DNA of 61,901 nt from a virus. Its lineage: Duplodnaviria > Caudoviricetes. Within the stretch, counting starts at the first letter, position 1. Each line of letters begins with the position of its first letter. The stretch covers positions 1 to 61,901 of the IMG/VR virus record IMGVR_UViG_3300022918_000013; one strand, given 5' to 3'. The position numbers and the translations under genes are program-made. Below the pieces are notes generated by a model. It worked only from the letters and a program-made list of their open reading frames with translations. It was not told the DNA's origin and did not search any database. Positions 1-61,901 of the stretch are shown here, piece after piece.

Positions 1-142
1 GGATATTTTTGTGGCTACCTTTGGCTTTCCTCTTTCCGTTTGTCCGCACTCCAGCCAATATTATGCTGACGGGTATTCGTAAGTCTCCCATTGGCTCTCT
101 TGGCGTCCTATTGAATATCATGAATGGTCTGTACCAACAGAC
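1..142. repeat. Terminal direct repeat (circular overlap), copy 1
   Basis: Matches 61758..61901 except GTGGCTACCT here versus GTGGCTAAACCT at the end. Confidence 0.97.
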
Positions 143-1238
143 TGCTAATGGCGTGCCGTTCTTTAAAACCTACAAGAAGGCGGCGCTTGCTAAGCACCTG
201 ACAGAGCAGCTTGCAGCATTTACGGCACTGACGACTCTTTGGGGCATGTCTGAGGGGGACGACGATGACGACGAGAAGACAGTTCTTCTTGTTGGCGGCA
301 TCCCTTACGATCCGTCCCGCAAAGGTGAGCAGGCTTTTCGCAACCGGACAACCGGCGGTAATTACGTGATCATCACACGTGATAGCAACGGCAAGGAAAC
401 TCGATTCGCTTATGGCCGGTATGAGCCGATTGCCACGGTTCTAGGCACGATTATTGATGGCATCCGCGCTGTGAAGAACATGCAGAAAGCGCAGTCTGTT
501 GGCGCAATCAAAGGCGCTAACCCTTCGGATGCGGTTGTTGCTATCGCCGCCAACTTCATGTCTCAGGTAGATGACAAGACTTTCCTCCAAGGGTTCTCTG
601 ACTTGTCACGCACAGTTCAGGACATCAAGAGTGGCCGCATTTCTGGTGAGGAAGCACACACGAAGACCGCTAAGTCTATCCTCACTTCCTTGGTTCCCAA
701 CATTGTTCGGCAGCCTCTTCGGAATTGGGATGACACGATGCGCGATGGCCGTTACAAGGCTGAGTTCTGGTATCCAGCTTGGCCGGTTGCTGCGAAGGCA
801 CAGCCAATGATGGATATTTATGGCCGCGAGATTGGCAAGGATGGTAATGCCGCCGCTCGGTTACTGATGCCCTTCGCCAACGCTCCCTTGGAGGTAGCGC
901 CTGCTGACGAGATCATTCGCGGCTTCATCCGAAACAACCCGGACGAAGACAACGCTCGCTACTTTGCACCCCTCGACAAGGGAGACTTCTACGTCTTGAA
1001 CGGCAAACAAAAGGTGCCGTTGACTACTCCAAAACAGCGCGCCGTCTTTGAGCGTTACGCGGGTAATCTCTGGCAACAAAAGCAGGCCGCTATTGCTTCA
1101 AAGCTTCCGCGCCAGTTATGGAAGAATCCGCCATCTTCTACTGTTGAGGAGCTTCAGAAGGCCAAGACTCAAGCTTTCCGAACTGCCCGCGAAACTTTAG
1201 GCCGTCCAGGCATTCTTGAAAGTCTATCATCCCGATAA
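9..1238 (+). CDS. C-terminal part of giant polyvalent/ejection protein, continuing from 53134
   Basis: PLAFLFPFVRTPANIM is in frame with the end of the 53134 ORF; YGRYEP and DKTFLQG motifs resemble C-termini of large polyvalent virion proteins. Confidence 0.85.
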   Translation: MWLPLAFLFPFVRTPANIMLTGIRKSPIGSLGVLLNIMNGLYQQTANGVPFFKTYKKAALAKHLTEQLAAFTALTTLWGMSEGDDDDDEKTVLLVGGIPYDPSRKGEQAFRNRTTGGNYVIITRDSNGKETRFAYGRYEPIATVLGTIIDGIRAVKNMQKAQSVGAIKGANPSDAVVAIAANFMSQVDDKTFLQGFSDLSRTVQDIKSGRISGEEAHTKTAKSILTSLVPNIVRQPLRNWDDTMRDGRYKAEFWYPAWPVAAKAQPMMDIYGREIGKDGNAAARLLMPFANAPLEVAPADEIIRGFIRNNPDEDNARYFAPLDKGDFYVLNGKQKVPLTTPKQRAVFERYAGNLWQQKQAAIASKLPRQLWKNPPSSTVEELQKAKTQAFRTARETLGRPGILESLSSR

Positions 1239-1240
1239 AT

Positions 1241-1276
1241 TCAGAGGTTGCTAAATAGCCTCTGACGCCCCATAAT
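1241..1276 (+). promoter_or_regulatory. Sigma70-like promoter for portal with overlapping inverted repeat
   Basis: TTGCTA-17-CATAAT (1248..1276); TCAGAGG/CCTCTGA inverted repeat brackets the -35. Confidence 0.55.
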
Positions 1277-1293
1277 TTCTCCACTCTCCCTAA

Positions 1294-3396
1294 ATGGCCG
1301 ATCCTGACAAAAAAGTTTTAGTCCAAAGTCATCTCCGGCTCAAGCCTGACAGAGAAAAGTTGATGGTCGGTATTGCGTGTGATCGCTTCACTAGCGAGCG
1401 CCAGAACCTAGGTTGGATGTCACAGCGTCAGTACCAAGGCGATTCTTGGTTGTTCAAGCGTTACCAAGCTACTCAATTTAGCGAGTGTGACTATCGCAGC
1501 CGTGCTGTAGCTGGAACCATTTTTGCGCAGTCGAATCTTTCTCTTGCAGCTCCAAAGAGCATGATGGAGATGCACTTGGACAAGATGGTTGATGACCTTC
1601 TACCAAGTGAAAAATTCTTTGGCGTCATGCCAGATGGTCCGGAGGATGTGAATCCGGCGCTCGATCCTGCTGAGCGGTATCTTCAGGCGCGGAGTAAGCG
1701 AGCAAAGCTACTCAACAAGTTCAAAGACAGCTTGAGGGGTTGCTTAACACGCGGAGAATCAGTCTATAAAGCGACAAAAGCCACAATTATCAAGCATGTG
1801 CCAGTCAATGCGCGGCTTGTTTTGGATGCCAATGGCAAGCCTGCAAAAGACTCGCTTGGCGACTTCATCACGGAGTCTGATATTTGGAAGCAAAAAGCAG
1901 ACGCGATTGCTGGCGTTATGTTTCTTGAGCGAGATCCAAAAACGGTTCTCACATTGCCTAGCGGTGTGGCGTTGCCGTTGAGCGAGGAAACTAAGGTTTT
2001 TGTTCGGCCTGAACTGGCACTAGATGGCTGTGATTGGGATTTGCCATACTGGTCTGATATTGTCATTCCTGATACGGCTAAGTCATTGGATGCTACAGAC
2101 TTCCGCGCCCATATCTTTGACGCTTATCCCGAGGATGTTATCAATGGACTGCCACAAGACCGACTGAACAAAGGAGCGGTTGATTCTTATCTTGAGCAGT
2201 ACGCAAACAATGGCGTTGGCACCGCCTCACTTTCTGATGCCGCAGCTCCCGCTGATAATCGCGGAGAAAAACAGCCGCTAGTTGATACGAGCCAAGACAC
2301 TCCACAAAAGAGAACGTATGTGGAAATGTGGTGGCGTTGGGATGCCGACGAAGACCGCAAGAGCGAAGATTTGATGCTGCTTGTCGATCTTGAGGCGCAA
2401 TGGCCGATTGCATACGACTATGCCGCTTTGGTTCTCGACTACTCTGAAAACAAAATTCATCCGTTTGGCCTGAATCGCATCTATCCAGTCGAGTCCCGTT
2501 GGTACGGGCGCGGTTATTGGGATGAAATGGCCGACATGAATTACTTCATTGATTGGTGTTGGAACAATCTCAAGATTGACCTAGCTAACAGTGGGAACAT
2601 GCTTTTCGGCAATCCACAGGCAACCGAGGAAGGTGTAGCAGGCGTGCCGTACAAATTCCGCAGCTCACGCCTTTATCGTAGCCGTGGGCAGTTCACCCCG
2701 GCTGATGCCATGCACGTTGTTACAGTGCCGTCTCAGGCTGGCCCTATCCAAGATAGTATGAATACCATGCTGCAACGGATTCAGGGCCTTGGTGGTAGCG
2801 TAGCATCTGGAGAAACGCCAGTTCCTGGGCTTCCTGGCCGCGATACAGCTACAGCGGCAAACATTGCCAAGTCTCAAAGCGACATCATGGTGCGCGCTCG
2901 GGAAACTGAGTTTGTGCTAGGCATGAACGATGCGTTGCGGATCTTCGCTGATATTGAACTTGGCGACTTTGATTTTGCGTTTGCTAAGAAATTGTTGGGC
3001 GAGCCTGCCGCTCTTGACCTCCAAACTTGGCTGGAGTCAGAGCCTGGAGCCTACCGCGATCATATCGAGGTGAGCATGACAAAGACTCGCTCGACGGATC
3101 TTATTGAGACTTCGATGGCGAAGATTGACCTTACTGATAGGTGGGATGCAACTCTGCCTGAGAACAGGACAAAGGCTCGCCAGCGTTTCTATGCGGACAT
3201 CCTGAAGGCGATGGGCGATCAAGACCCTGAAGGGGCGCTTCCACTGCCGATCCTGCCAACTATGCCCCCTGGCGTTGGCCCTGATGGCTTACCGTTGCCT
3301 GTTGATCCTGCTCTAGCGCCGGAGGTGGTTGATGCCGCCCCAGTTGATCCAATGCTAACCGCCCCACCTGTTGAGGAATTGCAAGCCGCCGCATGA
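1294..3396 (+). CDS. Portal protein (P22/N4-like)
   Basis: 700 aa; YVEMWW, HPF, WYGRG and DTATAA motifs; Pro-rich tail; followed by the usual small ~100-aa gene. Confidence 0.8.
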   Translation: MADPDKKVLVQSHLRLKPDREKLMVGIACDRFTSERQNLGWMSQRQYQGDSWLFKRYQATQFSECDYRSRAVAGTIFAQSNLSLAAPKSMMEMHLDKMVDDLLPSEKFFGVMPDGPEDVNPALDPAERYLQARSKRAKLLNKFKDSLRGCLTRGESVYKATKATIIKHVPVNARLVLDANGKPAKDSLGDFITESDIWKQKADAIAGVMFLERDPKTVLTLPSGVALPLSEETKVFVRPELALDGCDWDLPYWSDIVIPDTAKSLDATDFRAHIFDAYPEDVINGLPQDRLNKGAVDSYLEQYANNGVGTASLSDAAAPADNRGEKQPLVDTSQDTPQKRTYVEMWWRWDADEDRKSEDLMLLVDLEAQWPIAYDYAALVLDYSENKIHPFGLNRIYPVESRWYGRGYWDEMADMNYFIDWCWNNLKIDLANSGNMLFGNPQATEEGVAGVPYKFRSSRLYRSRGQFTPADAMHVVTVPSQAGPIQDSMNTMLQRIQGLGGSVASGETPVPGLPGRDTATAANIAKSQSDIMVRARETEFVLGMNDALRIFADIELGDFDFAFAKKLLGEPAALDLQTWLESEPGAYRDHIEVSMTKTRSTDLIETSMAKIDLTDRWDATLPENRTKARQRFYADILKAMGDQDPEGALPLPILPTMPPGVGPDGLPLPVDPALAPEVVDAAPVDPMLTAPPVEELQAAA

Positions 3397-3689
3397 ACGA
3401 AACCACTTCGAAAACTACTGAAGAGATTACCGCTCAAGAAAAAGCGGCTCGATTCTATGCCTACTGCAAAAAGCTAAAAGCAGACTCTGAGTTTCAAGAG
3501 TACTTCTGGGATAAGCTAGTTGATGATAGGCTAGAGGCCGCTGACTTGGATCTTAAAAATGAGTCTATCAAAGGTGAAGACCTAGCTGTTGCCAGAAAAG
3601 CTTGGAAAATATATCAAGAACTGCATACTCTCTTCGATGATTCTATTGAGTCATACGAAAGAATCCACTCTCAAACTCCCGCCCTTTAA
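3393..3689 (+). CDS. Small protein downstream of portal
   Basis: ATGA overlap with the portal stop; helical. Confidence 0.7.
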   Translation: MNETTSKTTEEITAQEKAARFYAYCKKLKADSEFQEYFWDKLVDDRLEAADLDLKNESIKGEDLAVARKAWKIYQELHTLFDDSIESYERIHSQTPAL

Positions 3690-3694
3690 TCCCT

Positions 3695-4315
3695 ATGTCT
3701 TATATTGACGGTTCAACCACTCCCACTAGGGATGTAAATAGTGCAGTCGAGTTTGCCTCTACGGTGGACTCTACTGGCGCTCATATCCCAATTGTTAGCC
3801 TTTCCGGCGGCGGAGGTGGCGGGCAAACGGTTGTTGGCCCTGCTGCTGATGACGCAGCCGCTTCCGGCAACCCGATCTTAACCGCAGGCAAGGCAATCAA
3901 TGTTGCCTCGCCTCCTGGCGGTTATGCGGTGAATGATGTTAGTACGTTGCGTACAGACAAAGACTCGTCCGCTCTCGTTGTCACTCAAGCCAAACTTACT
4001 CGGGCGGATGATAAAGTATCCGCAGATCCAAATCAGTATTCAACAGTTAGCACTGCCACCCCAGTTACGACAGACAGCACGGTTTTCACTTTGGCGGCAA
4101 ACGAGAAGGGATTTATTCAAAATCTCGATGATGCTGCCGTTTATGTGAAGTATGGGGCAAGCGCATCAAGTTCGTCTTTCAACTTTGTGCTAAAAGCTGG
4201 ATTGGCCGCCGATGATGGTAACGGCGGGTCTCTGGTGATTGATGACTTCATCGGCGCTGTTTCTATCGCTGCTGCCACTGGATCGCCTCGCGTTGCGGCA
4301 TTCAAACTATCATAA
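3695..4315 (+). CDS. Putative virion structural/decoration protein
   Basis: Gly/Ala/Thr-rich; C-terminal beta-rich domain (FIQNLD, VYVKYG). Confidence 0.55.
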   Translation: MSYIDGSTTPTRDVNSAVEFASTVDSTGAHIPIVSLSGGGGGGQTVVGPAADDAAASGNPILTAGKAINVASPPGGYAVNDVSTLRTDKDSSALVVTQAKLTRADDKVSADPNQYSTVSTATPVTTDSTVFTLAANEKGFIQNLDDAAVYVKYGASASSSSFNFVLKAGLAADDGNGGSLVIDDFIGAVSIAAATGSPRVAAFKLS

Positions 4316-4317
4316 TC

Positions 4318-4572
4318 ATGAAACTTGAATCCCCATCGCCAAGCATGGCTGCTGACACTGGATGGACTGCAAACTCCAGTGCGGGCGATAAAACAGCAGT
4401 AGTCACTGACTATGTTTCGACTTTAGACGGAACAATGGTGACAGCTTTAAATGTCGTTTCGGCAGGAACGGGAACAGCTCTTTCTTCCGCCTTGGATGTT
4501 GTTGTGCTTCTGCGTAAAAAAGTTCAAGCCCTTGAAGCTGCGCTAGCACTAAATAAGCTTCCGAATGCGTGA
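4318..4572 (+). CDS. Short fibre-like virion protein
   Basis: DTGWTA and C-terminal coiled coil KVQALEAAL. Confidence 0.5.
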   Translation: MKLESPSPSMAADTGWTANSSAGDKTAVVTDYVSTLDGTMVTALNVVSAGTGTALSSALDVVVLLRKKVQALEAALALNKLPNA

Positions 4573-4575
4573 TCT

Positions 4576-5013
4576 ATGAGTACTGAGCCCAATGGTGTCC
4601 TTCGACGTAACTCAAACCTGCAAATAGCGATTGCGGTTATTGGGCTTATTATTCTCATTGGTGGCCCGATTTACAATCTAGCCTCGCGGGTTGATGCGCA
4701 TGACTTGGCTATCAACAATATCCACACGCAGAATACTCAGAGTTTCGACAATAGAACCATCCTCTCGAAACAGGTTGATGAGAATAAAGCCTCATTGTTT
4801 GAGATGCGTGAAAAGCTTAGCAACGAGGTAACCGAGCGGAACGCCAAGCTTGTCGAAGTTGAAACTCAGTTCGCCTCTACTGAGAACAAGATCAATTCAT
4901 TCATCGCCAATCAGGAGCGATTGAATGCTATCATGTGGAACAAAATAGGAACTCTTGGCACATATCCAAGCGCGCCTTATTTCTTCTCAAATATTAGCCA
5001 GCACGAACGATGA
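4576..5013 (+). CDS. Membrane-anchored coiled-coil protein
   Basis: Transmembrane segment IAIAVIGLIILIGG followed by heptad repeats. Confidence 0.6.
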   Translation: MSTEPNGVLRRNSNLQIAIAVIGLIILIGGPIYNLASRVDAHDLAINNIHTQNTQSFDNRTILSKQVDENKASLFEMREKLSNEVTERNAKLVEVETQFASTENKINSFIANQERLNAIMWNKIGTLGTYPSAPYFFSNISQHER

Positions 5014-5405
5014 GCCTAGGCTTCAAAACATCTCCCACTTGGGGCACAGCTCGCACTTGGCGAACGTCTCCCACTTTCCACGTTAACCCATCTTGGCACA
5101 CTGCGGGGCTTTCGCCACCAGTGGTTGCGCCGATTCTAGTCGTTGATGCGGATGTTGGAAGCTATGTAGCTAATCTCGCCTGGACGCCTAGCAACAATAC
5201 GGGAGCGCCCGGATTTGGGTATGAGATTTACATACAGGTTGATGGCGGTGGGTATACGTTGCTCGATACAGTCACGGATTTGACATACGATTATGACGCT
5301 GGCTCTACGGCTGGCGATTATGATTTCTATGTGACTCCCAAAAATGATGCGGGCTCAGGCCCTGAAAGTAACATAGGAAGCATTGCCCTGCCGGGGGAGC
5401 TATAA
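5010..5405 (+). CDS. Fibronectin-III-like virion protein, probably extended to 5476 by -1 frameshift
   Basis: LAWTP, GYEIY, YDFYVTPKNDAGSGPES pattern of FN3 domains. Confidence 0.75.
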   Translation: MSLGFKTSPTWGTARTWRTSPTFHVNPSWHTAGLSPPVVAPILVVDADVGSYVANLAWTPSNNTGAPGFGYEIYIQVDGGGYTLLDTVTDLTYDYDAGSTAGDYDFYVTPKNDAGSGPESNIGSIALPGEL

Positions 5406-5478
5406 CGGCTCGCCTCCTTGAAGATGGGGCGGGCCGGTATCTCGAAGACGGAGCAGTTAGAAACTTGGAAGGCTAAAC

Positions 5479-6804
5479 ATGGCAGGCAAAATTACAGACT
5501 TAACAGAACTGACGAGCGGCAATTTAGCCGACGCGGATCTTGCTGAAGTGGTGGACACTTCCGATACGTCGATGGCTCCCACGGGAACCAACAAAAAGGC
5601 GCTTTGGAGTACTATCTGGACTTACATCAAAAGTAAGGCTGACCCCACTTACGCCACCGCAGCCCAAGGCGCTACCGCCGATAGTGCCGTTCAGCCTGGA
5701 GATTTAGCAACAGTCGCCACCTCTGGAAGCGCTTCGGATTTAGGAACGGGCACTTTGCCCGCCGCTCGCTTGCCCGCCCCAGGGACAACCACTCTTGGCG
5801 GCGTAAAGCGTAACACTGGCGCAGGCGGTCAATTCGTCTCCGGCGTTGATACTGATGGGTCTCTGCTTTACAGCACTCCATCAGGAAGCGGAGATGTGGT
5901 AGGGCCTGCGTCTGCAACTGATAACGGCATTCCTCTTTACGACGGGACGACAGGCAAACTGCTCAAAGATAGTACGGTGACTTCTACCGTCTTAACCGTT
6001 CAATCTGCTGGTACTGCCTCAGTTCGTGCCATCGGAACTGGAGGAACAGATGCTTGTGCGGGCAATGACAGCCGCCTTTCTGACGCTCGCATGCCTACTA
6101 GTCACGCTTCTTCTCATGTAACAGGCGGTTCTGACAAAATCCGTGACGCTTCTGCAAGTCAGGACGGCCTAATGACCGCCGCCTACGGAACGAAACTTGA
6201 TGGCATCGAAGCTCTAGCAGACGTGACGGATGCGGGCAATATCGGCCCGGCCATCAACGGAACATCCTCAAAAGGATCTCTCGCTGATGGTGACAAGATC
6301 CCAATTCTTGATTCTGCCGCTTCCAATGTCCTGAAGTACATTCTCGGAAGCACGCTTAAAGCTCTTTTTGCGCTCACTGGTGCAATCACTAGCTCGACAC
6401 TCACGATGACCACGGCGCGGCTTCTTGGGCGCACCACTGGCAGCACTGGCGCTGTTGAGGAACTGACGGTTGGCGGCTCTTTAGTGCTTGCTAGTGGCGT
6501 TCTATCGTCCCGAATGGCTATCGTCACTGAGACAGGAACAACCCGCACTTGGACGACAGCAGATGCGGGCAAGTGGATTCGTTTCACGAACGCCTCGGGT
6601 TGTTCATATACGATTCCAGGCTCAACGGCTTCAGGCGAAGAAGAAACAGCGATTGAGCAAGCTGCCGCCGGTCAAGTTACACTTGTAGAAAGCAGCTTCA
6701 CTATCAACAAGGTTTCGACGCTCAAGACTCGCGTTCAATCTTCCGTCATTGGCCTCAAGTTTGTGAGTTCTAGTGTTGCCACTTTAACGGGAGACACGCA
6801 ATGA
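5479..6804 (+). CDS. Tail fibre protein
   Basis: MAGKITDLTEL start; GDVVGPASATDN and DSRLSDARMPTSHASSH fibre repeats. Confidence 0.8.
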   Translation: MAGKITDLTELTSGNLADADLAEVVDTSDTSMAPTGTNKKALWSTIWTYIKSKADPTYATAAQGATADSAVQPGDLATVATSGSASDLGTGTLPAARLPAPGTTTLGGVKRNTGAGGQFVSGVDTDGSLLYSTPSGSGDVVGPASATDNGIPLYDGTTGKLLKDSTVTSTVLTVQSAGTASVRAIGTGGTDACAGNDSRLSDARMPTSHASSHVTGGSDKIRDASASQDGLMTAAYGTKLDGIEALADVTDAGNIGPAINGTSSKGSLADGDKIPILDSAASNVLKYILGSTLKALFALTGAITSSTLTMTTARLLGRTTGSTGAVEELTVGGSLVLASGVLSSRMAIVTETGTTRTWTTADAGKWIRFTNASGCSYTIPGSTASGEEETAIEQAAAGQVTLVESSFTINKVSTLKTRVQSSVIGLKFVSSSVATLTGDTQ

Positions 6805-7436
6805 GCTTAATGCAAGTGATTGCTAGCAGTCGCCCTAGAGGCGGTGGTGGTGGGGGTGTCACCTTCGTTTCAACTGGGCCGGTCTCTGTGAATACAAATG
6901 TCACGCTGCCAACCGGACTAGCTAATGGGGATATACTTGTAGCGTTTATAACAAATATCACGCCAGCAGATATAAAGCTACCTACTGGATGGACTAGGGC
7001 AAAGACAGATTACACTTGGACAACGTACGCCTACGCAACAATGGTTGCTTACCATGTGGTAACAAACGCTGGTAGTGAGCCGTCTAATTTAGCATTTGAT
7101 AATGGCGGTGGAGCTAACCGGAGTGGAGTAATCGTCAACTATCGAGGATCTTCAGGCCTTGTTGCGGCTGGCAACTTTTCTCAAACTGGCTCTACGGCTA
7201 TGGGGGTTTCGGCTGTAGTCGGGACTGGATTGCTGTTGTCCATGGTTAGCCAATTACAGATTGGAACAAATAATTCCATAAGTGCGCCAAGTGGCATGAC
7301 TGGAAGGATTGACTCAGCAAGCGGCGGATTCTTCCATATAGGAATCGCAGATCTAGCCGCCAATGATGCTGCTTCCAAAGCTTTCTCTGTCTCCGCCAAT
7401 GCCTATTCAGCAGTCACCATCAGTTTAGTCCTTTGA
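6801..7436 (+). CDS. Tail-tip / receptor-binding-associated protein
   Basis: LPTGLANGDILVAF, PTGWT and APSGMT beta-sandwich motifs; AT-richer DNA. Confidence 0.6.
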   Translation: MSLMQVIASSRPRGGGGGGVTFVSTGPVSVNTNVTLPTGLANGDILVAFITNITPADIKLPTGWTRAKTDYTWTTYAYATMVAYHVVTNAGSEPSNLAFDNGGGANRSGVIVNYRGSSGLVAAGNFSQTGSTAMGVSAVVGTGLLLSMVSQLQIGTNNSISAPSGMTGRIDSASGGFFHIGIADLAANDAASKAFSVSANAYSAVTISLVL

Positions 7437-7437
7437 T

Positions 7438-7938
7438 ATGTCTTACCAATTCTACAGAACAAGCGGCCAGATAGGTCTTTATGGAGTCATTCGGCCATCG
7501 CCATACACAGTGGATGGCGAGCCAGGAGAGCTACCTCCTGACACCATCGAGGCTTATCTTGTTTATGAGCCGTATCCAACTGACATGACTGTTACTCAAA
7601 AAGCAGTCCCTCAAAATACCTTAGATGGCTCCGTTTACACATTTGGGTGGTTAGTCGAGGAGATGACGCCGGAAGAGATTCAGGCCTCTATCCCGACTAT
7701 CACGCCTCGCCAGATGCGCCTATGGCTAAATAATCAGCCGACATGGAAAACAGCCATCAAAGCATTCCTAAACAGCCTGCCCGCTGGTCAGCAAAAAGAT
7801 GATGCGATTGACCAATGGGAATACGCGACTGCAATTCTTCGCAACAATGAGTTGGTTGAGGTTGTCAGAACTCAAGTGCTGCACTTGACCGTTGAGGAGA
7901 TGAACCAAGCATTTAGAGAGGCGGCGCTTATCTTATGA
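7438..7938 (+). CDS. Tail fibre assembly-like protein
   Basis: ITPRQMRLWL and WEYATAILR motifs, commonly found after tail fibre genes. Confidence 0.6.
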   Translation: MSYQFYRTSGQIGLYGVIRPSPYTVDGEPGELPPDTIEAYLVYEPYPTDMTVTQKAVPQNTLDGSVYTFGWLVEEMTPEEIQASIPTITPRQMRLWLNNQPTWKTAIKAFLNSLPAGQQKDDAIDQWEYATAILRNNELVEVVRTQVLHLTVEEMNQAFREAALIL

Positions 7939-8342
7939 TCCAACATTTCCACGATCTTCCGCAACAAGTCGCTGTTTGTGTCATCGGCGCGGCCACTTCA
8001 GCGATAACGATTCTTGGCACATGGCTTGCGCCGGTCTTCGGGTTTATTGATCCTGCCGTTGCGGACAAGTGGGGGATGCAGGGAATTTACATCACGGCCA
8101 TTGTTTCTCTAACTGGCTTTATTTTGTTCATGCTGCGGTGGGTGGCGACGATTGGCATTGCCACAATCAAAGAGAACACTTCGGCTCTTCATGAGGTGGC
8201 CGCATCTAATCGAGAGCTGAACGCGACCAACGCTCGCCAGAATTCTTATTTTGAAGAGATTTCCAAAAAGTCTTTGGACGAACGCTTAGCCTCTCAATCC
8301 TACCAGGAACCTCCAACACGCCGCCGAAACTCCCCACGATGA
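7935..8342 (+). CDS. Holin-like membrane protein
   Basis: Two hydrophobic segments; upstream of the endolysin. Confidence 0.5.
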   Translation: MIQHFHDLPQQVAVCVIGAATSAITILGTWLAPVFGFIDPAVADKWGMQGIYITAIVSLTGFILFMLRWVATIGIATIKENTSALHEVAASNRELNATNARQNSYFEEISKKSLDERLASQSYQEPPTRRRNSPR

Positions 8343-8689
8343 AACAAACACTGATCAAAATCTTCGCCACCCAGGATAAAGGCCACATCCTTTCCGGCGC
8401 AATCGCTCGCTGGCTTGGCGGCGTCATTGGCGGCGGTCTTGTCTGGCTAGGTGCTCAGCTCCCCATCTTTGCGATGACTCCTGAGACTGTTGGTATTGTC
8501 TCTGGGTTCTCTGGTTTCGCTACGCAGATTCTTATCTCTGATTGGGTGCAACGGAACACTAAGGAGGGCGTGAAAGAAATGCAGGAAGTTATCAACGCGG
8601 CGGGCATAGCAGAACCGATTCCTACAGACGGGATACCGGGTCCTGTCACGATTCAGGCTCACATCAACACGGTTGCCGCAAAGATTTAA
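8339..8689 (+). CDS. Membrane protein of the lysis cassette
   Basis: Two transmembrane segments; C-terminal DGIPGPVT resembles a peptidoglycan-binding motif. Confidence 0.5.
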   Translation: MKQTLIKIFATQDKGHILSGAIARWLGGVIGGGLVWLGAQLPIFAMTPETVGIVSGFSGFATQILISDWVQRNTKEGVKEMQEVINAAGIAEPIPTDGIPGPVTIQAHINTVAAKI

Positions 8690-8700
8690 TCTCTCAATTT

Positions 8701-8829
8701 ATGACTCTTATCCTTCTCGCCTTTGCTATCGTCTGCGCCATTCTTGCCGCTGTTGGCGTTGGCGCTCCTCGCTTCCATCTTGGATGGGCTGCTATTGCTC
8801 TTTATCTCATCACTCTGATTCTACGCTGA
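8701..8829 (+). CDS. 42-aa two-TM peptide (not in ORF track)
   Basis: MTLILLAFAIVCAILAAVGVGAPRFHLGWAAIALYLITLILR fills the gap before the endolysin. Confidence 0.65.
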   Translation: MTLILLAFAIVCAILAAVGVGAPRFHLGWAAIALYLITLILR

Positions 8830-8833
8830 TTTT

Positions 8834-9343
8834 ATGCCTCCAGTTCCATTTTCTGAATTGCTCGTTCGTGTTGCCTTAAAAGAAGTGGGCGTACAGGAGG
8901 TGGATGGAACTAATTGCGGACCGCGTGTGAACGAATACAAGGCGGCTACATGGCTCCCGGCTGATAAGCCTTGGCCGTGGTGCGCTGCGTTCGTTTGCTG
9001 GTGCATACGTGAGGCAATGAAGATCCAAGGTTCTGACAAGAACGAAAGGCCTTACACTTTCGAGCGCCCGCAAACGGCTGGCGCATGGGATTTCGAGAAT
9101 TGGTCGCTCAAGCAGGACAATTCAACGCAAACCAAAAAACCTCATCACGATGACATTAAGCGTGGCGACATTGTAATCTTTTCTTTCTCCCACATTGGCA
9201 TAGCTATTGAAGATGCTCGAAGCGGTATGGTGGCTACTTGTGAAGGGAATACAGATGCCGCAGGTTCGCGTGAAGGTGGTGGAGTCTTTCAAAAGGTCCG
9301 TAAGCTTTCGCAAATTCGGAGTCGCATTCGGTTCACGGTTTAA
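8834..9343 (+). CDS. CHAP-domain endolysin
   Basis: PWCAAFV, SHIGI and EGNT catalytic motifs. Confidence 0.88.
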   Translation: MPPVPFSELLVRVALKEVGVQEVDGTNCGPRVNEYKAATWLPADKPWPWCAAFVCWCIREAMKIQGSDKNERPYTFERPQTAGAWDFENWSLKQDNSTQTKKPHHDDIKRGDIVIFSFSHIGIAIEDARSGMVATCEGNTDAAGSREGGGVFQKVRKLSQIRSRIRFTV

Positions 9344-9585
9344 TCCCCGCTCCACTCCTGCCAATATCTCCGATTGGCTAACATCCCGCGCTCAACTGCC
9401 AAGCTCAGCGCCTCTTGATCGCCCTCTTCTTCCGCCTCGATGGCATCTAAAAGAGCCATTTGCGTTTGTTGGCACCAAAAATCAGCCTGAATCCGCCGTT
9501 GTTTTAAGCGCTCAGGGTCTTCACGTCGCCGCAAAGTCCATAAGACTATTACAGAGAAGATAATGCATCCTATAATGACGCTCAC
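9340..9585 (-). CDS. Small membrane-anchored protein
   Basis: GTG start overlapping the upstream stop; N-terminal TM. Confidence 0.55.
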   Translation of the reverse strand: MSVIIGCIIFSVIVLWTLRRREDPERLKQRRIQADFWCQQTQMALLDAIEAEEEGDQEALSLAVERGMLANRRYWQEWSGD

Positions 9586-9710
9586 TTCCGTGCCTCCTTC
9601 CACCCTTCAGAGTAAGGCTCAGGCTCCGGCGGCCCGCTGTGATTTGAGATAAACCACACCCAATAGAGAAGGAGTGCGGCTAGGATGAGGTAGGCGGTGG
9701 TGAGTTTCAT
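9582..9710 (-). CDS. 42-aa membrane peptide (not in ORF track)
   Basis: MKLTTAYLILAALLLYWVWFISNHSGPPEPEPYSEGWKEARK; 4-nt overlaps on both sides. Confidence 0.55.
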   Translation of the reverse strand: MKLTTAYLILAALLLYWVWFISNHSGPPEPEPYSEGWKEARK

Positions 9711-10315
9711 GGGATGTGCTTCCAGTGTGTGCGCGTTACAATCTTCTGTATGCACTGTCTAGTCACGCCAAATTTAAGAGCTATAGATAGATGTGTGTGT
9801 CCGTCCTTGGCTAGGGACCGAATCTCAGGGATCTGCGCTGTTTTTAATTTTGATCCAAAAGCGCTCTCGCCAACGATGCGTCGCTCTGGGTATTTTCTCA
9901 TCCAACAATCATCCCCACGGCAAGCGGCCTCTGGATGCTTGCGTAAGCCATGATTATCTCCAGTCGGAGAATTATTACGTCCTTTATTAACACGATCAAT
10001 CGCATTGTCTTTGTGGGTTCCTAAAAATAGGTGACTTGGATTAACGCAAGTTGGATTGTCACACTTATGGCAAACAAGAAGATCATTATTTATATTACCA
10101 ATAGATATGAAATATGATACTCGGTGGGCGTTTATGCGGAAGCTCCTGCCCTCTCTGTAAATTCCAAATCGGCCATATCCCTGCTTGTTCTTGCCAGCAG
10201 TCCATAGCCAACAATCTCCGGTTTTATCAACCTTTTCCCAAAATGACTTAACCTGCCTTGCGGTTAACTTGACATCTGAAATTGGGGCGTTTACTGCTCT
10301 TTTAGCCTCTTGCAT
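9707..10315 (-). CDS. HNH homing endonuclease
   Basis: CWLWTAG, AHRVSY, VCHKCDNPTCVNPSHLFLGT; C-terminal HTH. Confidence 0.92.
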   Translation of the reverse strand: MQEAKRAVNAPISDVKLTARQVKSFWEKVDKTGDCWLWTAGKNKQGYGRFGIYREGRSFRINAHRVSYFISIGNINNDLLVCHKCDNPTCVNPSHLFLGTHKDNAIDRVNKGRNNSPTGDNHGLRKHPEAACRGDDCWMRKYPERRIVGESAFGSKLKTAQIPEIRSLAKDGHTHLSIALKFGVTRQCIQKIVTRTHWKHIP

Positions 10316-10374
10316 GGTGATTCATGTTTGATGTTAGACGATTCCTACCGCTAGAACGGTGGGGATCGTTGCCT

Positions 10375-11442
10375 TTATTGTAGGCGTTGTTTTACGGCTC
10401 GCAAGACTCTTTCTGGCGAAAGGTCAACCATCCCAGAGCACTCGCCCTCGTATTCACATCGTTCCCCAGGTGGAAATTGCTGCCCTGCAATAGCGTGCCA
10501 ATGACAGTGCTGAATGCCGCATGACGCTTTTCCTGTAAGGGCTCTAACGGAGGTAAAGTGGCCTACACGCTCGTTCCATGGGAACGCAGCATACAGGGCT
10601 ACAGTTGGAATATCCAAGCAGCCTGCGATATGACAGAAGGCTGAATCTGGAGCAACCATGCAATCAAGCGATGAAACTACAGCGGCAGATTCGCGAAAGC
10701 TAAGAGGCGGATCACATGCAGTTAAGTTCACCACTCCATGCGGAACTACTCCCTGAGCTTCACCGGGAGCGCCGAAAAGAAATACTTCATATCCTTCTTG
10801 TAAGCAAAGGCCAGTAAAGTTAATGCAATAACGCTGAGGCCATGATCTTGCTGCGGATGTGCTCTTTAGTTGTAACCCAATTCTCTTCTTGTTCGTCTTC
10901 GGGAAGCGATATTCAGCGCCAACTTTCTCCTCGTCTGTGATGATGTAGTGAGGTTTCTTGTTGACCGGCTCAGCGCACATTCTTTCCGCGATGGCTGTCA
11001 CAGCGTCCAGTCCTGGCTTAATACACTCCTCAAGGGGAACGATCACATCGTAGGCGTCAATCTCGGAGGCTAGCAACGGGTATCCAACACGCTTCACAAA
11101 TTCAAGCCCTGGCGAATCAAGGATAGCAAGGTAATTGTCAAACGCACACAGGCTGATTTCAATTTCATGGTGCTTTTCATGAATCCAGAAAAGTGACGGA
11201 GTGAGAAAAAGCATATCACCAAACCCCCCATGAGGAATTATGAGCATCTTCCGCACCCGCCACTGAAGAGAGCCCCAATGCAAGGGGCAGTCAATGTGGT
11301 AGTACTCTGCACGCTCGGCCATGCCCGTCACGAAAAGCTCGCCAACGTTTGCATCACAGACTAGATAGCGCCCCTCAGTGATCCAAGGAATGCTGCCGCG
11401 CATCTTTTCGACGCCGTGAGGGGTGATGTTTACAAGGTGCAT
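10375..11442 (-). CDS. GT9 (heptosyltransferase-like) glycosyltransferase
   Basis: GGFGDMLF, RSWP and DSAFCHIAGCLDIPTVALY motifs. Confidence 0.85.
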   Translation of the reverse strand: MHLVNITPHGVEKMRGSIPWITEGRYLVCDANVGELFVTGMAERAEYYHIDCPLHWGSLQWRVRKMLIIPHGGFGDMLFLTPSLFWIHEKHHEIEISLCAFDNYLAILDSPGLEFVKRVGYPLLASEIDAYDVIVPLEECIKPGLDAVTAIAERMCAEPVNKKPHYIITDEEKVGAEYRFPKTNKKRIGLQLKSTSAARSWPQRYCINFTGLCLQEGYEVFLFGAPGEAQGVVPHGVVNLTACDPPLSFRESAAVVSSLDCMVAPDSAFCHIAGCLDIPTVALYAAFPWNERVGHFTSVRALTGKASCGIQHCHWHAIAGQQFPPGERCEYEGECSGMVDLSPERVLRAVKQRLQ

Positions 11443-11599
11443 GATTATTTGTCCTCCTTTTCTAAAGGAGATAAAGCCCCTAGAATCTTGCCTATTGCAT
11501 AACATTGAAACAGTACCGCCCATACAGTGGCTAGGCCATACTGTTTATATTCAACGGCACCTCCAATGAGGAGTGCATAAATTAAAAACATCATATAAC

Positions 11600-11812
11600 C
11601 TAAATCATTACCTCCGTCCTAGTTCCGTCCATCCGCTCAATCACCAGCTTGCCGCTTCCGACTGTGGAGCGAATGCGGTCTAGCAAATCGCGAGATTCAG
11701 CAGCCTTCTTGAAGAATTGAGGCCATGTCGCATCCTCAAACTTCGCTTTCTGCGCCTTTAGCCAAGTGTGATCCGTCTTGGACCATTCAGTATTGATTCG
11801 TGGTTTGTCCAT
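11600..11812 (-). CDS. Ribbon-helix-helix (CopG-like) protein
   Basis: RINTEW beta-strand, two helices, LVIERMDGTRTEVMI tail; TTGACA box upstream (11844..11849). Confidence 0.55.
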   Translation of the reverse strand: MDKPRINTEWSKTDHTWLKAQKAKFEDATWPQFFKKAAESRDLLDRIRSTVGSGKLVIERMDGTRTEVMI

Positions 11813-11850
11813 ACGCATCAAACCTGCGCACGAACAGAATCCTTGTCAAC

Positions 11851-14800
11851 TCACAATTGGCGCAATCCGCGATAAAGCATCGCCATGTTACGCACAGTCC
11901 ATGCGCTTTGCTCAGCATAAATCACCGTAAACTTCACTTTTACGGCGGTTGCGTTCATGCTTTGAAGGATCTTGTGACATTGTTGGAAGCCAAATTCCGT
12001 CAAATCTCCATATAGTTTCGTAACCACCATATCAGTATTCATGGCGATGAACTGCACTTTCACCAGTCCTCGCGAGCCTTGGACGGTTGCCCAGATAAGG
12101 CCAGCGAAGGCTTTGCGGTTTGCCGCTCGGCCTATATCAATGTACCCAGTCGTGAAAATGCACGTAGCGGCCTGATAGTAGCGTGAGGTTCCTGTGCCAT
12201 CATTGTAATCCACCATGCCGTAGCCATCGAACTGGACAGGAGGGAGCGTGTTAATGCTATACTTCGTCGCCATTGGCTGCGCCCCATAGTTGTCGCCGTG
12301 ATCTAGCTGATTGCGTGTATCCCAAAAGAAAAGATTGCCGTCTTCATCCGCAAAAACCATCTCAGGCCGTGATGGTTCAAGTAGCGTCAAATCGTACACT
12401 TTCGGATAGTCATACTCACCCAAGATGCCCTTGGCCTCGAAGTCATAGACGAACCCCAGACGATTCTTGGTCTTGGCAAATGTGCCCGCCGTGATGTTGG
12501 TGGTGATATTGACCACATTTCCGCCAGGAGTGGCCGATACAGTGAAAGTCGTGGCATTCGGAACAGTCTTGACGTAGTAAATCGTAGTGCCCGCCGTTAA
12601 ACCTGTGCCGCCGGTCAGCGTGGGGAATATCACCGCATCCAAAAGCCGCAGGCCGTGACGGTCGGCAGACGTGATGACCTCCGTAGAGGCAAGCCCTGTG
12701 ATAGCCACCGCCTCAGAGTTTGGAGAAGGCAGGAAGAACCAAAGCATTTGCCCATTCACATCAGGAAAGGCAAAAACACGGTCAGGATTATCAAGGGCGG
12801 CGTCAACGCTTGTCCGGTCGAGGACGTAGCTAGCGGCATCACGGGCGGCAAACTCCACCTGCTGCTTGCCGTAGCGGAGGCCGGAAATGGTGTAAATCTG
12901 GAAGTCAGCACCCAGGTAGTAAATCAAGCCTCCCGGCCACGGCACAAGGGCTGATTGGTTGATCGCGCCGCAAACAACCGGCGGGCTGTACCGCTTTGAC
13001 GGGTCTGTAGGATCAATCAGCGTCACTCCATCGGCAGTATGAACATGGATTTTAAAGCCGTCGCTGTAGAGAGCCGTCATACGTGGCGTGCCTGTCGTTC
13101 CGTTTGGAGACTCAACACGCTCGTACGCCTCTGCATTCGCTCCCTCTGGCGCGAGCTCATCATTAGTGGCGGGCTTGGAAACGTATAGCCGATCTTGAAA
13201 TCCCGTCACGCTCCCTCGCCAAGTCTGTTCATTAGCAATCGTCGTAACCTTGTGAGGTAGTGGCCTGTTTTGGTCCACACTCATGATTTGTCCAATTGGC
13301 GTTGTCGTGCCTAGCTGAACGACTTGACGAGTTAGGGTGTAGGTTGGAGAATTTCCACCTGCCGTTATATCAACAATTGATCCATCAACCGATTCGGAAA
13401 GTTGGAAGCTATATGGCGTTGGGTTACGAACGAAATATTCTGACGCGGTAAGCGGTGAAGGCAGCGCAGAGCCAGCCAAAAGAATACCATTACCTGGAGC
13501 TAATGAATGGGCCACTAATCGCCATACCGCCGTGCTTGTATTTGCCGTGATGTTCACTGGCGAGCCCCCTTCAGACAAAGATACTTTGAATGAGCTGCCG
13601 CTAGCCTGAACAACGTAATAAACAACGAATCCAGTCAATCCGCCGGATGGTGGCGGGGAGCTAGCAAATATGACTGGTGTATTATTTGGAGGTGCAGCAG
13701 ATCCATCAAAATTAGTGATGAAGTCTGTTGATGCGTTTGTTGTTACAATCCTAGTTTGGGAGAAGGTAAAAACGAAGTTTGAGGTAAGGTCAGGAACAAA
13801 CTGGCCTGAGCGTGAGGTGTTAATGATTGGATTATCTGCATCCATCAAGTTCCATTGAGCGGCCAATCCCTCTCCAAATTGGAGATAAACGCGAATCTGG
13901 TTAAACCGGCCATCGCCAGCGCCAGGAGAAACAGGAACACTGACTCGAATATCTGAATTAGTGTTCGCATCAATGATGATGGTGTTTGAAATCTCGCTAG
14001 AGATGCCCTCATAACCAAGAAACTCATTGCCACTGTCGAAGTAGCGTAAATAAACCGTGGCTGTTTTATTGGTGAATCCAGCGCTTTGACCTGTTCCGCT
14101 CCCTTGCGCTAAAAACTCTGGCCCGTAGTTTGCCGTGTCACTAGTCGAGTCAGCGCCAGATTTGGATGCGCTGAGAATCGACAAAACTTTAGCATCTAGG
14201 TTAACGAACGTAACAATTGCATCCGTTGAATTACCAGATGTAGTCGTGAAAATCGTGTAAATATATGGGTCTGCTACAGATCCGCTCCCAGTCAAGGTGG
14301 ATGAAATCGCACCTCCGTAAGACGAGAACACAATATTAACTTTGATTTTATTGTTCCCCGAAACGCCAGGGAAGTTCCCTTCATTAGCTGTAAATGTTAA
14401 GCTTGCGCTTCCGGCTCTGGTCGCCCCAAAGACGGCTACCGTATGCGTTCCAGTGCCAACTGTGGTTATATTAACCAACCCGCTTCCTGGGCTAGTCGTT
14501 AGTTTAAATGTGGTGCCAACTGCGGCAGCTACATAGTAAGTTGTTCCTGTTGCTAGAGGTGCAGGCAGCGTGCCTGTAGTTGTTAAACGAACAGCCGTGC
14601 CATTAACAAAATTGTGAGGGGCCGGAGTGGTGAATGTATCCGAACTGACATCAGCCGTGAAGGTAAATGAATTTGAACCGGGGATTGTCCAAAAAGATTG
14701 GACTAGGGTACTATTGCCGGGGGCAGTTAAAGAAATGATTGGCTCAACAGGCCTGTCGTTGCTGGCAGCAATGCGCCATTTCCCTGGTGTTTTTGTTCGG

Positions 14801-15303
14801 TTTAGTTGAACAACCACACCGTTATCAACCCCATTATTTAGGAAAATCTGAGTGTATGCCCGTTTGCCATACCAACGAGCGCTTCGGTCCAGGCCAACGG
14901 CTAAAACTTCATACGATGGAGGGCCGGTATCAAAGTCTACTGGACCGGTGTACGAGTTATCACGGCCAAGGTAAAAGAAGCCCCGCGCCTTACGGTCAGG
15001 CATCGAGTAAAGGAGCAGGAAATTCACCCCATAACGGTAAATGCGAACGGCTACCGTCAGATCCGAATCAGACAACGTGCCGCTGCCGCTAGGGTGCGTG
15101 AGTGCATCAAGTGTGCTGTAGATGTTCTGGACGCTCCCAATCGCCCATAAGCGGAAGTAGCGCGGCGGTCCAGAGATGCCGCCAAAGGGACGCAACTTGC
15201 AGTTTTTGGCCTCAGTCAGCTTACCGCCAATGTCTGTTGTCTCCTGTAGGCTCGCAAGAGTCCCAAAGTCACGGATAGGAAATTCGGATAGCTGAGAGCC
15301 CAT
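11851..15303 (-). CDS. Tail nozzle/stabilisation protein (P22 gp10 / T7 gp12-like) with repeated inserted domains
   Basis: 1150 aa after the adaptor gene; propeller-like C-terminus; four H-x-L..LP..YYV..F repeats. Confidence 0.65.
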   Translation of the reverse strand: MGSQLSEFPIRDFGTLASLQETTDIGGKLTEAKNCKLRPFGGISGPPRYFRLWAIGSVQNIYSTLDALTHPSGSGTLSDSDLTVAVRIYRYGVNFLLLYSMPDRKARGFFYLGRDNSYTGPVDFDTGPPSYEVLAVGLDRSARWYGKRAYTQIFLNNGVDNGVVVQLNRTKTPGKWRIAASNDRPVEPIISLTAPGNSTLVQSFWTIPGSNSFTFTADVSSDTFTTPAPHNFVNGTAVRLTTTGTLPAPLATGTTYYVAAAVGTTFKLTTSPGSGLVNITTVGTGTHTVAVFGATRAGSASLTFTANEGNFPGVSGNNKIKVNIVFSSYGGAISSTLTGSGSVADPYIYTIFTTTSGNSTDAIVTFVNLDAKVLSILSASKSGADSTSDTANYGPEFLAQGSGTGQSAGFTNKTATVYLRYFDSGNEFLGYEGISSEISNTIIIDANTNSDIRVSVPVSPGAGDGRFNQIRVYLQFGEGLAAQWNLMDADNPIINTSRSGQFVPDLTSNFVFTFSQTRIVTTNASTDFITNFDGSAAPPNNTPVIFASSPPPSGGLTGFVVYYVVQASGSSFKVSLSEGGSPVNITANTSTAVWRLVAHSLAPGNGILLAGSALPSPLTASEYFVRNPTPYSFQLSESVDGSIVDITAGGNSPTYTLTRQVVQLGTTTPIGQIMSVDQNRPLPHKVTTIANEQTWRGSVTGFQDRLYVSKPATNDELAPEGANAEAYERVESPNGTTGTPRMTALYSDGFKIHVHTADGVTLIDPTDPSKRYSPPVVCGAINQSALVPWPGGLIYYLGADFQIYTISGLRYGKQQVEFAARDAASYVLDRTSVDAALDNPDRVFAFPDVNGQMLWFFLPSPNSEAVAITGLASTEVITSADRHGLRLLDAVIFPTLTGGTGLTAGTTIYYVKTVPNATTFTVSATPGGNVVNITTNITAGTFAKTKNRLGFVYDFEAKGILGEYDYPKVYDLTLLEPSRPEMVFADEDGNLFFWDTRNQLDHGDNYGAQPMATKYSINTLPPVQFDGYGMVDYNDGTGTSRYYQAATCIFTTGYIDIGRAANRKAFAGLIWATVQGSRGLVKVQFIAMNTDMVVTKLYGDLTEFGFQQCHKILQSMNATAVKVKFTVIYAEQSAWTVRNMAMLYRGLRQL

Positions 15304-15305
15304 AG

Positions 15306-15485
15306 TTACTGATTCTTTTTATCGCGTGCCTTCAAATCCTCAAGCTCTTGCAGTCGCTTCGTGAGGGAGGGTTTAATTTGCTTTGGATCAATACCGCCAA
15401 AAGGAATCTGGCCGATATTGCCAGCGCCCTTAACGATGTTGGCTCGCTGGTGACGTGCTGGAACGGATTTGAAAGGGTCGCTCAT
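15306..15485 (-). CDS. 59-aa hypothetical protein (not in ORF track)
   Basis: MSDPFKSVPARHQ...DKKNQ fills the adaptor-nozzle gap exactly. Confidence 0.6.
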   Translation of the reverse strand: MSDPFKSVPARHQRANIVKGAGNIGQIPFGGIDPKQIKPSLTKRLQELEDLKARDKKNQ

Positions 15486-15488
15486 AAA

Positions 15489-16418
15489 TCAGTTCTGCAT
15501 TTCCGTTGCCATCGACTGATAGCCAGATGGATTGATCGTTGAAAGCATCGTGCGAGCGCCTTCGTATTCGGTCTTCGTGTCATCCTTTGAGAAGGCCGCT
15601 TGAGGCCAAGAAGAGAAACGCCACCGCACCATAGGAAGCAGAATCGTGCCCTCGTAGCCATAGGGAACCAAACACTCCCGAGTATCGCTAAAGGAAGCAA
15701 CAACTGGCGCTAAAAGCTGCGCCTGATAACTTAAGGTGTACTGCTTGTCTGGCAGCGTATCAAAGCTGATAGCAGGGTAAGTCTGCGCATTAAAAGCCGT
15801 TGAGCGCTCCACAAGGAAAAGTTTTGGCTGCGAGATCATCTTGTCGGCACGAATCCAGTTAGCCAGATTGTCCCCCGTATTACCATACGAGCTAGAGCCA
15901 TAGTCGCCGCTAGGACCGTTCCAGTTGTAGCCGCGCTGTAAATCCCGCTTGGAGGGCATGGGAATCAAGGGCCAGTTATCAACAAAGACTGGCTGTGCTA
16001 CCTGCGCCGTATCCGTTGGCAAAGTCACCTTGTCATGGTAAACCATCGCGCCTTTAACGCCGCTCGACCCAAGATAATCAAATCGAAGGCTTGGGCTTGC
16101 TCCCAAGGAAAGCAGGTTGTTCTGATTGTCATCCCCATCAATGATGATGGTACAGCCGAGCATCCAAGAGGCGTAACCAGCAAAGGTGATTGCCTTGGAG
16201 TTTTGCGTAACAGTCAGCGTGACGACTGTAGGCGCTCTCACGCGCTCGCCTCGGTCGTCGGTCATCCACCACTCAGTAGGAGCCAGACCATAAATCTCCT
16301 CAAGGGCGGCGTTAAGATCCGAAAGCGCCCGCGTTTGGAACTGCGGAGGGGCATGATTGACACTCTCCACATCAAGGAGTCCCATTAGGTCGGCTAGAAC
16401 ACGGGCGGCGGCGGGCAT
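15489..16418 (-). CDS. Head-tail adaptor
   Basis: LNAALEEIY and PDKQYTLSYQA motifs; lies between capsid and nozzle. Confidence 0.65.
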   Translation of the reverse strand: MPAAARVLADLMGLLDVESVNHAPPQFQTRALSDLNAALEEIYGLAPTEWWMTDDRGERVRAPTVVTLTVTQNSKAITFAGYASWMLGCTIIIDGDDNQNNLLSLGASPSLRFDYLGSSGVKGAMVYHDKVTLPTDTAQVAQPVFVDNWPLIPMPSKRDLQRGYNWNGPSGDYGSSSYGNTGDNLANWIRADKMISQPKLFLVERSTAFNAQTYPAISFDTLPDKQYTLSYQAQLLAPVVASFSDTRECLVPYGYEGTILLPMVRWRFSSWPQAAFSKDDTKTEYEGARTMLSTINPSGYQSMATEMQN

Positions 16419-16421
16419 AAT

Positions 16422-17156
16422 TTATTCAGCCTCCTTAAGCTTAACCCATCCAGCCTCACGCTTTTCAACCAAAGACTCAGGCGCTTCAATGAGCGCGGCA
16501 GTTTCTTCCTCGGTTTTGCCAATCTCAGCGGCGATTGCTTTCGTGCGGAGAGGTTTTTCGAGGACGAGGTTAGCGATTTGTTCGTGGATGGTTGGGTTGG
16601 TTACTTTAGGGGCTGGCTCAGCGTTCTTTCCCAGACTTTCTTTGACTGAATCAATCACTTCGGCAGTAAATGTGTCAGGCTGTATGAGTGGTGACTCAGC
16701 TTTTGGAGTTTTTGGCGTGTGTGGCCATTCTTCTGCGGCTTTCTTGGCTTCTGCTAAGCCTTCCTCAAAAGAGGATGGAAGCTCTTTTTCTTCCGGCTCG
16801 GAGCTGATAGACGCTAGAGGATCTTGGAACTTTTCACTGAGCGATTTATCAATCAGCTTCTGAAAGTGCTCCTTTTGGTGCTCAAAAGCCTTGTCCAAGT
16901 CGTCAAAGCGCTCGCCATCGCCCGTCTCAAACACGACGTAAGGAATTGGTTTGATGAAACGGTTTCGCCCTTCGAATACCGCTACTTTATGGTGATTGAA
17001 ATCGGCAAGGCTAGCAAACTCGAATGCCGCTGAACCTGAAACTCGCCCAGGTCGTCCAGTCGTAGCCAGCCCAATCATGACGTTATTAGTTCCCTCGATA
17101 GGAACCGTGCAATCGGAACAGTTCAGAAACTCGACACCGTAAATAGCTTTGATCAT
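16422..17156 (-). CDS. Hypothetical protein with C-terminal HTH-like segment
   Basis: Acidic/Pro linker then LRTKAIAAEIGK. Confidence 0.55.
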   Translation of the reverse strand: MIKAIYGVEFLNCSDCTVPIEGTNNVMIGLATTGRPGRVSGSAAFEFASLADFNHHKVAVFEGRNRFIKPIPYVVFETGDGERFDDLDKAFEHQKEHFQKLIDKSLSEKFQDPLASISSEPEEKELPSSFEEGLAEAKKAAEEWPHTPKTPKAESPLIQPDTFTAEVIDSVKESLGKNAEPAPKVTNPTIHEQIANLVLEKPLRTKAIAAEIGKTEEETAALIEAPESLVEKREAGWVKLKEAE

Positions 17157-17194
17157 GAGGCGTATGATGGAGGTTATTGTTAGTCCATGCAATC

Positions 17195-17227
17195 AAAAAG
17201 CGGGCGGCAGATTTCTCCACCGCCCGC
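17195..17227 (-). terminator. Intrinsic terminator after major capsid gene
   Basis: GCGGGCGG/CCGCCCGC stem followed by T5 on the - strand. Confidence 0.8.
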
Positions 17228-17251
17228 AGAATCCTAACAAGCCACCGTTGT

Positions 17252-18745
17252 TTAGACGATAGTAGGCAGGCCGGGAGGGTTGTAGGCGCTGTAGGCGATG
17301 GCGTAGTTGCAGTACACCCCGTCCACGTTTGGAACGGCGCGGCAACCATACACGGTGGCGATACCAACACCGCCGACATGGCCGTAGTCGTCCACCTGAG
17401 TAATACGACGACCCATGCACAGGCTTGGGCTACCGTCGTTAGTGGCGTACTGACCGTAACCACCAACGATAGCTTGGTCGCCCAAGGCATACGTGCGGAC
17501 ATATGGCTGGCCGTAGCTGTTACATGGGTACACCTCGGAGCCGATGGCGGCGGAATCGGTGACATAAGTGGTTGTCCACACGCCAGAGTTCCAAGTCACG
17601 TTCCCAAGGGTAGTCACCTGCGCGCCTTGAGCGGCAGAGCCAAGACGGTTGATAACCGTGATGGTGTTGCCAGAGTTCACCTGATACGAGATCATCATGA
17701 ACTTGCCAGTGTCCTTGTCCTTGATGAGGGCATAGTAGGTCGTGCCAGTCGTGGCAGCGATTTTGACACCTTCATAACCCATCCACTCAGCCGCGGGGAA
17801 GTTGGCAAAGTAGAGAACGTCCGTTTTCGCAGCGTTTGCAGCCGTGCGGCCACCGTAGAGGGTGAATGCAGCGGTACCAGCAGCGATGGCAGCGCCAGTG
17901 TAGGCGCGAGGAGCAGCGAACGAACCGGCAGGGATTGCGCCAGGTTGGTCGCTAATCTGCCAAATGTTGATAGCCTGACCAGCCCAACGAGGAAGGTTGC
18001 CCTTGAACAGAGAGTTCTTGTCGCCACGCTCCTGAGCGTCAGCCAAAAGCTGCTGCCAAGTCGAAGATCCGCGCAGAGCCTCAACCGCGTACTGATTCGT
18101 TTGGAAGAAGTACGAGAGTTCGCGCTGTGAATCCGGGCCGTCGATTTCCTTGAGGGGCAAGCCACCAAGGGTATTCAGTTTGCCAGATGTGCGGGTGATT
18201 GTCGCAGTGCCGAAGGTATCCGCAGAGCGGAGAGCTTCGATGCTGCTTTTCTGGTTCGCGTAAACCGTGTTGTCACTGGTAGCGCGGGCGATCATCTCAG
18301 CTTCGTAATCTTGGTAAGTCATCCAGTCGGACCACTCGCCAAGGTTGAGCTGCGTACGAGCATCCCAAGTGCCGCCCATAACGGACTGCGACTTGGCAAT
18401 ACCAGTAACAGCGATGGCGGTACGCTTCATGCCGATACTCAGCGTGAACATGCCTTCTGTTTCTTTCTGTTCCTGGCCGCGCAGAGTGGTGTCCTGACGA
18501 ACGCCTGCACCGCCAATACCGGAAGTGATCGGGATATTCACGACCTGACCGAACATCTTGCGAGTGTCCATGTTTTCCTGAATCGGCATCCCACCGTTAA
18601 CGCCACCGCGAATAATCCCCCATGGAGATTTCCGGCGACCGTGACGAATTGCCTTCATCACCCATTTTTGTTCCTGAACATTGGCACCCGCGCCAGTGAT
18701 CATGTTTTGGAGGGTCATCGCCTCCATCGTTGCTTGATTAGCCAT
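17252..18745 (-). CDS. Major capsid protein, N4-gp56/DUF4043-like
   Basis: GVRQDTTLRGQEQ, LGEW, DDYGHVGGVGI motifs; strong codon bias; follows scaffold. Confidence 0.85.
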   Translation of the reverse strand: MANQATMEAMTLQNMITGAGANVQEQKWVMKAIRHGRRKSPWGIIRGGVNGGMPIQENMDTRKMFGQVVNIPITSGIGGAGVRQDTTLRGQEQKETEGMFTLSIGMKRTAIAVTGIAKSQSVMGGTWDARTQLNLGEWSDWMTYQDYEAEMIARATSDNTVYANQKSSIEALRSADTFGTATITRTSGKLNTLGGLPLKEIDGPDSQRELSYFFQTNQYAVEALRGSSTWQQLLADAQERGDKNSLFKGNLPRWAGQAINIWQISDQPGAIPAGSFAAPRAYTGAAIAAGTAAFTLYGGRTAANAAKTDVLYFANFPAAEWMGYEGVKIAATTGTTYYALIKDKDTGKFMMISYQVNSGNTITVINRLGSAAQGAQVTTLGNVTWNSGVWTTTYVTDSAAIGSEVYPCNSYGQPYVRTYALGDQAIVGGYGQYATNDGSPSLCMGRRITQVDDYGHVGGVGIATVYGCRAVPNVDGVYCNYAIAYSAYNPPGLPTIV

Positions 18746-18908
18746 AGTCTGTTTTTGTTGTCTCTGACGTGGGCATGTATTGCCCTTGTTTGGTTGAAAC
18801 CAGAGAACTACGGCACGGCAAAACCGAGCGGCAATCCGCTGGCGTGAGGTGTGCTATCTTTTTGGCAGGGCGTGTCGTGACGCCCTATTTTGTTCCGCTT
18901 CGGACGGT

Positions 18909-19916
18909 TCAGCTCCAAGCTCCCATTCTACCGGCGGGGACGCTGGCAGATTCAAGGCCTAGTGCTTCGTCAATATCCGCGCTGGTCTTTGCGTTCTTTA
19001 TCTTCTCAACGAAGACAGTGTTCGCGTCAGGCTCAACGTGAGTAATGACATGTCGGAGCGGAGTTTGAGACGCTTTCGCGGATACAGGAATGAGGCCAGA
19101 GGCTTTCGCCGTCTTTGCCACCTGTTGCGATGCGGATACTCCCGGTTTGTTTGTGCCGCTGGGATTTGACGCCTCAACTGGCAAAATTCGTAGTTTAGCG
19201 GCCTCGGAAGCTACAATGTCGTAGATTTGTTCGGGGCTGCTGGCCTTATTCTTCATCGCTTGAACGCGAGTAATAACGGCCTCGTAAAGTGGTGTGCCTT
19301 CCTTCCGGATATCAGGGAAATCGGCATAAGCAAGCTCGCGGTAATGCGCGTCTGCCTTCTGAGCTTCTGTCATTTCGGCAGCTTGAGCGCTCTCAGCGGC
19401 AACCGTTTGAAGTGAGCGGTGATAGGCGCGAGCTTCCTTGAGGTCACTGATTTGATCATTGATCGCATCAATCGCCTCTTCATCCACTGGAGCCATTTCT
19501 TCCTTGGCTTCAGCGCGGAGGGCGGCTTTCTTGGCTTGCAGCTCTTCAAGCTCGGCATTGATTGCCTGAACGTGATCAATGGGCTGCTCTTGTTCAACCT
19601 CTTCCGTTTGCACGGGCTGGCGGTCGCGGAAATGTTCCGCAGCCGCCAGAAGGCTGATTCCTTGGGATTTGGCATAAAAGGCAATGCTTCTATCAAGATC
19701 GTCCTTAAACCGGAAGCGCTCTTGCGTAATTTCAGCTTCGACGGGCTGTTCAACTTCCTCGACCTGCTCTTTAGGTTCAACCGTTTCGACTTCTTCGGTT
19801 TGAGCTTCGACTTCCTTTACTGGCTCAGTCACCACCGTCTCAACTTCGACAGGAATCAAAGGCTCGTCGAGCATTGCGTCCAGGTCGGCGATAGGGTCGG
19901 AAGTGGTTTCAGCCAT
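18909..19916 (-). CDS. Scaffolding protein
   Basis: Acidic N-terminus, coiled coil, directly upstream of capsid. Confidence 0.75.
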   Translation of the reverse strand: MAETTSDPIADLDAMLDEPLIPVEVETVVTEPVKEVEAQTEEVETVEPKEQVEEVEQPVEAEITQERFRFKDDLDRSIAFYAKSQGISLLAAAEHFRDRQPVQTEEVEQEQPIDHVQAINAELEELQAKKAALRAEAKEEMAPVDEEAIDAINDQISDLKEARAYHRSLQTVAAESAQAAEMTEAQKADAHYRELAYADFPDIRKEGTPLYEAVITRVQAMKNKASSPEQIYDIVASEAAKLRILPVEASNPSGTNKPGVSASQQVAKTAKASGLIPVSAKASQTPLRHVITHVEPDANTVFVEKIKNAKTSADIDEALGLESASVPAGRMGAWS

Positions 19917-19927
19917 ATATTACGGCA

Positions 19928-19955
19928 ATTATCAACAATGCCGAAAAGAATGCAA
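19928..19955 (-). promoter_or_regulatory. Promoter for scaffold/capsid operon
   Basis: TTGCAT-16-GATAAT on the - strand. Confidence 0.55.
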
Positions 19956-19992
19956 GCGGGAGTTTTACATTACTGCGACTCATTACCAAATG

Positions 19993-20025
19993 AAAAGGCC
20001 CGCAGGGGAGGAACCTGCGGGCCTT
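19993..20025 (-). terminator. Intrinsic terminator
   Basis: AAGGCCCGCAGG/CCTGCGGGCCTT followed by a T run. Confidence 0.7.
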
Positions 20026-20479
20026 CACATATGCAAGGACACCTGAGTAAACGCCGTGCGGTGAATGAAAGGAAACCCGCCCGGCGGTGATAGTTGTCGG
20101 CTATTCTTTGATAAGCGCAAACGAAAAATAGAGGCCACAATCGACAAAAGGGCGAGAGTGATTTCACTCCTTATAAAGCAGAGTCTGTCCAGCAGATTTT
20201 TGGCACAACCTCCTCAGGGGGATAAAGAGAAATCCAAGGCCCACTTGGAGCTGGGTACATTTTCTTTGCAAACTCAGTTATCCCAGGAATATCATCCCGC
20301 TCGGAACCTTCTTTACCCTGAAGGATTTCTTGGCTTTCTTCGTCTGTGTCCATGAATTCACCTTCTTTGAAGGAGAGCTATCTGTCAATGAATTGAACCC
20401 TGTCAAAAGAAAACGAAGGAGCCGCAACCCACCGGTACGCGGCCCCTTTGTCAGCCTATTGGCGTGACAGCTTGAAAAT

Positions 20480-20576
20480 TGGTGAGCAGTCCAAGGAATC
20501 GAACCTGACAGGCCCGTAAGGCGATGAAGTAACATCTAGAATTATTCACCCCGGCTCCATACCGGTCTATCTGCTC
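20480..20576 (-). ncRNA. Atypical tRNA-like RNA ending in encoded CCA
   Basis: GAGCAG/CTGCTC acceptor stem then ACCA; GGTTCGATTCC T-loop; CCGG/CCGG D-like stem; irregular long anticodon arm. Confidence 0.6.
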
Positions 20577-20588
20577 TTTACGATTAAT

Positions 20589-21755
20589 CTACGTCTTGCG
20601 GCCATAAAAACTAGCAAATTCGTCTCCAGTAGTGAGCGCAAACCTGAATCCAACTTCTGCTGCAAACTTGTCCACTGCATCTATGGTTGGTTGCCAGCGG
20701 GGCGCGTAGTCGTGACCAGCGAATATCCCACCTTTTTTTAACTTCACCCACCAATCCCTGAGTGTGTTCCCATCTTCTTGACCGCCTGCTGCATACCCAT
20801 CTATATAGCAAAAGTCGAGTGAGTCGTTACCAATCAGCGGCAACGCATCCGCAAAGCTCATTCGCAGAACATTCGACCGCACCCCATATTGGGAAAGCGC
20901 CTGAACTGCTTGTAGCATTTCCTTGGCGTCATGGTGATCCGTCCATCTGTCAATCGAGTACAGCTTCTCACACTTCGACCGCTCAAGAATCGTTTTCGAG
21001 AAGTCGCCACGCGCAACTCCAAGTTCTACCCCTATGCCGGTAAACGAGGCCGCTAGATCCTCGCGGGTAGCATACTTTGGCAGTTTGGGTGCGGCGTCAC
21101 GCTTGAGCTTAGCCAGCACGTCGTAAAACGGGTTCCAGCGGTGCTTGGGTTGAATTGAGTCCCAATCTGCCCACTCCATTTGTGGAGCGCCCGCGATGAA
21201 TAGAAGTAGTTGAGCCGCTACAATATCATCGCGCATTTCGGTCGGTCTAAGCCCCCACTCCCGCCAATTGAATGATCCAAGGGACTTTTGCCACTCGATC
21301 ATGCTGTCAGCAATAACTAGTTCAGAAAATCCAATTTCTCCATCCAGTTTAGCTTGGTAAGCCAATAAGCAGGAACATCGAAGATAATTTGTGACCTGAG
21401 GACTCCAAATATGTGCTGAATTATGCCATAAGTGGCGCACCTCTTTAAGTTTTAAAAGTCCATCCAACTTCCTGTCATTCAGCAAATAAACATAGGCGGT
21501 TACAGTCCCAAGCGACATTTCCCACCGTACCGCCAAGTGCTCGTCATCCACCCGAGTTTCAACGGATAATATGTCGCGTTCCCATTCTTCAAACGGAATC
21601 AGCCCATCACAGCAACGATAACTGAGCCAACACTTCGCAGCCGATCTTGCCTCAGAGCCATCCAACGGCCCATGCAAGAAAGGGGTCACATTCTCGATAG
21701 TCTTGTTCCCAGGAAGACCGTGGGTGAAGATATATGGATTCGCTGGAATGCTCAT
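20589..21755 (-). CDS. Two-domain protein with C-terminal class I SAM methyltransferase (Methyltransf_24-like)
   Basis: GVELGVARG, DFCYIDG, KKGGIFAGHDY. Confidence 0.85.
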   Translation of the reverse strand: MSIPANPYIFTHGLPGNKTIENVTPFLHGPLDGSEARSAAKCWLSYRCCDGLIPFEEWERDILSVETRVDDEHLAVRWEMSLGTVTAYVYLLNDRKLDGLLKLKEVRHLWHNSAHIWSPQVTNYLRCSCLLAYQAKLDGEIGFSELVIADSMIEWQKSLGSFNWREWGLRPTEMRDDIVAAQLLLFIAGAPQMEWADWDSIQPKHRWNPFYDVLAKLKRDAAPKLPKYATREDLAASFTGIGVELGVARGDFSKTILERSKCEKLYSIDRWTDHHDAKEMLQAVQALSQYGVRSNVLRMSFADALPLIGNDSLDFCYIDGYAAGGQEDGNTLRDWWVKLKKGGIFAGHDYAPRWQPTIDAVDKFAAEVGFRFALTTGDEFASFYGRKT

Positions 21756-22264
21756 GACGCAAGAAGAAGGAAGCGGTAGCTGTTGATTGGATGGATGACG
21801 AGAGAGGTAAAGAAGTTGCTAAACAGCGCCTCCCACCATCCGGCGTCGTGAACCGTGCAGTGCGCGTTTTCGCCATTGGGAAGTATTTGGCTGGCTAGTC
21901 GCGTGTGAATCGTGATTGCCCACTTGGGAGCAAGCTTCTTCATCAGTTCGATGTTTGCGGCAAGCTCTTCCTCCGGTATGTGTTCCATGACTTCGGAGCA
22001 AAAGCCCACGTCACATGGCATCATGATTTCATCAGGCAATTCACGCAACTCCTCAATAGCTGGATCATAAAAGAAGAAACATTGCGTTTCCGTAAAGATG
22101 GTCACAATCTCAGACGATCTCCCACAGCCATAGTCAATTACAGAGACAGGTCCATCCGCCCACTCTCGAATCAAATCCTGATACTTTGGATCAAGGTTCG
22201 GCGAGTCGTATTTCATACCCGCGTGCAGCAGTCGATACTGCTCAATTAGTCTTCCATTTTTCAT
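21752..22264 (-). CDS. Class I SAM methyltransferase
   Basis: VIDYGCG, SEVMEHIP, NAHCTV. Confidence 0.85.
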   Translation of the reverse strand: MKNGRLIEQYRLLHAGMKYDSPNLDPKYQDLIREWADGPVSVIDYGCGRSSEIVTIFTETQCFFFYDPAIEELRELPDEIMMPCDVGFCSEVMEHIPEEELAANIELMKKLAPKWAITIHTRLASQILPNGENAHCTVHDAGWWEALFSNFFTSLVIHPINSYRFLLLAS

Positions 22265-22989
22265 AACGCGTTTGGTCGTGGCTCCTTCATCCAACACTCA
22301 AGCACTTGCTCCATTTGTAAAAGATGCGGCATCTTGTCTGGCAGTCCATATCCGGCGGCGTGCAGTCCAATGACGCCATGCGGGATGCTCTTAACAAGTC
22401 CACCTTTGAAGCTGAGTAGCCAGAAGTTGTAGGTCTGCGGCAGGAAGTCGAGAGCCACGCCTGCGCGATGAATGCCAGCATTCAAAAATCCTTGCTCGCC
22501 GTAGTCTTGGTAGTCCTTCCATAAGCCGTTCTTTTTCTCTTCGTAGAGCTGCTTCGCAATGGCGAATGCGCTAACGTGATCTTCACGTTTGAAGTTCGCA
22601 ATCCACAGGCCCCCATTGAAGTACTGCTGCGGATCAAAACCTAACAGAGTGGCATCAGGAACTGGGAAGGAGCCACTCATAACAGCAGGCTCCCCTCCCG
22701 CATTAATGAGAGTAGCAGGCAAGTCGTTAATTCCAGGATCTTTGACAGCCCAAAAGTAAGGGGAGTTATTGAACTGGCTTAAATCGCAGTCACGAATCAT
22801 CCAATGATCCGCATCGAAGTACACCACTGTTTGAGGTGCTAATAAGAAAGGAAGGTCAAGTTTCGCCTCGAAAGCATCCTTGTCTTTCCATAAAACAATC
22901 ACATCAAGACCAGTTCGCTTTTTGAAGCGCTCGACAGCGGCAATTCCAATTTCCGCATAATTCTTGGTTAAAATGGTCGCCCCAATCAC
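22261..22989 (-). CDS. GT8-like glycosyltransferase
   Basis: YFDAD (DxD), YFNGG, EQGFLN, LHAAG. Confidence 0.85.
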   Translation of the reverse strand: MIGATILTKNYAEIGIAAVERFKKRTGLDVIVLWKDKDAFEAKLDLPFLLAPQTVVYFDADHWMIRDCDLSQFNNSPYFWAVKDPGINDLPATLINAGGEPAVMSGSFPVPDATLLGFDPQQYFNGGLWIANFKREDHVSAFAIAKQLYEEKKNGLWKDYQDYGEQGFLNAGIHRAGVALDFLPQTYNFWLLSFKGGLVKSIPHGVIGLHAAGYGLPDKMPHLLQMEQVLECWMKEPRPNAL

Positions 22990-23222
22990 GATTCAAAACC
23001 CCTCTCCAGTTTATCCTTCAGCTCAATAACATACACCTGTGAGCGGCGCAGTTCGTTTTCTTCGGCCCTCACCTCATGCTCAAGCCTGTGAACGGTGGCT
23101 GTGTATTCTTGAGCGAGTTTGGCTTTTCCATCCAGCAAAAGCTGTTTGGCGTTTCTCACGCGCTCCTTGTGCCGTTCGACATCAAGAACGGCCCTCCGTA
23201 GGTCTGCTTCGGTTTCGGTCAT
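22986..23222 (-). CDS. Coiled-coil hypothetical protein
   Basis: Part of an ATGA-coupled gene chain. Confidence 0.6.
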   Translation of the reverse strand: MTETEADLRRAVLDVERHKERVRNAKQLLLDGKAKLAQEYTATVHRLEHEVRAEENELRRSQVYVIELKDKLERGFES

Positions 23223-23479
23223 GGGTCCTCCTTTATATTTGATGGCGCGACTGACAAGTGTGATTCATCATCGACTATAAAGATAGGGCATCCGCACCAT
23301 ATAGGACGAGTGCTGGCTGTCACTTCATGAACTATCCTAAATGGCTGGCCGTTGATTGAATCTTGCAGTTCACTCCAATCTTCCCGACCCAAGTATAGGT
23401 TAAATTTTGTTCTTTTGGTGATTCCATGCCTCATTTCTGCAAGCATGATCGCCTCATCGATTCGTTGCTGGATATTCAT
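23219..23479 (-). CDS. Hypothetical protein
   Basis: Part of an ATGA-coupled gene chain. Confidence 0.6.
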   Translation of the reverse strand: MNIQQRIDEAIMLAEMRHGITKRTKFNLYLGREDWSELQDSINGQPFRIVHEVTASTRPIWCGCPIFIVDDESHLSVAPSNIKEDP

Positions 23480-23781
23480 ACCTCTTTCACCCTCCTGAGA
23501 AATTCATTGGCTATGTCTTCCCATGCTGTTTTTACAGGGCCTGATTGCAGATCTCCTGGGCGACATTTTAATGTATCCCATGTATCTCCATACAGGATTT
23601 CATAAAGTATCTGCCCTGGCGTCTTCTCAGGCTCCACAACTCGATAGTCATTCACGCACTGGTCAAACTTCAGTTCGTAGTGAACCTTCCACACGCCAGC
23701 GCCATCTCTGACTTCGACTTGCTTTCCTTCAGCTAGAGCGGTCACGATTGGTAGCCATTGGGCTGCGGTTTCTTTATTCAT
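23476..23781 (-). CDS. Hypothetical phage protein
   Basis: Coupled ORF; TPGQILYE resembles TLGQVAFE in 40149..40886. Confidence 0.6.
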   Translation of the reverse strand: MNKETAAQWLPIVTALAEGKQVEVRDGAGVWKVHYELKFDQCVNDYRVVEPEKTPGQILYEILYGDTWDTLKCRPGDLQSGPVKTAWEDIANEFLRRVKEV

Positions 23782-24040
23782 GAGTTGTGACGATTGAGTA
23801 TTGATAGTGCGAACTGCTTTCCTTATTGCGGGTGATGAGTCCGATTTTGAGGAGAAGGATAAGCTGATTGGTAATATTGTTTCTCGCTAGGTGCGATGGA
23901 AGCTTATTCGCCAACTCCGCAAGACCGATGCCTGGATGCTTTTTTATGGCCTTCCAGACCGCTTGATAGGTAGAAGGTAATTGGACCTTGCCAGATCCGC
24001 CACAGCACTTGCATTTGATTCTAGGTATTGATTCGGCCAT
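23774..24040 (-). CDS. Zn-knuckle plus winged-HTH regulator
   Basis: CKCCGGSG then LAELANKL..LKIGLI; TTGCGG-16-AATAAT promoter 6 nt upstream of the ATG. Confidence 0.6.
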   Translation of the reverse strand: MAESIPRIKCKCCGGSGKVQLPSTYQAVWKAIKKHPGIGLAELANKLPSHLARNNITNQLILLLKIGLITRNKESSSHYQYSIVTTHE

Positions 24041-24105
24041 GGCGCTATTATTCATGCGTTTACACATTCCGCAAGAAATGTTTCTGTCTATTTGTGCTTG
24101 TGGGC

Positions 24106-24134
24106 AAAAAGAAACCCCAGGTTGTCGCCTGGGG
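24106..24134 (-). terminator. Intrinsic terminator
   Basis: CCCCAGG/CCTGGGG followed by TTTCTTTTT. Confidence 0.6.
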
Positions 24135-24212
24135 CTGAAAAGGGGTCGCCCCACCTCCTCTACATAAAACTATGGCGCATAACGCCAGCATTCGATTTGG
24201 CAGGGCGGTTTA

Positions 24213-24431
24213 TCACTTACTCGAAATTTCAACCGCTGGCAACTCTGGCGTGAGAACGACTTTACCAACCTCGCGCACAAAGGCCGCATCCTCTGCGCTG
24301 ATCTTGCCTTTGCTCTGCGCGTACGACAGTGCAAGATTCGTGATCGCGCGCGCTTGGGCCTGCTGAGCTGGCGTCAGGTTTGAGCACGAAGGAAGGCAAA
24401 CGATGGCGCAAAGAAGGGTGATAGATTTCAT
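24213..24431 (-). CDS. Small lipoprotein
   Basis: MKSITLLCAIVCLPSC signal peptide with lipobox-like Cys. Confidence 0.7.
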   Translation of the reverse strand: MKSITLLCAIVCLPSCSNLTPAQQAQARAITNLALSYAQSKGKISAEDAAFVREVGKVVLTPELPAVEISSK

Positions 24432-24446
24432 AGGCTCATATCCTGC

Positions 24447-24659
24447 CTAACAAACTGGCGCTTGTCTAGCAAATCCACTCTCCATGTACCTCCGAATCAG
24501 CGGCGAAGGACTCGCGTTGTCGCCATCGTGAATGGTGCACCCACCCGCACACTCGATGAACCAGCAGCCGTCATAGCCGATTGTCACCGGCTTGTTATGC
24601 GTCGGGCAAGCCTTCGCGTTGGCGTTGAAGTGGCGCATGGTTAGTTCGTTCTCGGTCAT
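24447..24659 (-). CDS. Small Zn-ribbon protein
   Basis: CPTH and CAGGC. Confidence 0.5.
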   Translation of the reverse strand: MTENELTMRHFNANAKACPTHNKPVTIGYDGCWFIECAGGCTIHDGDNASPSPLIRRYMESGFARQAPVC

Positions 24660-24905
24660 GTTCTAAGTAGAACACCAATGACAAAGACAATGAAAGCGCA
24701 CAAGTGAGAACCGAGGACGAGGTACGCTCCAATAAGGCATATTCTAAGAGCATCATCTTCTCCCTTTGGTGGTAAAAGGCTCATGAGTGGAATATTAGGC
24801 TGATAACAAAAACAACAAACGCCCACGCGTGCAAGGATATTAGTAACAGTGGGAGAAAGAAGAACAATAGGCACTCGATCTCATCATCTTTAAGATCAGT
24901 GAGTT

Positions 24906-25406
24906 TCATACCTCCCCCTCCTTCATCGCGTCATTCATGGGTGTATGGCTCTTTCCTTTAATCGGCAAATCATCCCACATGCCTCCTATGATTCTCCGTG
25001 CCTGCCGAAGTCCTTCAGTAATTCCCAAGCGATGCTCCAAAGCATCGCCTGGAACGTTATCAGTAGGCCATGATTCAATCTGTTCATACCTAGCGATGAT
25101 TAGCCGTCTCGCTTCAGCTAAAGCTAATTGTTGAATTGTGGTTTCACTCAGCATCTCCTCCGCGCTAGGCTCGCTCGGCTCCGCCTTCTGTTCAGCGTAG
25201 CGCCAGCCGACAATCTCATCGTCTCTATTATCCCATATCTCATCCCAGCGCCAATGCTTGGCAGGCATGGCGGGTGTATCTGGGAAACAAGAACTGAACC
25301 ACTCTTCGCGGATAAGGATGAAAACGACATCCTCTTTTCTGCATGGTATATCATCTCCCGGCGTGTGCTTTATCCAAGTGTGGCCCTGTGATTCGAACGT
25401 GTTCAT
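24906..25406 (-). CDS. Hypothetical phage protein
   Basis: WRW..DDEIVGWR motif seen in phage early proteins. Confidence 0.6.
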   Translation of the reverse strand: MNTFESQGHTWIKHTPGDDIPCRKEDVVFILIREEWFSSCFPDTPAMPAKHWRWDEIWDNRDDEIVGWRYAEQKAEPSEPSAEEMLSETTIQQLALAEARRLIIARYEQIESWPTDNVPGDALEHRLGITEGLRQARRIIGGMWDDLPIKGKSHTPMNDAMKEGEV

Positions 25407-26035
25407 ACTGGAATAGCCCTTTCAAATTCCTTAATTGCCGCCTCTGCATTTTCCACCGAAAACCAATCATCCACACGAAGTTTACCCTCCATATCCACCC
25501 ACCATCCACGGCGGGATATTCGGGTAATTTGGCAAAGTTCTCTGAAAAGGTTCGATGGCCCCAATCCACCAGCAAAACCCACATGTTTACGTGTTATTGG
25601 AGCCTCCCACTTTTCAGGGGACAACCCTTTACCGCCGCTGGCGTCAATAAGAACTACGTGATTCGTTTCCTGTATATCCAAGAGATGCGCATTCCTTGCG
25701 TGGTGTTGTGTGATGATGACGTGAAGAGGTTGGCGCGTGCATATTTGTACCAATTCATCTGCGGCAAGTAGGCCGTTGACCTGGATGCGCTGGATGTATG
25801 GTAAAATATCATCCAGTTCCCCATTTATTAATTCTTGGCGCGCTCTCCCACCGCACACATGAAGCGCAACACGTTTAAGATGCCGCGCCGCGCTCAAGAC
25901 CCATTGGCGTGATGGGTAGCGATTTCTCCCCTCTGGGGTTGCGGTGTAAAGAAGTCCGATTTCCGCGTCCAAACGACCTAGCGATTGAATGTCTGTTTTT
26001 TCATCGGCTCCTGTAACTGTGATCATGTTATTCAT
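25403..26035 (-). CDS. Phosphoribosylanthranilate isomerase (TrpF)-like TIM-barrel protein
   Basis: TVTGAD, RIQVN, LIDASGGKG, GFAGGLGPSN, WVDMEG. Confidence 0.75.
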   Translation of the reverse strand: MNNMITVTGADEKTDIQSLGRLDAEIGLLYTATPEGRNRYPSRQWVLSAARHLKRVALHVCGGRARQELINGELDDILPYIQRIQVNGLLAADELVQICTRQPLHVIITQHHARNAHLLDIQETNHVVLIDASGGKGLSPEKWEAPITRKHVGFAGGLGPSNLFRELCQITRISRRGWWVDMEGKLRVDDWFSVENAEAAIKEFERAIPV

Positions 26036-26439
26036 AAAACGCCACTCGCTCCTTCCCATGCCGCGAGGGCTTTAGAGGCAATGGTGTATGTTGGATTGTC
26101 TCCACCTTGACCAGCCGCGTGGAGCGCCCGCATTGCGAGCCTCAGTGCATCCAAAAGAGCCTTCACCTGCTCAGCCGTGAAGACGGCGGGAGGCGGGTTG
26201 GTGAGGGCGGCCTCGGCTAACTTTAACCATACAGCAGGCACTCCCCTGTCATCATGAGAATCCCAAGTAACTGCTTCTTGCAGCGCCGTCCTGTAAGCCA
26301 AGGCTTGGGCCTGGGAGGCGGCGAGCTTTAACTCGAAGTCTCGACATTGATTAAGTAGCTTATAGGACTTCCTATAGAGTTCGGATGCCTCTGGCATTGG
26401 TCCGGCGACGATGGAATCAGTGATTGGTGTTTTGCTCAT
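26032..26439 (-). CDS. Hypothetical protein
   Basis: Coupled ORF. Confidence 0.6.
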   Translation of the reverse strand: MSKTPITDSIVAGPMPEASELYRKSYKLLNQCRDFELKLAASQAQALAYRTALQEAVTWDSHDDRGVPAVWLKLAEAALTNPPPAVFTAEQVKALLDALRLAMRALHAAGQGGDNPTYTIASKALAAWEGASGVL

Positions 26440-26732
26440 CCTTCGCCCCCTTTCTTATCGCCATACTTGGCGCGGTAGGTGGCCCATGTTTCGCTTAGGC
26501 CGTCAGACTGAATGTAGAGTGCATCAGCTAGATCCTCCGCATCCTGACGAAGTTCTTCAATCTCACTTTTGAGTTCAGTCAAATGCACTGCGCTTGCCCG
26601 AATTAGTGGCACTAAATCGCTATCCGCAAATCCGAGTTTCTCAACATCATCGGCATACAATGGAAGAAGTTTAGCGCACTTAGAGGCAGATTCAGAAAAA
26701 GTAACTCTTTGTGGCCCCTGTTGGCAATTCAT
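26436..26732 (-). CDS. Hypothetical protein
   Basis: Coupled ORF. Confidence 0.55.
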   Translation of the reverse strand: MNCQQGPQRVTFSESASKCAKLLPLYADDVEKLGFADSDLVPLIRASAVHLTELKSEIEELRQDAEDLADALYIQSDGLSETWATYRAKYGDKKGGEG

Positions 26733-27022
26733 AGCGCGCCCTCCTTATCAAAGCGATACAGCACATGATTCTGACCGCAGCCCATCGCGTCGCAGTTGTG
26801 GTAGAGAGGGTCATTCTCATCCTCAATATCGTTGGGCGTGCCGCAGATGACGATCTGATTACCGAAGTGGAAAGCATAGCCAAATGGCTCTGCCTCTATG
26901 CTGTTTTCCGCCACTGGTCGAGGTGCTGTTTGCTCGGCCAATCGTTTATCAGCGATAGCCTTCTGCTCTGCGAGTATTTCGTTGATCGTCTTCATGTGTT
27001 TGGGTTTGTGAGTATTTGCCAT
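26729..27022 (-). CDS. Hypothetical protein with HNCDAMGC..H motif
   Basis: Coupled ORF; putative metal-binding motif. Confidence 0.55.
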   Translation of the reverse strand: MANTHKPKHMKTINEILAEQKAIADKRLAEQTAPRPVAENSIEAEPFGYAFHFGNQIVICGTPNDIEDENDPLYHNCDAMGCGQNHVLYRFDKEGAL

Positions 27023-27720
27023 TCCTTGATAGTTCCTTCTGCTATATTCCTAGCAATAATATTTGTCTCTGTATTGCTGGAAATTTGCCTCAAGCCGCCC
27101 AGTAGTTTTAGGAGGCCTAACTTTTCACGGAGCGGCGTCACATCTTCCTCAGGAATCACCTTCGGCGCTGGCGAAGAGAGGGCGACTCTAACACTATCAG
27201 CATCAAGGCTGCAAAGTATCGCTCCTGCCTTGCCATCTTTGAACCATTTCCCATCGCGCAATGGCTCTAGGATAGCTCTCAACGCCCTTTCCTGCGCCTG
27301 GGATTCGCGGAGTTGTTCTTCAGCCAAGTAAACCCTGTTTCTGCCAGCATCTACAAGCGTCAATAGTTCAGCAATAGTATTGTCGGCAGAATCTCTCTCA
27401 GATTCCTCTGTCTGCTCCAAGGCTTCACGGATCTCTACTTCGCGCTCTGTCCGATGGTGATAGCCGCCTGCAAGCTGAATCCTTTGATTCAACCCCTCAA
27501 TCTCCGCATCTTTCTGCTCGGCCTGCTGTTGGAGGGCGGCAATTTCGCGTCTTAGCTTATCAATCAAAGGCTCTCCTGGCTCGTATTTGCCACTCGCTTT
27601 TAACTCAGCCCCTATTTCTTCCAGGGTTTTCATAAGAGGGTGTTTAGTGTCTGTCTGGCTCATTCTATCCTCAACTCCTGCGAAGTATATTTCTGTGCTT
27701 GTGTCTGTCTGTTCACTCAT
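26992..27720 (-). CDS. Coiled-coil early protein
   Basis: Long heptad region. Confidence 0.6.
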   Translation of the reverse strand: MSEQTDTSTEIYFAGVEDRMSQTDTKHPLMKTLEEIGAELKASGKYEPGEPLIDKLRREIAALQQQAEQKDAEIEGLNQRIQLAGGYHHRTEREVEIREALEQTEESERDSADNTIAELLTLVDAGRNRVYLAEEQLRESQAQERALRAILEPLRDGKWFKDGKAGAILCSLDADSVRVALSSPAPKVIPEEDVTPLREKLGLLKLLGGLRQISSNTETNIIARNIAEGTIKEWQILTNPNT

Positions 27721-27855
27721 CGTTCTTTCCCTCGGTTAGTTTGGTGAAAGTGTCCTTCCAGAAGTATTTCCATCCCCATGCGTTACAATAACGAATCAAT
27801 GATTCGACGTATCCAAAGCGAATTGCTCGCCATAAGTTGCAGTTCATTCTATTAC

Positions 27856-28080
27856 TCATAATGGTTTATTTGTCTTAAATTTCTCCAGCGCTCTCAAGAG
27901 CAGCGGCTTACTTCCTGATGAAGCGCAGTATGCATTCATGGCTTCCTCATAAAGAGCCCCCGCGGCCCGCTCAAACTCCAGACCGCGCTCTGCGGACTGA
28001 ATCAACTCTCGAATATCATCAGCCTTCAAGGTTATGTGCTGGAACTTGAGTTTTATTTTGGTTAGGCGTTCATTTGTCAT
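27856..28080 (-). CDS. Hypothetical protein
   Basis: Coupled ORF. Confidence 0.5.
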   Translation of the reverse strand: MTNERLTKIKLKFQHITLKADDIRELIQSAERGLEFERAAGALYEEAMNAYCASSGSKPLLLRALEKFKTNKPL

Positions 28081-28337
28081 GGCGTTAAATCAGCTTGCCC
28101 GCACGTTGGGCAGATTGTTGGTTTAGGTGCTGAAGATACAAAATCTTCCTTCATAGCTTCCGCGAGTGCTGCGGTTATTTGTGCGGGTGTGTATCTAGAT
28201 TTTTCATCTCTCATTATCCAATAAGCATCCATTGGGAAATCTCCTGACGTGTGACTACAGCCGTCGATCATCAGACCCCTGTAACTCCCGTCTTCGTTTG
28301 TGATTTGTTCGATTTTCATTACTCGCCCTCCTTCCAA
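28077..28337 (-). CDS. Hypothetical protein with C-terminal CPTCG
   Basis: Coupled ORF. Confidence 0.5.
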   Translation of the reverse strand: MEGGRVMKIEQITNEDGSYRGLMIDGCSHTSGDFPMDAYWIMRDEKSRYTPAQITAALAEAMKEDFVSSAPKPTICPTCGQADLTP

Positions 28338-28383
28338 AGGCTAATTGTAGCTAACCGTCTCCGCTTCTGTTCTTGGGTAAGTT

Positions 28384-28719
28384 TCATGATTCCCCCTCCG
28401 TTGGTGGTTCTGGAAGCTCGCGGAAGTGGGTTGGTTGATCTGGATAAGGATCAAGATCACAAAGAGCTTCATCCACATAAACCCAGAGAGCATAATCTCT
28501 TCCCTCAATCCATCTCATCCTATGTTGTTCTCCATTGAATGCCCATATATGGCAATCACGCGGCGCTTCGCTGATAGGGCGCCACTTGTTCAGCTCGCGA
28601 TGGGCGATTGTTGCATAAAGTATTATATCGCGGCGCTCGCCAATAGTAAATTGCTCGGGCCATTTAGCGCCATCGCATTTTGCAGACGCCATCTTCTTCG
28701 CTAGATCTTCAATGCTCAT
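28384..28719 (-). CDS. DUF551-like protein
   Basis: WRPISEAPRD and PTHFRELPEPP. Confidence 0.7.
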   Translation of the reverse strand: MSIEDLAKKMASAKCDGAKWPEQFTIGERRDIILYATIAHRELNKWRPISEAPRDCHIWAFNGEQHRMRWIEGRDYALWVYVDEALCDLDPYPDQPTHFRELPEPPTEGES

Positions 28720-28720
28720 A

Positions 28721-29029
28721 TCATTCAGTCGGCGGTTGAGGTTTCGTTATCGGCATCCAGTAGTCAAATCCATCAACGCGAGTCCAATAGACTTTGGTAA
28801 GGCTATTACCCCCATTTCGACAGACCCAAACATGGCCAGATCTATCCGCATCTTTTTCTTTAGGAAGTCTTACTTCTAAAGAAATCCACCTCGGCCAAAA
28901 CGCCTCCAGTATACCCTTAGCCAAGCATCGCCAGTCGTCTTTGGATGCCTCGGTAAGCATCGCCGGATCGCTGCCTTTTTCGTGCGACCACATGTAGGAC
29001 GCTAGTTGCTCGGTGGTTGGTTGGTTCAT
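28721..29029 (-). CDS. DUF551-like protein
   Basis: WISLEVRLP and YWMPI. Confidence 0.65.
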   Translation of the reverse strand: MNQPTTEQLASYMWSHEKGSDPAMLTEASKDDWRCLAKGILEAFWPRWISLEVRLPKEKDADRSGHVWVCRNGGNSLTKVYWTRVDGFDYWMPITKPQPPTE

Positions 29030-29400
29030 GCTAGTTTAATCCTGTTTCTCCAATTTCTATATTCTCCCGCATGTGCAAAGCCAAGTCTCTTGGCTGCCCT
29101 CTCGTCCTTCTCATGCTTCAGAAATTGCGCAAAGCTATCGAAGCAATCAGCAGCTTCGCGATACCTTCTATACCGCTCTTGAGCGCGAGTCATCTTTGGA
29201 ACCTTTCCCATTCCTAAGTATGTCACCTCGCTCGTTGGGTGAAATGGTCCACGTGGTTTTTTCTCTCCATCGAAATGAACCTCAATGTACTGATTGATGG
29301 CTTTGGTGATGACGCCATTCAATCCGCCTATATTGACGCGCCTGCCTCGCTCAGCAGGAACGCCATAGTAAGTGCGGATGTATTCGAATGGATCATTCAT
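29026..29400 (-). CDS. Conserved phage protein (YIRTYYGVPAERG family), copy A
   Basis: Paralog at 34520..34891. Confidence 0.8.
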   Translation of the reverse strand: MNDPFEYIRTYYGVPAERGRRVNIGGLNGVITKAINQYIEVHFDGEKKPRGPFHPTSEVTYLGMGKVPKMTRAQERYRRYREAADCFDSFAQFLKHEKDERAAKRLGFAHAGEYRNWRNRIKLA

Positions 29401-29768
29401 ACCTCAACCCCCTTCACGATCAGGTATGCTTTGCAGCGTTGGAGGGGGCTGGCTGTTATCTTGGCCCACACAGACCTATAGCTATTCATGTGAGCGCGTA
29501 GAAGGTCTTTCAGGCACTCGATATATCCCTTTATCTCCTTATCTGTCAGCGTCCGTTCAAACTGAGAGCAGGCGTCTAGCGAGGTGGTGAACTTTGGAGG
29601 ATTAACCCAAACACCCTCAATAGTTGGATGCCACCATGCTTCTATGGACGGTCCAAAATAGTTAGGCAGCCTCATGCCATCTTTCTCTACAGGACTATCA
29701 ACTGTAGTCAACTGATGTTGCCAGCCCATTTTCTCCGCCACCTTCACGTTGATCTCTTCGTCGGTCAT
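29397..29768 (-). CDS. Phage ABA-sandwich-like protein
   Basis: EINVKVAEKMGW, PKFTTSLDA, ASPLQRCKAYL. Confidence 0.6.
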   Translation of the reverse strand: MTDEEINVKVAEKMGWQHQLTTVDSPVEKDGMRLPNYFGPSIEAWWHPTIEGVWVNPPKFTTSLDACSQFERTLTDKEIKGYIECLKDLLRAHMNSYRSVWAKITASPLQRCKAYLIVKGVEV

Positions 29769-30067
29769 GGCGCGTCCTCCTTTGGCTTGTTGGCTTTCAT
29801 TGCCTTCAGTTCCTCGCGAGTAGCAAGGCGCTGGCGCATTCCAGTATTAATCATCACTGGCTTGTTTAGCCTCCATTTAGACCATGCTTTTTCACGGTAT
29901 ATTTGCGCCGGATTGCTATTCCAGCTAGCTTTCACGGTGTTAGCATCTGGGAATACCTCGATAATTCGGATACTCCAACAGCCCATAGTCCGCATGGTTG
30001 TATTGCCCATCTTGTGAGAGTGTACATCGTACACTGTCATTCCGGATTTTAGCTTGTCGATCTTCAC
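29765..30067 (-). CDS. Conserved phage protein (KMGNTT family), copy A
   Basis: Paralog at 34888..35187. Confidence 0.8.
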   Translation of the reverse strand: MKIDKLKSGMTVYDVHSHKMGNTTMRTMGCWSIRIIEVFPDANTVKASWNSNPAQIYREKAWSKWRLNKPVMINTGMRQRLATREELKAMKANKPKEDAP

Positions 30068-30243
30068 GCCTTCGCTCCTTTCTTCCTGGCGGCTTCAGCC
30101 TTAAGTCCTTCAAGAGCCAGCAACCTCGACGCTTTAGTCTTCGAGATTCGCTCGCCAAGTCGCTTCGACTCTTGATTTGCCCATTTCTCCACTTTGGCGT
30201 GCTCGGCTTCGGTGAACGGTGTTAGGATTGGTTTGATGTTCAT
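30064..30243 (-). CDS. 59-aa RHH-like protein (not in ORF track)
   Basis: MNIKPILTPFTEAEHAKVEKWA...SKTKASRLLALEGL; GTGA overlap with the next gene. Confidence 0.5.
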   Translation of the reverse strand: MNIKPILTPFTEAEHAKVEKWANQESKRLGERISKTKASRLLALEGLKAEAARKKGAKA

Positions 30244-30560
30244 TGGAAATCTTCCGCGTTGTTAATCCAGTCGCGGCCCTGGCATATCCGGTATCAGTTT
30301 TTCGTAGTTCATAGTCATCGCTGATTCACTTGTGTGATTTCAGCGGGTGTCCGTGCTCAACGCCACGGTGCTATAGGATTATTTCATGGAGGTAAAAACG
30401 AGGTGTTCGTTTTGGGTGAGGCTGCATTTATGACACATCCCTCACTCCTTGTCTAAGACTTTCGTAAAACTTTCTTTAATCGCCTCATCCTCCCTCCGCA
30501 TCTCCTCCTCAATCTGCGCGAGCACTTCGGCTAGGATGTCTTTTATGTGGCGTGGTTCGG

Positions 30561-32330
30561 TCATAGGCGGCTGAATGAAAATCGTGATGAATTGAATTTT
30601 AGGCGGAAGCTTCCGACCCACCCTGAGTCCCGTTGCTTCTCGATAATGACTTCAGTATCGTGCATTCCATCTGCTTGTTCTTTGGTTAAGCGGTTTTCTT
30701 TTTTGAGCCTGTCCTTCTCCTGATTTCGGCAGACAATCGCGATGTTATCCACGTTGTTAGGTATAAGGGAAGATCCTTTGATGCCATACATAGATGGTTT
30801 GGCTTTAATAGATTTGTCTGTTGGCTTGGAGAGATGGGCTACTAGATGTACGTGAGTTTGAGATTGTTTAGCAAACTCCTGTAGCCGATTGCAAAACTCG
30901 CCTTGTTTTGGATAATCTTCCTCTAAACCTTCAATACGCATTAAGGAATCAATGATGTAGTGCTTTGCGCCGAATCGGCGGTAGGCAAACCATAGCATCT
31001 CGAAAAGCATATCTTGTGTGATGTATCCAACTACATCAGCAAAAAGCAAAAGATGCCCAGCGTTGCTGATGAACTCTTTCACGATTGGCGCTGAGATTCT
31101 CTCACCATAAAAAATCGTGATTAGCTTTTTCAAAAGAACCTCAGGGAGCATTTCCATTGATGCCACAAAGACAGGCTCATTCTCTGCTATCAAAACGCTC
31201 TCCATGAAGTTTAGAATGGTGGACTTGCCAGAAAACGAGTATCCCGTCCAGCACGTCACCTCTCCAGGTCGGAGATAAAAACCGCGCTCCGGCCACTTCT
31301 CTTTGAAAAACTCAAGGGTAAAGGCTTCTCCTTTATCGCGTAGTGACTCAAGGGTTCGTGCTTCAAGTTCCTTAGCGGTGAGGAATTTATTTACCCCTGG
31401 CGCTTTTGCGTTCACTATCCAATCAGCGGCATCTTCGGAGGAATAGCCTGACTGAAGGCAGGCGTTCGCGTCCTTTTTCGGCATCGAAACCAACATGCAA
31501 CGATGCTTGCCAAGACGGCTCATTACTTTTTCAGCAATAGTTTGGCCTGCCGCATCCTGGTCAAAGGCGAGATAGATCGTATCAAAGGCGGCAAGGTTAT
31601 CCCATTCGTAGTCAATCCATGAGCATCCGCTTCCGTTTGGAATAGAAAGCGCAGGAATACCCCATTGCAGCCAAGATGCGCAATCTATCTGTCCCTCGCT
31701 CAAAAGCACCTTGCGGGCCTTGTAAGCGGCCTCTGGGAGGGCGTGCCAACCAAAGAGGCAGGGAGCGCAACCGGTGTCTTGCCAAACCTTCTTCTTTTCG
31801 CCCAGTGTTCGATAGCTGCGATTGATGAGAATACCGGAAGGAGAGAAGCACGGGAAAACGATAGCTTTGTGAGCAACTGATCCCTCGATCTTCAGCGCCT
31901 CGACAATCTCACGCTTGAGGCCGCGAATAGTTGTTAAGTACTTCATGGCATCACCAGCATGATTCAGAGGTGCAGTCTTTACCTCTGCGGGCTTTGCGTA
32001 CTGCTTTGCCTCTTGCTGGCGCACAGGATCTATAATACCAAGGTATGCTTTAGCCTCCTTGATGGCCTCGGCCTGCGTTAAGCCTTTCACCATGCGCCAA
32101 AGGTCAATCAAATCACCCTTGGCTTCATCGCCTGCTGCCCAATCGCGCCATTGGCCCGCGTAGGTCGAGTGGATGCGAACCTTTAGACTTTCCCCAGGGC
32201 CACCGCTCAAATCTCCACACAGCCATTCCTGGCCGTATTCCTTGCCCCCTGGCAATAGGAATCGGGCGACTTGAGGGGCAATAGCGGAAAGCCTGTCTGA
32301 GATGTCAGAAACTTTGATTTCCATTTTCAT
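30561..32330 (-). CDS. TOPRIM primase-SF4 helicase (T7 gp4/Twinkle-like)
   Basis: SEGQID, FDQDAAG, KDAN, GYSFSGKS Walker A, HLVAH, IKGS, EKQR. Confidence 0.92.
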   Translation of the reverse strand: MKMEIKVSDISDRLSAIAPQVARFLLPGGKEYGQEWLCGDLSGGPGESLKVRIHSTYAGQWRDWAAGDEAKGDLIDLWRMVKGLTQAEAIKEAKAYLGIIDPVRQQEAKQYAKPAEVKTAPLNHAGDAMKYLTTIRGLKREIVEALKIEGSVAHKAIVFPCFSPSGILINRSYRTLGEKKKVWQDTGCAPCLFGWHALPEAAYKARKVLLSEGQIDCASWLQWGIPALSIPNGSGCSWIDYEWDNLAAFDTIYLAFDQDAAGQTIAEKVMSRLGKHRCMLVSMPKKDANACLQSGYSSEDAADWIVNAKAPGVNKFLTAKELEARTLESLRDKGEAFTLEFFKEKWPERGFYLRPGEVTCWTGYSFSGKSTILNFMESVLIAENEPVFVASMEMLPEVLLKKLITIFYGERISAPIVKEFISNAGHLLLFADVVGYITQDMLFEMLWFAYRRFGAKHYIIDSLMRIEGLEEDYPKQGEFCNRLQEFAKQSQTHVHLVAHLSKPTDKSIKAKPSMYGIKGSSLIPNNVDNIAIVCRNQEKDRLKKENRLTKEQADGMHDTEVIIEKQRDSGWVGSFRLKFNSSRFSFSRL

Positions 32331-33237
32331 CCTCTTCTATCGCTAAAGGCGGTTGGTTCTCAGCTTCTTCCTTGGCTTCTCGCTCGGCTCTCTTTTGCTG
32401 CCAGAGCAACAGGGGGTCAATTTCTTCCGGCGTGTAAGACTTGTTCACATCAGGGTCCACCCAAAGGTCCATGTTATTGCCGTACTCGTTTTCCCAGCTT
32501 CGACTCCTGAGCCATGTGGCCGGGAACGGGATAAATTGCCCGTCATCCTTTTGCCATTGCTCCTCAAATTCCTTTTGAGTGCGGATGGCCTGAATCAGCA
32601 CCTCTAACGACACAGCACCCTTGATCGCCTTCCACGCTTTCCACGCATCACCCTTGGCTTTCTTCTTTGGGTACTCAGCCCAAAAAGCGTCAAAGGACTT
32701 GGAATAGGTGTCAGTAGGAGGGTTTTTACTACCACTCCCCAAGCCGTCAGGCGACGAAGTACTTGCTTCTACCTTTCCTTTTCCATCTCCATCTCCATCT
32801 CCATCTCCATCTCCTATGGGCTTATTTTTGATTACGAATGCTGACGACTGCTTATCAGCTTTTACTTCCTTCTTACTGTTGCGCCATTTCTCCTGTGCTT
32901 TGCGGTTCTGTTCCCGCCGGTCTTCATCGTTTTTGATGGCGCGGTAACGGCCATAATTGACGACACGCCAGCCCCAGGCGCGATTGTCTGAGACACGGAT
33001 AATCCGCCTACCGTCCTCTTCAGGGGATCGGCTTTCGTCGTCTGGAGATTCCAAGATCGTGACAGCGGCGCGCACCTCATCCAAACTCAGGCCCACCTCA
33101 TCGGCGATGGCGCGGAAATGCTTATCGACATACCCCTCCTTGTCGCAATGGGCGAGCATGTTGGTGAATACGAGGATTTCATGAGGCTTCCCGCGAAGGG
33201 TTCCTTGGTAGAGGCTGGCAAACAGTTTACAATACAT
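32305..33237 (-). CDS. Phage replication initiator
   Basis: VVNYGRYR, GD linker, FDAFWAEYPKK and FIPFPATWL. Confidence 0.8.
   Translation of the reverse strand: MYCKLFASLYQGTLRGKPHEILVFTNMLAHCDKEGYVDKHFRAIADEVGLSLDEVRAAVTILESPDDESRSPEEDGRRIIRVSDNRAWGWRVVNYGRYRAIKNDEDRREQNRKAQEKWRNSKKEVKADKQSSAFVIKNKPIGDGDGDGDGDGKGKVEASTSSPDGLGSGSKNPPTDTYSKSFDAFWAEYPKKKAKGDAWKAWKAIKGAVSLEVLIQAIRTQKEFEEQWQKDDGQFIPFPATWLRSRSWENEYGNNMDLWVDPDVNKSYTPEEIDPLLLWQQKRAEREAKEEAENQPPLAIEEDENGNQSF
32783..32812. repeat. (CCATCT)x5 microsatellite encoding the GD linker
   Basis: Five exact hexamers. Confidence 0.9.
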
Positions 33238-33309
33238 AGTAAGCAGTGGAATATTATTATAAGCATTACGGATTTGAGGCGGTGAGTCTAGTAGAAAATG
33301 AATTCTCGC

Positions 33310-33879
33310 TCAGTCTTTCCAAACTCCTTTATGCGGCTCAGAGGCATCTACACAGGAATCACAAACATGCTCATGCTTGCCGTCGCGGGCGTTGAAATTC
33401 CCTGGCGTCTTCCATTCCTTGCACCGATGGCAGCAAACGCGCTCGGTTTCCCCTTTTGCTTTGGTCGTATAAATTGGGTCGAGGCGGATTTCATCCAGTG
33501 GCGTTTCGTGCTTCCTCGCTAGCGCAGAGGCGATCCTGAACCTAGCCGTTGCCTCCTTTGTCTGCTTTAGATCCTGAAGGGCTAAGCGAATCACATCAGA
33601 GTTGTACATTACCTCTTCATTGGTGAACCTGAAGACCATGAAGCCTAGACCTCGCGCCCAGAAATCACGACGGCGATCCTTAGCCTTGTCCTGGTGAATG
33701 CCTCCATCGACTTCAATCAGGACATTGATTGACGGTATAGCAAGATCCACAATCATCTTGCCTATTACCACTTGTCTTCTGATTCGGTGGTATCCCCACC
33801 CTCGTAGGTGGTGTTTTAACAATTCTTCAGCGCCGGTCGGTTTCAGCCTGAGCTGCCGCGCCTTCTGATAAATATTCAT
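33310..33879 (-). CDS. DUF559/Vsr-like endonuclease
   Basis: LRLKPTGAE, RRQ, IEVDGGIH, DRRRD, FRFTN; C-terminal CxxC pairs. Confidence 0.85.
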   Translation of the reverse strand: MNIYQKARQLRLKPTGAEELLKHHLRGWGYHRIRRQVVIGKMIVDLAIPSINVLIEVDGGIHQDKAKDRRRDFWARGLGFMVFRFTNEEVMYNSDVIRLALQDLKQTKEATARFRIASALARKHETPLDEIRLDPIYTTKAKGETERVCCHRCKEWKTPGNFNARDGKHEHVCDSCVDASEPHKGVWKD

Positions 33880-33887
33880 CGGGAGTA

Positions 33888-34012
33888 AACACAAAAAGGC
33901 CGCTGAGGGTTGCCTCCTGTGGAACTCCCAATTTCTCGGGCAGGAGACAGGCCTCAGCGGCCAAAATTTAAGTTAAAACTAGGTCGATCAAACATCACCG
34001 GTTCCAAACGGC
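33888..34012 (-). promoter_or_regulatory. C4-like attenuator leader before the replication genes
   Basis: GGCCGCTGAGG/CCTCAGCGGCC stem plus T5; internal GTTCCA is complementary to upstream TGGAAC. Confidence 0.55.
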
Positions 34013-34190
34013 TCGTCTTATCGACACCAAACCCTTACACCTCCCTACTCGTAAGACAAGGGCGAATTGATTCTCAACTCAGCCACATTGACGGCAATAA
34101 GCAAGTTCCGGCAGATCGTGTGCAGCTTCGGCCCGTCCTCGCAGGCGCGTGTCTCAGCTTCGTTAAGCGGGTCTTCGCAGAGTTCGCAGG

Positions 34191-34523
34191 TCATCCCTCT
34201 CCCTCCGTTGGCGGCTTCGGCAGGGGAAGGAAGTGGGTGGGCTCACAAGTGACAGCGTACGCATCTTCAAGAGAAGCACGCCAAAACCCATTTACGCACA
34301 CGCCAACGCCAGCAGACACGCCGAGACCGCCATTTATCTCACCCTCCCAAGGTCCAAAGATTATCGCTTTAGCATCCTTGTGGGCATCCTCGACAGGACG
34401 CCACTTAGTCTTCTCCATCTCAGCCTCCAGCGCCTCGATAAGCTCCTTGATCGGCCCTTGGGACTGCATCCCAGCGTGTGTTGGATACCAGCGTTTGATT
34501 TGTTCTAGGCGGGTGGCGGTCAT
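34191..34523 (-). CDS. DUF551-like protein
   Basis: WRPVEDA and PTHFLPLPKPP. Confidence 0.7.
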   Translation of the reverse strand: MTATRLEQIKRWYPTHAGMQSQGPIKELIEALEAEMEKTKWRPVEDAHKDAKAIIFGPWEGEINGGLGVSAGVGVCVNGFWRASLEDAYAVTCEPTHFLPLPKPPTEGEG

Positions 34524-34891
34524 GGTGATAAAGATCTCCTCCAATTTCTGTATTGCGAAGCGTCGCTAAATCCCAAGCGCTTAGCGGCTCGCTCGTCTTT
34601 TTCATGTAGAAGAAATTGCCAAAAGCTATCGAAGCAATCGGCAACTTCGCGGTACCTCCTGTATCGCTCTTGAGCACGGGTCATCTTTGGAACATCACCC
34701 ATTCCGAGATATGTAACCTCGCTCGTTGGGTGAAATGGCCCGCGTGGTTTCTTATCGCCATCGAAATGAACTTCGATGTACTGATTGATAGCTTTGGTAA
34801 TAACGCCATTCAATCCGCCGATGTTGACGCGACGACCTCGCTCGGCTGGCACTCCGTAATAAGTGCGGATGTATTCGAATGGGTTATTCAC
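34520..34891 (-). CDS. YIRTYYGVPAERG family protein, copy B
   Basis: Paralog of 29026..29400. Confidence 0.8.
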   Translation of the reverse strand: MNNPFEYIRTYYGVPAERGRRVNIGGLNGVITKAINQYIEVHFDGDKKPRGPFHPTSEVTYLGMGDVPKMTRAQERYRRYREVADCFDSFWQFLLHEKDERAAKRLGFSDASQYRNWRRSLSP

Positions 34892-35187
34892 GACTCCACC
34901 TCCTTCGTCTTGCTGGCGTGAACTTTCTTTTCTTCACGGGTGGCAAGGCGTTGGCGCATCCCAGTTTCAATCATGAGTGGTTTTGCAAGACGCCACTTGC
35001 TCCAAGTCCTCTCACGGTAGATTTGTGCTCCATTGCTATTCCAAGAGGCTTTCACAGTTCCTGTGTCGGGGTAAGTTTCAATTATCCTCACACTCCAGCA
35101 GCCCATAGTCCGCATGGATGTATTGCCCATCTTGTGCGAGTGTACGTCATACACCGTAATTCCAGGTTTTAGTTTGTCGATCTTCAT
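34888..35187 (-). CDS. KMGNTT family protein, copy B
   Basis: Paralog of 29765..30067. Confidence 0.8.
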   Translation of the reverse strand: MKIDKLKPGITVYDVHSHKMGNTSMRTMGCWSVRIIETYPDTGTVKASWNSNGAQIYRERTWSKWRLAKPLMIETGMRQRLATREEKKVHASKTKEVES

Positions 35188-35333
35188 CGCTTGGCTTTCT
35201 TCTTGGGTTGTGGGTGCTTGAGGGCTTCACGAAGTGCCTCTTCTGTGAATTGCTGGAGGCTCTTTGATTTGTAGCTTGCCGCGATCTTTGCAAGCTTGTG
35301 CAAAGCGTCGTCAATTCGTATTGATTTAGTCAT
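35184..35333 (-). CDS. 49-aa RHH protein (not in ORF track)
   Basis: MTKSIRIDDALHKLAKIAASYKSKSLQQFTEEAL; ATGA overlap. Confidence 0.7.
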   Translation of the reverse strand: MTKSIRIDDALHKLAKIAASYKSKSLQQFTEEALREALKHPQPKKKAKR

Positions 35334-35384
35334 GGCGGATACTATTACGCATATTCCACGTTACGACAAGTGGAAAGTGAAGAA

Positions 35385-35831
35385 TTAAAACTGCTTTTGC
35401 TGCCTGTCGTAGAATGTGACAGCCACTGCTAGAGCCGCCCAAATATCCTTCGAGACTCCATACGTTGCCCCCGGTGTCTTCTTTGTTCCTGGGGCTCCTA
35501 AGCGGTCAATGAGAGCCTGTCTGATATTGGAGTCTTTCGCCCTCATTGAATGGCAAAGGTGCATTTTTACATCCTTGCGGTAAAGGCGGCTCATATTGCC
35601 ATTACGGGCCTGGATATAGCGGCCAGTCCAAATGCACGTCTCGAATACTTCGGCCCCAACAGCCATCCCGTATGAAGCTATACACTCGGTAACAAAAGCA
35701 TCACATGGCCATGCTTTCATTGCCTCTAAAACTTCCAGATTTGGCATCTTGGCTTTGCCTAAAATGCGTGATCCATCCCACACAACAAAGGCGCTCTCTG
35801 TTGGTCCGGGGTCGATTGCGAAGATAGTCAC
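35385..35831 (-). CDS. RuvC-like Holliday junction resolvase
   Basis: AIDPG, ECIASYGM, DIWAALAVA. Confidence 0.8.
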   Translation of the reverse strand: MTIFAIDPGPTESAFVVWDGSRILGKAKMPNLEVLEAMKAWPCDAFVTECIASYGMAVGAEVFETCIWTGRYIQARNGNMSRLYRKDVKMHLCHSMRAKDSNIRQALIDRLGAPGTKKTPGATYGVSKDIWAALAVAVTFYDRQQKQF

Positions 35832-36012
35832 TTCCTTTTCTTCGCCCTCCGGAAATGTTTCCAGAACGAGCTTGCAGACTCCATTGGCTTCCAGTCTTTA
35901 GGAGCTTCAGGCCGCACGCTCTGGTCTATGGCGATGTGCGTGTAGTTTTGCGCCAGAAAGTTCTCGCAGAACTCTTTCGTCAACGGCTCCTGCATGTGGA
36001 TGATGCCGACTT

Positions 36013-36399
36013 TCACTTTGCGGCCCTCCCTGCTTGCCAAGCTAAGAAACAGTCTTCCTTAGATCCTTGGCCTTGGTTTTCTTTTCGTTTTGGTGATTGC
36101 CACCACGCCTCAAACTTCGCCCGCTCCTCGTCTTCGGGGGTGGGCAGGAGGAAGTCAATAAACCAGATAGCATCAGCATATTCACAAGCTCTTGCATTAT
36201 CGCCTTGTGGTTTGAAAAATTCCCGAAATGAATTTAACGGCCTTGGGTTATCAAACTCAGCCATCGGCCTGAGCATCACAACAGGCTCGGGGAGTGTGGC
36301 GATTGCGGCCTCAACACATTTTTTATGTGGTAGGGAAAACTCTGCTGTCTTCCTGTAGGCTTTTACGGCCTCATCTAACTGTTCTTCGGTGATCTTCAT
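36013..36399 (-). CDS. Hypothetical protein
   Basis: ERAKFEAW..AWQAGRA motif. Confidence 0.6.
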   Translation of the reverse strand: MKITEEQLDEAVKAYRKTAEFSLPHKKCVEAAIATLPEPVVMLRPMAEFDNPRPLNSFREFFKPQGDNARACEYADAIWFIDFLLPTPEDEERAKFEAWWQSPKRKENQGQGSKEDCFLAWQAGRAAK

Positions 36400-36411
36400 T
36401 TTGATTGGGTG

Positions 36412-36762
36412 TTAAAACTTCTTGCCGCCTGCTGCCAAGCGAGCTTCGTGGGTGTGGTCGAGCCTTGATGCGTTGTAAGCCATCTTCTCTTCAAAGGCTC
36501 CTTGCAGGTCGAGTCCGAAACCTCCGGCGTAGTCAAAGATGCGGATGATGGTATCGACTAGCTCCACCTCCTCCATCTTGCGGTGAGGCAGTTTGTCGTC
36601 CATTAGGTCTTTTCGAACACCCTCCATCGCTTCGGAAAGCTCGGAGTGCATGAGGCAAATCAACTCGCCTTTGTTGCGCTCGATTGGTTTGCCGGTCTTT
36701 GGATCTTGCCACCATTTGAGGCTGGCGGCGTGGCATTGGTCGCGGTAGTCGTTTAGGTTCAT
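36412..36762 (-). CDS. MazG-like NTP pyrophosphohydrolase
   Basis: MHSELSEAMEG, EVELVDTIIRIFD, KMAYN. Confidence 0.85.
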   Translation of the reverse strand: MNLNDYRDQCHAASLKWWQDPKTGKPIERNKGELICLMHSELSEAMEGVRKDLMDDKLPHRKMEEVELVDTIIRIFDYAGGFGLDLQGAFEEKMAYNASRLDHTHEARLAAGGKKF

Positions 36763-36772
36763 AGAGGTAGTG

Positions 36773-37315
36773 TTAGTAGATTTCGTCGTGGCGAGCGAAG
36801 GGGATGGAATCCATTTCAGCCAATGAAGCTGTGCTTGTACTAGATGGTAGCTCATCGCTGCTAGCCTTTTGTTGCAGGTCTTTCACGACAGCCTTTGATC
36901 GGCCTTCCAGTGAGGCAATGAGACTTGTGGCCTTGCGTTCATCCAGCTTCGCTCCTCCGCCGTCTGGATTGAGCCAGCGAACCTTGCAGCGCTCTTTGCC
37001 GTTGTAAGTCTCCATGACGGTCACGATACGACAGCGTAGGCCATCGAATCCATTCGGATCTCTGACAAGAGCGCCCCATTGACCTTCAAAATTGAAAGCT
37101 TCATGCAATGCTTTCACCGTGGACGAAAGAGCGCCGTCAGTCAGCCATCCTTGCCATGTGATGCGCTTGCCATCCTGCGGGCCTCCGATGACGACCAGAG
37201 GGATTTGGCAGCAAGGTGTTTCTTTGTCTCCGACTTCGATTAGCCATCCATTGTTAGGCCGTTCAACTCGGCAGGTGAATGTTCCAGCGGTGTTTAGGTA
37301 TGCGTCGTTGCTCAT
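36773..37315 (-). CDS. Single-stranded DNA-binding protein (DUF669-like)
   Basis: Follows recombinase and exonuclease; DSIPF near the C-terminus. Confidence 0.7.
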   Translation of the reverse strand: MSNDAYLNTAGTFTCRVERPNNGWLIEVGDKETPCCQIPLVVIGGPQDGKRITWQGWLTDGALSSTVKALHEAFNFEGQWGALVRDPNGFDGLRCRIVTVMETYNGKERCKVRWLNPDGGGAKLDERKATSLIASLEGRSKAVVKDLQQKASSDELPSSTSTASLAEMDSIPFARHDEIY

Positions 37316-37324
37316 AGTGATATT

Positions 37325-38086
37325 TTACAGTTCGTTGATTTGATCTTGCCCGGCGTATGCGGGCCACAGGTTTTCATCCGTGCATCTCTTCCAAGTGTCC
37401 AAAACTTCGTTTAACTTCCGTCGTCCTTCTGTGATTGTCTCCATAGACTCGCGGTAAACCATGACGGTGTATGGTGGCGATGTTTCTTGAACGATCCAGA
37501 TTCCAACCGCCTCCTCGTCGAGGCAGTTCCTAACCAACTCTTTATAAACCCCAAATTGGAGATCGTAGTGCAAAGGCTCCCGAGTGGCCTTCTTGCGAAA
37601 AGCCCAAGCTCGGGAGTCTGTCGTCGTTTTGAAGTCTCCGATTACTGGAGTGCCATCTGTAGAGCGCCCGTAGAGGTCCAAGAGGCCCTTGCAAAGCACG
37701 CCATTCAAATCAGCCTGCAACGCTTTTTCTCGCTCCTTGCAGCAAGCGAGGATGCCCCTGGCAATGGGGTGCTTTGTAACAGCTTCCGCCATGCGTGGCA
37801 CCTTCATTGCTGATTCCTCTTCCAAGATAGGAAGGGTCTGCGCGGCCTTCCATGCTTTCCCTTCCTTGGTTGCAAAGCTCATTCCTTTAGGCTTCAGAGC
37901 AAAACAATCTGTTAGGTCTTTGCCCTCCAAAACGAGACTATGCGACATGGTACCGACCGCATAGCGTAGTTCGTCCACTTCCTCGGGCTCGTTCCTGGCT
38001 GTCCAGTAGTGGGCAGGAGAACGTAGGATGTGCTTGAGCGTGGAGAAACGCTCGCCTTCCAGTTTGTTGTACTCTTCGCGTGTCAT
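37325..38086 (-). CDS. PD-(D/E)xK exonuclease (RecE/DUF3799-like)
   Basis: SPAHY, GTMSH, KGLLD, DFKTT, YDLQ. Confidence 0.85.
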   Translation of the reverse strand: MTREEYNKLEGERFSTLKHILRSPAHYWTARNEPEEVDELRYAVGTMSHSLVLEGKDLTDCFALKPKGMSFATKEGKAWKAAQTLPILEEESAMKVPRMAEAVTKHPIARGILACCKEREKALQADLNGVLCKGLLDLYGRSTDGTPVIGDFKTTTDSRAWAFRKKATREPLHYDLQFGVYKELVRNCLDEEAVGIWIVQETSPPYTVMVYRESMETITEGRRKLNEVLDTWKRCTDENLWPAYAGQDQINEL

Positions 38087-38091
38087 AGAGG

Positions 38092-38886
38092 TTAACCAAT
38101 AAAACCATCCCAATCTTCCAATGCATTTGCAAGCATCAGGGTAGGCACGTCAGCAAGTGACTTGTATTGAGTTTTCCTTATTTCACAGAAACGCTCAAGA
38201 GCCCACCCTTGAGTTTTGTCCTGTTCATTTAAGAACAGAATAAAAGTTTGGAGTGGTGTCTCCTCGGGTTGCTCTTGATTTGTGGCCGCTGGCTCCTCAA
38301 GCGTTGGCGCGACATCAAACGATAGCGGCTTTTGCGGAGTCACGTCTTGAGCGTTATTCACACGGTCGGCTTCATCTTCGTCGTAGATGCCTGAGAATCC
38401 AAAAGCGATACGCACAGCTTGGCAGAATGCTTTGTGACGGAGCATTCGGTGTTCCATTTTCCATGGGTCTGTGTTGCGTTTGCATTCGTCCAGATATTCA
38501 GTAATCCTGATTGGATGCCCGCGATCTTTGCGATAGACCACGCAGGTGCAGGAAATGAGTTTCGTGCCTGCGTGTTCCCATTCAAAATCCACTCCATCCA
38601 TTTGCGGATGTGAGTTGGCTAGATTTGCCCATCCGTCCACAGAGACCACCGGGACAATGCCGCCGCCCTTAGCAGGGAAAGCATAAATCTCTTTTGTTAG
38701 GGGGTTAAGATTATAAGCGTTTGCAACGATGACGAGGGCTTGTAGTTCCTCATTATTTCGAGCGGCGGCAAACACAGTTGCCTTGAGCGTATCAAGCAGT
38801 TTAGCTGGATCTGCATTAAACCGAGCCGCCATTACGGTTAAGGGGCTGACGCGGGGGGTATTTGTTTGTGTGGTTATTTGGCTCAT
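38092..38886 (-). CDS. bet: Lambda Bet/RecT single-strand annealing protein
   Basis: LNPLTKEIYAFP, VVSVDGW, RMLRHKA, AFGFSGIYDEDE. Confidence 0.92.
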   Translation of the reverse strand: MSQITTQTNTPRVSPLTVMAARFNADPAKLLDTLKATVFAAARNNEELQALVIVANAYNLNPLTKEIYAFPAKGGGIVPVVSVDGWANLANSHPQMDGVDFEWEHAGTKLISCTCVVYRKDRGHPIRITEYLDECKRNTDPWKMEHRMLRHKAFCQAVRIAFGFSGIYDEDEADRVNNAQDVTPQKPLSFDVAPTLEEPAATNQEQPEETPLQTFILFLNEQDKTQGWALERFCEIRKTQYKSLADVPTLMLANALEDWDGFIG

Positions 38887-39515
38887 GATTCAGGAAGTGA
38901 ATGTATAATTGCTTGATCTAATGGCATTTCCCTTTTGAGGAAAAAATGACGGAGAGAGTGATATTTTACTTTGTTTGCTCTAGCTATTTCGATGATGGAT
39001 AATGGCTTGCCATCCCATATAAATTTTAACGTCAACCTTCGGTTACTTGCCTGCTGTTGAGCAGTAGCCCACCTGCAATTCCCTGGCTCGTAGTTACCGT
39101 TGTTGTCAATACGGTCAATAGAGTAATCAGCGCTCGGACACTCGCCCATATCGGCGAGGAAACATGAAAATGAATGCCACTCTTTGCACACCTGTATGCC
39201 TCGGCCTCCATATCTTGAGTAATGAGGCACTGATGGGTTTAAACAGCGCTGCTTCATATTAACCCAAATATTAAAAGTACGAGTTTGACTCATCTTGTGA
39301 GAGGATCTGCGTTGGCTTACCATTTCCCTGCGTTTACACCCGCATGATGTAGTTCTGTCCATTAAATCAGATCGGTGGATCTCTTTAATAGTTCCGCAGT
39401 CACATTGACATACCCAAGTAGGCTGGTGTTTCCCTGATCGGACTTTTCCGGCCCCCTTTTTTAAAACTAAAAGTCTTCCAAATCGGAGTCCGGATAGGTC
39501 TCTAGGTGTTTTCAT
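38883..39515 (-). CDS. HNH homing endonuclease
   Basis: FGRL, CQCDCG, SCGC, YGGRGI, IDRIDNNGNYEPGNCRWAT. Confidence 0.88.
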   Translation of the reverse strand: MKTPRDLSGLRFGRLLVLKKGAGKVRSGKHQPTWVCQCDCGTIKEIHRSDLMDRTTSCGCKRREMVSQRRSSHKMSQTRTFNIWVNMKQRCLNPSVPHYSRYGGRGIQVCKEWHSFSCFLADMGECPSADYSIDRIDNNGNYEPGNCRWATAQQQASNRRLTLKFIWDGKPLSIIEIARANKVKYHSLRHFFLKREMPLDQAIIHSLPES

Positions 39516-39639
39516 TTCGCTTTTTCTTGTTAATTAATTGCATTCGCTTTCGACGTTTTTCCAACTCTTCTGGGGTAAAGGATTTTGACTTCCCTTTACC
39601 GAGCTTCCCGAGGGCTGATGCATTTTGGTTCTTCTTCAT
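39502..39639 (-). CDS. 45-aa basic protein (not in ORF track)
   Basis: MKKNQNASALGKLGKGKSK... Confidence 0.55.
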   Translation of the reverse strand: MKKNQNASALGKLGKGKSKSFTPEELEKRRKRMQLINKKKRNENT

Positions 39640-39714
39640 ATTCGATATACGCTTATCGTGCAAGTACTATTTTAATCAACTGCTTTTTGGGTGCTAAGTT
39701 GATTTTGAGACATG

Positions 39715-39918
39715 TTATTTCTTGGAGGGTGAAGGTTTATTGTAAACGAACAGGCCGCTCTTGAGCATCATGAGGATGATTGAACCTGAGTAATTGATAA
39801 TGAAAGCAGCGGGGCGAGCTTTAGCAAAGCTGCGTAAAGTTGGGCAGAACACAGACTGCTTTGAGTCTCTTGCCGCCGCCAAATCGGCCAGTGTGTGGAT
39901 TTGAGAGCCTTGAGACAT
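39715..39918 (-). CDS. Hypothetical protein
   Basis: ORF in the early gene chain. Confidence 0.55.
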   Translation of the reverse strand: MSQGSQIHTLADLAAARDSKQSVFCPTLRSFAKARPAAFIINYSGSIILMMLKSGLFVYNKPSPSKK

Positions 39919-40148
39919 GATGTTAGGCTTGCGGGGTTGTTACTTTACTTCGTTGAGAGGGTTGTTGACACCTTTTTGGTAGCCTAGGCGGTAGGCGCGC
40001 TCTTGAGCTTCTGCAATTGCTCGCATTGTCTGCTTGTGAATCCGGCGCTCAGTCCGGAGATAGCATAGGAACCAGATTACGCTCATAGTTAGGGAACCGC
40101 AGAGGAAGCATAGCACTTGGTCGTTGGTGAATCCGAAGATGGTGGCGA

Positions 40149-40886
40149 TCATCCCAACTTCCCTCCTTTCGGCTTCGAGCATGGGAGCCATTCGGTCGTG
40201 TTGGGGAGGAGGATTTCCCATCCGGCAAAAGCGTTTTGCCAAGTAACTGGGATATGTCCGGTTCTCCCAAGGATAGCAATACCTTCATCACTTACTGAGA
40301 AGATAATAAACCAAACACTTTGTCCTTTGGCTCGTAAACAGCTCCCAGGCGGCACATCCTCCGGCTCCAAGTTAACAAGCTCTGGCTCTGAGGTGATTGG
40401 GCGACGGCCTTTGCAATAGCCCCCGAAAACTTCACCTATCATGTTGGCGGGAATTTTATCAAAATCCTCAACCTTCTTACTGCCCCACTCATCCCCCTCC
40501 TGCCACACGTCCACGCCGGGAGTCAGGTCGCGGTAGGTCTTTTCTTCCGTGTGGTAATCAATGGTGCTTGTTTGGTTCGCTGCCTTCCGCTTCTCATGCT
40601 CGGCTACTACGGCTTTTACTGTTCTCTCCCATTCGCCCTTAAATAAGCTGCTAGACCACTTTTCTGTTCCAACCATGCGGAACGCTTCAAACGCCACCTG
40701 CCCCAAAGTCTTGACCTCGGGAGTCGGCTTGATGCGGATTTTGTAGCCCTTTATGAGAGCTTCTGTAATATCCCCCGCGCCATCATACCAGTCTTTGCAT
40801 TGGTATTCCCACTCAAGATTTTCACGCTTGATCCTCGCGGCAAGCTCCAATTGTTCTGCGGTTTCGGCGATTTCGGTGGGTGTCAT
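40149..40886 (-). CDS. Multi-module hypothetical protein
   Basis: Coupled ORF. Confidence 0.6.
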   Translation of the reverse strand: MTPTEIAETAEQLELAARIKRENLEWEYQCKDWYDGAGDITEALIKGYKIRIKPTPEVKTLGQVAFEAFRMVGTEKWSSSLFKGEWERTVKAVVAEHEKRKAANQTSTIDYHTEEKTYRDLTPGVDVWQEGDEWGSKKVEDFDKIPANMIGEVFGGYCKGRRPITSEPELVNLEPEDVPPGSCLRAKGQSVWFIIFSVSDEGIAILGRTGHIPVTWQNAFAGWEILLPNTTEWLPCSKPKGGKLG

Positions 40887-41270
40887 GGGATTTTGTCTCC
40901 TTTCTTGAGGGTTCCGGCTGGGAACATATCCACAGAGTAATTTTCGTTGATGCGGGATAGACCTGTCATCATTCTTTCTTCTGCGGAATTGCGCTGTTTA
41001 CCATTCTCCTCGTATGAGTGAAGGTTCGCGCCAATGACAGCGGAAACAATACCGCTCTCAATATCGTAAATAACGACATCGTATTTCTTCTCATCTTTGG
41101 TTGTTTTCATACTTCTTGTTTGTCTGTTGGTTCCTTTGCTTTCAAATATTGGTTTTGCATCTCGATTAAATCTTGCTCGGCCATCTGCGCAAATCGAGCG
41201 CGCAAAGGGTGGTCTATCCGTTCTTCTTCCGGCTCGTCTGCTGGACGGTCGCCTATTGGGTGTTCGGTTG

Positions 41271-41663
41271 TCATTCGCCCTCCTCGTACAGTTCTTCGAG
41301 GATGTCAGCGATCTCGGGGAAGGTGAGGTGCAGGGTGTCGTTAACATAGGCTAATAAGCATTGAGGTTCTTGACCCTGTTTATGGACTTTGCACCACATT
41401 GGCAACTGCCCACAGGTTTCGAGAATGGAGTAATTTGGGTTACTGCGGGAAAGGCCCGCACCATTACCAAATCCTCCATCTTTGCCTCCTACAAGCCTTC
41501 CTTGGACTTTAGACAAAACTCCAAGGCAACAATATTTATCTTTTTGGCAAAGATATGTGTAACCTTGCTCATACTCTCCGCTTCTGAGCGCCTTAACCCA
41601 AGCTGTGAGTCCTGGCAGCTTCACTTTTTGGTAGCCTTCAGGCTTTGTTAGGGTGTAGCTCAT
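41271..41663 (-). CDS. Conserved phage protein
   Basis: WVKALRSGEYEQG, YCCLGV, ND..TFPEIAD. Confidence 0.7.
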   Translation of the reverse strand: MSYTLTKPEGYQKVKLPGLTAWVKALRSGEYEQGYTYLCQKDKYCCLGVLSKVQGRLVGGKDGGFGNGAGLSRSNPNYSILETCGQLPMWCKVHKQGQEPQCLLAYVNDTLHLTFPEIADILEELYEEGE

Positions 41664-41836
41664 TTCGATTTCTTGCTAGGGTTGACTGTAGGCAGGCCGC
41701 AAGCCTCAACGATGCGCTCGCTGTAGGATTGGCCCTTGGACTTGCAGAGAGCCGCAAAAGCTCGTTTCTGAAACGGCTTCAGGCGGAATAGAAGGGGGAT
41801 TGCCTTCTCGGATGGCGGGAGTTTGGGGGTGGTCAT
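41660..41836 (-). CDS. 58-aa RHH-like protein (not in ORF track)
   Basis: LLFRLKPFQKRAFAALCKSKGQSYSERI; ATGA overlaps on both sides. Confidence 0.6.
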   Translation of the reverse strand: MTTPKLPPSEKAIPLLFRLKPFQKRAFAALCKSKGQSYSERIVEACGLPTVNPSKKSK

Positions 41837-42114
41837 TGTTTGGCCTCCCGTGCTGCGAGCATTGCGTCTGCGATTTGATATGCTCTTTCTGCCGCTAGAT
41901 GTTCGTTACGATCAGCTAGCCAGCTTGAGCAGCCATCTGCATCAACTGCGGAAACTACACCTATCAAAGCCTGACCGGCGAGCCAGTCGCGCACACTTAA
42001 CCCTCCCTCAGACTGAATTCTGGTAAATGGATTGCTGTAGCTGTCAAATCCAGGGCCGCTAGAGATAACCGGGAAAGCAGGCCCGCCGTCATTTATTGGT
42101 GTTGGTGTATTCAT
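41833..42114 (-). CDS. Conserved phage protein (GGPAFP family)
   Basis: DGGPAFP, RDWLA, AYQIADAMLAAR. Confidence 0.75.
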   Translation of the reverse strand: MNTPTPINDGGPAFPVISSGPGFDSYSNPFTRIQSEGGLSVRDWLAGQALIGVVSAVDADGCSSWLADRNEHLAAERAYQIADAMLAAREAKQ

Positions 42115-42118
42115 TTAA

Positions 42119-42499
42119 TTAATACTCCGTAGAATCGTTTGTTACTTCTTCTGAATCTGGCACTGTGTACCAGTTTGGTTGAAGGTTGTGCTTAGCGATC
42201 CATTCAGACACGATTCTTTGGAGAGAGTCAGTCAATTCCTGTTTTTGCTCTTTTGAGACGATAGGCCAATCTTGAGTATACTCTCCAGAGTACTCTTCTT
42301 GGTTGATTATGGCATCAATAATGGTGTCGGCATCAATGAAGATTTCAGGGGCGCTTGGATAGACGACTTCTCCAACAAAGACGTTAACTCGTTCAGGCCA
42401 TTCGCCAAAAGCTTCAGCAATAGCTTCTTCTTTAGAAGGGAAAGTCCCTGTGTAGGATTCATCATCCCATGAATAGGCATATTTTAGTGTTGTATTCAT
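42119..42499 (-). CDS. Conserved acidic phage protein
   Basis: YTGTFPSKEEAI. Confidence 0.65.
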   Translation of the reverse strand: MNTTLKYAYSWDDESYTGTFPSKEEAIAEAFGEWPERVNVFVGEVVYPSAPEIFIDADTIIDAIINQEEYSGEYTQDWPIVSKEQKQELTDSLQRIVSEWIAKHNLQPNWYTVPDSEEVTNDSTEY

Positions 42500-42616
42500 T
42501 TTGCGAAAAATAAGAGGATGTGCGCGACCGCTGGAGGAGCTAGGATCGCTAGGAGGAGGATTAGGATGGGTTGCATGTTTGTTTTGCGCGTTACAGTCGC
42601 GCCCCTGGGGGTTGAA

Positions 42617-42949
42617 CTAAGCGAGCTTTGCCAATTTCTCCTGAGCTTCGATAAGCTGGTTCTTCCACTGCTGAAGCTTCACAGAGTCAAGGGTGCGCTG
42701 TATACGCTCCCATTCATTCCGGCCGGAAACAGGCTTCGAATCAATTTTTGATTCCAGGGAATAAATAAGAGAAGGAAGCTCCTTCATATCACGGTTGCAC
42801 TTCTCGATACGACGAGAACGGCGACGCGCTTTGTGAGCGATTTCAGCGTCAGTGAGAGCGCCAGAGATAGGCAGCCCAAAGCTAGAATGGCCGTTTGGAT
42901 AGTTGCGGTTTTCGATGCGGCGAATGAAACGATTTTTTGCGTGTGTCAT
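42617..42949 (-). CDS. First gene of the leftward arm
   Basis: ORF downstream of the leftward promoter. Confidence 0.55.
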   Translation of the reverse strand: MTHAKNRFIRRIENRNYPNGHSSFGLPISGALTDAEIAHKARRRSRRIEKCNRDMKELPSLIYSLESKIDSKPVSGRNEWERIQRTLDSVKLQQWKNQLIEAQEKLAKLA

Positions 42950-43004
42950 ATTGCTATGTGTGTTTGATGTTTTGGTTTAACGGTTTGTTTTCCGTTACGA
43001 CCAA

Positions 43005-43032
43005 ATCCTACCGCGCTTTAGAGATAGCGCAA
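43005..43032 (-). promoter_or_regulatory. Leftward promoter
   Basis: TTGCGC-16-TAGGAT. Confidence 0.45.
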
Positions 43033-43412
43033 TCGCGATTTCGTTATTGAGCATGTCAGTTCGGTATGCTCAGGCAAAGTTTATTTCATACTGACTTGGC
43101 ACGGTTCTTGAAGTGTCTAATTGGACGACGATTAGACGGATTTTAGATGGTTGACTTTGGGGGTGGAAAGGCGATTATCAACTCCTCTAGCTCTTCCTGA
43201 GGCCCTTGTGAGTGTCCGCCAAAGACTTTGCTCGCAGGGCTTTTAATGCGTTCGTAGTGTAGGATTGCACATCCCCGACAACGGGAAAGACTTGGTGAAA
43301 CTCCAGGTGGACGCTCCACTTTAAAGGTTCCTTCCCGGTGAAAAGAGGCCATGGGACTCTTCAGAAATGATAGCCGGGGAGGTCATTTAGATTCTGCATT
43401 TCACAATTCCGC

Positions 43413-43440
43413 TTGACCGGGCGGCGGGAGGGTGGATAAT
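43413..43440 (+). promoter_or_regulatory. Rightward promoter upstream of the ncRNA cluster
   Basis: TTGACC-16-GATAAT. Confidence 0.6.
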
Positions 43441-43456
43441 CGGCGCATCACCAATA

Positions 43457-43541
43457 GGTTTTGCGCTGTGGAGCGGTGCAATCCGACCCACTGCAAAACC
43501 GCACTGAGGCCCGGCGTCGCTCCACGACTACGGGCCTTTTT
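43457..43541 (+). ncRNA. C4-like two-hairpin RNA / attenuator
   Basis: GGTTTTGC/GCAAAACC stem enclosing GTGGAGCG; terminator AGGCCCG/CGGGCCT with CGCTCCAC inside it. Confidence 0.6.
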
Positions 43542-43643
43542 GTGTCGGTTTTGCTAGCTCTCAAAGTTTAAGGCTCTAAAAAAGCTCGGAGGTATGAGAG
43601 GGAATCGTTATCAGTTGAGTGATTTGAAAGTAGAGTTGAGCGG

Positions 43644-43714
43644 ACACTTGGAGAAGCATTGGGGACTTCCTGGCCTGTCCGGTTTAGCAGCGGGTTCGAA
43701 TCCCGCCTTGTGTA
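43644..43714 (+). ncRNA. Degenerate tRNA-like element 1
   Basis: Perfect T arm GCGGG-TTCGAAT-CCCGC; D arm GAAG/CTTC; weak acceptor; shortened anticodon arm; no CCA. Confidence 0.55.
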
Positions 43715-43758
43715 GTAGGGACGCCTACACCGCTCAACTCTGCTTTCGGTCATGATTT

Positions 43759-43930
43759 GAAGGAAGATTTCAGGGGCGGCGTGGAATGTAGACACGCAAA
43801 GACAAAGCAGCATGTGCAATGGTCCTCAACAAAGTTGCGAATACGGCGGATACGCCTAGCAGCACGCGAGGCGTCTGGAAGTACTGCCCCCAGCAGGGAT
43901 TGACGAACCTGCCCCCTGAAACCTTCCTTC
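43759..43930 (+). ncRNA. tRNA-mimic element 2 with long insert
   Basis: Closing stem with 17 of 18 pairs; D-like GCGTG/CACGC; T-like GCAGG/CCTGC. Confidence 0.6.
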
Positions 43931-43947
43931 TGTCAGAGTTTGAAGAT

Positions 43948-44087
43948 TGTGTTCTGCGGCGGTGCGAAGAAGTCATACTCACACGCAAGAGCCGATTGAT
44001 CGTCGGTGTGCCCTTTGGTGGATAGACGCGAGAAATCGCCAAGTAAGAAGCCAAAAAGCTGGTGTAATGCCCAGCCCGCAGAACACA
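43948..44087 (+). ncRNA. tRNA-mimic element 3 with long insert
   Basis: 12-bp closing stem TGTGTTCTGCGG/CCGCAGAACACA; T-like GCTGG/CCAGC. Confidence 0.55.
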
Positions 44088-44391
44088 GTTTCCGCTCCAG
44101 TAGAAACGGTACGGAAGGGCCTGACTGAGATTTAAGCCCGCAGCGCACTGGAGCAATCCAGAACCTCGCATCCTTACTCCAGCCGATTCCACCCACGGAA
44201 TCAATTAGATGTGCGCCGTCTGGTTGGATGCGATCCCTTCAGTGGGATGTTGGACCCCTCAGACTCGCTTCCTACGCGAAAGAGATTTCACTAGCACGGA
44301 CTCCTTCAAAGGGAGAAACCGTGCCGTGTTCCTACACCCGCAAGCCTATCGAAAGTAGATCACCCAAACCAACCCAGAGAGAACCAAGATT

Positions 44392-45069
44392 ATGAGCAAC
44401 ACAGTCACATACGAAGGAGAAGCGGGACTTTTTAGCGAACGCCTGAGAGCAAGAGCTGAAGGTTTCATCGTTGGGCAACAGTACCAAGTTCAACAGGCAA
44501 TGAGGGGCACATTTCACACCTCTTATGTCATCGTTGGCAAGCCTGGAACATGGAACTCAGTTCTGTTTAAGGCGAGTGAATCACTGCCGATGATCGACAC
44601 CTATTATCATAGTGCCACCTCAGAGCCACAGCCCAACGTGGTTCAATCGGATTTCTCTGCCACATCGTATGATCCAGGCCCTTCAATAGACTCCTCACCG
44701 GGAGACTTTTCGAGCGGTGGCGGTGATTTTGGAGGAGCCGGGATGGAGATAAAGGAGGGGCTGAATTTTTTAAACCCAGAGCAGTGCAAGTTCGTTCATT
44801 TCGACTGGGTTGTCACAAATCCACCCTGGTCAAAGGTCAGGGAGTTCCTTCAGCGTTCAATGGAGGTAGCGGATAACATCGTCTTCCTTATGACGGTCAA
44901 CCATTGCTGGACAAAAGCCCGTGTGCGCGATGTAAAGCAGGCAGGATTCGGCCTCAAAGAGATACTGCTATGCGATATGCCAAAGGAGTTTCCACAGTCC
45001 GGCTTTCAACTCGGTGCAATGCATTGGCAGCGGGGATGGACCGGAGACATTAAATTGAGCAGTCTGTAA
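44392..45069 (+). CDS. Chimeric ORF: unknown N-terminus fused to a partial N6-adenine DNA methyltransferase
   Basis: DWVVTNPPWS catalytic motif; GGGDFGGAG at the junction. Confidence 0.65.
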   Translation: MSNTVTYEGEAGLFSERLRARAEGFIVGQQYQVQQAMRGTFHTSYVIVGKPGTWNSVLFKASESLPMIDTYYHSATSEPQPNVVQSDFSATSYDPGPSIDSSPGDFSSGGGDFGGAGMEIKEGLNFLNPEQCKFVHFDWVVTNPPWSKVREFLQRSMEVADNIVFLMTVNHCWTKARVRDVKQAGFGLKEILLCDMPKEFPQSGFQLGAMHWQRGWTGDIKLSSL

Positions 45070-45089
45070 CAGACAAAGGAACCAAGATT

Positions 45090-45713
45090 ATGAACAAGCC
45101 TATGGCTAAACTTCAGCTTCATGAAGGGATGCCGATTAAGTGGAAAAATTGGAGAGTTAAAACTTGCCAAACGCAAGAATCCCTCGCAGGATACGCGCCT
45201 ATGACTAAAACTCTAGTAATCAAGGGGCGACTCCCTCTAACCGATCAGCAAGTGAAAATCCTGCGAATGATCGCTCAAGGCAAAGGCTCGAAGCAAATCG
45301 CACAGGAGCTTGGTTGCAGCCCGAAGACGGTCGATGCACACAAGAACTCGATCAAAGATCGCCTAGGCCTCGTAAACCACCGAGAGCTGACCATAGCGGC
45401 ATGCAAACATACTGGCACCAAGGAATCTAACCCCTCATCAATAGAAACTGCTCTTGGTGGTAAAATCTACTGGCGAGACCTTGCCATTCAACTTGCGCAA
45501 GTATGGTGGGAGTTGTCCTCTATTAAAGGAAGTCTCCAACATGGAGAACTGGATGCTGAGGGAACTATGTTTTCGGTAGTCCTTGAGGAACATGGAGGGC
45601 AATGCTTCCACGGGGAAACTCCGCATGATGCTTGGCAAAAAGCTAAAGCGTGGCTCCTATCGCCATCGCGGCGGTCAAGTGGGTCGATGGGAAGTGAACT
45701 GAAGGAGGATTGA
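45090..45713 (+). CDS. LuxR/NarL-type HTH protein
   Basis: LTDQQVKILRMIAQGKGSKQIAQELGCSPKTVDAH. Confidence 0.85.
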   Translation: MNKPMAKLQLHEGMPIKWKNWRVKTCQTQESLAGYAPMTKTLVIKGRLPLTDQQVKILRMIAQGKGSKQIAQELGCSPKTVDAHKNSIKDRLGLVNHRELTIAACKHTGTKESNPSSIETALGGKIYWRDLAIQLAQVWWELSSIKGSLQHGELDAEGTMFSVVLEEHGGQCFHGETPHDAWQKAKAWLLSPSRRSSGSMGSELKED

Positions 45714-46603
45714 TTATGGGACGAGAACTAAAAAGAGTGCCGCTGGATTTTAACCAGCCAATCAACGAAACGTGGCCTGGATATTTGAACCCTCATTGGG
45801 GGAAGGCTAGAAATTGCGAGGCGTGCGGAGGCAGTGGAAGCTCTCCATTTGCTAAACATCTCCAGGATCAGTGGTACGGGAATGCTCCATTCAAGCCTGA
45901 AGACCGAGGGAGTAAGCCGTGGCAACCGGAGGATACCCCTGTATGGAACTTTGCCGCCCGAAACGTCGCTAATGCAGGGCATTTTTATGGCTCTGGCGAT
46001 GCGGCTATCATGCGTGAGGCAAAACGCCTCTGTGAGCTATTCAACGGCCAATGGAGCCATCATCTCAATGCTGATGATGTTGCTGTGCTAGTGGAAGCTG
46101 GCAGGCTGAGTGACTTCACTTCTATTTTCATCCCTGGCGAAGGGTGGAAAAAGAAAGAGCCATTTGTGATGCCGACTCCAGAGGAGGTAAATGCATGGAG
46201 TCTCACAGGTTTCGGGCATGACGCAATCAATCAATGGAAGGTCTGTGGCGCTGAATGTAAACGATTAGGCGAGTCAGAGTTGTGTGATGTATGTAAAGGA
46301 GAGGGTTCTCTATGGGCGTCACCTGGGGATAAGGAGACGGCAGAAAATTGGGAGCGGACTGAGCCGCCTTTGGGAGATGGTTATCAGATGTGGCAAACTG
46401 TAGGGGAGGGAGCGCCTATTTCTCCAGTGTTTGCAACACCAATGGAACTAGCTACATGGCTCAGTCAAAATCCATGGAATGATTGTGACGCGAAAACTTC
46501 CGCTGAGCAATGGATGCGTTTTATTGAGGGTCTAGGATGGGCTCCATCATTCATAGGCGTTAACGGCTCTCTTTTAACCGGCGTGGAAGCTGTAGGAATC
46601 TAA
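45710..46603 (+). CDS. Conserved phage protein with split CxxCxGxG Zn finger
   Basis: MGRELKRVPLDF, CEACGGSG, CDVCKGEG, GYQMWQTVGEG. Confidence 0.75.
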   Translation: MIMGRELKRVPLDFNQPINETWPGYLNPHWGKARNCEACGGSGSSPFAKHLQDQWYGNAPFKPEDRGSKPWQPEDTPVWNFAARNVANAGHFYGSGDAAIMREAKRLCELFNGQWSHHLNADDVAVLVEAGRLSDFTSIFIPGEGWKKKEPFVMPTPEEVNAWSLTGFGHDAINQWKVCGAECKRLGESELCDVCKGEGSLWASPGDKETAENWERTEPPLGDGYQMWQTVGEGAPISPVFATPMELATWLSQNPWNDCDAKTSAEQWMRFIEGLGWAPSFIGVNGSLLTGVEAVGI

Positions 46604-46607
46604 CACT

Positions 46608-46880
46608 ATGACACCTGAACCAGCACCAAACTACGACGGAACCGAGGAATCTTGGCAGGCTTTCCAGAAATGGGCCTTTTGGAATTCCAATCAATGGCAG
46701 AACGCCGTTGAATCGGCCATCTTACTAGACCTTACAGAGGAGCAGAAATACCGAATGCTAGCTGTGACTCTTCAAACAGCCTTAACGACTGCCCAGAATG
46801 CTTTGATTCGACAAGCTCTTATGAGTTCTCCTATTTTTAGGATACCGACAGGAGACAAATCGCTGAAAGCAACATTATGA
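46608..46880 (+). CDS. Hypothetical protein
   Basis: Coupled ORF. Confidence 0.55.
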   Translation: MTPEPAPNYDGTEESWQAFQKWAFWNSNQWQNAVESAILLDLTEEQKYRMLAVTLQTALTTAQNALIRQALMSSPIFRIPTGDKSLKATL

Positions 46881-47119
46881 CCACCAAAGAACTAGAAACC
46901 ATGCCCAAGGCGCTGAGGGAGCTAGCCAGTCAGATCCAATCGCCTGACAACGTTCCGGCCATGTGCCTACGCGATGCAGCGGCGATGATTGAGAGTTTGA
47001 GGATGCAATTAGCCGACGCTTCGGTATCACCCAAAAAAGGAGATTGGATCAATCCAATTCCTGAATGCCTATCAGCCCAGGATATGATTGAAGCCGCTAA
47101 AAGGAGGGATGCGAAATGA
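46877..47119 (+). CDS. Hypothetical protein
   Basis: Coupled ORF. Confidence 0.55.
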   Translation: MTTKELETMPKALRELASQIQSPDNVPAMCLRDAAAMIESLRMQLADASVSPKKGDWINPIPECLSAQDMIEAAKRRDAK

Positions 47120-47505
47120 CCGACCACACAGACCAATGCAACTGCCCGGACTGCACGGAGGCGAGGAAGCCAGACACCAGCTTTGGTCATATCTTTGAAG
47201 CTCCGTGCCATAATGTGCTAGAGCCGGACGGGATTGCCTGTGATGGGGTCCTTATCTTTGGCGCTAATAGCGTGGATGCAGCTTGCGGCAAATGTGGTGC
47301 TAGATGCGGCAGGTTTGTGGCTTTCCATGAGAATCCCACATCGACTGAGGCGAGGAAGGAGGCAGAGGCTTGCAACCACTGGATAGGCGTAGGCTCCATG
47401 CCTGATTATGGTTTCTGGCTTGAAGAAAAGAGTTTTGGTGGAAATAAAAGCAACCTGGATGAGAAATTCACCTTCTGCCCCAAGTGCGGAGAGAAATTGA
47501 TATGA
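47116..47505 (+). CDS. Cys-rich Zn-binding protein
   Basis: CNCPDC, CGKCG, FCPKCG. Confidence 0.6.
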   Translation: MTDHTDQCNCPDCTEARKPDTSFGHIFEAPCHNVLEPDGIACDGVLIFGANSVDAACGKCGARCGRFVAFHENPTSTEARKEAEACNHWIGVGSMPDYGFWLEEKSFGGNKSNLDEKFTFCPKCGEKLI

Positions 47506-47587
47506 AATACAACACCAAAGCAGGATGGGTAAAGGTCGGTAAACTCTGGGTTGATCCTTATCACCCAAATATCTACCGCCCCAGGGA

Positions 47588-47854
47588 TTGTGGAAAGAAC
47601 TCAAAGAAGAAAAAGGTATGAAGTGGAGTAAAAAGAAGCCCTCAGTTCTTGGCTGGTGGTGGACTTGGACTGGTTTAGCGGATGATGCGCCAGAGCTGGT
47701 TTACATTCGCACTTTGGAGCCATTAACAGGGTGGTATCGTGGATCTCCTGACAGTGAAGTAGTCGTTGAAAACTGGTATGCAGGTCCAGTTTTAGCTCCT
47801 GATAAATCTCTTCTGCCTGACAATCAACGAACTAGCGAGGGCGGTGATGTTTAG
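47588..47854 (+). CDS. Hypothetical protein
   Basis: WSKKKP..GWWW..WYAGP motif; start probably at a downstream ATG. Confidence 0.5.
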   Translation: MWKELKEEKGMKWSKKKPSVLGWWWTWTGLADDAPELVYIRTLEPLTGWYRGSPDSEVVVENWYAGPVLAPDKSLLPDNQRTSEGGDV

Positions 47855-47934
47855 GCTTGACGGAATTACTATAATCGAAAGACAATTGATCCCCGCAGTT
47901 TATGACTATGGCTGGATGTGGGGTTGATTGAAGT

Positions 47935-47963
47935 TTGACAACAACGCATCCTCAAATTACCAT
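47935..47963 (+). promoter_or_regulatory. Promoter for terminase operon
   Basis: TTGACA-17-TACCAT with ATG at 47970. Confidence 0.7.
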
Positions 47964-47969
47964 ACGTCG

Positions 47970-48560
47970 ATGACAGACGCTCTAAAGCAGGCGAAATCCG
48001 CTTTACACGCTCCGCCTCTTCATGAGTTAACCGCTGCCCAAGCGCGGTTTTGCGAGTTGGTAATTAACGGAATGCGCGACATTCCAGCCTACATGGAGGC
48101 CTTTAACACCACCCGCGCCAATGCTGAGATGAATGCATGGCGAATGAAGGGTTATGAAGGGGTTAGAAATACTATACAGGCTGGAAGATCGGCGCAATGG
48201 AGCGATGCTGTTTTGACACTTGCTGAAAAGCGAGCTTACCTAAAATTAGTGGTCGAAACTGAGATCGAGGATGTGGATGCTAATTCCATCTTATGCCAAG
48301 AGTGGACCTATGAGCAAACTGGAGGCGCGCGAGGCAAGCTCAAGCGAGGCGGGGCCGATCAAGGCAATGAGATTGAAGAGGAGCCAAAAGACCGCATCAA
48401 AGTCAAAATGCCCTGCAAATTGAAAGCAATCGAATTGGATGCTAAATTAGCTGGGGAGCTGGCCCAAGACAAAGCTGCCGTTGTCGTAGCTGACGCATTC
48501 ACGGAGCTGCTAGACCACGTTCGCAAGCCAGGGAGTCCATTCGGACAGCCTAGACTATGA
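47970..48560 (+). CDS. terS: Terminase small subunit
   Basis: LTAAQARFC, KLKAIELDAKLAGE; coupled to TerL. Confidence 0.8.
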   Translation: MTDALKQAKSALHAPPLHELTAAQARFCELVINGMRDIPAYMEAFNTTRANAEMNAWRMKGYEGVRNTIQAGRSAQWSDAVLTLAEKRAYLKLVVETEIEDVDANSILCQEWTYEQTGGARGKLKRGGADQGNEIEEEPKDRIKVKMPCKLKAIELDAKLAGELAQDKAAVVVADAFTELLDHVRKPGSPFGQPRL

Positions 48561-50143
48561 GTGACAAACTCCCAGAACTAGAGGCGATGGTTCCAGATGT
48601 GGGGCCGGACGAACTCAAGAAGGGGATGCTCGATCCTTTGTGGCGCATTCGGAATCTTTACTGGATTCGAACTGAAGACGGGCAAGTTAGGCGCTTTGTC
48701 CCCAACGAGGCACAGGAGCGCATCCTTGATGCCATCTATGTCAAAGGGCATACGAAGCTGATCATTCCCAAAGCACGGCAACGTGGCATGAGTACTCTTA
48801 TTGCCATCATCAGCCTGGACCTCGTTCTATTTTACTCGACGGTTCAAGCCTCGTTGGTGGATTTCAACGGCGCTAACGCCAAGAAGAAGCTGGATGAAAA
48901 GGTGGTGTTGGCGTTCAATCACCTACCGCAATCCGTCCGGCGGAACTTCGATTACAACCTCAACCGGCAAGAAGGGACGTTCACGATTTGGCGCAGGGAC
49001 AACCCTGAGTCTAAAAGCTGGTTCCTTGCTGGAGACAAGCCTCGCGGTGGCACGAATCAGCTTCTATGGATCTCAGAATGGGCGGAAATAGCGGCGAAGT
49101 TCCCAAGTGTAAGCCTTGAAATTAAGCTAGGGGCGCTCAAGTCAGCGGGCACGCCTGGAGCGCTAATCATCATTGAAACGACATGGCACGGCGGCAAGAC
49201 GGGCGATGTGTGGCCGTTGGTCGAGATGGCGCTAACGACTCAAGAAGAGGACAAAACGCTGTCCGATTGGCGAGTGATGTTCGTGCCTTGGTGGGAGTCA
49301 GCAGTCTTCCGTAATCGCGGCAACCCAGCGCAAATCACTGATGAGACGCGAAAGTATTTCGCAGAAAAGTCAGCCAAGCTAGGAGTGCAATTTGATGAGC
49401 CACAAATGTTATGGTGGCAGATTGAAAAGAGGATCAGCGGAATCTACATGTCAGGGCAGTATCCGACTGACATTGAGGAGTGTTTTGCCTCGCCAGTCGA
49501 GGGCGCTATTTACGCGGATCTTATCGCGGAAGCTAGGACGCAAGGGCGCATATCTGATTTCATCATAGACTACTCAATCCCTATTGATACCCTTTGGGAC
49601 TTAGGAAACCTCATGAACACGGTTGTCTGGTACTGTCAAAGCATCGCAGGCCGCAGACGGTTTGTGGATGTTGATATTGGGCTAAAACTGGACCTAAGCG
49701 ACCGCAAGAAGCACATGGACGGGAAAGGCTACGTGTTTGGTAAACACATCCTTCCTCACGATGGAAATGCTCAATGGACGACCGGCGCAACGTTTCAAAC
49801 TGAAATGATGAAAGCCGGATTTGAAAACGTGGTAGTGCTCAAGCCGATCAAGAGCGTGAGCCTGCGTATTCAAAAGATGCGTGAGATTTTGCCCAGTTGC
49901 AGTTTCCATAAGACAAAATGCAAGGATGGTATTAAAGGCCTTGAGCACTACAGGTACCGAGCACACCCAAAAGAAGAGGGGCACTTCCTTGATGAGCCAG
50001 TTCATGACAGCTCCAGCCACATTGCCGACAGCGCGGGCTACCTTGGGGAAGGGTTGCTTTCGAACATAATCTCGACAACAGGCGACCACTACACAACAAA
50101 TGCGTTCTTCGATACGGACGCGATTAACAATCTAGCAGCATGA
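48557..50143 (+). CDS. terL: Terminase large subunit
   Basis: PNEAQ, KARQRGMST, WISE, ETT; nuclease motifs WDLG, LPHDG, HDSSSHIAD. Confidence 0.93.
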   Translation: MSDKLPELEAMVPDVGPDELKKGMLDPLWRIRNLYWIRTEDGQVRRFVPNEAQERILDAIYVKGHTKLIIPKARQRGMSTLIAIISLDLVLFYSTVQASLVDFNGANAKKKLDEKVVLAFNHLPQSVRRNFDYNLNRQEGTFTIWRRDNPESKSWFLAGDKPRGGTNQLLWISEWAEIAAKFPSVSLEIKLGALKSAGTPGALIIIETTWHGGKTGDVWPLVEMALTTQEEDKTLSDWRVMFVPWWESAVFRNRGNPAQITDETRKYFAEKSAKLGVQFDEPQMLWWQIEKRISGIYMSGQYPTDIEECFASPVEGAIYADLIAEARTQGRISDFIIDYSIPIDTLWDLGNLMNTVVWYCQSIAGRRRFVDVDIGLKLDLSDRKKHMDGKGYVFGKHILPHDGNAQWTTGATFQTEMMKAGFENVVVLKPIKSVSLRIQKMREILPSCSFHKTKCKDGIKGLEHYRYRAHPKEEGHFLDEPVHDSSSHIADSAGYLGEGLLSNIISTTGDHYTTNAFFDTDAINNLAA

Positions 50144-50147
50144 CAAT

Positions 50148-50363
50148 ATGAGAATGAAACTAAAAATGATCACAGCTCACCAAGCGGAGAAAGATAGGGA
50201 GATAAAGCTGGCTCTCCATTTCATGACTCCAGACCGGAAGATGCACGGTTTAGAAGCGTCCTTTGATCCTGGGGAATCCGCAGAGGACGCTTGTGAAAAG
50301 TTGCTACGCCTAACAAAGGCGGTGGCGTTGATAACAGCTCCACGTGATCCAGTTTTAGCATGA
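50148..50363 (+). CDS. Hypothetical protein
   Basis: Coupled ORF. Confidence 0.5.
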   Translation: MRMKLKMITAHQAEKDREIKLALHFMTPDRKMHGLEASFDPGESAEDACEKLLRLTKAVALITAPRDPVLA

Positions 50364-51094
50364 CCCCAGACGCTATCCCAGCCACCTACGGCACAATCAC
50401 CGTCAACCAAGACACCGCGATCTTCACGCGTCAAGATGACGGTGGATGGATGCGCCAATGGGAAACGCCGCTTGGCGGTCGCGCTTACATTGTCGTGATG
50501 ACAGGCAAGGCGCTCGCTGTGTGGCGACAACCTCACAAGGTGGATGGCGAGATGAAACCAGCGCGCATGATAGCCGCCGTGGTGCCTGACCAGCGCCATC
50601 ATATCACAGTGCTAACTGATTGGGCGTGGCATCTCTCGAAGTACTATGGTGATTGCCTCGTTATGGTGGATGCTGGCAGTTGTCCCGGCTCGTTGCCAAC
50701 ACTGAAGGAACGAGGTGTCATGCTTTGGACTCGGCAGCAAAGAGACGATAAGCGCCCACTTGGGCAAGGTTTGCCATCGCGTCATATCGGCTGGGAGATG
50801 ACTGAACCGGCCCGTATGGATGGGCTGGTGACGTTGCAGCGAATGATTTCAGATGCGCAGATCAAGATTCCATGCGCTCACACGATTACTGAGATCCGCA
50901 TGACTGCGACTAATGCAACCAACGAAGTTGAGGTTGCGCAGGGCTATGGCTCTGACTGGTTAAACAATGCAATTATGGCAGCAATAGGCCTCCCAAACGC
51001 GACAACTTACCAAATCCAGGCATCTATCTACTCCGGCGACTACATGACCCGCTTAGATTCCAGTAATTTTGATGTTGGCAATATGGGTAGTTAA
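50360..51094 (+). CDS. Degenerate terminase RNase H-like nuclease domain protein
   Basis: YYGDCLVMVD, GWEMT, IKIP..TITEI spacing matches TerL C-domains, but the acidic catalytic motifs are eroded. Confidence 0.55.
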   Translation: MTPDAIPATYGTITVNQDTAIFTRQDDGGWMRQWETPLGGRAYIVVMTGKALAVWRQPHKVDGEMKPARMIAAVVPDQRHHITVLTDWAWHLSKYYGDCLVMVDAGSCPGSLPTLKERGVMLWTRQQRDDKRPLGQGLPSRHIGWEMTEPARMDGLVTLQRMISDAQIKIPCAHTITEIRMTATNATNEVEVAQGYGSDWLNNAIMAAIGLPNATTYQIQASIYSGDYMTRLDSSNFDVGNMGS

Positions 51095-51103
51095 GGCTAC
51101 TCT
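51075..51103 (+). promoter_or_regulatory. Promoter for ejection-protein genes
   Basis: TTGGCA-17-TACTCT with ATG 8 nt downstream. Confidence 0.5.
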
Positions 51104-51111
51104 CGCCAATT

Positions 51112-51585
51112 ATGGCACTCGCAGTTTCACAATTCGCTTCAGGAGTAAAGGCTTCAGGGGGCCAGCTTTGGGACCCTCTCACCAAGATGTATGTGGATGG
51201 CAATAGCCTTCGCGGACAGGCTCTCAAAGCAGAGCGGCAGAAGGTTTTCAACACGACTACAAAGCCTATTGTTGAGGGTGAAAGGGCTGTTCAGAACGCG
51301 GAGATCGGCGTTCAAGAGGCCGAAGATGTGATGCGTTTGAATCAGCAGGCGGCGGCTCAGACAAATGCTCTTGCTATGTCTCGCGGCAATAAGAGAGTCG
51401 TTGGCGGTGGCTCTTTTCAGAATAACAGCGTCAATGCGAATAGCGCCATTGCAGGGCTGAATTCGGCTAACGCTAGAATTGCGGCTGGCAAAAAGAGAGA
51501 TGCGGTTGACGCCTCGCTAGCCTCTCCTACAGGTCAAATGACGGCTGTGGGTAAGTTCGCATCAGCGGTCAAAGGACTCAGGTAA
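51112..51585 (+). CDS. Putative small ejection/internal virion protein
   Basis: Ala/Gln/Asn-rich and helical; upstream of the giant gene. Confidence 0.5.
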   Translation: MALAVSQFASGVKASGGQLWDPLTKMYVDGNSLRGQALKAERQKVFNTTTKPIVEGERAVQNAEIGVQEAEDVMRLNQQAAAQTNALAMSRGNKRVVGGGSFQNNSVNANSAIAGLNSANARIAAGKKRDAVDASLASPTGQMTAVGKFASAVKGLR

Positions 51586-51590
51586 TCTTT

Positions 51591-51800
51591 ATGAAAAAAT
51601 TCACTGTTATATTAGAGGGCAATGAAGGCAATGAAACCGTTAGCGTAATTGCCGCCTCTGTTGAGGTAAATGATTGTTACTTAATCTTTGTGGATGCTGA
51701 CTGGAAAGTGGTTGCCTCATTTAAACATTGGTTGGCAGTTTCTCGGGAAGGCTCTACCGAGAGACCAGTTAAAGCAAAGCCTACTAAAGTGCCAAATTAA
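51591..51800 (+). CDS. Small hypothetical protein
   Basis: AT-richer ORF. Confidence 0.5.
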   Translation: MKKFTVILEGNEGNETVSVIAASVEVNDCYLIFVDADWKVVASFKHWLAVSREGSTERPVKAKPTKVPN

Positions 51801-51806
51801 ACCATT

Positions 51807-53033
51807 ATGGCGACTTCATACCGCAATCCAGACCTTCACCCTCGCCGCAAGCGTGGCTTCTACGACAACGGCACTCGAACCGGCGTTAAGATCAACGCGA
51901 ACATCGGTAAGCCATCGCCTATGGCCCGTGCTGGCAAGTCGTGGGGCATTGGCAGCAAGACTAGTTTTGATGAAGATCGGGAGAAAGCTGCTTTTGAGAA
52001 CCTGAGTCCTGCTGAAAAGCAAGGGCGCTTGGATGCTCAAGGCGCGGCTGAGTATCGCAAAGGCCGATACGGTGATGTGATCCCAGCTTATCGCCCAAGC
52101 ATGATAGGCCCAAGTGATGAAACTCCTGTTTCCCGTCGTCCCGCCTCAACACCTGCGTCTGACAAGCTGATTCGTGGCGCGATTGATAGTATTTCAACAC
52201 GCATGGACGGGCCAAAGCGTGATGCTAAGGCTACTGGATTCGCGAAGACCACTAGCAATCCATCGGCGGAAAGCCAGAAGTCCTATGACCGCAAGCAGGC
52301 GAAAAGCTCTGAGGCCATGTCTCGCGCTGGTGAGTCTGGCGTTGTCTCACGTTCTGATAATGGCGATGTGGCCTACGAATCCGGCGGCGTCTATGACGTT
52401 GGCGGCAAGAAAGTGCTCGTCAGTAAGTATGGAAGCGGTTCAACTGGGGTGTCAGGTGGTCGGAATGATAGCGGCAAGGAGCTTCGGCAGATGATCGCAG
52501 ATGGTCGAGCGAGCGTGCCAAGTGACAAGCGAATCGCCTCACGGGAAACGCCAAATCCCAAGAGCCCGCTGACACTATTAGCCAGTGCAAATCCTCCCAC
52601 TGGCCCAAGTAAAACTCGTTCGAGTATTCCTTTGGCTAAGCGCCTAACTGCTAATTCAAAGCCTATTGATCCAGCCCAGGCCGAAAAAGCGGTTGAAGGC
52701 TCTCAGCGCAACGCTCGCGCTCGGAGCGAAAGAATGGTGGAATCTCAGTTGAAGCCTAAGCTTGAGCAATTCTACTCCGAGCAAAAACCTGTGCGTGTCG
52801 CTGCTGCTAAGGCTGACCTTCAGCATGCCGAATCTCCAGCGATGAAGGCATATCGTGCGCTCAATGATGGCGCTAACTCTCTGATTGCCGCCCCAGGTAA
52901 CGCTATTCGCTCTGCCGGTCTTGACGATCAAAGCCTGATTGCTGGCGCGAAGAAGCTCTTTACTGGCGATACTCAAGCCGCAGAAGAAGCTAAGAGACGC
53001 CTCAAGAAAGAAGGAGAAGACGAGGATAGTTAG
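51807..53033 (+). CDS. Putative basic ejection/internal virion protein
   Basis: Low-complexity Ser/Ala/Lys/Arg composition; position. Confidence 0.55.
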   Translation: MATSYRNPDLHPRRKRGFYDNGTRTGVKINANIGKPSPMARAGKSWGIGSKTSFDEDREKAAFENLSPAEKQGRLDAQGAAEYRKGRYGDVIPAYRPSMIGPSDETPVSRRPASTPASDKLIRGAIDSISTRMDGPKRDAKATGFAKTTSNPSAESQKSYDRKQAKSSEAMSRAGESGVVSRSDNGDVAYESGGVYDVGGKKVLVSKYGSGSTGVSGGRNDSGKELRQMIADGRASVPSDKRIASRETPNPKSPLTLLASANPPTGPSKTRSSIPLAKRLTANSKPIDPAQAEKAVEGSQRNARARSERMVESQLKPKLEQFYSEQKPVRVAAAKADLQHAESPAMKAYRALNDGANSLIAAPGNAIRSAGLDDQSLIAGAKKLFTGDTQAAEEAKRRLKKEGEDEDS

Positions 53034-53133
53034 TCACTCGCTACAAATCCCGGACCTTTTGGGGCTGTGTGGCTAGAAATAGCTCGCAGCCCTATTGAAT
53101 TTTCATAGACTGCACGCAAAGTAACCGCTTCCC

Positions 53134-56100
53134 ATGCCCAATAACTACCTCCCTATCCCCGAAGAGGAGCGCGACGCCTATCAGGCTAGCAGGCTCGAAC
53201 GCTCAAGCAATGGGAAGGGCGCATTAGATGCCTTCGGGTCAGCGGGTGATGACGTGGCGACTATCTCCGCTGGTAAACCTATCCGCTATGTGCCGCAACC
53301 GACCGGACAGCTTCAAGAGATCCTACCTCCATCAGGCGCGCCTAACTTCGTTCAACGCAGTGGTTCAAAGGTTATTGAAGATCCGCTAACCGGCGAGCCG
53401 TACATTCCTGACTCCGCCTCTCCGTATGGTTATACTAGTGCCTACGATCAAGCCAAGCAGAGCACGGTTAAGGGCGACATTGTGGCAAACGTCCCTGGCT
53501 ATGGCCGTCGAGTGATTGGCCGTGATCCAGTGGCACAAGAGAAGGAGGAAACGAAAGCTAAAGCGGCAGCACTCGCTGACCAGTACCGCGCTGAAGGTCG
53601 CCCTTTCTACGTCTCGAAGGTGGATGGACTGCCAAAACCTAAACATCGACCTGGCGAATGGGAAGCAATCCAAGCGGCCAAGGAAGAGAAGAAAGCTAGT
53701 GGCGAAGAGGCTAAACGTGCGGCTCTGCTTACTGCTGATCCTTCAATCAAGAAGCGCCCCGACAAGGAGATTAAAGCCCTCAAGGAAGAAGCCGAAGCTG
53801 GCGACGCTATGCTTGCGGCTAAGGCTGACCCCGCAAATCCTGCGGTAGCGGCTGCCTTGCAAAAGGCTGAACAAGCCAAGGCTATTCTTGCTCAAGAGGA
53901 GAACGCCAAGGAAATCAAACAGCAGCTCGCTACTCAAGCGTGGGAAGCTCGGTTGCGCCGTGATGCGCCGGACCTATGGAAGGAGCGCCAGAAAGCTAAG
54001 CTGGCAGACATGCCACGTGAGGAGTTGCAAAAGACGATTCCGACCTTGCAGGCGCAGATCCAAGAGAAGGTAGCAGCTACCACAGAGCGCGCCGCTCAAC
54101 TACGCGACAAGCAGGCCGTATTTGAGTCTGAGTACAAAGCGGTTGAGGAGCAAGAAGCCAAGCAGCGCACTATTGGTATCAATGCGGCGCAGCTTGCTAA
54201 GTTTGCCGCTGAGAAAGAGCGGATCAACTTTTCTGCTAATCAATGGCTAGGCGAAAACCAAGACCTACTGGAAGAAATCAAGGTAGGCCAGGCTGATGTT
54301 GAAAACGAAACTGAACTGGCTAATGAGGCGATCACTACTCATAACGCCAAGGTAAAAGCTGAACGCACGGACACTCTGGAGAAGCTGAAGGCTGTTCCAC
54401 AAACCGCGCCGATTGCTGATAAACTGGCAAAGCTTGACTCTGAATACGAGCAACGGATTGCTCAATGGGAGGCGCAATATCCAGACAATCAGACACCCGC
54501 CGCTCAGGCTGGCTACAAGGCTATTGACGAAGAGTTCAAAGCTAAGAATCAAGAGGCGGCAACTGAAGCCGAACAAGCACTTCAAAAGGTGCCAGCCAAG
54601 AAGGTAGAGCAACCCGACAAGCCTTTCTTCGACCTTGGCAATACCGTTGACGCTATTGGTGATGTTATCAAAGGTATCACAGTTACAGTTCCAGCGGCAT
54701 ATCGCCAGCTCCGCGAGGGGCTTGTTCGCCCTGACCAATACTCACCAGAGGCTAAAGCAGCCTTTGCGGCGGCGGATGCCTACTCGCAAGAGATGCAGGC
54801 TAAGACGGCGGCGTTACAAGCCCAAGGTAAAAGCGACTCAGTAAGTGAGTCCTTCCGTGAAGCTGGCCCGAGTTTGGGTTTCACAGGCGTATCTCTAGGC
54901 GCTTCCATGCTTGGCGGCGCTGGTACTGGCGTTGTTGCTGGCTCGGTCGTCCCTGGTCTAGGCAATACAACAGGCGCTATTGTTGGAGCTGTGGGTGGCG
55001 CTGCCGCATCAGCCCCAACCGCCTACCGAATGGCAGGCGCTGGCTTCTTAGATGGAGCGTTCAAGAAGATTGAGGCGGAGAAGGGCAGGCCACTTACTGA
55101 ACAAGAGATGGCAGAAGCTTATGACGTACTGTTGCCCATCGCACAGAATACCGCCCTTTGGGAAGCTGGCCCGGAAGCTGTAGCTAACGCTGTCACGCTA
55201 GGCGCAGGCAAGTTCGTGTTTGGCTTTGGCAAGAAAGCCGCGAAAGAGATTGCTGAGTCTGCATTCAAGACGGCTGTTAAGAAAGCGGGCGCGATTGTTG
55301 GCGCTCAAGCCTCCGAGCTTGGAACCGAGACGATTACTCAGGTGGAGCAAGCCGCCGACCAACTCAAGGCGGATGCAATCGCTAAAGGCGCTCCAACTAA
55401 GGGCATCCGGCCTGATTGGAGTCCTTCAGGAGTCGTTAAATCCTTCAAAGAAGTCGCCCCTCAAACTCTCGCTCTAGGCGCTTTAACCGGCGGCGCAGGT
55501 GGAGCGGCCAAACTCGCAACCAATCTACTCCCAAGTGGCAAGAATGCAGAGACACAGACCCAGGATGAAGCCGCCCCAGAGTCGGCAACGGCTGAATCAG
55601 GCCCATACTCGCAGCTTCCAGAGATCCGTGCTGCCGCCGATGAAGCGGTGAAGATGTGGCAACCAGATGTTACGACACTGCCAACACAGTTCCAGCCAAC
55701 ACTAGACAAGGATGGCGTAGAAGTGCCAGCCGAATACAACCCAAAGAGCGCGGCTGAGACTCTTGTACGCGTAGCCCGTGGTGAACCACTGGTTGAAATG
55801 GACTCTGACGCCCAGCTAAAGAACGTGGGTTTAGAGAATCGCGGCGGCAAGATCGTTCCCCAAAAGGGTTTTGGAGCGCCATTCGTGACAATGGAAGGGC
55901 CTAAAGGTGATCAGCCCGTCATCACTGAGGCTGGTATGCAGTTCCTGAAGTCAGACGAAGCTCTTTCGCCTGCCATTGCCGCTATTGGCCTGAGCCCGCA
56001 AGATCGTCGGAAACAAATCAACGCAATACCTAAAGAAAATGAAGATTCTAAGTCGCTTATTCAGGCCACAGACAAAAGTGCAATATCGCCAAGTGCGCCC

Positions 56101-59100
56101 AATTCCACTAGCAACCGAACAGGATCTGAATTGGTTGGCGGACTCGATAGAGAGAACGGAAGCACGATGGAAACTAACCCAAATAAAATTGGGAATGATT
56201 CGGCGCAAACGTCAAAAAGTCAGGACTCCTCAAATAATAAGCAGCTTGCACGACCGCCACTAGGCCAAGCGCCTCCTGCGCAACGCAAAGCCATCGGCAA
56301 AGGTGCCGCTGGTCAGTCGTCTTATGCTGAGTTCGCCACGCCAGACGATGCGGAGGCCTTCACGTATGCGGCTGACTTGGCGCGCTACAATAACAACTCA
56401 AAGAAGGTCAGCGATAACGACCGTGCCCAGGCCGCACAATCAGCCAGGGATAAGCTCGCCCGCATTGCTGAACGCACAGGGCTGAGCGCCGAAGAACTGC
56501 GCCCCATCCTGAAGAGGTATAGCGAGGCGATTCGCCAGACAGCCAAGCGCAAAAAGCAGGGCGAGTCATTCCAAGCACCGACCTTTGAAGAGTTCACTGA
56601 TACCTCTCTGGATATTGCCAAGGAGCCTATTGATCTTTTCCACGGCGGCCTGCCTGAAGACGCGACCCTTGACCAAATCGACCTAGATCGTGCAGGCTCG
56701 CAGCAAAACAAGCGTAACCGTTCTTATGGCGGGTTCTACCTAACTGATGGCAGTAGCCGTGAATGGTCAGACAAGTACGCTAAACAGCGTGGCGCTGCGG
56801 TTCATCGCGTGCGCCTGAAAGCCGGTTCGCGCATTCGTTCCACGCAAGAGAACATTGACCGTTTAAGCGAGAGGCAACGGGCAGAACTAGCGAAGAAGTA
56901 TGACGCTGTTCGGGGCGTTGACACGCTTGGCCGCGCTCAATGGGTATTGCTCAATAAGAACGCTGTAGAGTCATTCGAGGTGGTCAGCGAAAAAGCGGCT
57001 GAGCCCGCAAAGGCCACACAGCCTAAAGCTCCGCATCAAATCTTCCGCGCCGCTGTTGAGGCATCAACGGAACTGACGGCAACTCAGCGCGAGGCAGGAT
57101 TGCGCACGGCAAAAGCAATCGCTCGTTGGGCTCCGATCTTTGCCAAGGCTGGCTTTAGTGTCAAAGCCGGGCAGGTTCGAGGCTCGGGCATTTCCTACAG
57201 CCCGTCAGCACGGTTAATCACCATTGATCCTGTCAATTTCTCGATTGACCTGGCAAAATCCAAGTCACCAAAAGCGCAAGAAGCTCGTATCCAAGCTGTC
57301 TTTCGTGAGGAGCTTTTGCACGGCCTGATTCGTGACAACCTCGGAATCGCTAAGCCTATCGAATGGTGGCGGTCCTTGTCTCCTGAAGCTCAAGCAATCT
57401 CCATCAAGCTCTATGATGGGCGTTTTGACACTGCGAGCATTCCAGATCCAGACAGTGCGGAGGAGTCAAACCGCGCCGATGAGTTTGTGCGGCAACTCTT
57501 CCAAGAGTCGTTTTGGTCCGAAGTGACCGAAGTGGCGGGCAAGAACTTGAACGTGATGGCAGAACTTCGCCGGATATTCGAGGAGCTTCTTGTTGCTTTG
57601 AAGGCTATTCGCCAGACTGCGCCCAAGGCTGTAGCGGCTGAGATTAACGCTGCTGAAAGGCTGATTCGCGCTCGGTTAACTGAGCTGGGAGCGCTGGAGA
57701 AAGAGGCGGAAGTTATTGCTTCCACGCCTATCAATGAGGCTTCTCGTATCCGTGAAGATTTGCCAGAAGCGGCTCCAATTATTGCAGAAATTGACGCTCT
57801 AACAAAGCTTTCGGAAGAACGTCATTCAGAGCTTGGCCCTGATCTAAAAGGTCTTGTCCATCCATCGGAGCTTTTAACGCCAGAGGAAAAGCAACGTGTC
57901 TATGACTTGAAAATGTCATTACGCCCTAAAAGTCGTGAAGAAGCGAAAGCGGACATAATGAAGAAGCGGGCGGCTCGTTTACAGCAGCCCAATCAAGCTC
58001 CCGAAAACACCTCCACATCATCTTCCGGCGTCCTCGGCACCATCACAGACTCTGGTAGCGTAACGACCGTCAAAGTCCGCGACCTTGCGAAGGCAAATCA
58101 TGGCGACTTCCGCGAGATTGCCAGCAACGAGGACTTCACGAAGGATTTCCGCTATAACGACACGACCAAGGAAGTCTTTTGGTGGAATCTGGACAAGATC
58201 ACGCCCGAAGATAAGCAGAAGGTAAGTGACTGGCTAGAAGCTCAAGGCAAGACGGTTGCTCGTCATCGTGGCGTGAAGTCTTCAGATGAGACTTACCGGC
58301 GTGCGCATGGGGCTTTGAGTGCTCCTGTGAATAGTCCTGACAAGCCTCTAGCTGTTGTCCATAACCTGAGTATTGCAAATCTCCGCCATGCCTTAAAGGT
58401 GGGTGGATTGCCAGTGCCATCATTAGCCGTTATCCGCGCCGATTTGAGCGGTTTTGATAGCTTTGGAGAGGTGACGTTGATTGCCAATCCTGATCTAATC
58501 GACCCGCAAAAGAACAAGGCATCTAAGGTGTTTAATGCGGATGTTTATTCGCCTCGTTATCCAACGGTTAAAATCTTGTTCAAGCCTTCGGACTTTAATA
58601 AAATAGCCAGTGCATTCAAGCCTTGGAGTGAGGAATTAAAAACCATCCCTAAACTTGGTTACTCCTGGAGTGTTGAAAGCGCTGTTGATTCAATCAAAGA
58701 TGACGGTTATGAGCGGTCTGGAAATAATCCGCTGGTCGGATACTCATACTTGAGAGACAAAGGACTAATTGATCCTCCAACCGCAGAAGATGGCAACTCA
58801 AGTTTCAATGAGGCAGTGTACAGGAAGGCACGTGACTACCGGGATGAAATTACTTCATGGGTTGAAGAGAAGATTCTTGCAGCAGGCGTAGAACCTGTGG
58901 AGAAGATTTTCGATGGATTCACAAACTCAGGAAATAAGAGGTATCTGCCGCATGATCTAGATACCGTTGTCAAGATCCTAAAGCGAGGGCTGAAGGATGG
59001 GGAGGGATTCAATTATGGAGTGCCCTCTATTCGTGCAGCCAATGCTAAACCATTCCGCACACTCAAAGCTATCCAAGAGTCACGCAATCATATTGTGACT

Positions 59101-61901
59101 AAGGATGAAATGGAAGAGTTGAAAAAGGAAGTTAACGAAGAGTTCGTTAAGCTTGCTGAACATGCTTTATCTATTAGATCCTCAAAACCTCGTTTTGGTG
59201 GCCTTGATGCTATTAGCGATGACATGAAGGCGCTGGCAAAAGGCGGCTCAACCAATATCACGTATTTACGGGAGATGTATCCAGATAGTGACATCTTCAA
59301 CGAAATGCGGACATTTTTGGATAAGCTCAGGCATCTGCCAACCGAGTACTTTGAAAGTAAGATTCAGAGAGCAGTGTATTTAAATGAGTTTGGGGCAGCG
59401 GTTGTTCCTGACTCCACACCAGAAGACTTACAAGCCACACTAAAGAAGCGTGGTCTTAGCGTTGTGACATACCCTGAAAAGGATGGAGTCGCACGCAAAC
59501 AGGCTGTATTACAGGCAGCACAAGAGAGAGGTGCTTTATTTGCCCCCGGAAACTTCGCCACACCCGAGAACGATTCGCCTGAAGAAATCGAGCGTGCCAA
59601 TGCAATCAACGAGACGGCACAAGCTGACATTGATACGCTGACTGAGGCTGTGGATGGGTTTTTGGCAGCTAGTGAGAACGCAGGCGATGAAGCCCAAGAC
59701 TACGCCAACGCCAATCTCCCTCGCCCTCCAATCATGGAGGAGATGGTTGCACGCGCAGAGACGAAACCAGGAACTTACATTACCCCTGATGCTCTTGGCG
59801 GCACATCCACGCCTCAACGTATCCGCACGTCATTAATTCAATGGCTCGCCAACCAGAACTCCGAAGTTCGCCCGCGTGAAGTTCTGGCTCAAGAGGCTGA
59901 AACCTTCCTTGCGGCCCCAGGTGGTGAGCAAGCCTTAATGCTTGAAATGTTGGATGCGGCGAATGAGCAGCGCCCAATTACAGACGCTATGCAGGTTGCT
60001 TGGCAGGTGTTGCAACCAAAGCTCTACAAGCGAGCCGTTGCCACAGGTAGCGCCCGGCTGATGCGTGAGCACGACGCCTTGGCTTATGCTTACAAAGAGA
60101 TCGGCACTGAGACAGCCCGCTCTCTCGCTGCCCGTCGAGATCCGAATCAGACTCCCACCGAACGATTCCGCGAGGCTATCCGCAACATTGCCCGGACGCC
60201 AACTAACCGCGCCTTGATTCGCCAGATTGATGAAACACAAACGCCATCGGCTAAAGCTCGCAAGGTAAAGGCTCTTGAAAGGAAACTGGCTGATGAATTA
60301 ACCAAGGCTCAGACAAACTCTGAAGAGATCCGCAGTTTGCAAAAAGAACTGGCCGACGAGCGCCGCAAGCCTGACAAAGCCGACGTGATTGCACGCATGG
60401 CCGTTGATGCGCAGAAGCGCACGGATGCAGTTTTAGCCAAGCTTGGGCTCAGTGAATATGATGTAATGCTCGATAACGAGGATCGTTATGCCGCTATGAA
60501 GTCTCAGCCTGTAATGCAGGCGATGGAAGGTCTATCGGTGCAAGATAAAGCCATCGTCACGCAGTTGATGGAGGGTAACTCGCACCGCGCCATCATGCAG
60601 AAGACAGGCGCGAGCTTGCAACACATAGGTGCTCTTCATGAGCAGTTCCGCAACAAACTTGAAGCCCAACTCAAGACATTCCTTGGCGCTCAAGGTAACA
60701 CGCTCATGACGATGATCGAGCAAGGACAGGCAGCTATCCGCGATGGACGCGCAGCCGGTCGTAACATCAAAGGTGAACTGAGTGATCCCGCTGTCCAAAA
60801 AGCAATGACTCAGGCGAACCGTGATGCCATCATGCGTTCGCTGGCTTGGCTACTGCCAACGGCTCGCTCTGTGAATAGCGGCAATCTCAAGCCTGTGACG
60901 GTGGTGATTAGTAAAGTCGGCCCCACTGGACAAAAGGTGCAGAAAGTTACTCTTCACGTCCCATACGACCCCGAGAACGCTAGTCAAGCCTACCGCATCG
61001 CCCGTGAGATGCAGGCGGCGCAGTCAACCAAATACGATAAGGCCTATGAATACTGGATTAACGGCATTCTAAGCGGCCCACAGACTCAGTTCGTCAATAC
61101 GGCTGGCAACTTGGTTTCTACAGCTTGGCACTACGGCTATCAGCGGCCCGTTGAAGGGCTGATGAACATGGTTATGCGCGATCCTGGCGGCGTGCAGATG
61201 GGCGAACAGGGGCGACTTATCAGCGCCCTCCGTCCTGCGCTGGCAGAAGCCTATACAAACGCCATTCAGGCCTTCTCGACTGAGGCTGACACCCTCCGCT
61301 CAATCTACCTCGATCAACCAATTGAGATTAACGCCAAGGATGGCACAATTGACAAGATTGGCGGCGCTCCACGGGCTGCGAACAAAGGCGCGATTGGCCG
61401 CACGATTCGCCTTCCTGGCCGTCTCTTGCGTGCCACGGATGCATTCTTCAAGACTGCAATCGCCCGAATTGAAGTTGGCGCTCTGGCATATCGTCAAGGT
61501 CTAGCTGATGGATTGAATGGCGCGGCGCTTGAGCAATTCGTTCAATCGGAAATCAACACCTATGGCTCTCAATCTTGGCATAAGGCGCTGGCAACCGCTG
61601 AAATCCTGACGTTCCAAGAGGATTCATGGCTTGCAAAAGCTGGTGAATCTATCGTTCGTGGCCGTGGCGCTGAACAAATTCAAAAGAAAGCCTCGAAACT
61701 GCGTCAGCAAGGCAAGATTGATGAGGCGGATGTAATGGAAAATACCGCCAAAGCGCTGGATATTTTTGTGGCTAAACCTTTGGCTTTCCTCTTTCCGTTT
61801 GTCCGCACTCCAGCCAATATTATGCTGACGGGTATTCGTAAGTCTCCCATTGGCTCTCTTGGCGTCCTATTGAATATCATGAATGGTCTGTACCAACAGA
61901 C
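53134..61901 (+). CDS. Giant polyvalent ejection protein (wraps to 1238; ~3,287 aa)
   Basis: Frame from ATG 53134 read open at every point checked and absent from the ORF track, as expected if it has no stop; glycine-zipper region, ART-like LFHG..GFYLT, EELLH motif, HNLS domain. Confidence 0.9.
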   Translation, partial: MPNNYLPIPEEERDAYQASRLERSSNGKGALDAFGSAGDDVATISAGKPIRYVPQPTGQLQEILPPSGAPNFVQRSGSKVIEDPLTGEPYIPDSASPYGYTSAYDQAKQSTVKGDIVANVPGYGRRVIGRDPVAQEKEETKAKAAALADQYRAEGRPFYVSKVDGLPKPKHRPGEWEAIQAAKEEKKASGEEAKRAALLTADPSIKKRPDKEIKALKEEAEAGDAMLAAKADPANPAVAAALQKAEQAKAILAQEENAKEIKQQLATQAWEARLRRDAPDLWKERQKAKLADMPREELQKTIPTLQAQIQEKVAATTERAAQLRDKQAVFESEYKAVEEQEAKQRTIGINAAQLAKFAAEKERINFSANQWLGENQDLLEEIKVGQADVENETELANEAITTHNAKVKAERTDTLEKLKAVPQTAPIADKLAKLDSEYEQRIAQWEAQYPDNQTPAAQAGYKAIDEEFKAKNQEAATEAEQALQKVPAKKVEQPDKPFFDLGNTVDAIGDVIKGITVTVPAAYRQLREGLVRPDQYSPEAKAAFAAADAYSQEMQAKTAALQAQGKSDSVSESFREAGPSLGFTGVSLGASMLGGAGTGVVAGSVVPGLGNTTGAIVGAVGGAAASAPTAYRMAGAGFLDGAFKKIEAEKGRPLTEQEMAEAYDVLLPIAQNTALWEAGPEAVANAVTLGAGKFVFGFGKKAAKEIAESAFKTAVKKAGAIVGAQASELGTETITQVEQAADQLKADAIAKGAPTKGIRPDWSPSGVVKSFKEVAPQTLALGALTGGAGGAAKLATNLLPSGKNAETQTQDEAAPESATAESGPYSQLPEIRAAADEAVKMWQPDVTTLPTQFQPTLDKDGVEVPAEYNPKSAAETLVRVARGEPLVEMDSDAQLKNVGLENRGGKIVPQKGFGAPFVTMEGPKGDQPVITEAGMQFLKSDEALSPAIAAIGLSPQDRRKQINAIPKENEDSKSLIQATDKSAISPSAPNSTSNRTGSELVGGLDRENGSTMETNPNKIGNDSAQTSKSQDSSNNKQLARPPLGQAPPAQRKAIGKGAAGQSSYAEFATPDDAEAFTYAADLARYNNNSKKVSDNDRAQAAQSARDKLARIAERTGLSAEELRPILKRYSEAIRQTAKRKKQGESFQAPTFEEFTDTSLDIAKEPIDLFHGGLPEDATLDQIDLDRAGSQQNKRNRSYGGFYLTDGSSREWSDKYAKQRGAAVHRVRLKAGSRIRSTQENIDRLSERQRAELAKKYDAVRGVDTLGRAQWVLLNKNAVESFEVVSEKAAEPAKATQPKAPHQIFRAAVEASTELTATQREAGLRTAKAIARWAPIFAKAGFSVKAGQVRGSGISYSPSARLITIDPVNFSIDLAKSKSPKAQEARIQAVFREELLHGLIRDNLGIAKPIEWWRSLSPEAQAISIKLYDGRFDTASIPDPDSAEESNRADEFVRQLFQESFWSEVTEVAGKNLNVMAELRRIFEELLVALKAIRQTAPKAVAAEINAAERLIRARLTELGALEKEAEVIASTPINEASRIREDLPEAAPIIAEIDALTKLSEERHSELGPDLKGLVHPSELLTPEEKQRVYDLKMSLRPKSREEAKADIMKKRAARLQQPNQAPENTSTSSSGVLGTITDSGSVTTVKVRDLAKANHGDFREIASNEDFTKDFRYNDTTKEVFWWNLDKITPEDKQKVSDWLEAQGKTVARHRGVKSSDETYRRAHGALSAPVNSPDKPLAVVHNLSIANLRHALKVGGLPVPSLAVIRADLSGFDSFGEVTLIANPDLIDPQKNKASKVFNADVYSPRYPTVKILFKPSDFNKIASAFKPWSEELKTIPKLGYSWSVESAVDSIKDDGYERSGNNPLVGYSYLRDKGLIDPPTAEDGNSSFNEAVYRKARDYRDEITSWVEEKILAAGVEPVEKIFDGFTNSGNKRYLPHDLDTVVKILKRGLKDGEGFNYGVPSIRAANAKPFRTLKAIQESRNHIVTKDEMEELKKEVNEEFVKLAEHALSIRSSKPRFGGLDAISDDMKALAKGGSTNITYLREMYPDSDIFNEMRTFLDKLRHLPTEYFESKIQRAVYLNEFGAAVVPDSTPEDLQATLKKRGLSVVTYPEKDGVARKQAVLQAAQERGALFAPGNFATPENDSPEEIERANAINETAQADIDTLTEAVDGFLAASENAGDEAQDYANANLPRPPIMEEMVARAETKPGTYITPDALGGTSTPQRIRTSLIQWLANQNSEVRPREVLAQEAETFLAAPGGEQALMLEMLDAANEQRPITDAMQVAWQVLQPKLYKRAVATGSARLMREHDALAYAYKEIGTETARSLAARRDPNQTPTERFREAIRNIARTPTNRALIRQIDETQTPSAKARKVKALERKLADELTKAQTNSEEIRSLQKELADERRKPDKADVIARMAVDAQKRTDAVLAKLGLSEYDVMLDNEDRYAAMKSQPVMQAMEGLSVQDKAIVTQLMEGNSHRAIMQKTGASLQHIGALHEQFRNKLEAQLKTFLGAQGNTLMTMIEQGQAAIRDGRAAGRNIKGELSDPAVQKAMTQANRDAIMRSLAWLLPTARSVNSGNLKPVTVVISKVGPTGQKVQKVTLHVPYDPENASQAYRIAREMQAAQSTKYDKAYEYWINGILSGPQTQFVNTAGNLVSTAWHYGYQRPVEGLMNMVMRDPGGVQMGEQGRLISALRPALAEAYTNAIQAFSTEADTLRSIYLDQPIEINAKDGTIDKIGGAPRAANKGAIGRTIRLPGRLLRATDAFFKTAIARIEVGALAYRQGLADGLNGAALEQFVQSEINTYGSQSWHKALATAEILTFQEDSWLAKAGESIVRGRGAEQIQKKASKLRQQGKIDEADVMENTAKALDIFVAKPLAFLFPFVRTPANIMLTGIRKSPIGSLGVLLNIMNGLYQQ
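61758..61901. repeat. Terminal direct repeat, copy 2
   Basis: Matches 1..142. Confidence 0.97.

Follow-up and report, generated by a model that had tools for sequence, protein, structure and literature searches.

In an uncultivated phage known from a 61.9-kb viral metagenome record that looks complete (hereafter the window, meaning the whole stretch of 61,901 nucleotides that was analysed), a programmed -1 ribosomal frameshift probably sets the share of a small adaptor protein that carries a fibre-docking tail. Three things read directly from the sequences carry this proposal: the anatomy of the junction, its conservation in relatives, and the match between tail type and fibre type. The adaptor is a putative fibronectin type III (FN3) protein encoded just ahead of the fibre gene. 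The features of the locus are:

5010..5405, + strand: zero-frame ORF of 131 aa, with a predicted disordered N-terminal arm and one putative FN3 domain; proposed tail-less short isoform
5393..5399, + strand: slippery heptamer G GGG GAG at conserved Pro-Gly-Glu codons, read from the sequence; near-equivalent of GGGGGAA
5403..5405, + strand: zero-frame stop TAA between heptamer and hairpin, read from the sequence
5406..5436, + strand: candidate stimulatory hairpin of -22.8 kcal/mol, 6 nt 3' of the heptamer, from folding
5399..5476, + strand: -1 frame tail with three 8-residue LEDG-type repeats and a stop at 5474-5476, from translation
5479..6804, + strand: downstream fibre gene of 441 aa, proposed docking partner, its N-terminus type matched to the LEDG-type tail

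The last zero-frame codons are Pro (5391), Gly (5394), Glu (5397) and Leu (5400), followed by TAA at 5403-5405, so that the stop lies two codons past the run of five G (5393-5397). Counted from 5396, the -1 frame encodes 26 residues up to its stop at 5474-5476, and the fibre ATG at 5479 follows 2 nt on. The -1 frame is open from 5375, for 34 codons in all. It holds neither ATG nor GTG, and its sole TTG is found three codons ahead of its stop. These positions agree throughout with a first-pass annotation made from the sequence alone, which had described the ORF end, the heptamer, the hairpin, the -1 frame lacking an ATG and the stop 2 nt before the fibre gene.

An open frame of 26 codons is ordinary by chance, and it is the encoded peptide that exceeds chance. 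The tail consists of three copies of one 8-residue unit, written with differing codons for Arg, Leu, Asp and Gly, as expected under selection on the peptide. The same LEDG type of tail also ends in-frame relatives of the FN3 protein (the L100 and L035 groups).

We propose the following mechanism. Most ribosomes translating 5010-5405 would terminate at 5403-5405 and yield the tail-less FN3 protein. Some would pause with the Gly and Glu tRNAs on 5393-5399, held by the hairpin at 5406-5436, slip one base back and read the -1 frame to 5476, which would add a three-repeat tail of about 25 residues. The outcome would be two isoforms whose ratio the RNA sets, and slippage would set the number of adaptor copies able to hold a fibre. 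Both slippage and its efficiency are what we infer from the comparisons below.

The heptamer allows the required re-pairing. At 5393-5399 the Gly tRNA moves from GGG to GGG with perfect pairing, and the Glu tRNA moves from GAG to GGA with a central G:U pair. It is this mid-position pair in the A site that makes the heptamer depart from the strict X XXY YYZ form. Compared with GGGGGAA only the last base differs (G for A), and it lies outside the re-pairing. The first-pass annotation had named GGGGGAA as a mycobacteriophage slippery site. This holds for actinobacteriophages generally: PMC10885494 covers about a thousand frameshifts annotated in these phages, among which the 'five-two' motif takes GGGGGAA as its sole form, and describes how a G:U pair lets the Glu tRNA re-pair with GGA. 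In the two-tRNA slip the zero-frame Glu (5397-5399) would be kept and the next codon read would be the -1 codon at 5399. The junction peptide predicted earlier has a second Gly at this place instead, unlike the product of this usual kind of slip. The run of G by itself may exist merely as a result of conserved Pro-Gly-Glu and a preference for codons ending in G; as the same codons are also present in relatives that need no shift, the run alone proves little.

The frame break adjoins a homopolymer and the record is a metagenome assembly, and one could thus suppose an assembly or sequencing error in a gene that is truly one base longer and in frame. The single public run with this DNA gave a second, independently built contig (61786 nt, depth 15.9), probably from the same reads as the window; it is identical over 5000-5800 with no gaps, which indicates that the break is not an assembler artefact. 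G5 instead of G6 is therefore found in both assemblies, at the level of contigs. In addition, two unrelated contigs described below have the same layout with different heptamers. We consider an error very improbable.

Variation in the length of the G run in the DNA or in the transcript, by phase variation or RNA polymerase slippage, would supply the extra base in a subpopulation. One additional homopolymer base (in G5, G6 or A5) repairs all three -1 cases that we describe, and assembled contigs drop rare variants, such that contigs are blind to a minority of G5 or G6. Nonetheless, 5-6 bases make a short run for either mechanism. Length variation explains neither a hairpin at frameshift spacing nor the -1 stop conserved in in-frame relatives, and the second contig shows no difference in length. 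We regard this explanation as improbable.

Next to the frameshift stands the question of what the protein is. The window FN3 protein scores 18.8 bits against PF00041, whose cut-off is 25. An FN3 fold is seen in an AlphaFold2 model of a homolog, P0041, that is 43% identical to the window protein (alignment A1). In this model the FN3 core has a pLDDT above 90, and the N-terminal arm and the tail are below 50 and unstructured. The model has a TM of about 0.7 to FN3 domains in the PDB, and these matches are generic. An Atlas search likewise gave generic FN3 and tip-attachment-protein-J clusters only. A trimer prediction for three copies of P0041 residues 44-171 scored 0.00, which is evidence neither way.

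A full HMMER search brought up 485 relatives of the FN3 protein. Close relatives of this phage did not turn up: blastn against phages was empty, a word-index search matched the protein with itself only, and a single-protein scan of viral contigs was empty too. We counted the family architecture on 42 small relatives among the 485. The in-frame tail of about 25 residues comes after one FN3 domain in 13 of them and after at least two in 15. Another 10 stop three codons or fewer from a conserved Pro-Gly, and 4 are fragments or odd. Six proteins (P0012, P0037, P0039, P0048, P0061 and P0070), available as protein sequences only, end directly after Pro-Gly. The tails of the family fall into four types (LEDG, RPDG, LLN and Trp-rich), each with three units about 8 residues apart. 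Family loci on viral and metagenome contigs have their genes in a common order (portal, small genes, FN3 gene, fibre), with portal proteins about 32% identical. The window cassette would have been inherited from a family of FN3 virion proteins located between the portal region and the fibre gene.

The layout of the junction varies within this family. Scanned by pattern, loci L018-L090 and the window returned 51 junctions, of which 30 are unique. The tail is in frame in 19 of these, with an identical nine bases for Pro-Gly-Glu. In 7, a small gene of its own encodes the tail, and the ATG of this gene overlaps with the stop of the FN3 gene. One junction is unrelated. The remaining three require a -1 shift: the window, L039 (= L075) and L044.

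The FN3 proteins of L039 and L044 are about 45-49% identical to that of the window. In both, the zero frame stops 2-3 codons past Pro-Gly and an RPDG-type tail follows in the -1 frame, with no start codon and no N-terminal module. The heptamer is G GGG GGA in L039 and the canonical G GGA AAA in L044, both of the X XXY YYZ type. The split frame and the hairpin are therefore present in homologs, which are not all in frame. A tree of 34 FN3 domains (P0117 and P0120 were missed by the domain pattern and left out) supports 2 of its 31 inner branches, and with so little support the window, L039 and L044 may represent a single -1 event.

The separate-gene layout is found in L018, L019, L022, L030, L032-L034, L043, L046 and L050, where the FN3 gene stops directly after Pro-Gly. 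Most of this group have an overlapping gene of about 45-53 codons that encodes a short hydrophobic N-terminal module (about 28 residues) and a Trp-rich tail; in L043 the sequence runs out within the small ORF. The hydrophobic module resembles the N-terminal one of the FN3 proteins. By analogy with these loci, the window tail could be made alone, as a 24-residue peptide from the non-canonical start ATA at 5402-5404. This ATA overlaps the TAA precisely at the site where ATG and TGA overlap in the separate-gene relatives, which may be chance or a trace of layouts interconverting. But ATA is a very poor start codon, a purine-rich stretch lies just about 2 nt upstream of it, and the module of the small genes is missing in the window. 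The matching codons are TTA in L039 and GTG in L044, so no start is conserved. Furthermore, the window has a G run and a hairpin, both of which are absent from the separate-gene relatives. A peptide made on its own is accordingly the kind of explanation to which we give hardly any credence.

We then turn to the candidate stimulatory hairpin. Its minimum-energy fold has 11 pairs and a one-base bulge; the unbulged 11-bp register with two G-U pairs that had been described earlier is an equivalent alternative. In a 46-nt frame, in which a stable structure follows the heptamer after a short spacer, the hairpin has a z of -4.2 and 1 of 200 shuffles is as stable; this excess stability vanishes in an 88-nt frame, which is not significant (whole-stretch z just -0.95, with 37 of 200 shuffles as good). 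Among 400 synonymous recodings of the tail peptide, 0.5% reach the native stability. The hairpin has no T tail and is absent from a terminator scan, and a search of Rfam gave no match.

Hairpins of -22.0 kcal/mol (L039) and -18.5 kcal/mol (L044) start 3-5 nt past the heptamer in the other two -1 cases, and their native folds are matched by 0% and 1.3% of 400 recodings, respectively. Together the window, L039 and L044 hold three of the four most stable hairpins in the junction set. In-frame relatives also have hairpins, of -13 to -25 kcal/mol and 6-7 nt past the heptamer. For in-frame tails 0-5.5% of recodings match the native fold. For in-frame junctions with a second FN3 domain next, the native fold is weakly better than recodings (1-31% match), and the stem before that domain may partly be a by-product of a Gly/Ala-Pro ... 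Gly-Pro linker. Separate-gene junctions fold poorly (-4.2 to -6.8 kcal/mol in the 7 folded; z of 0.2 to 1.8 in the 5 shuffled). RNAalifold on 19 junctions found no shared hairpin in common columns, because the stems occupy non-homologous columns.

Codon usage at the junction provides a second line of evidence. In the 21 unique junctions with a G run, the junction Pro is CCG in 21 and the junction Gly is GGG in 20. At another conserved Pro the codons are mixed (CCA 10, CCG 9, CCT 1, CCC 1). Two other conserved columns of the same genes have GGG in 18 of 21 and GAG in 19 of 19; as GGG and GAG are favoured throughout this group, the junction Pro codon alone is a clean signal. The separate-gene set, which for this comparison consists of 9 unique junctions (the 7 from the pattern scan and two more), has neither CCG (0/9) nor GGG (0/9) at the junction, though GGG is common elsewhere in those genes.

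The in-frame relatives preserve more than codons. There are 25 unique G5 junctions: one chance match, the window, and 23 in-frame family members. In all 23 of the latter, the third -1 codon is a stop (TGA 19, TAA 3, TAG 1), even though the two residues encoded there differ between relatives: the first is Ser, Phe, Gly or Ala and the second is Glu, Asp, Asn or Ser. Directly past Glu, every codon at these junctions has T as its last base. Ser, for example, is TCT in 17 of 17 cases, compared to 12% of the Ser codons in the same genes. Heptamer, -1 stop and hairpin are all kept in the in-frame relatives with a G5 junction, and the cassette is thereby conserved in diverged homologs of both kinds, the three -1 cases among 30 unique junctions and the 23 in-frame junctions. 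The junctions at which the -1 stop is kept despite changing residues are those of L020-L053, L074, L079, L088, L098, L100, L103 and L116.

These patterns suggest that slippage in the in-frame relatives yields a truncated isoform. The zero frame holds the tail, or a second FN3 domain and a tail, in most relatives, where a -1 slip would add one residue and then stop. In the window phage and in L039 and L044 this polarity would be inverted. Across the family, the slippery run appears to travel with the hairpin and with a stop close by in the other frame, and all three appear to vanish where a shift would be useless. The nucleotide conservation could alternatively mark a site where modules recombine, which leaves unexplained why the -1 stop persists as the codons change.

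The same comparison bears on whether the window break is a fixed, unprogrammed frameshift, caused by loss of one base or by a recombination joint past the Glu codon. Only the tail-less protein would then be made and the tail would be a young pseudo-remnant. That most relatives are in frame (19 of 30 unique junctions; 23 in the G5 set) fits such an event, as does the finding that one base added past the Glu codon restores the usual junction of Pro-Gly-Glu and a small residue; moreover, we found no close relative with which to date it. A remnant does not account for a tail whose 26 codons are all intact and whose three repeats fit the family pattern, nor for the cognate fibre N-terminus still next door. 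L039 and L044 share the layout, always in -1 and always at slippery codons, and the hairpins of the three -1 cases go far past the synonymous expectation. We therefore judge a fixed mutation unlikely. The comparative evidence, from L039 and L044 and from in-frame as against separate-gene relatives, favours a programmed -1 shift with two isoforms, as the first-pass annotation had proposed.

Frameshift isoforms of phage structural proteins are known, usually as single cases. According to Atkins et al. 2016 (PMC5009743), phage capsid and tail proteins can gain a C-terminal extension or an Ig-like domain (Fraser et al. 2006 as cited there) through a -1 or +1 shift, and relatives may carry such an extension in frame. 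Gene 10 of T7/T3 (10A/10B), for example, has a -1 shift near the end of a virion gene and a minor isoform with a C-terminal extension (PMC5009743). In the window, by contrast with gene 10 and the Ig-like extensions, the Ig-like (FN3) domain precedes the shift site, and what the shift would add is a disordered three-repeat tail of about 25 residues; the carrier would be a small adaptor-like protein by the fibre gene, not a capsid or tail-tube protein.

The G/GT chaperones of actinobacteriophages have the same -1 direction, a near-identical heptamer and the same Glu tRNA re-pairing through G:U (PMC10885494). The window gene belongs to a different family, and its position is not between tail tube and tape measure, so that it is not a tail assembly chaperone of the G/GT kind. 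Its extension is also tiny, with a zero-frame stop within two codons. The proposed shift would thus be outside the tail-chaperone context: the FN3 gene lies between portal-proximal genes and the fibre gene, with an extension of about 25 residues.

The dnaX gene of E. coli (tau/gamma) has A AAA AAG and an upstream Shine-Dalgarno-like stimulator, and slippage makes a truncated isoform. The in-frame relatives resemble it in that heptamer and hairpin are followed almost at once by a stop in the -1 frame. Unlike the phage genes, dnaX is a cellular replication gene, and the truncating role in the phage relatives would follow from conservation. The window case fits a known kind of frameshift extension and differs in its carrier, its added part and its apparent two-way use. 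A literature search found no paper joining fibronectin type III, bacteriophage and slippery ribosomal frameshift. Here one cassette is found across an uncultivated phage family, seemingly with its polarity flipped, and this family would offer a ready-made set of variants in which to study the effect of a one-base indel on an isoform ratio.

What the tail does is suggested by its neighbour. We listed 25 unique pairs of tail and next gene, with 10 pairs for the RPDG tail, 6 for LLN, 3 for LEDG and 6 for Trp-rich. By inspection, in all 25 each tail type adjoins one type of fibre N-terminus, with no exception. The pairing (window 5399-5660 and the matching parts of L018-L117) holds for the in-frame, the -1 and the separate-gene layouts. 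For example, residues 1-55 of the window fibre are 72-78% identical to fibres that adjoin in-frame LEDG-type tails; this N-terminus has no match in phiKZ. The rule that LxEDG-type C-termini precede fibre genes is thus true within the FN3 family.

Such consistent pairing suggests docking, and we infer that the tail probably docks on the N-terminal part of the next-encoded fibre. Tail and fibre N-terminus are also adjacent, and the pairing can alternatively be read as simple linkage of neighbouring genes. If docking is correct, the pairing suggests a simple peptide-domain code for attaching receptor-binding fibres, which could help both in the annotation of metagenomic phages and in the exchange of fibres.

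The tail also has matches outside the FN3 family. Searched alone, it matches the last residues of PHROG 2935 (E = 0.12). By tblastn against all phages it matches the extreme C-terminus of phiKZ gp143 in 62 records of Pseudomonas jumbo phages, with 68% identity over 22 residues (E = 1e-2); within the phiKZ genome alone the match has E = 2.3e-5. PDB sequence searches with the tail and with gp143 gave no match, and a suggested likeness of the tail to the foldon of T4 fibritin has no support in the analysis.

The gp143 gene (L014 2539-3072) ends in the tail motif and is annotated as a virion structural protein. The Goslar preprint (10.64898/2026.04.21.720040) names gp143 a DUF7941 protein and, for the DUF7941 filament proteins of chimalliviruses, proposes that a flexible segment past the N-domain docks head-to-tail on another protomer. 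PMC12894885 reports gp143 as a holin-specific lysis regulator. In our hands gp143 matches DUF7941 (PF25613) weakly, at 18.3 bits with a cut-off of 27, and among ten window ORFs scanned between 3 and 7935 none matches. What gp143 and PHROG 2935 share with the window is the same three-repeat motif at the extreme C-terminus of a small virion-associated protein. The gp143 tail is in frame and its protein has no FN3 domain, in contrast to the window protein, and the ten window ORFs lack a DUF7941 match.

It is conceivable, though doubtful, that the tail is a portable tag for docking on fibre-like partners, whose copy number in the virion is set by recoding: in the FN3 family by a -1 shift in both polarities (extension or dnaX-like truncation), and in phiKZ-like phages by readthrough of the capsid TGA. 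The three repeats might then each contact one subunit of a trimeric partner.

Finally, the second match of the tail in phiKZ is in frame with the major head gene gp120 and lies directly past its TGA (L017 2010-2093; NC_004629.1 about 120509-120592). In HPP-Temi, 201phi2-1 and Noxifer too, 26-28 codons past the capsid TGA encode the same three-unit motif with a terminator hairpin just after (approximately L091 613-700, L092 714-800 and L093 696-785 in these other genera). Such an arrangement looks like conserved readthrough of the stop codon, giving an extended form of the capsid protein. A literature search on readthrough or the stop codon of phiKZ gp120 or the major capsid protein gave no such paper among the matches listed, which appear to concern transposon mutagenesis and transcript mapping. 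The motif past the capsid stop is present in four genera of phiKZ-like jumbo phages and would mean that a well-studied capsid protein has a readthrough form so far unreported.

Follow-up and report, generated by a model that had tools for sequence, protein, structure and literature searches.

What kind of gene, if any, occupies the roughly 0.9 kb ahead of the first rightward gene (ATG at 44392) in the 61,901-nt viral record analysed here in full (the window)? An earlier note had described it as a promoter-driven tandem array of tRNA-shaped RNAs, two of them with the anticodon arm replaced by a long insert, in DNA without a convincing open reading frame. No credible gene was found in 43353-44391: the open reading frames there (144 and 87 amino acids on the - strand, 68 on the +) have no Pfam match and cross segments that differ in every relative. 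Window 43626-44093 consists of three tandem non-coding elements (E1-E3), each closed by an 18-bp helix made of 11 bp of leader/trailer pairing and a 7-bp acceptor-like part. Going by their sequence, these are probably, with confidence somewhat above even, tRNA-derived, helix-extended structured RNAs with exchangeable cores, encoded by three tandem genes on the + strand, and each RNA is best read as derived from, or copying, the 'top half' of a tRNA.

E1 (43626-43747, + strand) is closed by pairing of 43626-43643 with 43730-43747. The earlier note overlooked this helix but rightly recognised a canonical T-arm, GCGGGTTCGAATCCCGC, at 43690-43706; the T-arm is internal and does not abut the 3' strand, and the hairpin that does is GTGTAG/CTACAC at 43710-43730. 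E2 (43759-43930, +) proved to be built as described, with an 18-bp helix (43759-43776 with 43913-43930) containing one A.C mismatch, a CG linker, a 5' hairpin GCGTG/CACGC at 43779-43797 and a T-like hairpin GCAGG/CCTGC at 43893-43912 that directly abuts the 3' strand. The CG linker of E3 (43942-44093, +) and its T-like hairpin GCTGG/CCAGC (44058-44075), again abutting the 3' strand, also stood, but the stem given as 12 bp is an 18-bp helix with wobbles (43942-43959 with 44076-44093); E3 further contains a weak 4-bp hairpin and ACACGCAA at 43981-43988. Linkers of 11 nt separate the elements: GGTCATGATTT (43748-43758, +), inside a 57-nt block with 98% identity in the genome G2, and TGTCAGAGTTT (43931-43941, +), conserved in the related arrays L015 and L018. 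Helices of at least 18 bp around 50-230 nt occur four times in the genome against a shuffled-genome mean of 1.7, and three of the four are those of the array, about 18-20 bp long and in tandem.

Together with four further metagenomic arrays (L002, L014, L015 and L018), the window array forms a small family of five, all from leaf-litter metagenomes, in which the closing arms are 92-100% identical and the cores unalignable. The E1 arms show 96-100% identity in the four relatives and all five E1 cores are different; E2 retains both edge hairpins in four of the five arrays around a variable, unalignable centre. Contigs from a second sample span the arms and omit the cores. L015 E1 folds into a cloverleaf with an expanded D-loop, and in L015 E3 a canonical T-arm occupies the position of the T-like hairpin of window E3. 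Window and G2 share only eight blastn matches, with 69-84% identity in coding sequence and 96-98% in three arm blocks, and tblastx aligns 9,653 of the 61,901 bases (16% of the genome) at a mean amino-acid identity of 52.7%; no other DNA is as well conserved between the two genomes as the arms. Such near-identity between distant phages exceeds the need of RNA pairing and is also compatible with recent transfer or a role of the DNA itself. The array is portable between phages. It is missing from the complete relative G1, and in L014 it lies without a leader downstream of genes pointing the same way and converges on those that come next; the terminator-like hairpin after it was seen by eye only and not called by the scan. 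Upstream, too, window and L015 have in common only short patches of 29-230 nt, so that the neighbourhood is mosaic.

A distant blastn search of 43300-44400 against GenBank phages gave no match, a TerL-based locus search found none, the 708-amino-acid neighbour of the G2 array used as query matched only itself, and the E2-E3 linker pattern occurred zero times in viral contigs. At the junctions inspected in Ralstonia phage NK-7 (TerL 31%), no helix of at least 17 bp encloses a core of 50-230 nt. Matches in L012 and L013 (Paenibacillus), L017 and L019 (transposase-like) and L028 proved on inspection to be chance matches inside coding sequence and were discarded.

The scaffold was scored in the 13 elements of the five leaf-litter arrays (the window and its four relatives). 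All 13 have the 11+7 split with an acceptor-like inner 7 bp, a U at -1 and at +1, and an A at the discriminator position (A/A on the 3' strand). A 5-6-bp 3' hairpin abuts this helix in 10 of 13 elements, against a chance of 5-19% each; the strict script counted eight, two T-arms having been lost to a boundary artefact. L018 E1 and E3 each form one long, simple hairpin on which no arm is stacked, and no stacked 5-bp hairpin was found in L002 E1 by the strict script. The discriminator-like A is followed on the 3' strands by CUC, ACC/AUC and CAC, and no CCA is encoded. The 250 helix cells comprise 215 Watson-Crick pairs, 13 G.U (in eight columns) and two A.C, and the G.U pairs favour an RNA read from the + strand. 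Covariation, named in the earlier note as a check, was seen in the E1 helix, where GG/CC is replaced by AC/GT in L015, and in the E3 helix, where L018 has ATAGTG/CACTAT versus ATTGTG/CACAGT. Across about 404 kb scanned, a T-arm motif (5 bp plus TTCRANY) occurs in the arrays only, at window E1, the L002 tail, L015 E1 and L015 E3, and on neither strand of the rest of the window, G1 or G2. The T-loop consensus is canonical in 3 of 13 elements (window E1, L015 E1 and L015 E3), near-canonical (TGCRATT) in L014 E2 and L018 E2, and absent from the remaining ones. The proposed family with a tRNA-like top half is borne out by the helix split, the abutting hairpin and the confinement of the T-arm motif to arrays; the proposed D-like arm is not, the 5' hairpin being at chance level (40-68%). 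Variable cores of 40-186 nt occupy the place of the anticodon arm. Taken alone, cores have fold z-scores of -1.1 to +1.0 in 12 of 13 elements and -2.95 in one; since they are no stabler than shuffles in these 12, the term 'structured payload' is weak for most. The region as a whole folds equally well on both strands (z-scores of -5.05 on + and -4.84 on -).

Elements of this architecture were also found in cultured Pseudomonas phages. In the syntenic gap, phage Itty13 carries three with closing helices of 17-20 bp, and nine temperate P. aeruginosa phages have common 19-nt arms (identical in eight of the nine) around seven distinct cores; with the five leaf-litter arrays, these nine phages substantiate the variable payload that had been postulated. 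The cores of Shamal and Haboob reach 42.0 and 43.1 bits on the Rfam tRNA model (cut-off 29) with a 36-37-nt insert instead of the anticodon arm, which is where the variable part had been placed. Their closing helices and T-stems covary with element B of Itty13, and the Pseudomonas tRNA-like core is 87% conserved between unrelated phages. The architecture is unannotated in at least 10 GenBank phage genomes. Window and Pseudomonas elements are tied by architecture and synteny, without likeness in sequence. Helices, their conservation, covariation and strand bias, and the tRNA-like geometry are matters of observation, as are the swapped cores, these in two unrelated phage-host systems.

Could the arms act as DNA, and the RNA fold be secondary? 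If the locus were a recombination module, the arms would be boundary or recombination sequences at which phages trade non-essential segments. Such a module would suit arms that are the most conserved nucleotides between diverged genomes, beyond what a helix needs, the patchwork shared by window and L015 upstream, the RecT and PDDEXK exonuclease encoded at 37325-38886, and cores that are not unusually stable in a region whose fold z-scores are equal on both strands. However, E1, E2 and E3 have arms of different sequence that nevertheless all form the 11+7 helix, each with U/U-A/A at the junction, and keep linkers of 11 nt. The 13 G.U versus two A.C cells and the compensatory changes speak against this explanation as well, as do the T-arm motifs and abutting hairpins inside the cores and a Pseudomonas counterpart that scores as a tRNA. 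Moreover, a search for tyrosine integrases (PF00589) found none. We therefore regard a purely DNA-level role as unlikely.

Transcription raises a second alternative. The promoter proposed ahead of the array is present as a sigma-70-like TTGACC-16-GATAAT at 43413-43440 on the + strand, with 10 of 12 consensus positions, in a block (43402-43447) that is 89% conserved in L015. A leader RNA (43447-43541, +) would follow, with a hairpin GGTTTTGC/GCAAAACC (43457-43464 with 43493-43500) and then an intrinsic terminator (43508-43541, +; stem 43508-43513 with 43531-43536, T-run 43537-43541). This leader aligns with those of L015, L018 and L002 and shows compensatory change in 6 of 19 consensus pairs; the terminator scan called the terminator in the L002 leader and missed that of the window because its loop exceeds the length allowed by the scan rule. 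The terminator lies 3' of the promoter and 85 nt before E1, and the promoter scan found no promoter-like site between it and E1. The label 'promoter-driven' thus holds only in part: the promoter exists, but transcripts from it would run into a terminator ahead of the array. The region could then be a cis-acting leader of the rightward operon, its helices serving as processing or stability sites, for which the RNase III sites of phage T7 early RNA are a model, or as part of antitermination acting with the leader terminator. Promoter, terminated leader and array indeed immediately precede the first rightward gene, and no terminator was seen in the tail (44094-44391) between; the second gene encodes a LuxR/GerE-type regulator, and the leader is conserved with covariation. 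Nevertheless, in L014 the array lacks a leader, lies behind co-oriented genes and meets convergent ones, a small ORF separates leader and array in L015, G1 lacks an array, and neither the T-arm content nor the swapped cores have a role in such a model, which leaves it comparably improbable.

The resemblance to tRNA allows a third alternative, namely a decaying or atypical tRNA gene island made of pseudo- or odd tRNAs whose cores have no function. A 7-bp acceptor-like stem that stacks coaxially on a 5-bp T-like arm, the T-loop consensus GGTTCGANTCC in three of the 13 elements and the cloverleaf of L015 E1 are indeed tRNA-like; L015 has a genuine tRNA-Arg(TCT) some 350 nt ahead of its promoter, Shamal and Haboob pass the tRNA model, and phage tRNA regions are known as hot spots of non-homology between relatives (PMC2330249). 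On the other hand, two of the finders named by the earlier note called no window element a tRNA: neither ARAGORN nor Rfam (RF00005) at the gathering threshold gave a hit in the window, only a 17-nt T-arm appeared at E<=10, and the L015 array yielded no tRNA match at that level. No anticodon arm (5 bp, 7-nt loop) is recognisable in any window element, CCA is lacking, and 11 further base pairs extend the acceptor. Decay would keep neither 18-bp helices at 92-100% identity nor the 11-bp extension in every copy, and would not combine the same arms with five different cores or preserve the Pseudomonas core between unrelated phages. We consider such an island quite improbable.

tmRNA (RF00023) is similar in joining a tRNA acceptor and T-arm to a long insert that replaces the anticodon arm. 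The sole Rfam match in the window, at E<=10, is that of the E1 T-arm to the tmRNA T-arm (model positions 347-363, 15.8 bits, gathering 47), and no full match to a described family was obtained. ARAGORN reported no tmRNA in the window, no tag reading frame or pseudoknot series was seen, and the elements measure 90-220 nt versus about 360 nt for tmRNA.

Y RNAs combine a tRNA mimic with a long helix of both RNA ends, in phages and in tandem copies; tandem members cut from one precursor, phage-encoded YrlA and a member cut by RNase P are on record, as is the module order of YrlA, V-T-acceptor hairpin-D with a long helix in the place of the anticodon stem (PMC4201824). That the elements are Y-RNA-like partners of a host Ro60 (Rsr), which would bind the terminal helix and let the tRNA-like domain recruit an effector, is very improbable despite the shared long 5'/3' helix, tRNA-like domain and tandem arrangement, because the helix of the elements prolongs the acceptor and their modules are not permuted as in the Ro60-linked YrlA (same source), no TROVE gene (PF05731) was matched in the 61.9-kb record although controls matched, the Y RNA helix motif GNCGAAN0-1G occurs in 0 of 13 elements, and no Rfam Y RNA match was obtained.

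Two further systems resemble the presumed use of the scaffold. rRNA operon stalks and T7 RNase III sites are formed by flanks that pair into a helix of about 20 bp, at which RNase III cuts and frees the RNA. At 18 bp, or some 23 bp if the stacked hairpin is counted, the element helix is of fitting length, but stalks enclose rRNA or mRNA rather than tRNA-like cores. In the engineered 'tRNA scaffold', the anticodon arm is swapped for an arbitrary RNA, and the tRNA body provides processing and nuclease resistance; that is a laboratory design, whereas the natural elements add an 11-15-bp leader/trailer helix. The 'species 1 and 2' in the tRNA cluster of phage T4, stable RNAs of 120-140 nt that are co-transcribed with tRNAs and have no known function, are alike in being phage-encoded and having tRNA-like termini; neither long leader/trailer helices nor an exchange of cores is known to us from them. 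The C4 RNA is a specificity determinant in phage immunity and is not known to have an 18-bp closing helix. No match to the Rfam C4 family was found in the window, and no complementary targets were found nearby. C4 is an antisense RNA of phages P1 and P7, a small regulatory RNA freed from its precursor by RNase P (PMC4919922). Our search found no published description of such elements; the 10,006 candidate viral RNAs of PMC10690425 may include related motifs. A retron ncRNA was rejected for lack of an adjacent reverse transcriptase (PF00078, no match at E<=1), and an attP copy of a tRNA 3' end for lack of a PF00589 match. An integron attC site was rejected too: GTTGAGC/GCTCAAC was noticed by eye in the E1 arms, but the box order is wrong, E2 and E3 have none, and no integrase was found (PF00589).

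If the elements are tRNA-derived RNAs with exchangeable cores, the helix and edge hairpins would be a constant scaffold, and the core, at the place of the D, anticodon and variable parts, the exchangeable one. Transcripts of the array might arise when polymerase passes the leader terminator, or might start in an operon further upstream, as would be the case in L014. Units could then be cut out by host nucleases that sense long helices or the tRNA shape: RNase III might act on the coaxial stack of about 23 bp, and possibly RNase P would cut where the invariant residues U(-1) and U(+1) join, at a distance of 12 bp from the T-like loop. No RNase III, CCA-adding enzyme or RtcB was found among the phage genes, so that cleavage of a stalk by RNase III would require a host enzyme. 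The scaffold would shield the RNA ends, and the core could confer a specificity under diversifying selection in conflict between phage and host or between phages. Homologous recombination at the conserved arms may carry cores from one phage to another; the phage encodes the RecT/exonuclease pair.

More tentatively, and with considerable doubt, the array may be a natural 'RNA cassette holder', in which a constant scaffold, derived from the top half of a tRNA and extended by the leader/trailer helix, would ensure excision and stability and unrelated cores would be swapped by recombination at the arms. Small RNAs that can replace one another would then be shared across the whole phage population and would determine specificities that evolve fast, be it as decoys against defences or as RNAs of immunity or competition. 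Such a holder would be an RNA analogue of gene-cassette systems, arrived at independently in phages of Pseudomonas and of the leaf-litter host. Ultra-conserved arms around swapped cores are a pattern typical of conflict loci, here with RNA as the cargo, and one architecture recurs in two unrelated phage-host systems. To our knowledge, tRNA mimicry by phage RNAs has been described in scattered cases only, and most phage small RNAs have no known function; standard tRNA finders would, on the present reading, overlook a class of genes that derive from tRNA. Cultures exist of the phages Itty13, Shamal, Haboob, phi1 and others, so that the cutting enzyme, the binding partners and the effect of a core on infection are directly testable.

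Antisense action of the cores was considered and rejected: matches of 13-16 nt to the window, G1, G2 and the loci are at chance level, and duplex energies with the downstream tail do not fall below those of shuffles (z-scores of -1.9 to +0.9), by a method that is poor for long sequences. A shared promoter GAKTTGRAR was likewise dropped (10 occurrences in the genome versus 5.9 expected, with 10 of 100 shuffles reaching 10). The tail (+ strand) holds shorter hairpins up to the first rightward gene, in line with the further hairpins noticed earlier beyond E3, and 44077-44392 is present in the second sample with two differences.

The array belongs to a novel tailed phage, whose 61.9-kb record the window covers whole and whose genes include a primase-helicase, RecT and a PDDEXK exonuclease; its TerL shares at most 32% identity with that of any GenBank phage. 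An open frame of >2,900 aa (53134-61899) continues past the record's end, and a second enters at its start (3-1238); if the record is circularly permuted, the two would be a single protein of about 3,300 aa. The array occupies a 1-kb gap between leftward genes (last start at 43352) and rightward genes (first ATG at 44392). This gap contains no credible ORF: the ORFs present lack Pfam matches and run across sequence that varies in every relative. Three tandem elements resembling the top half of a tRNA lie here on the + strand, E1 (43626-43747), E2 (43759-43930) and E3 (43942-44093), each closed by an 18-bp helix and spaced by linkers of 11 nt. In all 13 members of the family, including those of related arrays, the closing helix comprises 11 outer and 7 inner bp; on its 5' strand a U flanks the junction on each side, with A-A facing them. 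The inner 7 bp are similar among the window's paralogues (UGAGCGG, UCAGGGG and UCUGCGG). According to a strict script, 8 of the 13 elements have a 5-6-bp hairpin directly against the 3' strand, and restoring two canonical T-arms dropped through a boundary artefact brings this to 10 (5-19% in shuffled cores); a hairpin behind the 5' strand occurs at chance level (40-68%). The details given for E2 and E3 in the earlier note (a CG linker, ACACGCAA, and the hairpins GCAGG/CCTGC and GCTGG/CCAGC) are all present in the sequence, and its E2 stem holds; it overlooked that E1, too, has a closing helix and that the E3 helix extends 6 bp further outward.

Compared with shuffled sequence, the array region folds 5 standard deviations lower, on both strands, and contains three of the genome's four helices of at least 18 bp around 50-230 nt (mean of 1.7 in shuffled genomes). 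Cores alone lack unusual stability in 12 of the 13 elements (z-scores of -1.1 to +1.0; -2.95 for E1 of the contig L015), so it is the closing helices and edge hairpins that carry the signal. A tail hairpin at 44126-44148 shares its loop, GACTGAGA, with one in the related contig L018 (reverse strand, about 1990-2020), the stems being different (GGGC/GCCC vs GGCGTC/GACGCC), and is a candidate for a fourth conserved element of small size. At 49818-49951, within the TerL gene, GATTTGAAA precedes an inverted repeat of 12-16 bp (49832-49843 with 49940-49951, 96 nt between), a faint echo of the E1 start that probably reflects chance.

The array is portable and dispensable: it is carried by a single phage from IMG/VR (G2, locus L002) and by three contigs from metagenomes (L014, L015 and L018), and is missing from the complete relative G1. 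In L014 it lies downstream of co-oriented genes and faces convergent ones. The window and G2 are only distantly related: tblastx matches at about 53% identity span 16% of the window, and blastn yields only eight matches, the coding ones at 69-84% and three arm blocks at 96-98% identity. All four relatives keep the window's arms and linkers at 92-100% identity, while the cores are unalignable, with five distinct cores for E1, five for E2 and three for E3; four of the five E2 cores have only two edge hairpins in common. Contigs from a second sample cover the arms and leave out the cores. Such near-identical arms suggest sequence-specific recognition, or frequent recombination there that the phage's RecT system could mediate. 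That the array as a whole is a DNA-level recombination module is unlikely. Among 250 helix cells, 215 are Watson-Crick, 13 G.U (in eight columns) and 2 A.C, a pattern that would be expected if the + strand formed the helices as RNA or as single-stranded DNA. The helices of E1 (in L015) and E3 (in L018) show compensatory changes.

A promoter scan placed TTGACC-16-GATAAT at 43413-43440 (+ strand). It is directly followed by a leader RNA of roughly 95 nt (43447-43541, +) comprising one hairpin and an intrinsic terminator, with its stem and T-run at 43508-43541 (+). The leader is kept in L015, L018 and L002, with compensatory change in 6 of 19 consensus pairs. Its terminator was called by a terminator scan in L002 and not in the window, and leader terminators are oriented rightward, the same direction as the + strand RNA reading. 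One possibility is that the leader is an sRNA gene, another that it attenuates the rightward operon; extending a cis-acting leader function to the array itself seems unlikely. An intergenic patch at 42984-43115, with a 17-nt palindrome at 43024-43047, is 91% conserved in L015, where the surrounding genes are replaced, and probably serves as an operator or regulatory site. L015 also encodes a genuine tRNA-Arg(TCT) (1166-1241, - strand of the locus; 47.5 bits), which shares the array's orientation and sits about 350 nt ahead of the promoter, where the window has a 69-aa ORF.

Checked with ARAGORN and Rfam, the elements proposed as tRNA-shaped in the earlier note were not called as tRNA, even at E<=10, and formal tRNA membership therefore fails. 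Across the arrays of the window and its relatives, the only call was that of the window E1 T-arm, which resembles the T-arm of tmRNA and gave the sole Rfam match at this threshold. The T-arm motif occurs in window E1, the L002 tail, and E1 and E3 of L015, and nowhere else on either strand of the window, G1 or G2. The L002 copy (GGATGTTCAATCCGTCC, 3559-3575) lies in the tail behind E2, where no 18-bp helix closes it. L015 E1 folds into a cloverleaf in which the D-loop is expanded, the variable loop measures 5 nt and the T-arm sits directly against the 7-bp acceptor-like stem. Non-homology is described for tRNA regions of T4-type phages in PMC2330249. A decaying tRNA island is quite an unlikely source of the array. 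Y-RNA-like RNAs, considered with the YrlA architecture described in PMC4201824, are very improbable.

The best-supported reading of these sequences is that the elements are tRNA-derived structured RNAs, with an acceptor stem extended by leader/trailer pairing, a constant scaffold and an exchangeable core. RNase III and/or RNase P would excise them, the scaffold would stabilise the RNA, and the core may play a conflict-related role. Relevant enzymes are missing from the window phage itself: no TROVE (Ro60), reverse transcriptase, tyrosine integrase, RNase III, CCA-adding enzyme or RtcB was found in it. RNase P cleaves the C4 precursor, according to PMC4919922. Full-text literature searches, whose coverage ended short of the supplementary tables of PMC10690425, returned no description of such elements.

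Cultured phages provide an independent parallel. The best TerL match of the window phage is Pseudomonas phage Itty13, which has the same genome size and layout. At the same junction, Itty13 has an unannotated gap with three elements closed by helices of 17-20 bp, all three starting with CTGCATCGGA and ending with ATGCAG; no ARAGORN or Rfam call (E<=1) was obtained there. One element contains both a canonical D-arm and a canonical T-arm. The temperate phages Shamal and Haboob carry the core of that element at 87% identity, set in a different closing helix that shows compensatory changes. The Shamal and Haboob elements match the Rfam tRNA model end to end (42.0 and 43.1 bits; cut-off 29), with 36-37 nt replacing 13 central anticodon-arm positions. 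The 19-nt arms of Shamal were found again in 29 P. aeruginosa phage records. In nine of these that were compared, the arms are identical in eight and differ in the ninth by two changes, both converting mismatches to pairs; their cores represent seven unrelated types, with 39-65% identity when aligned globally. Constant arms, a swapped core and tRNA-like edges thus also characterize a second, unrelated system. Another TerL relative, Ralstonia phage NK-7, shows no similar elements at the junctions inspected, where no helix of at least 17 bp encloses a core of 50-230 nt. Pseudomonas phage PAE2 (L033) has a partial tRNA match at 2502-2558, which scores 29.9 bits, spans model positions 9-63 and lacks an acceptor stem. 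Situated some 850 nt downstream from the arm-flanked element, it may represent another tRNA-derived element, with different arms. In Itty13 (L030), two of the three elements are preceded by copies of a 22-nt repeat, ACAGCCGGAGAGACGGCCCGAT, at 16907-16929 and 17218-17240, and the annotated CDS QRE00608.1, which overlaps the first element, may be a mis-call.
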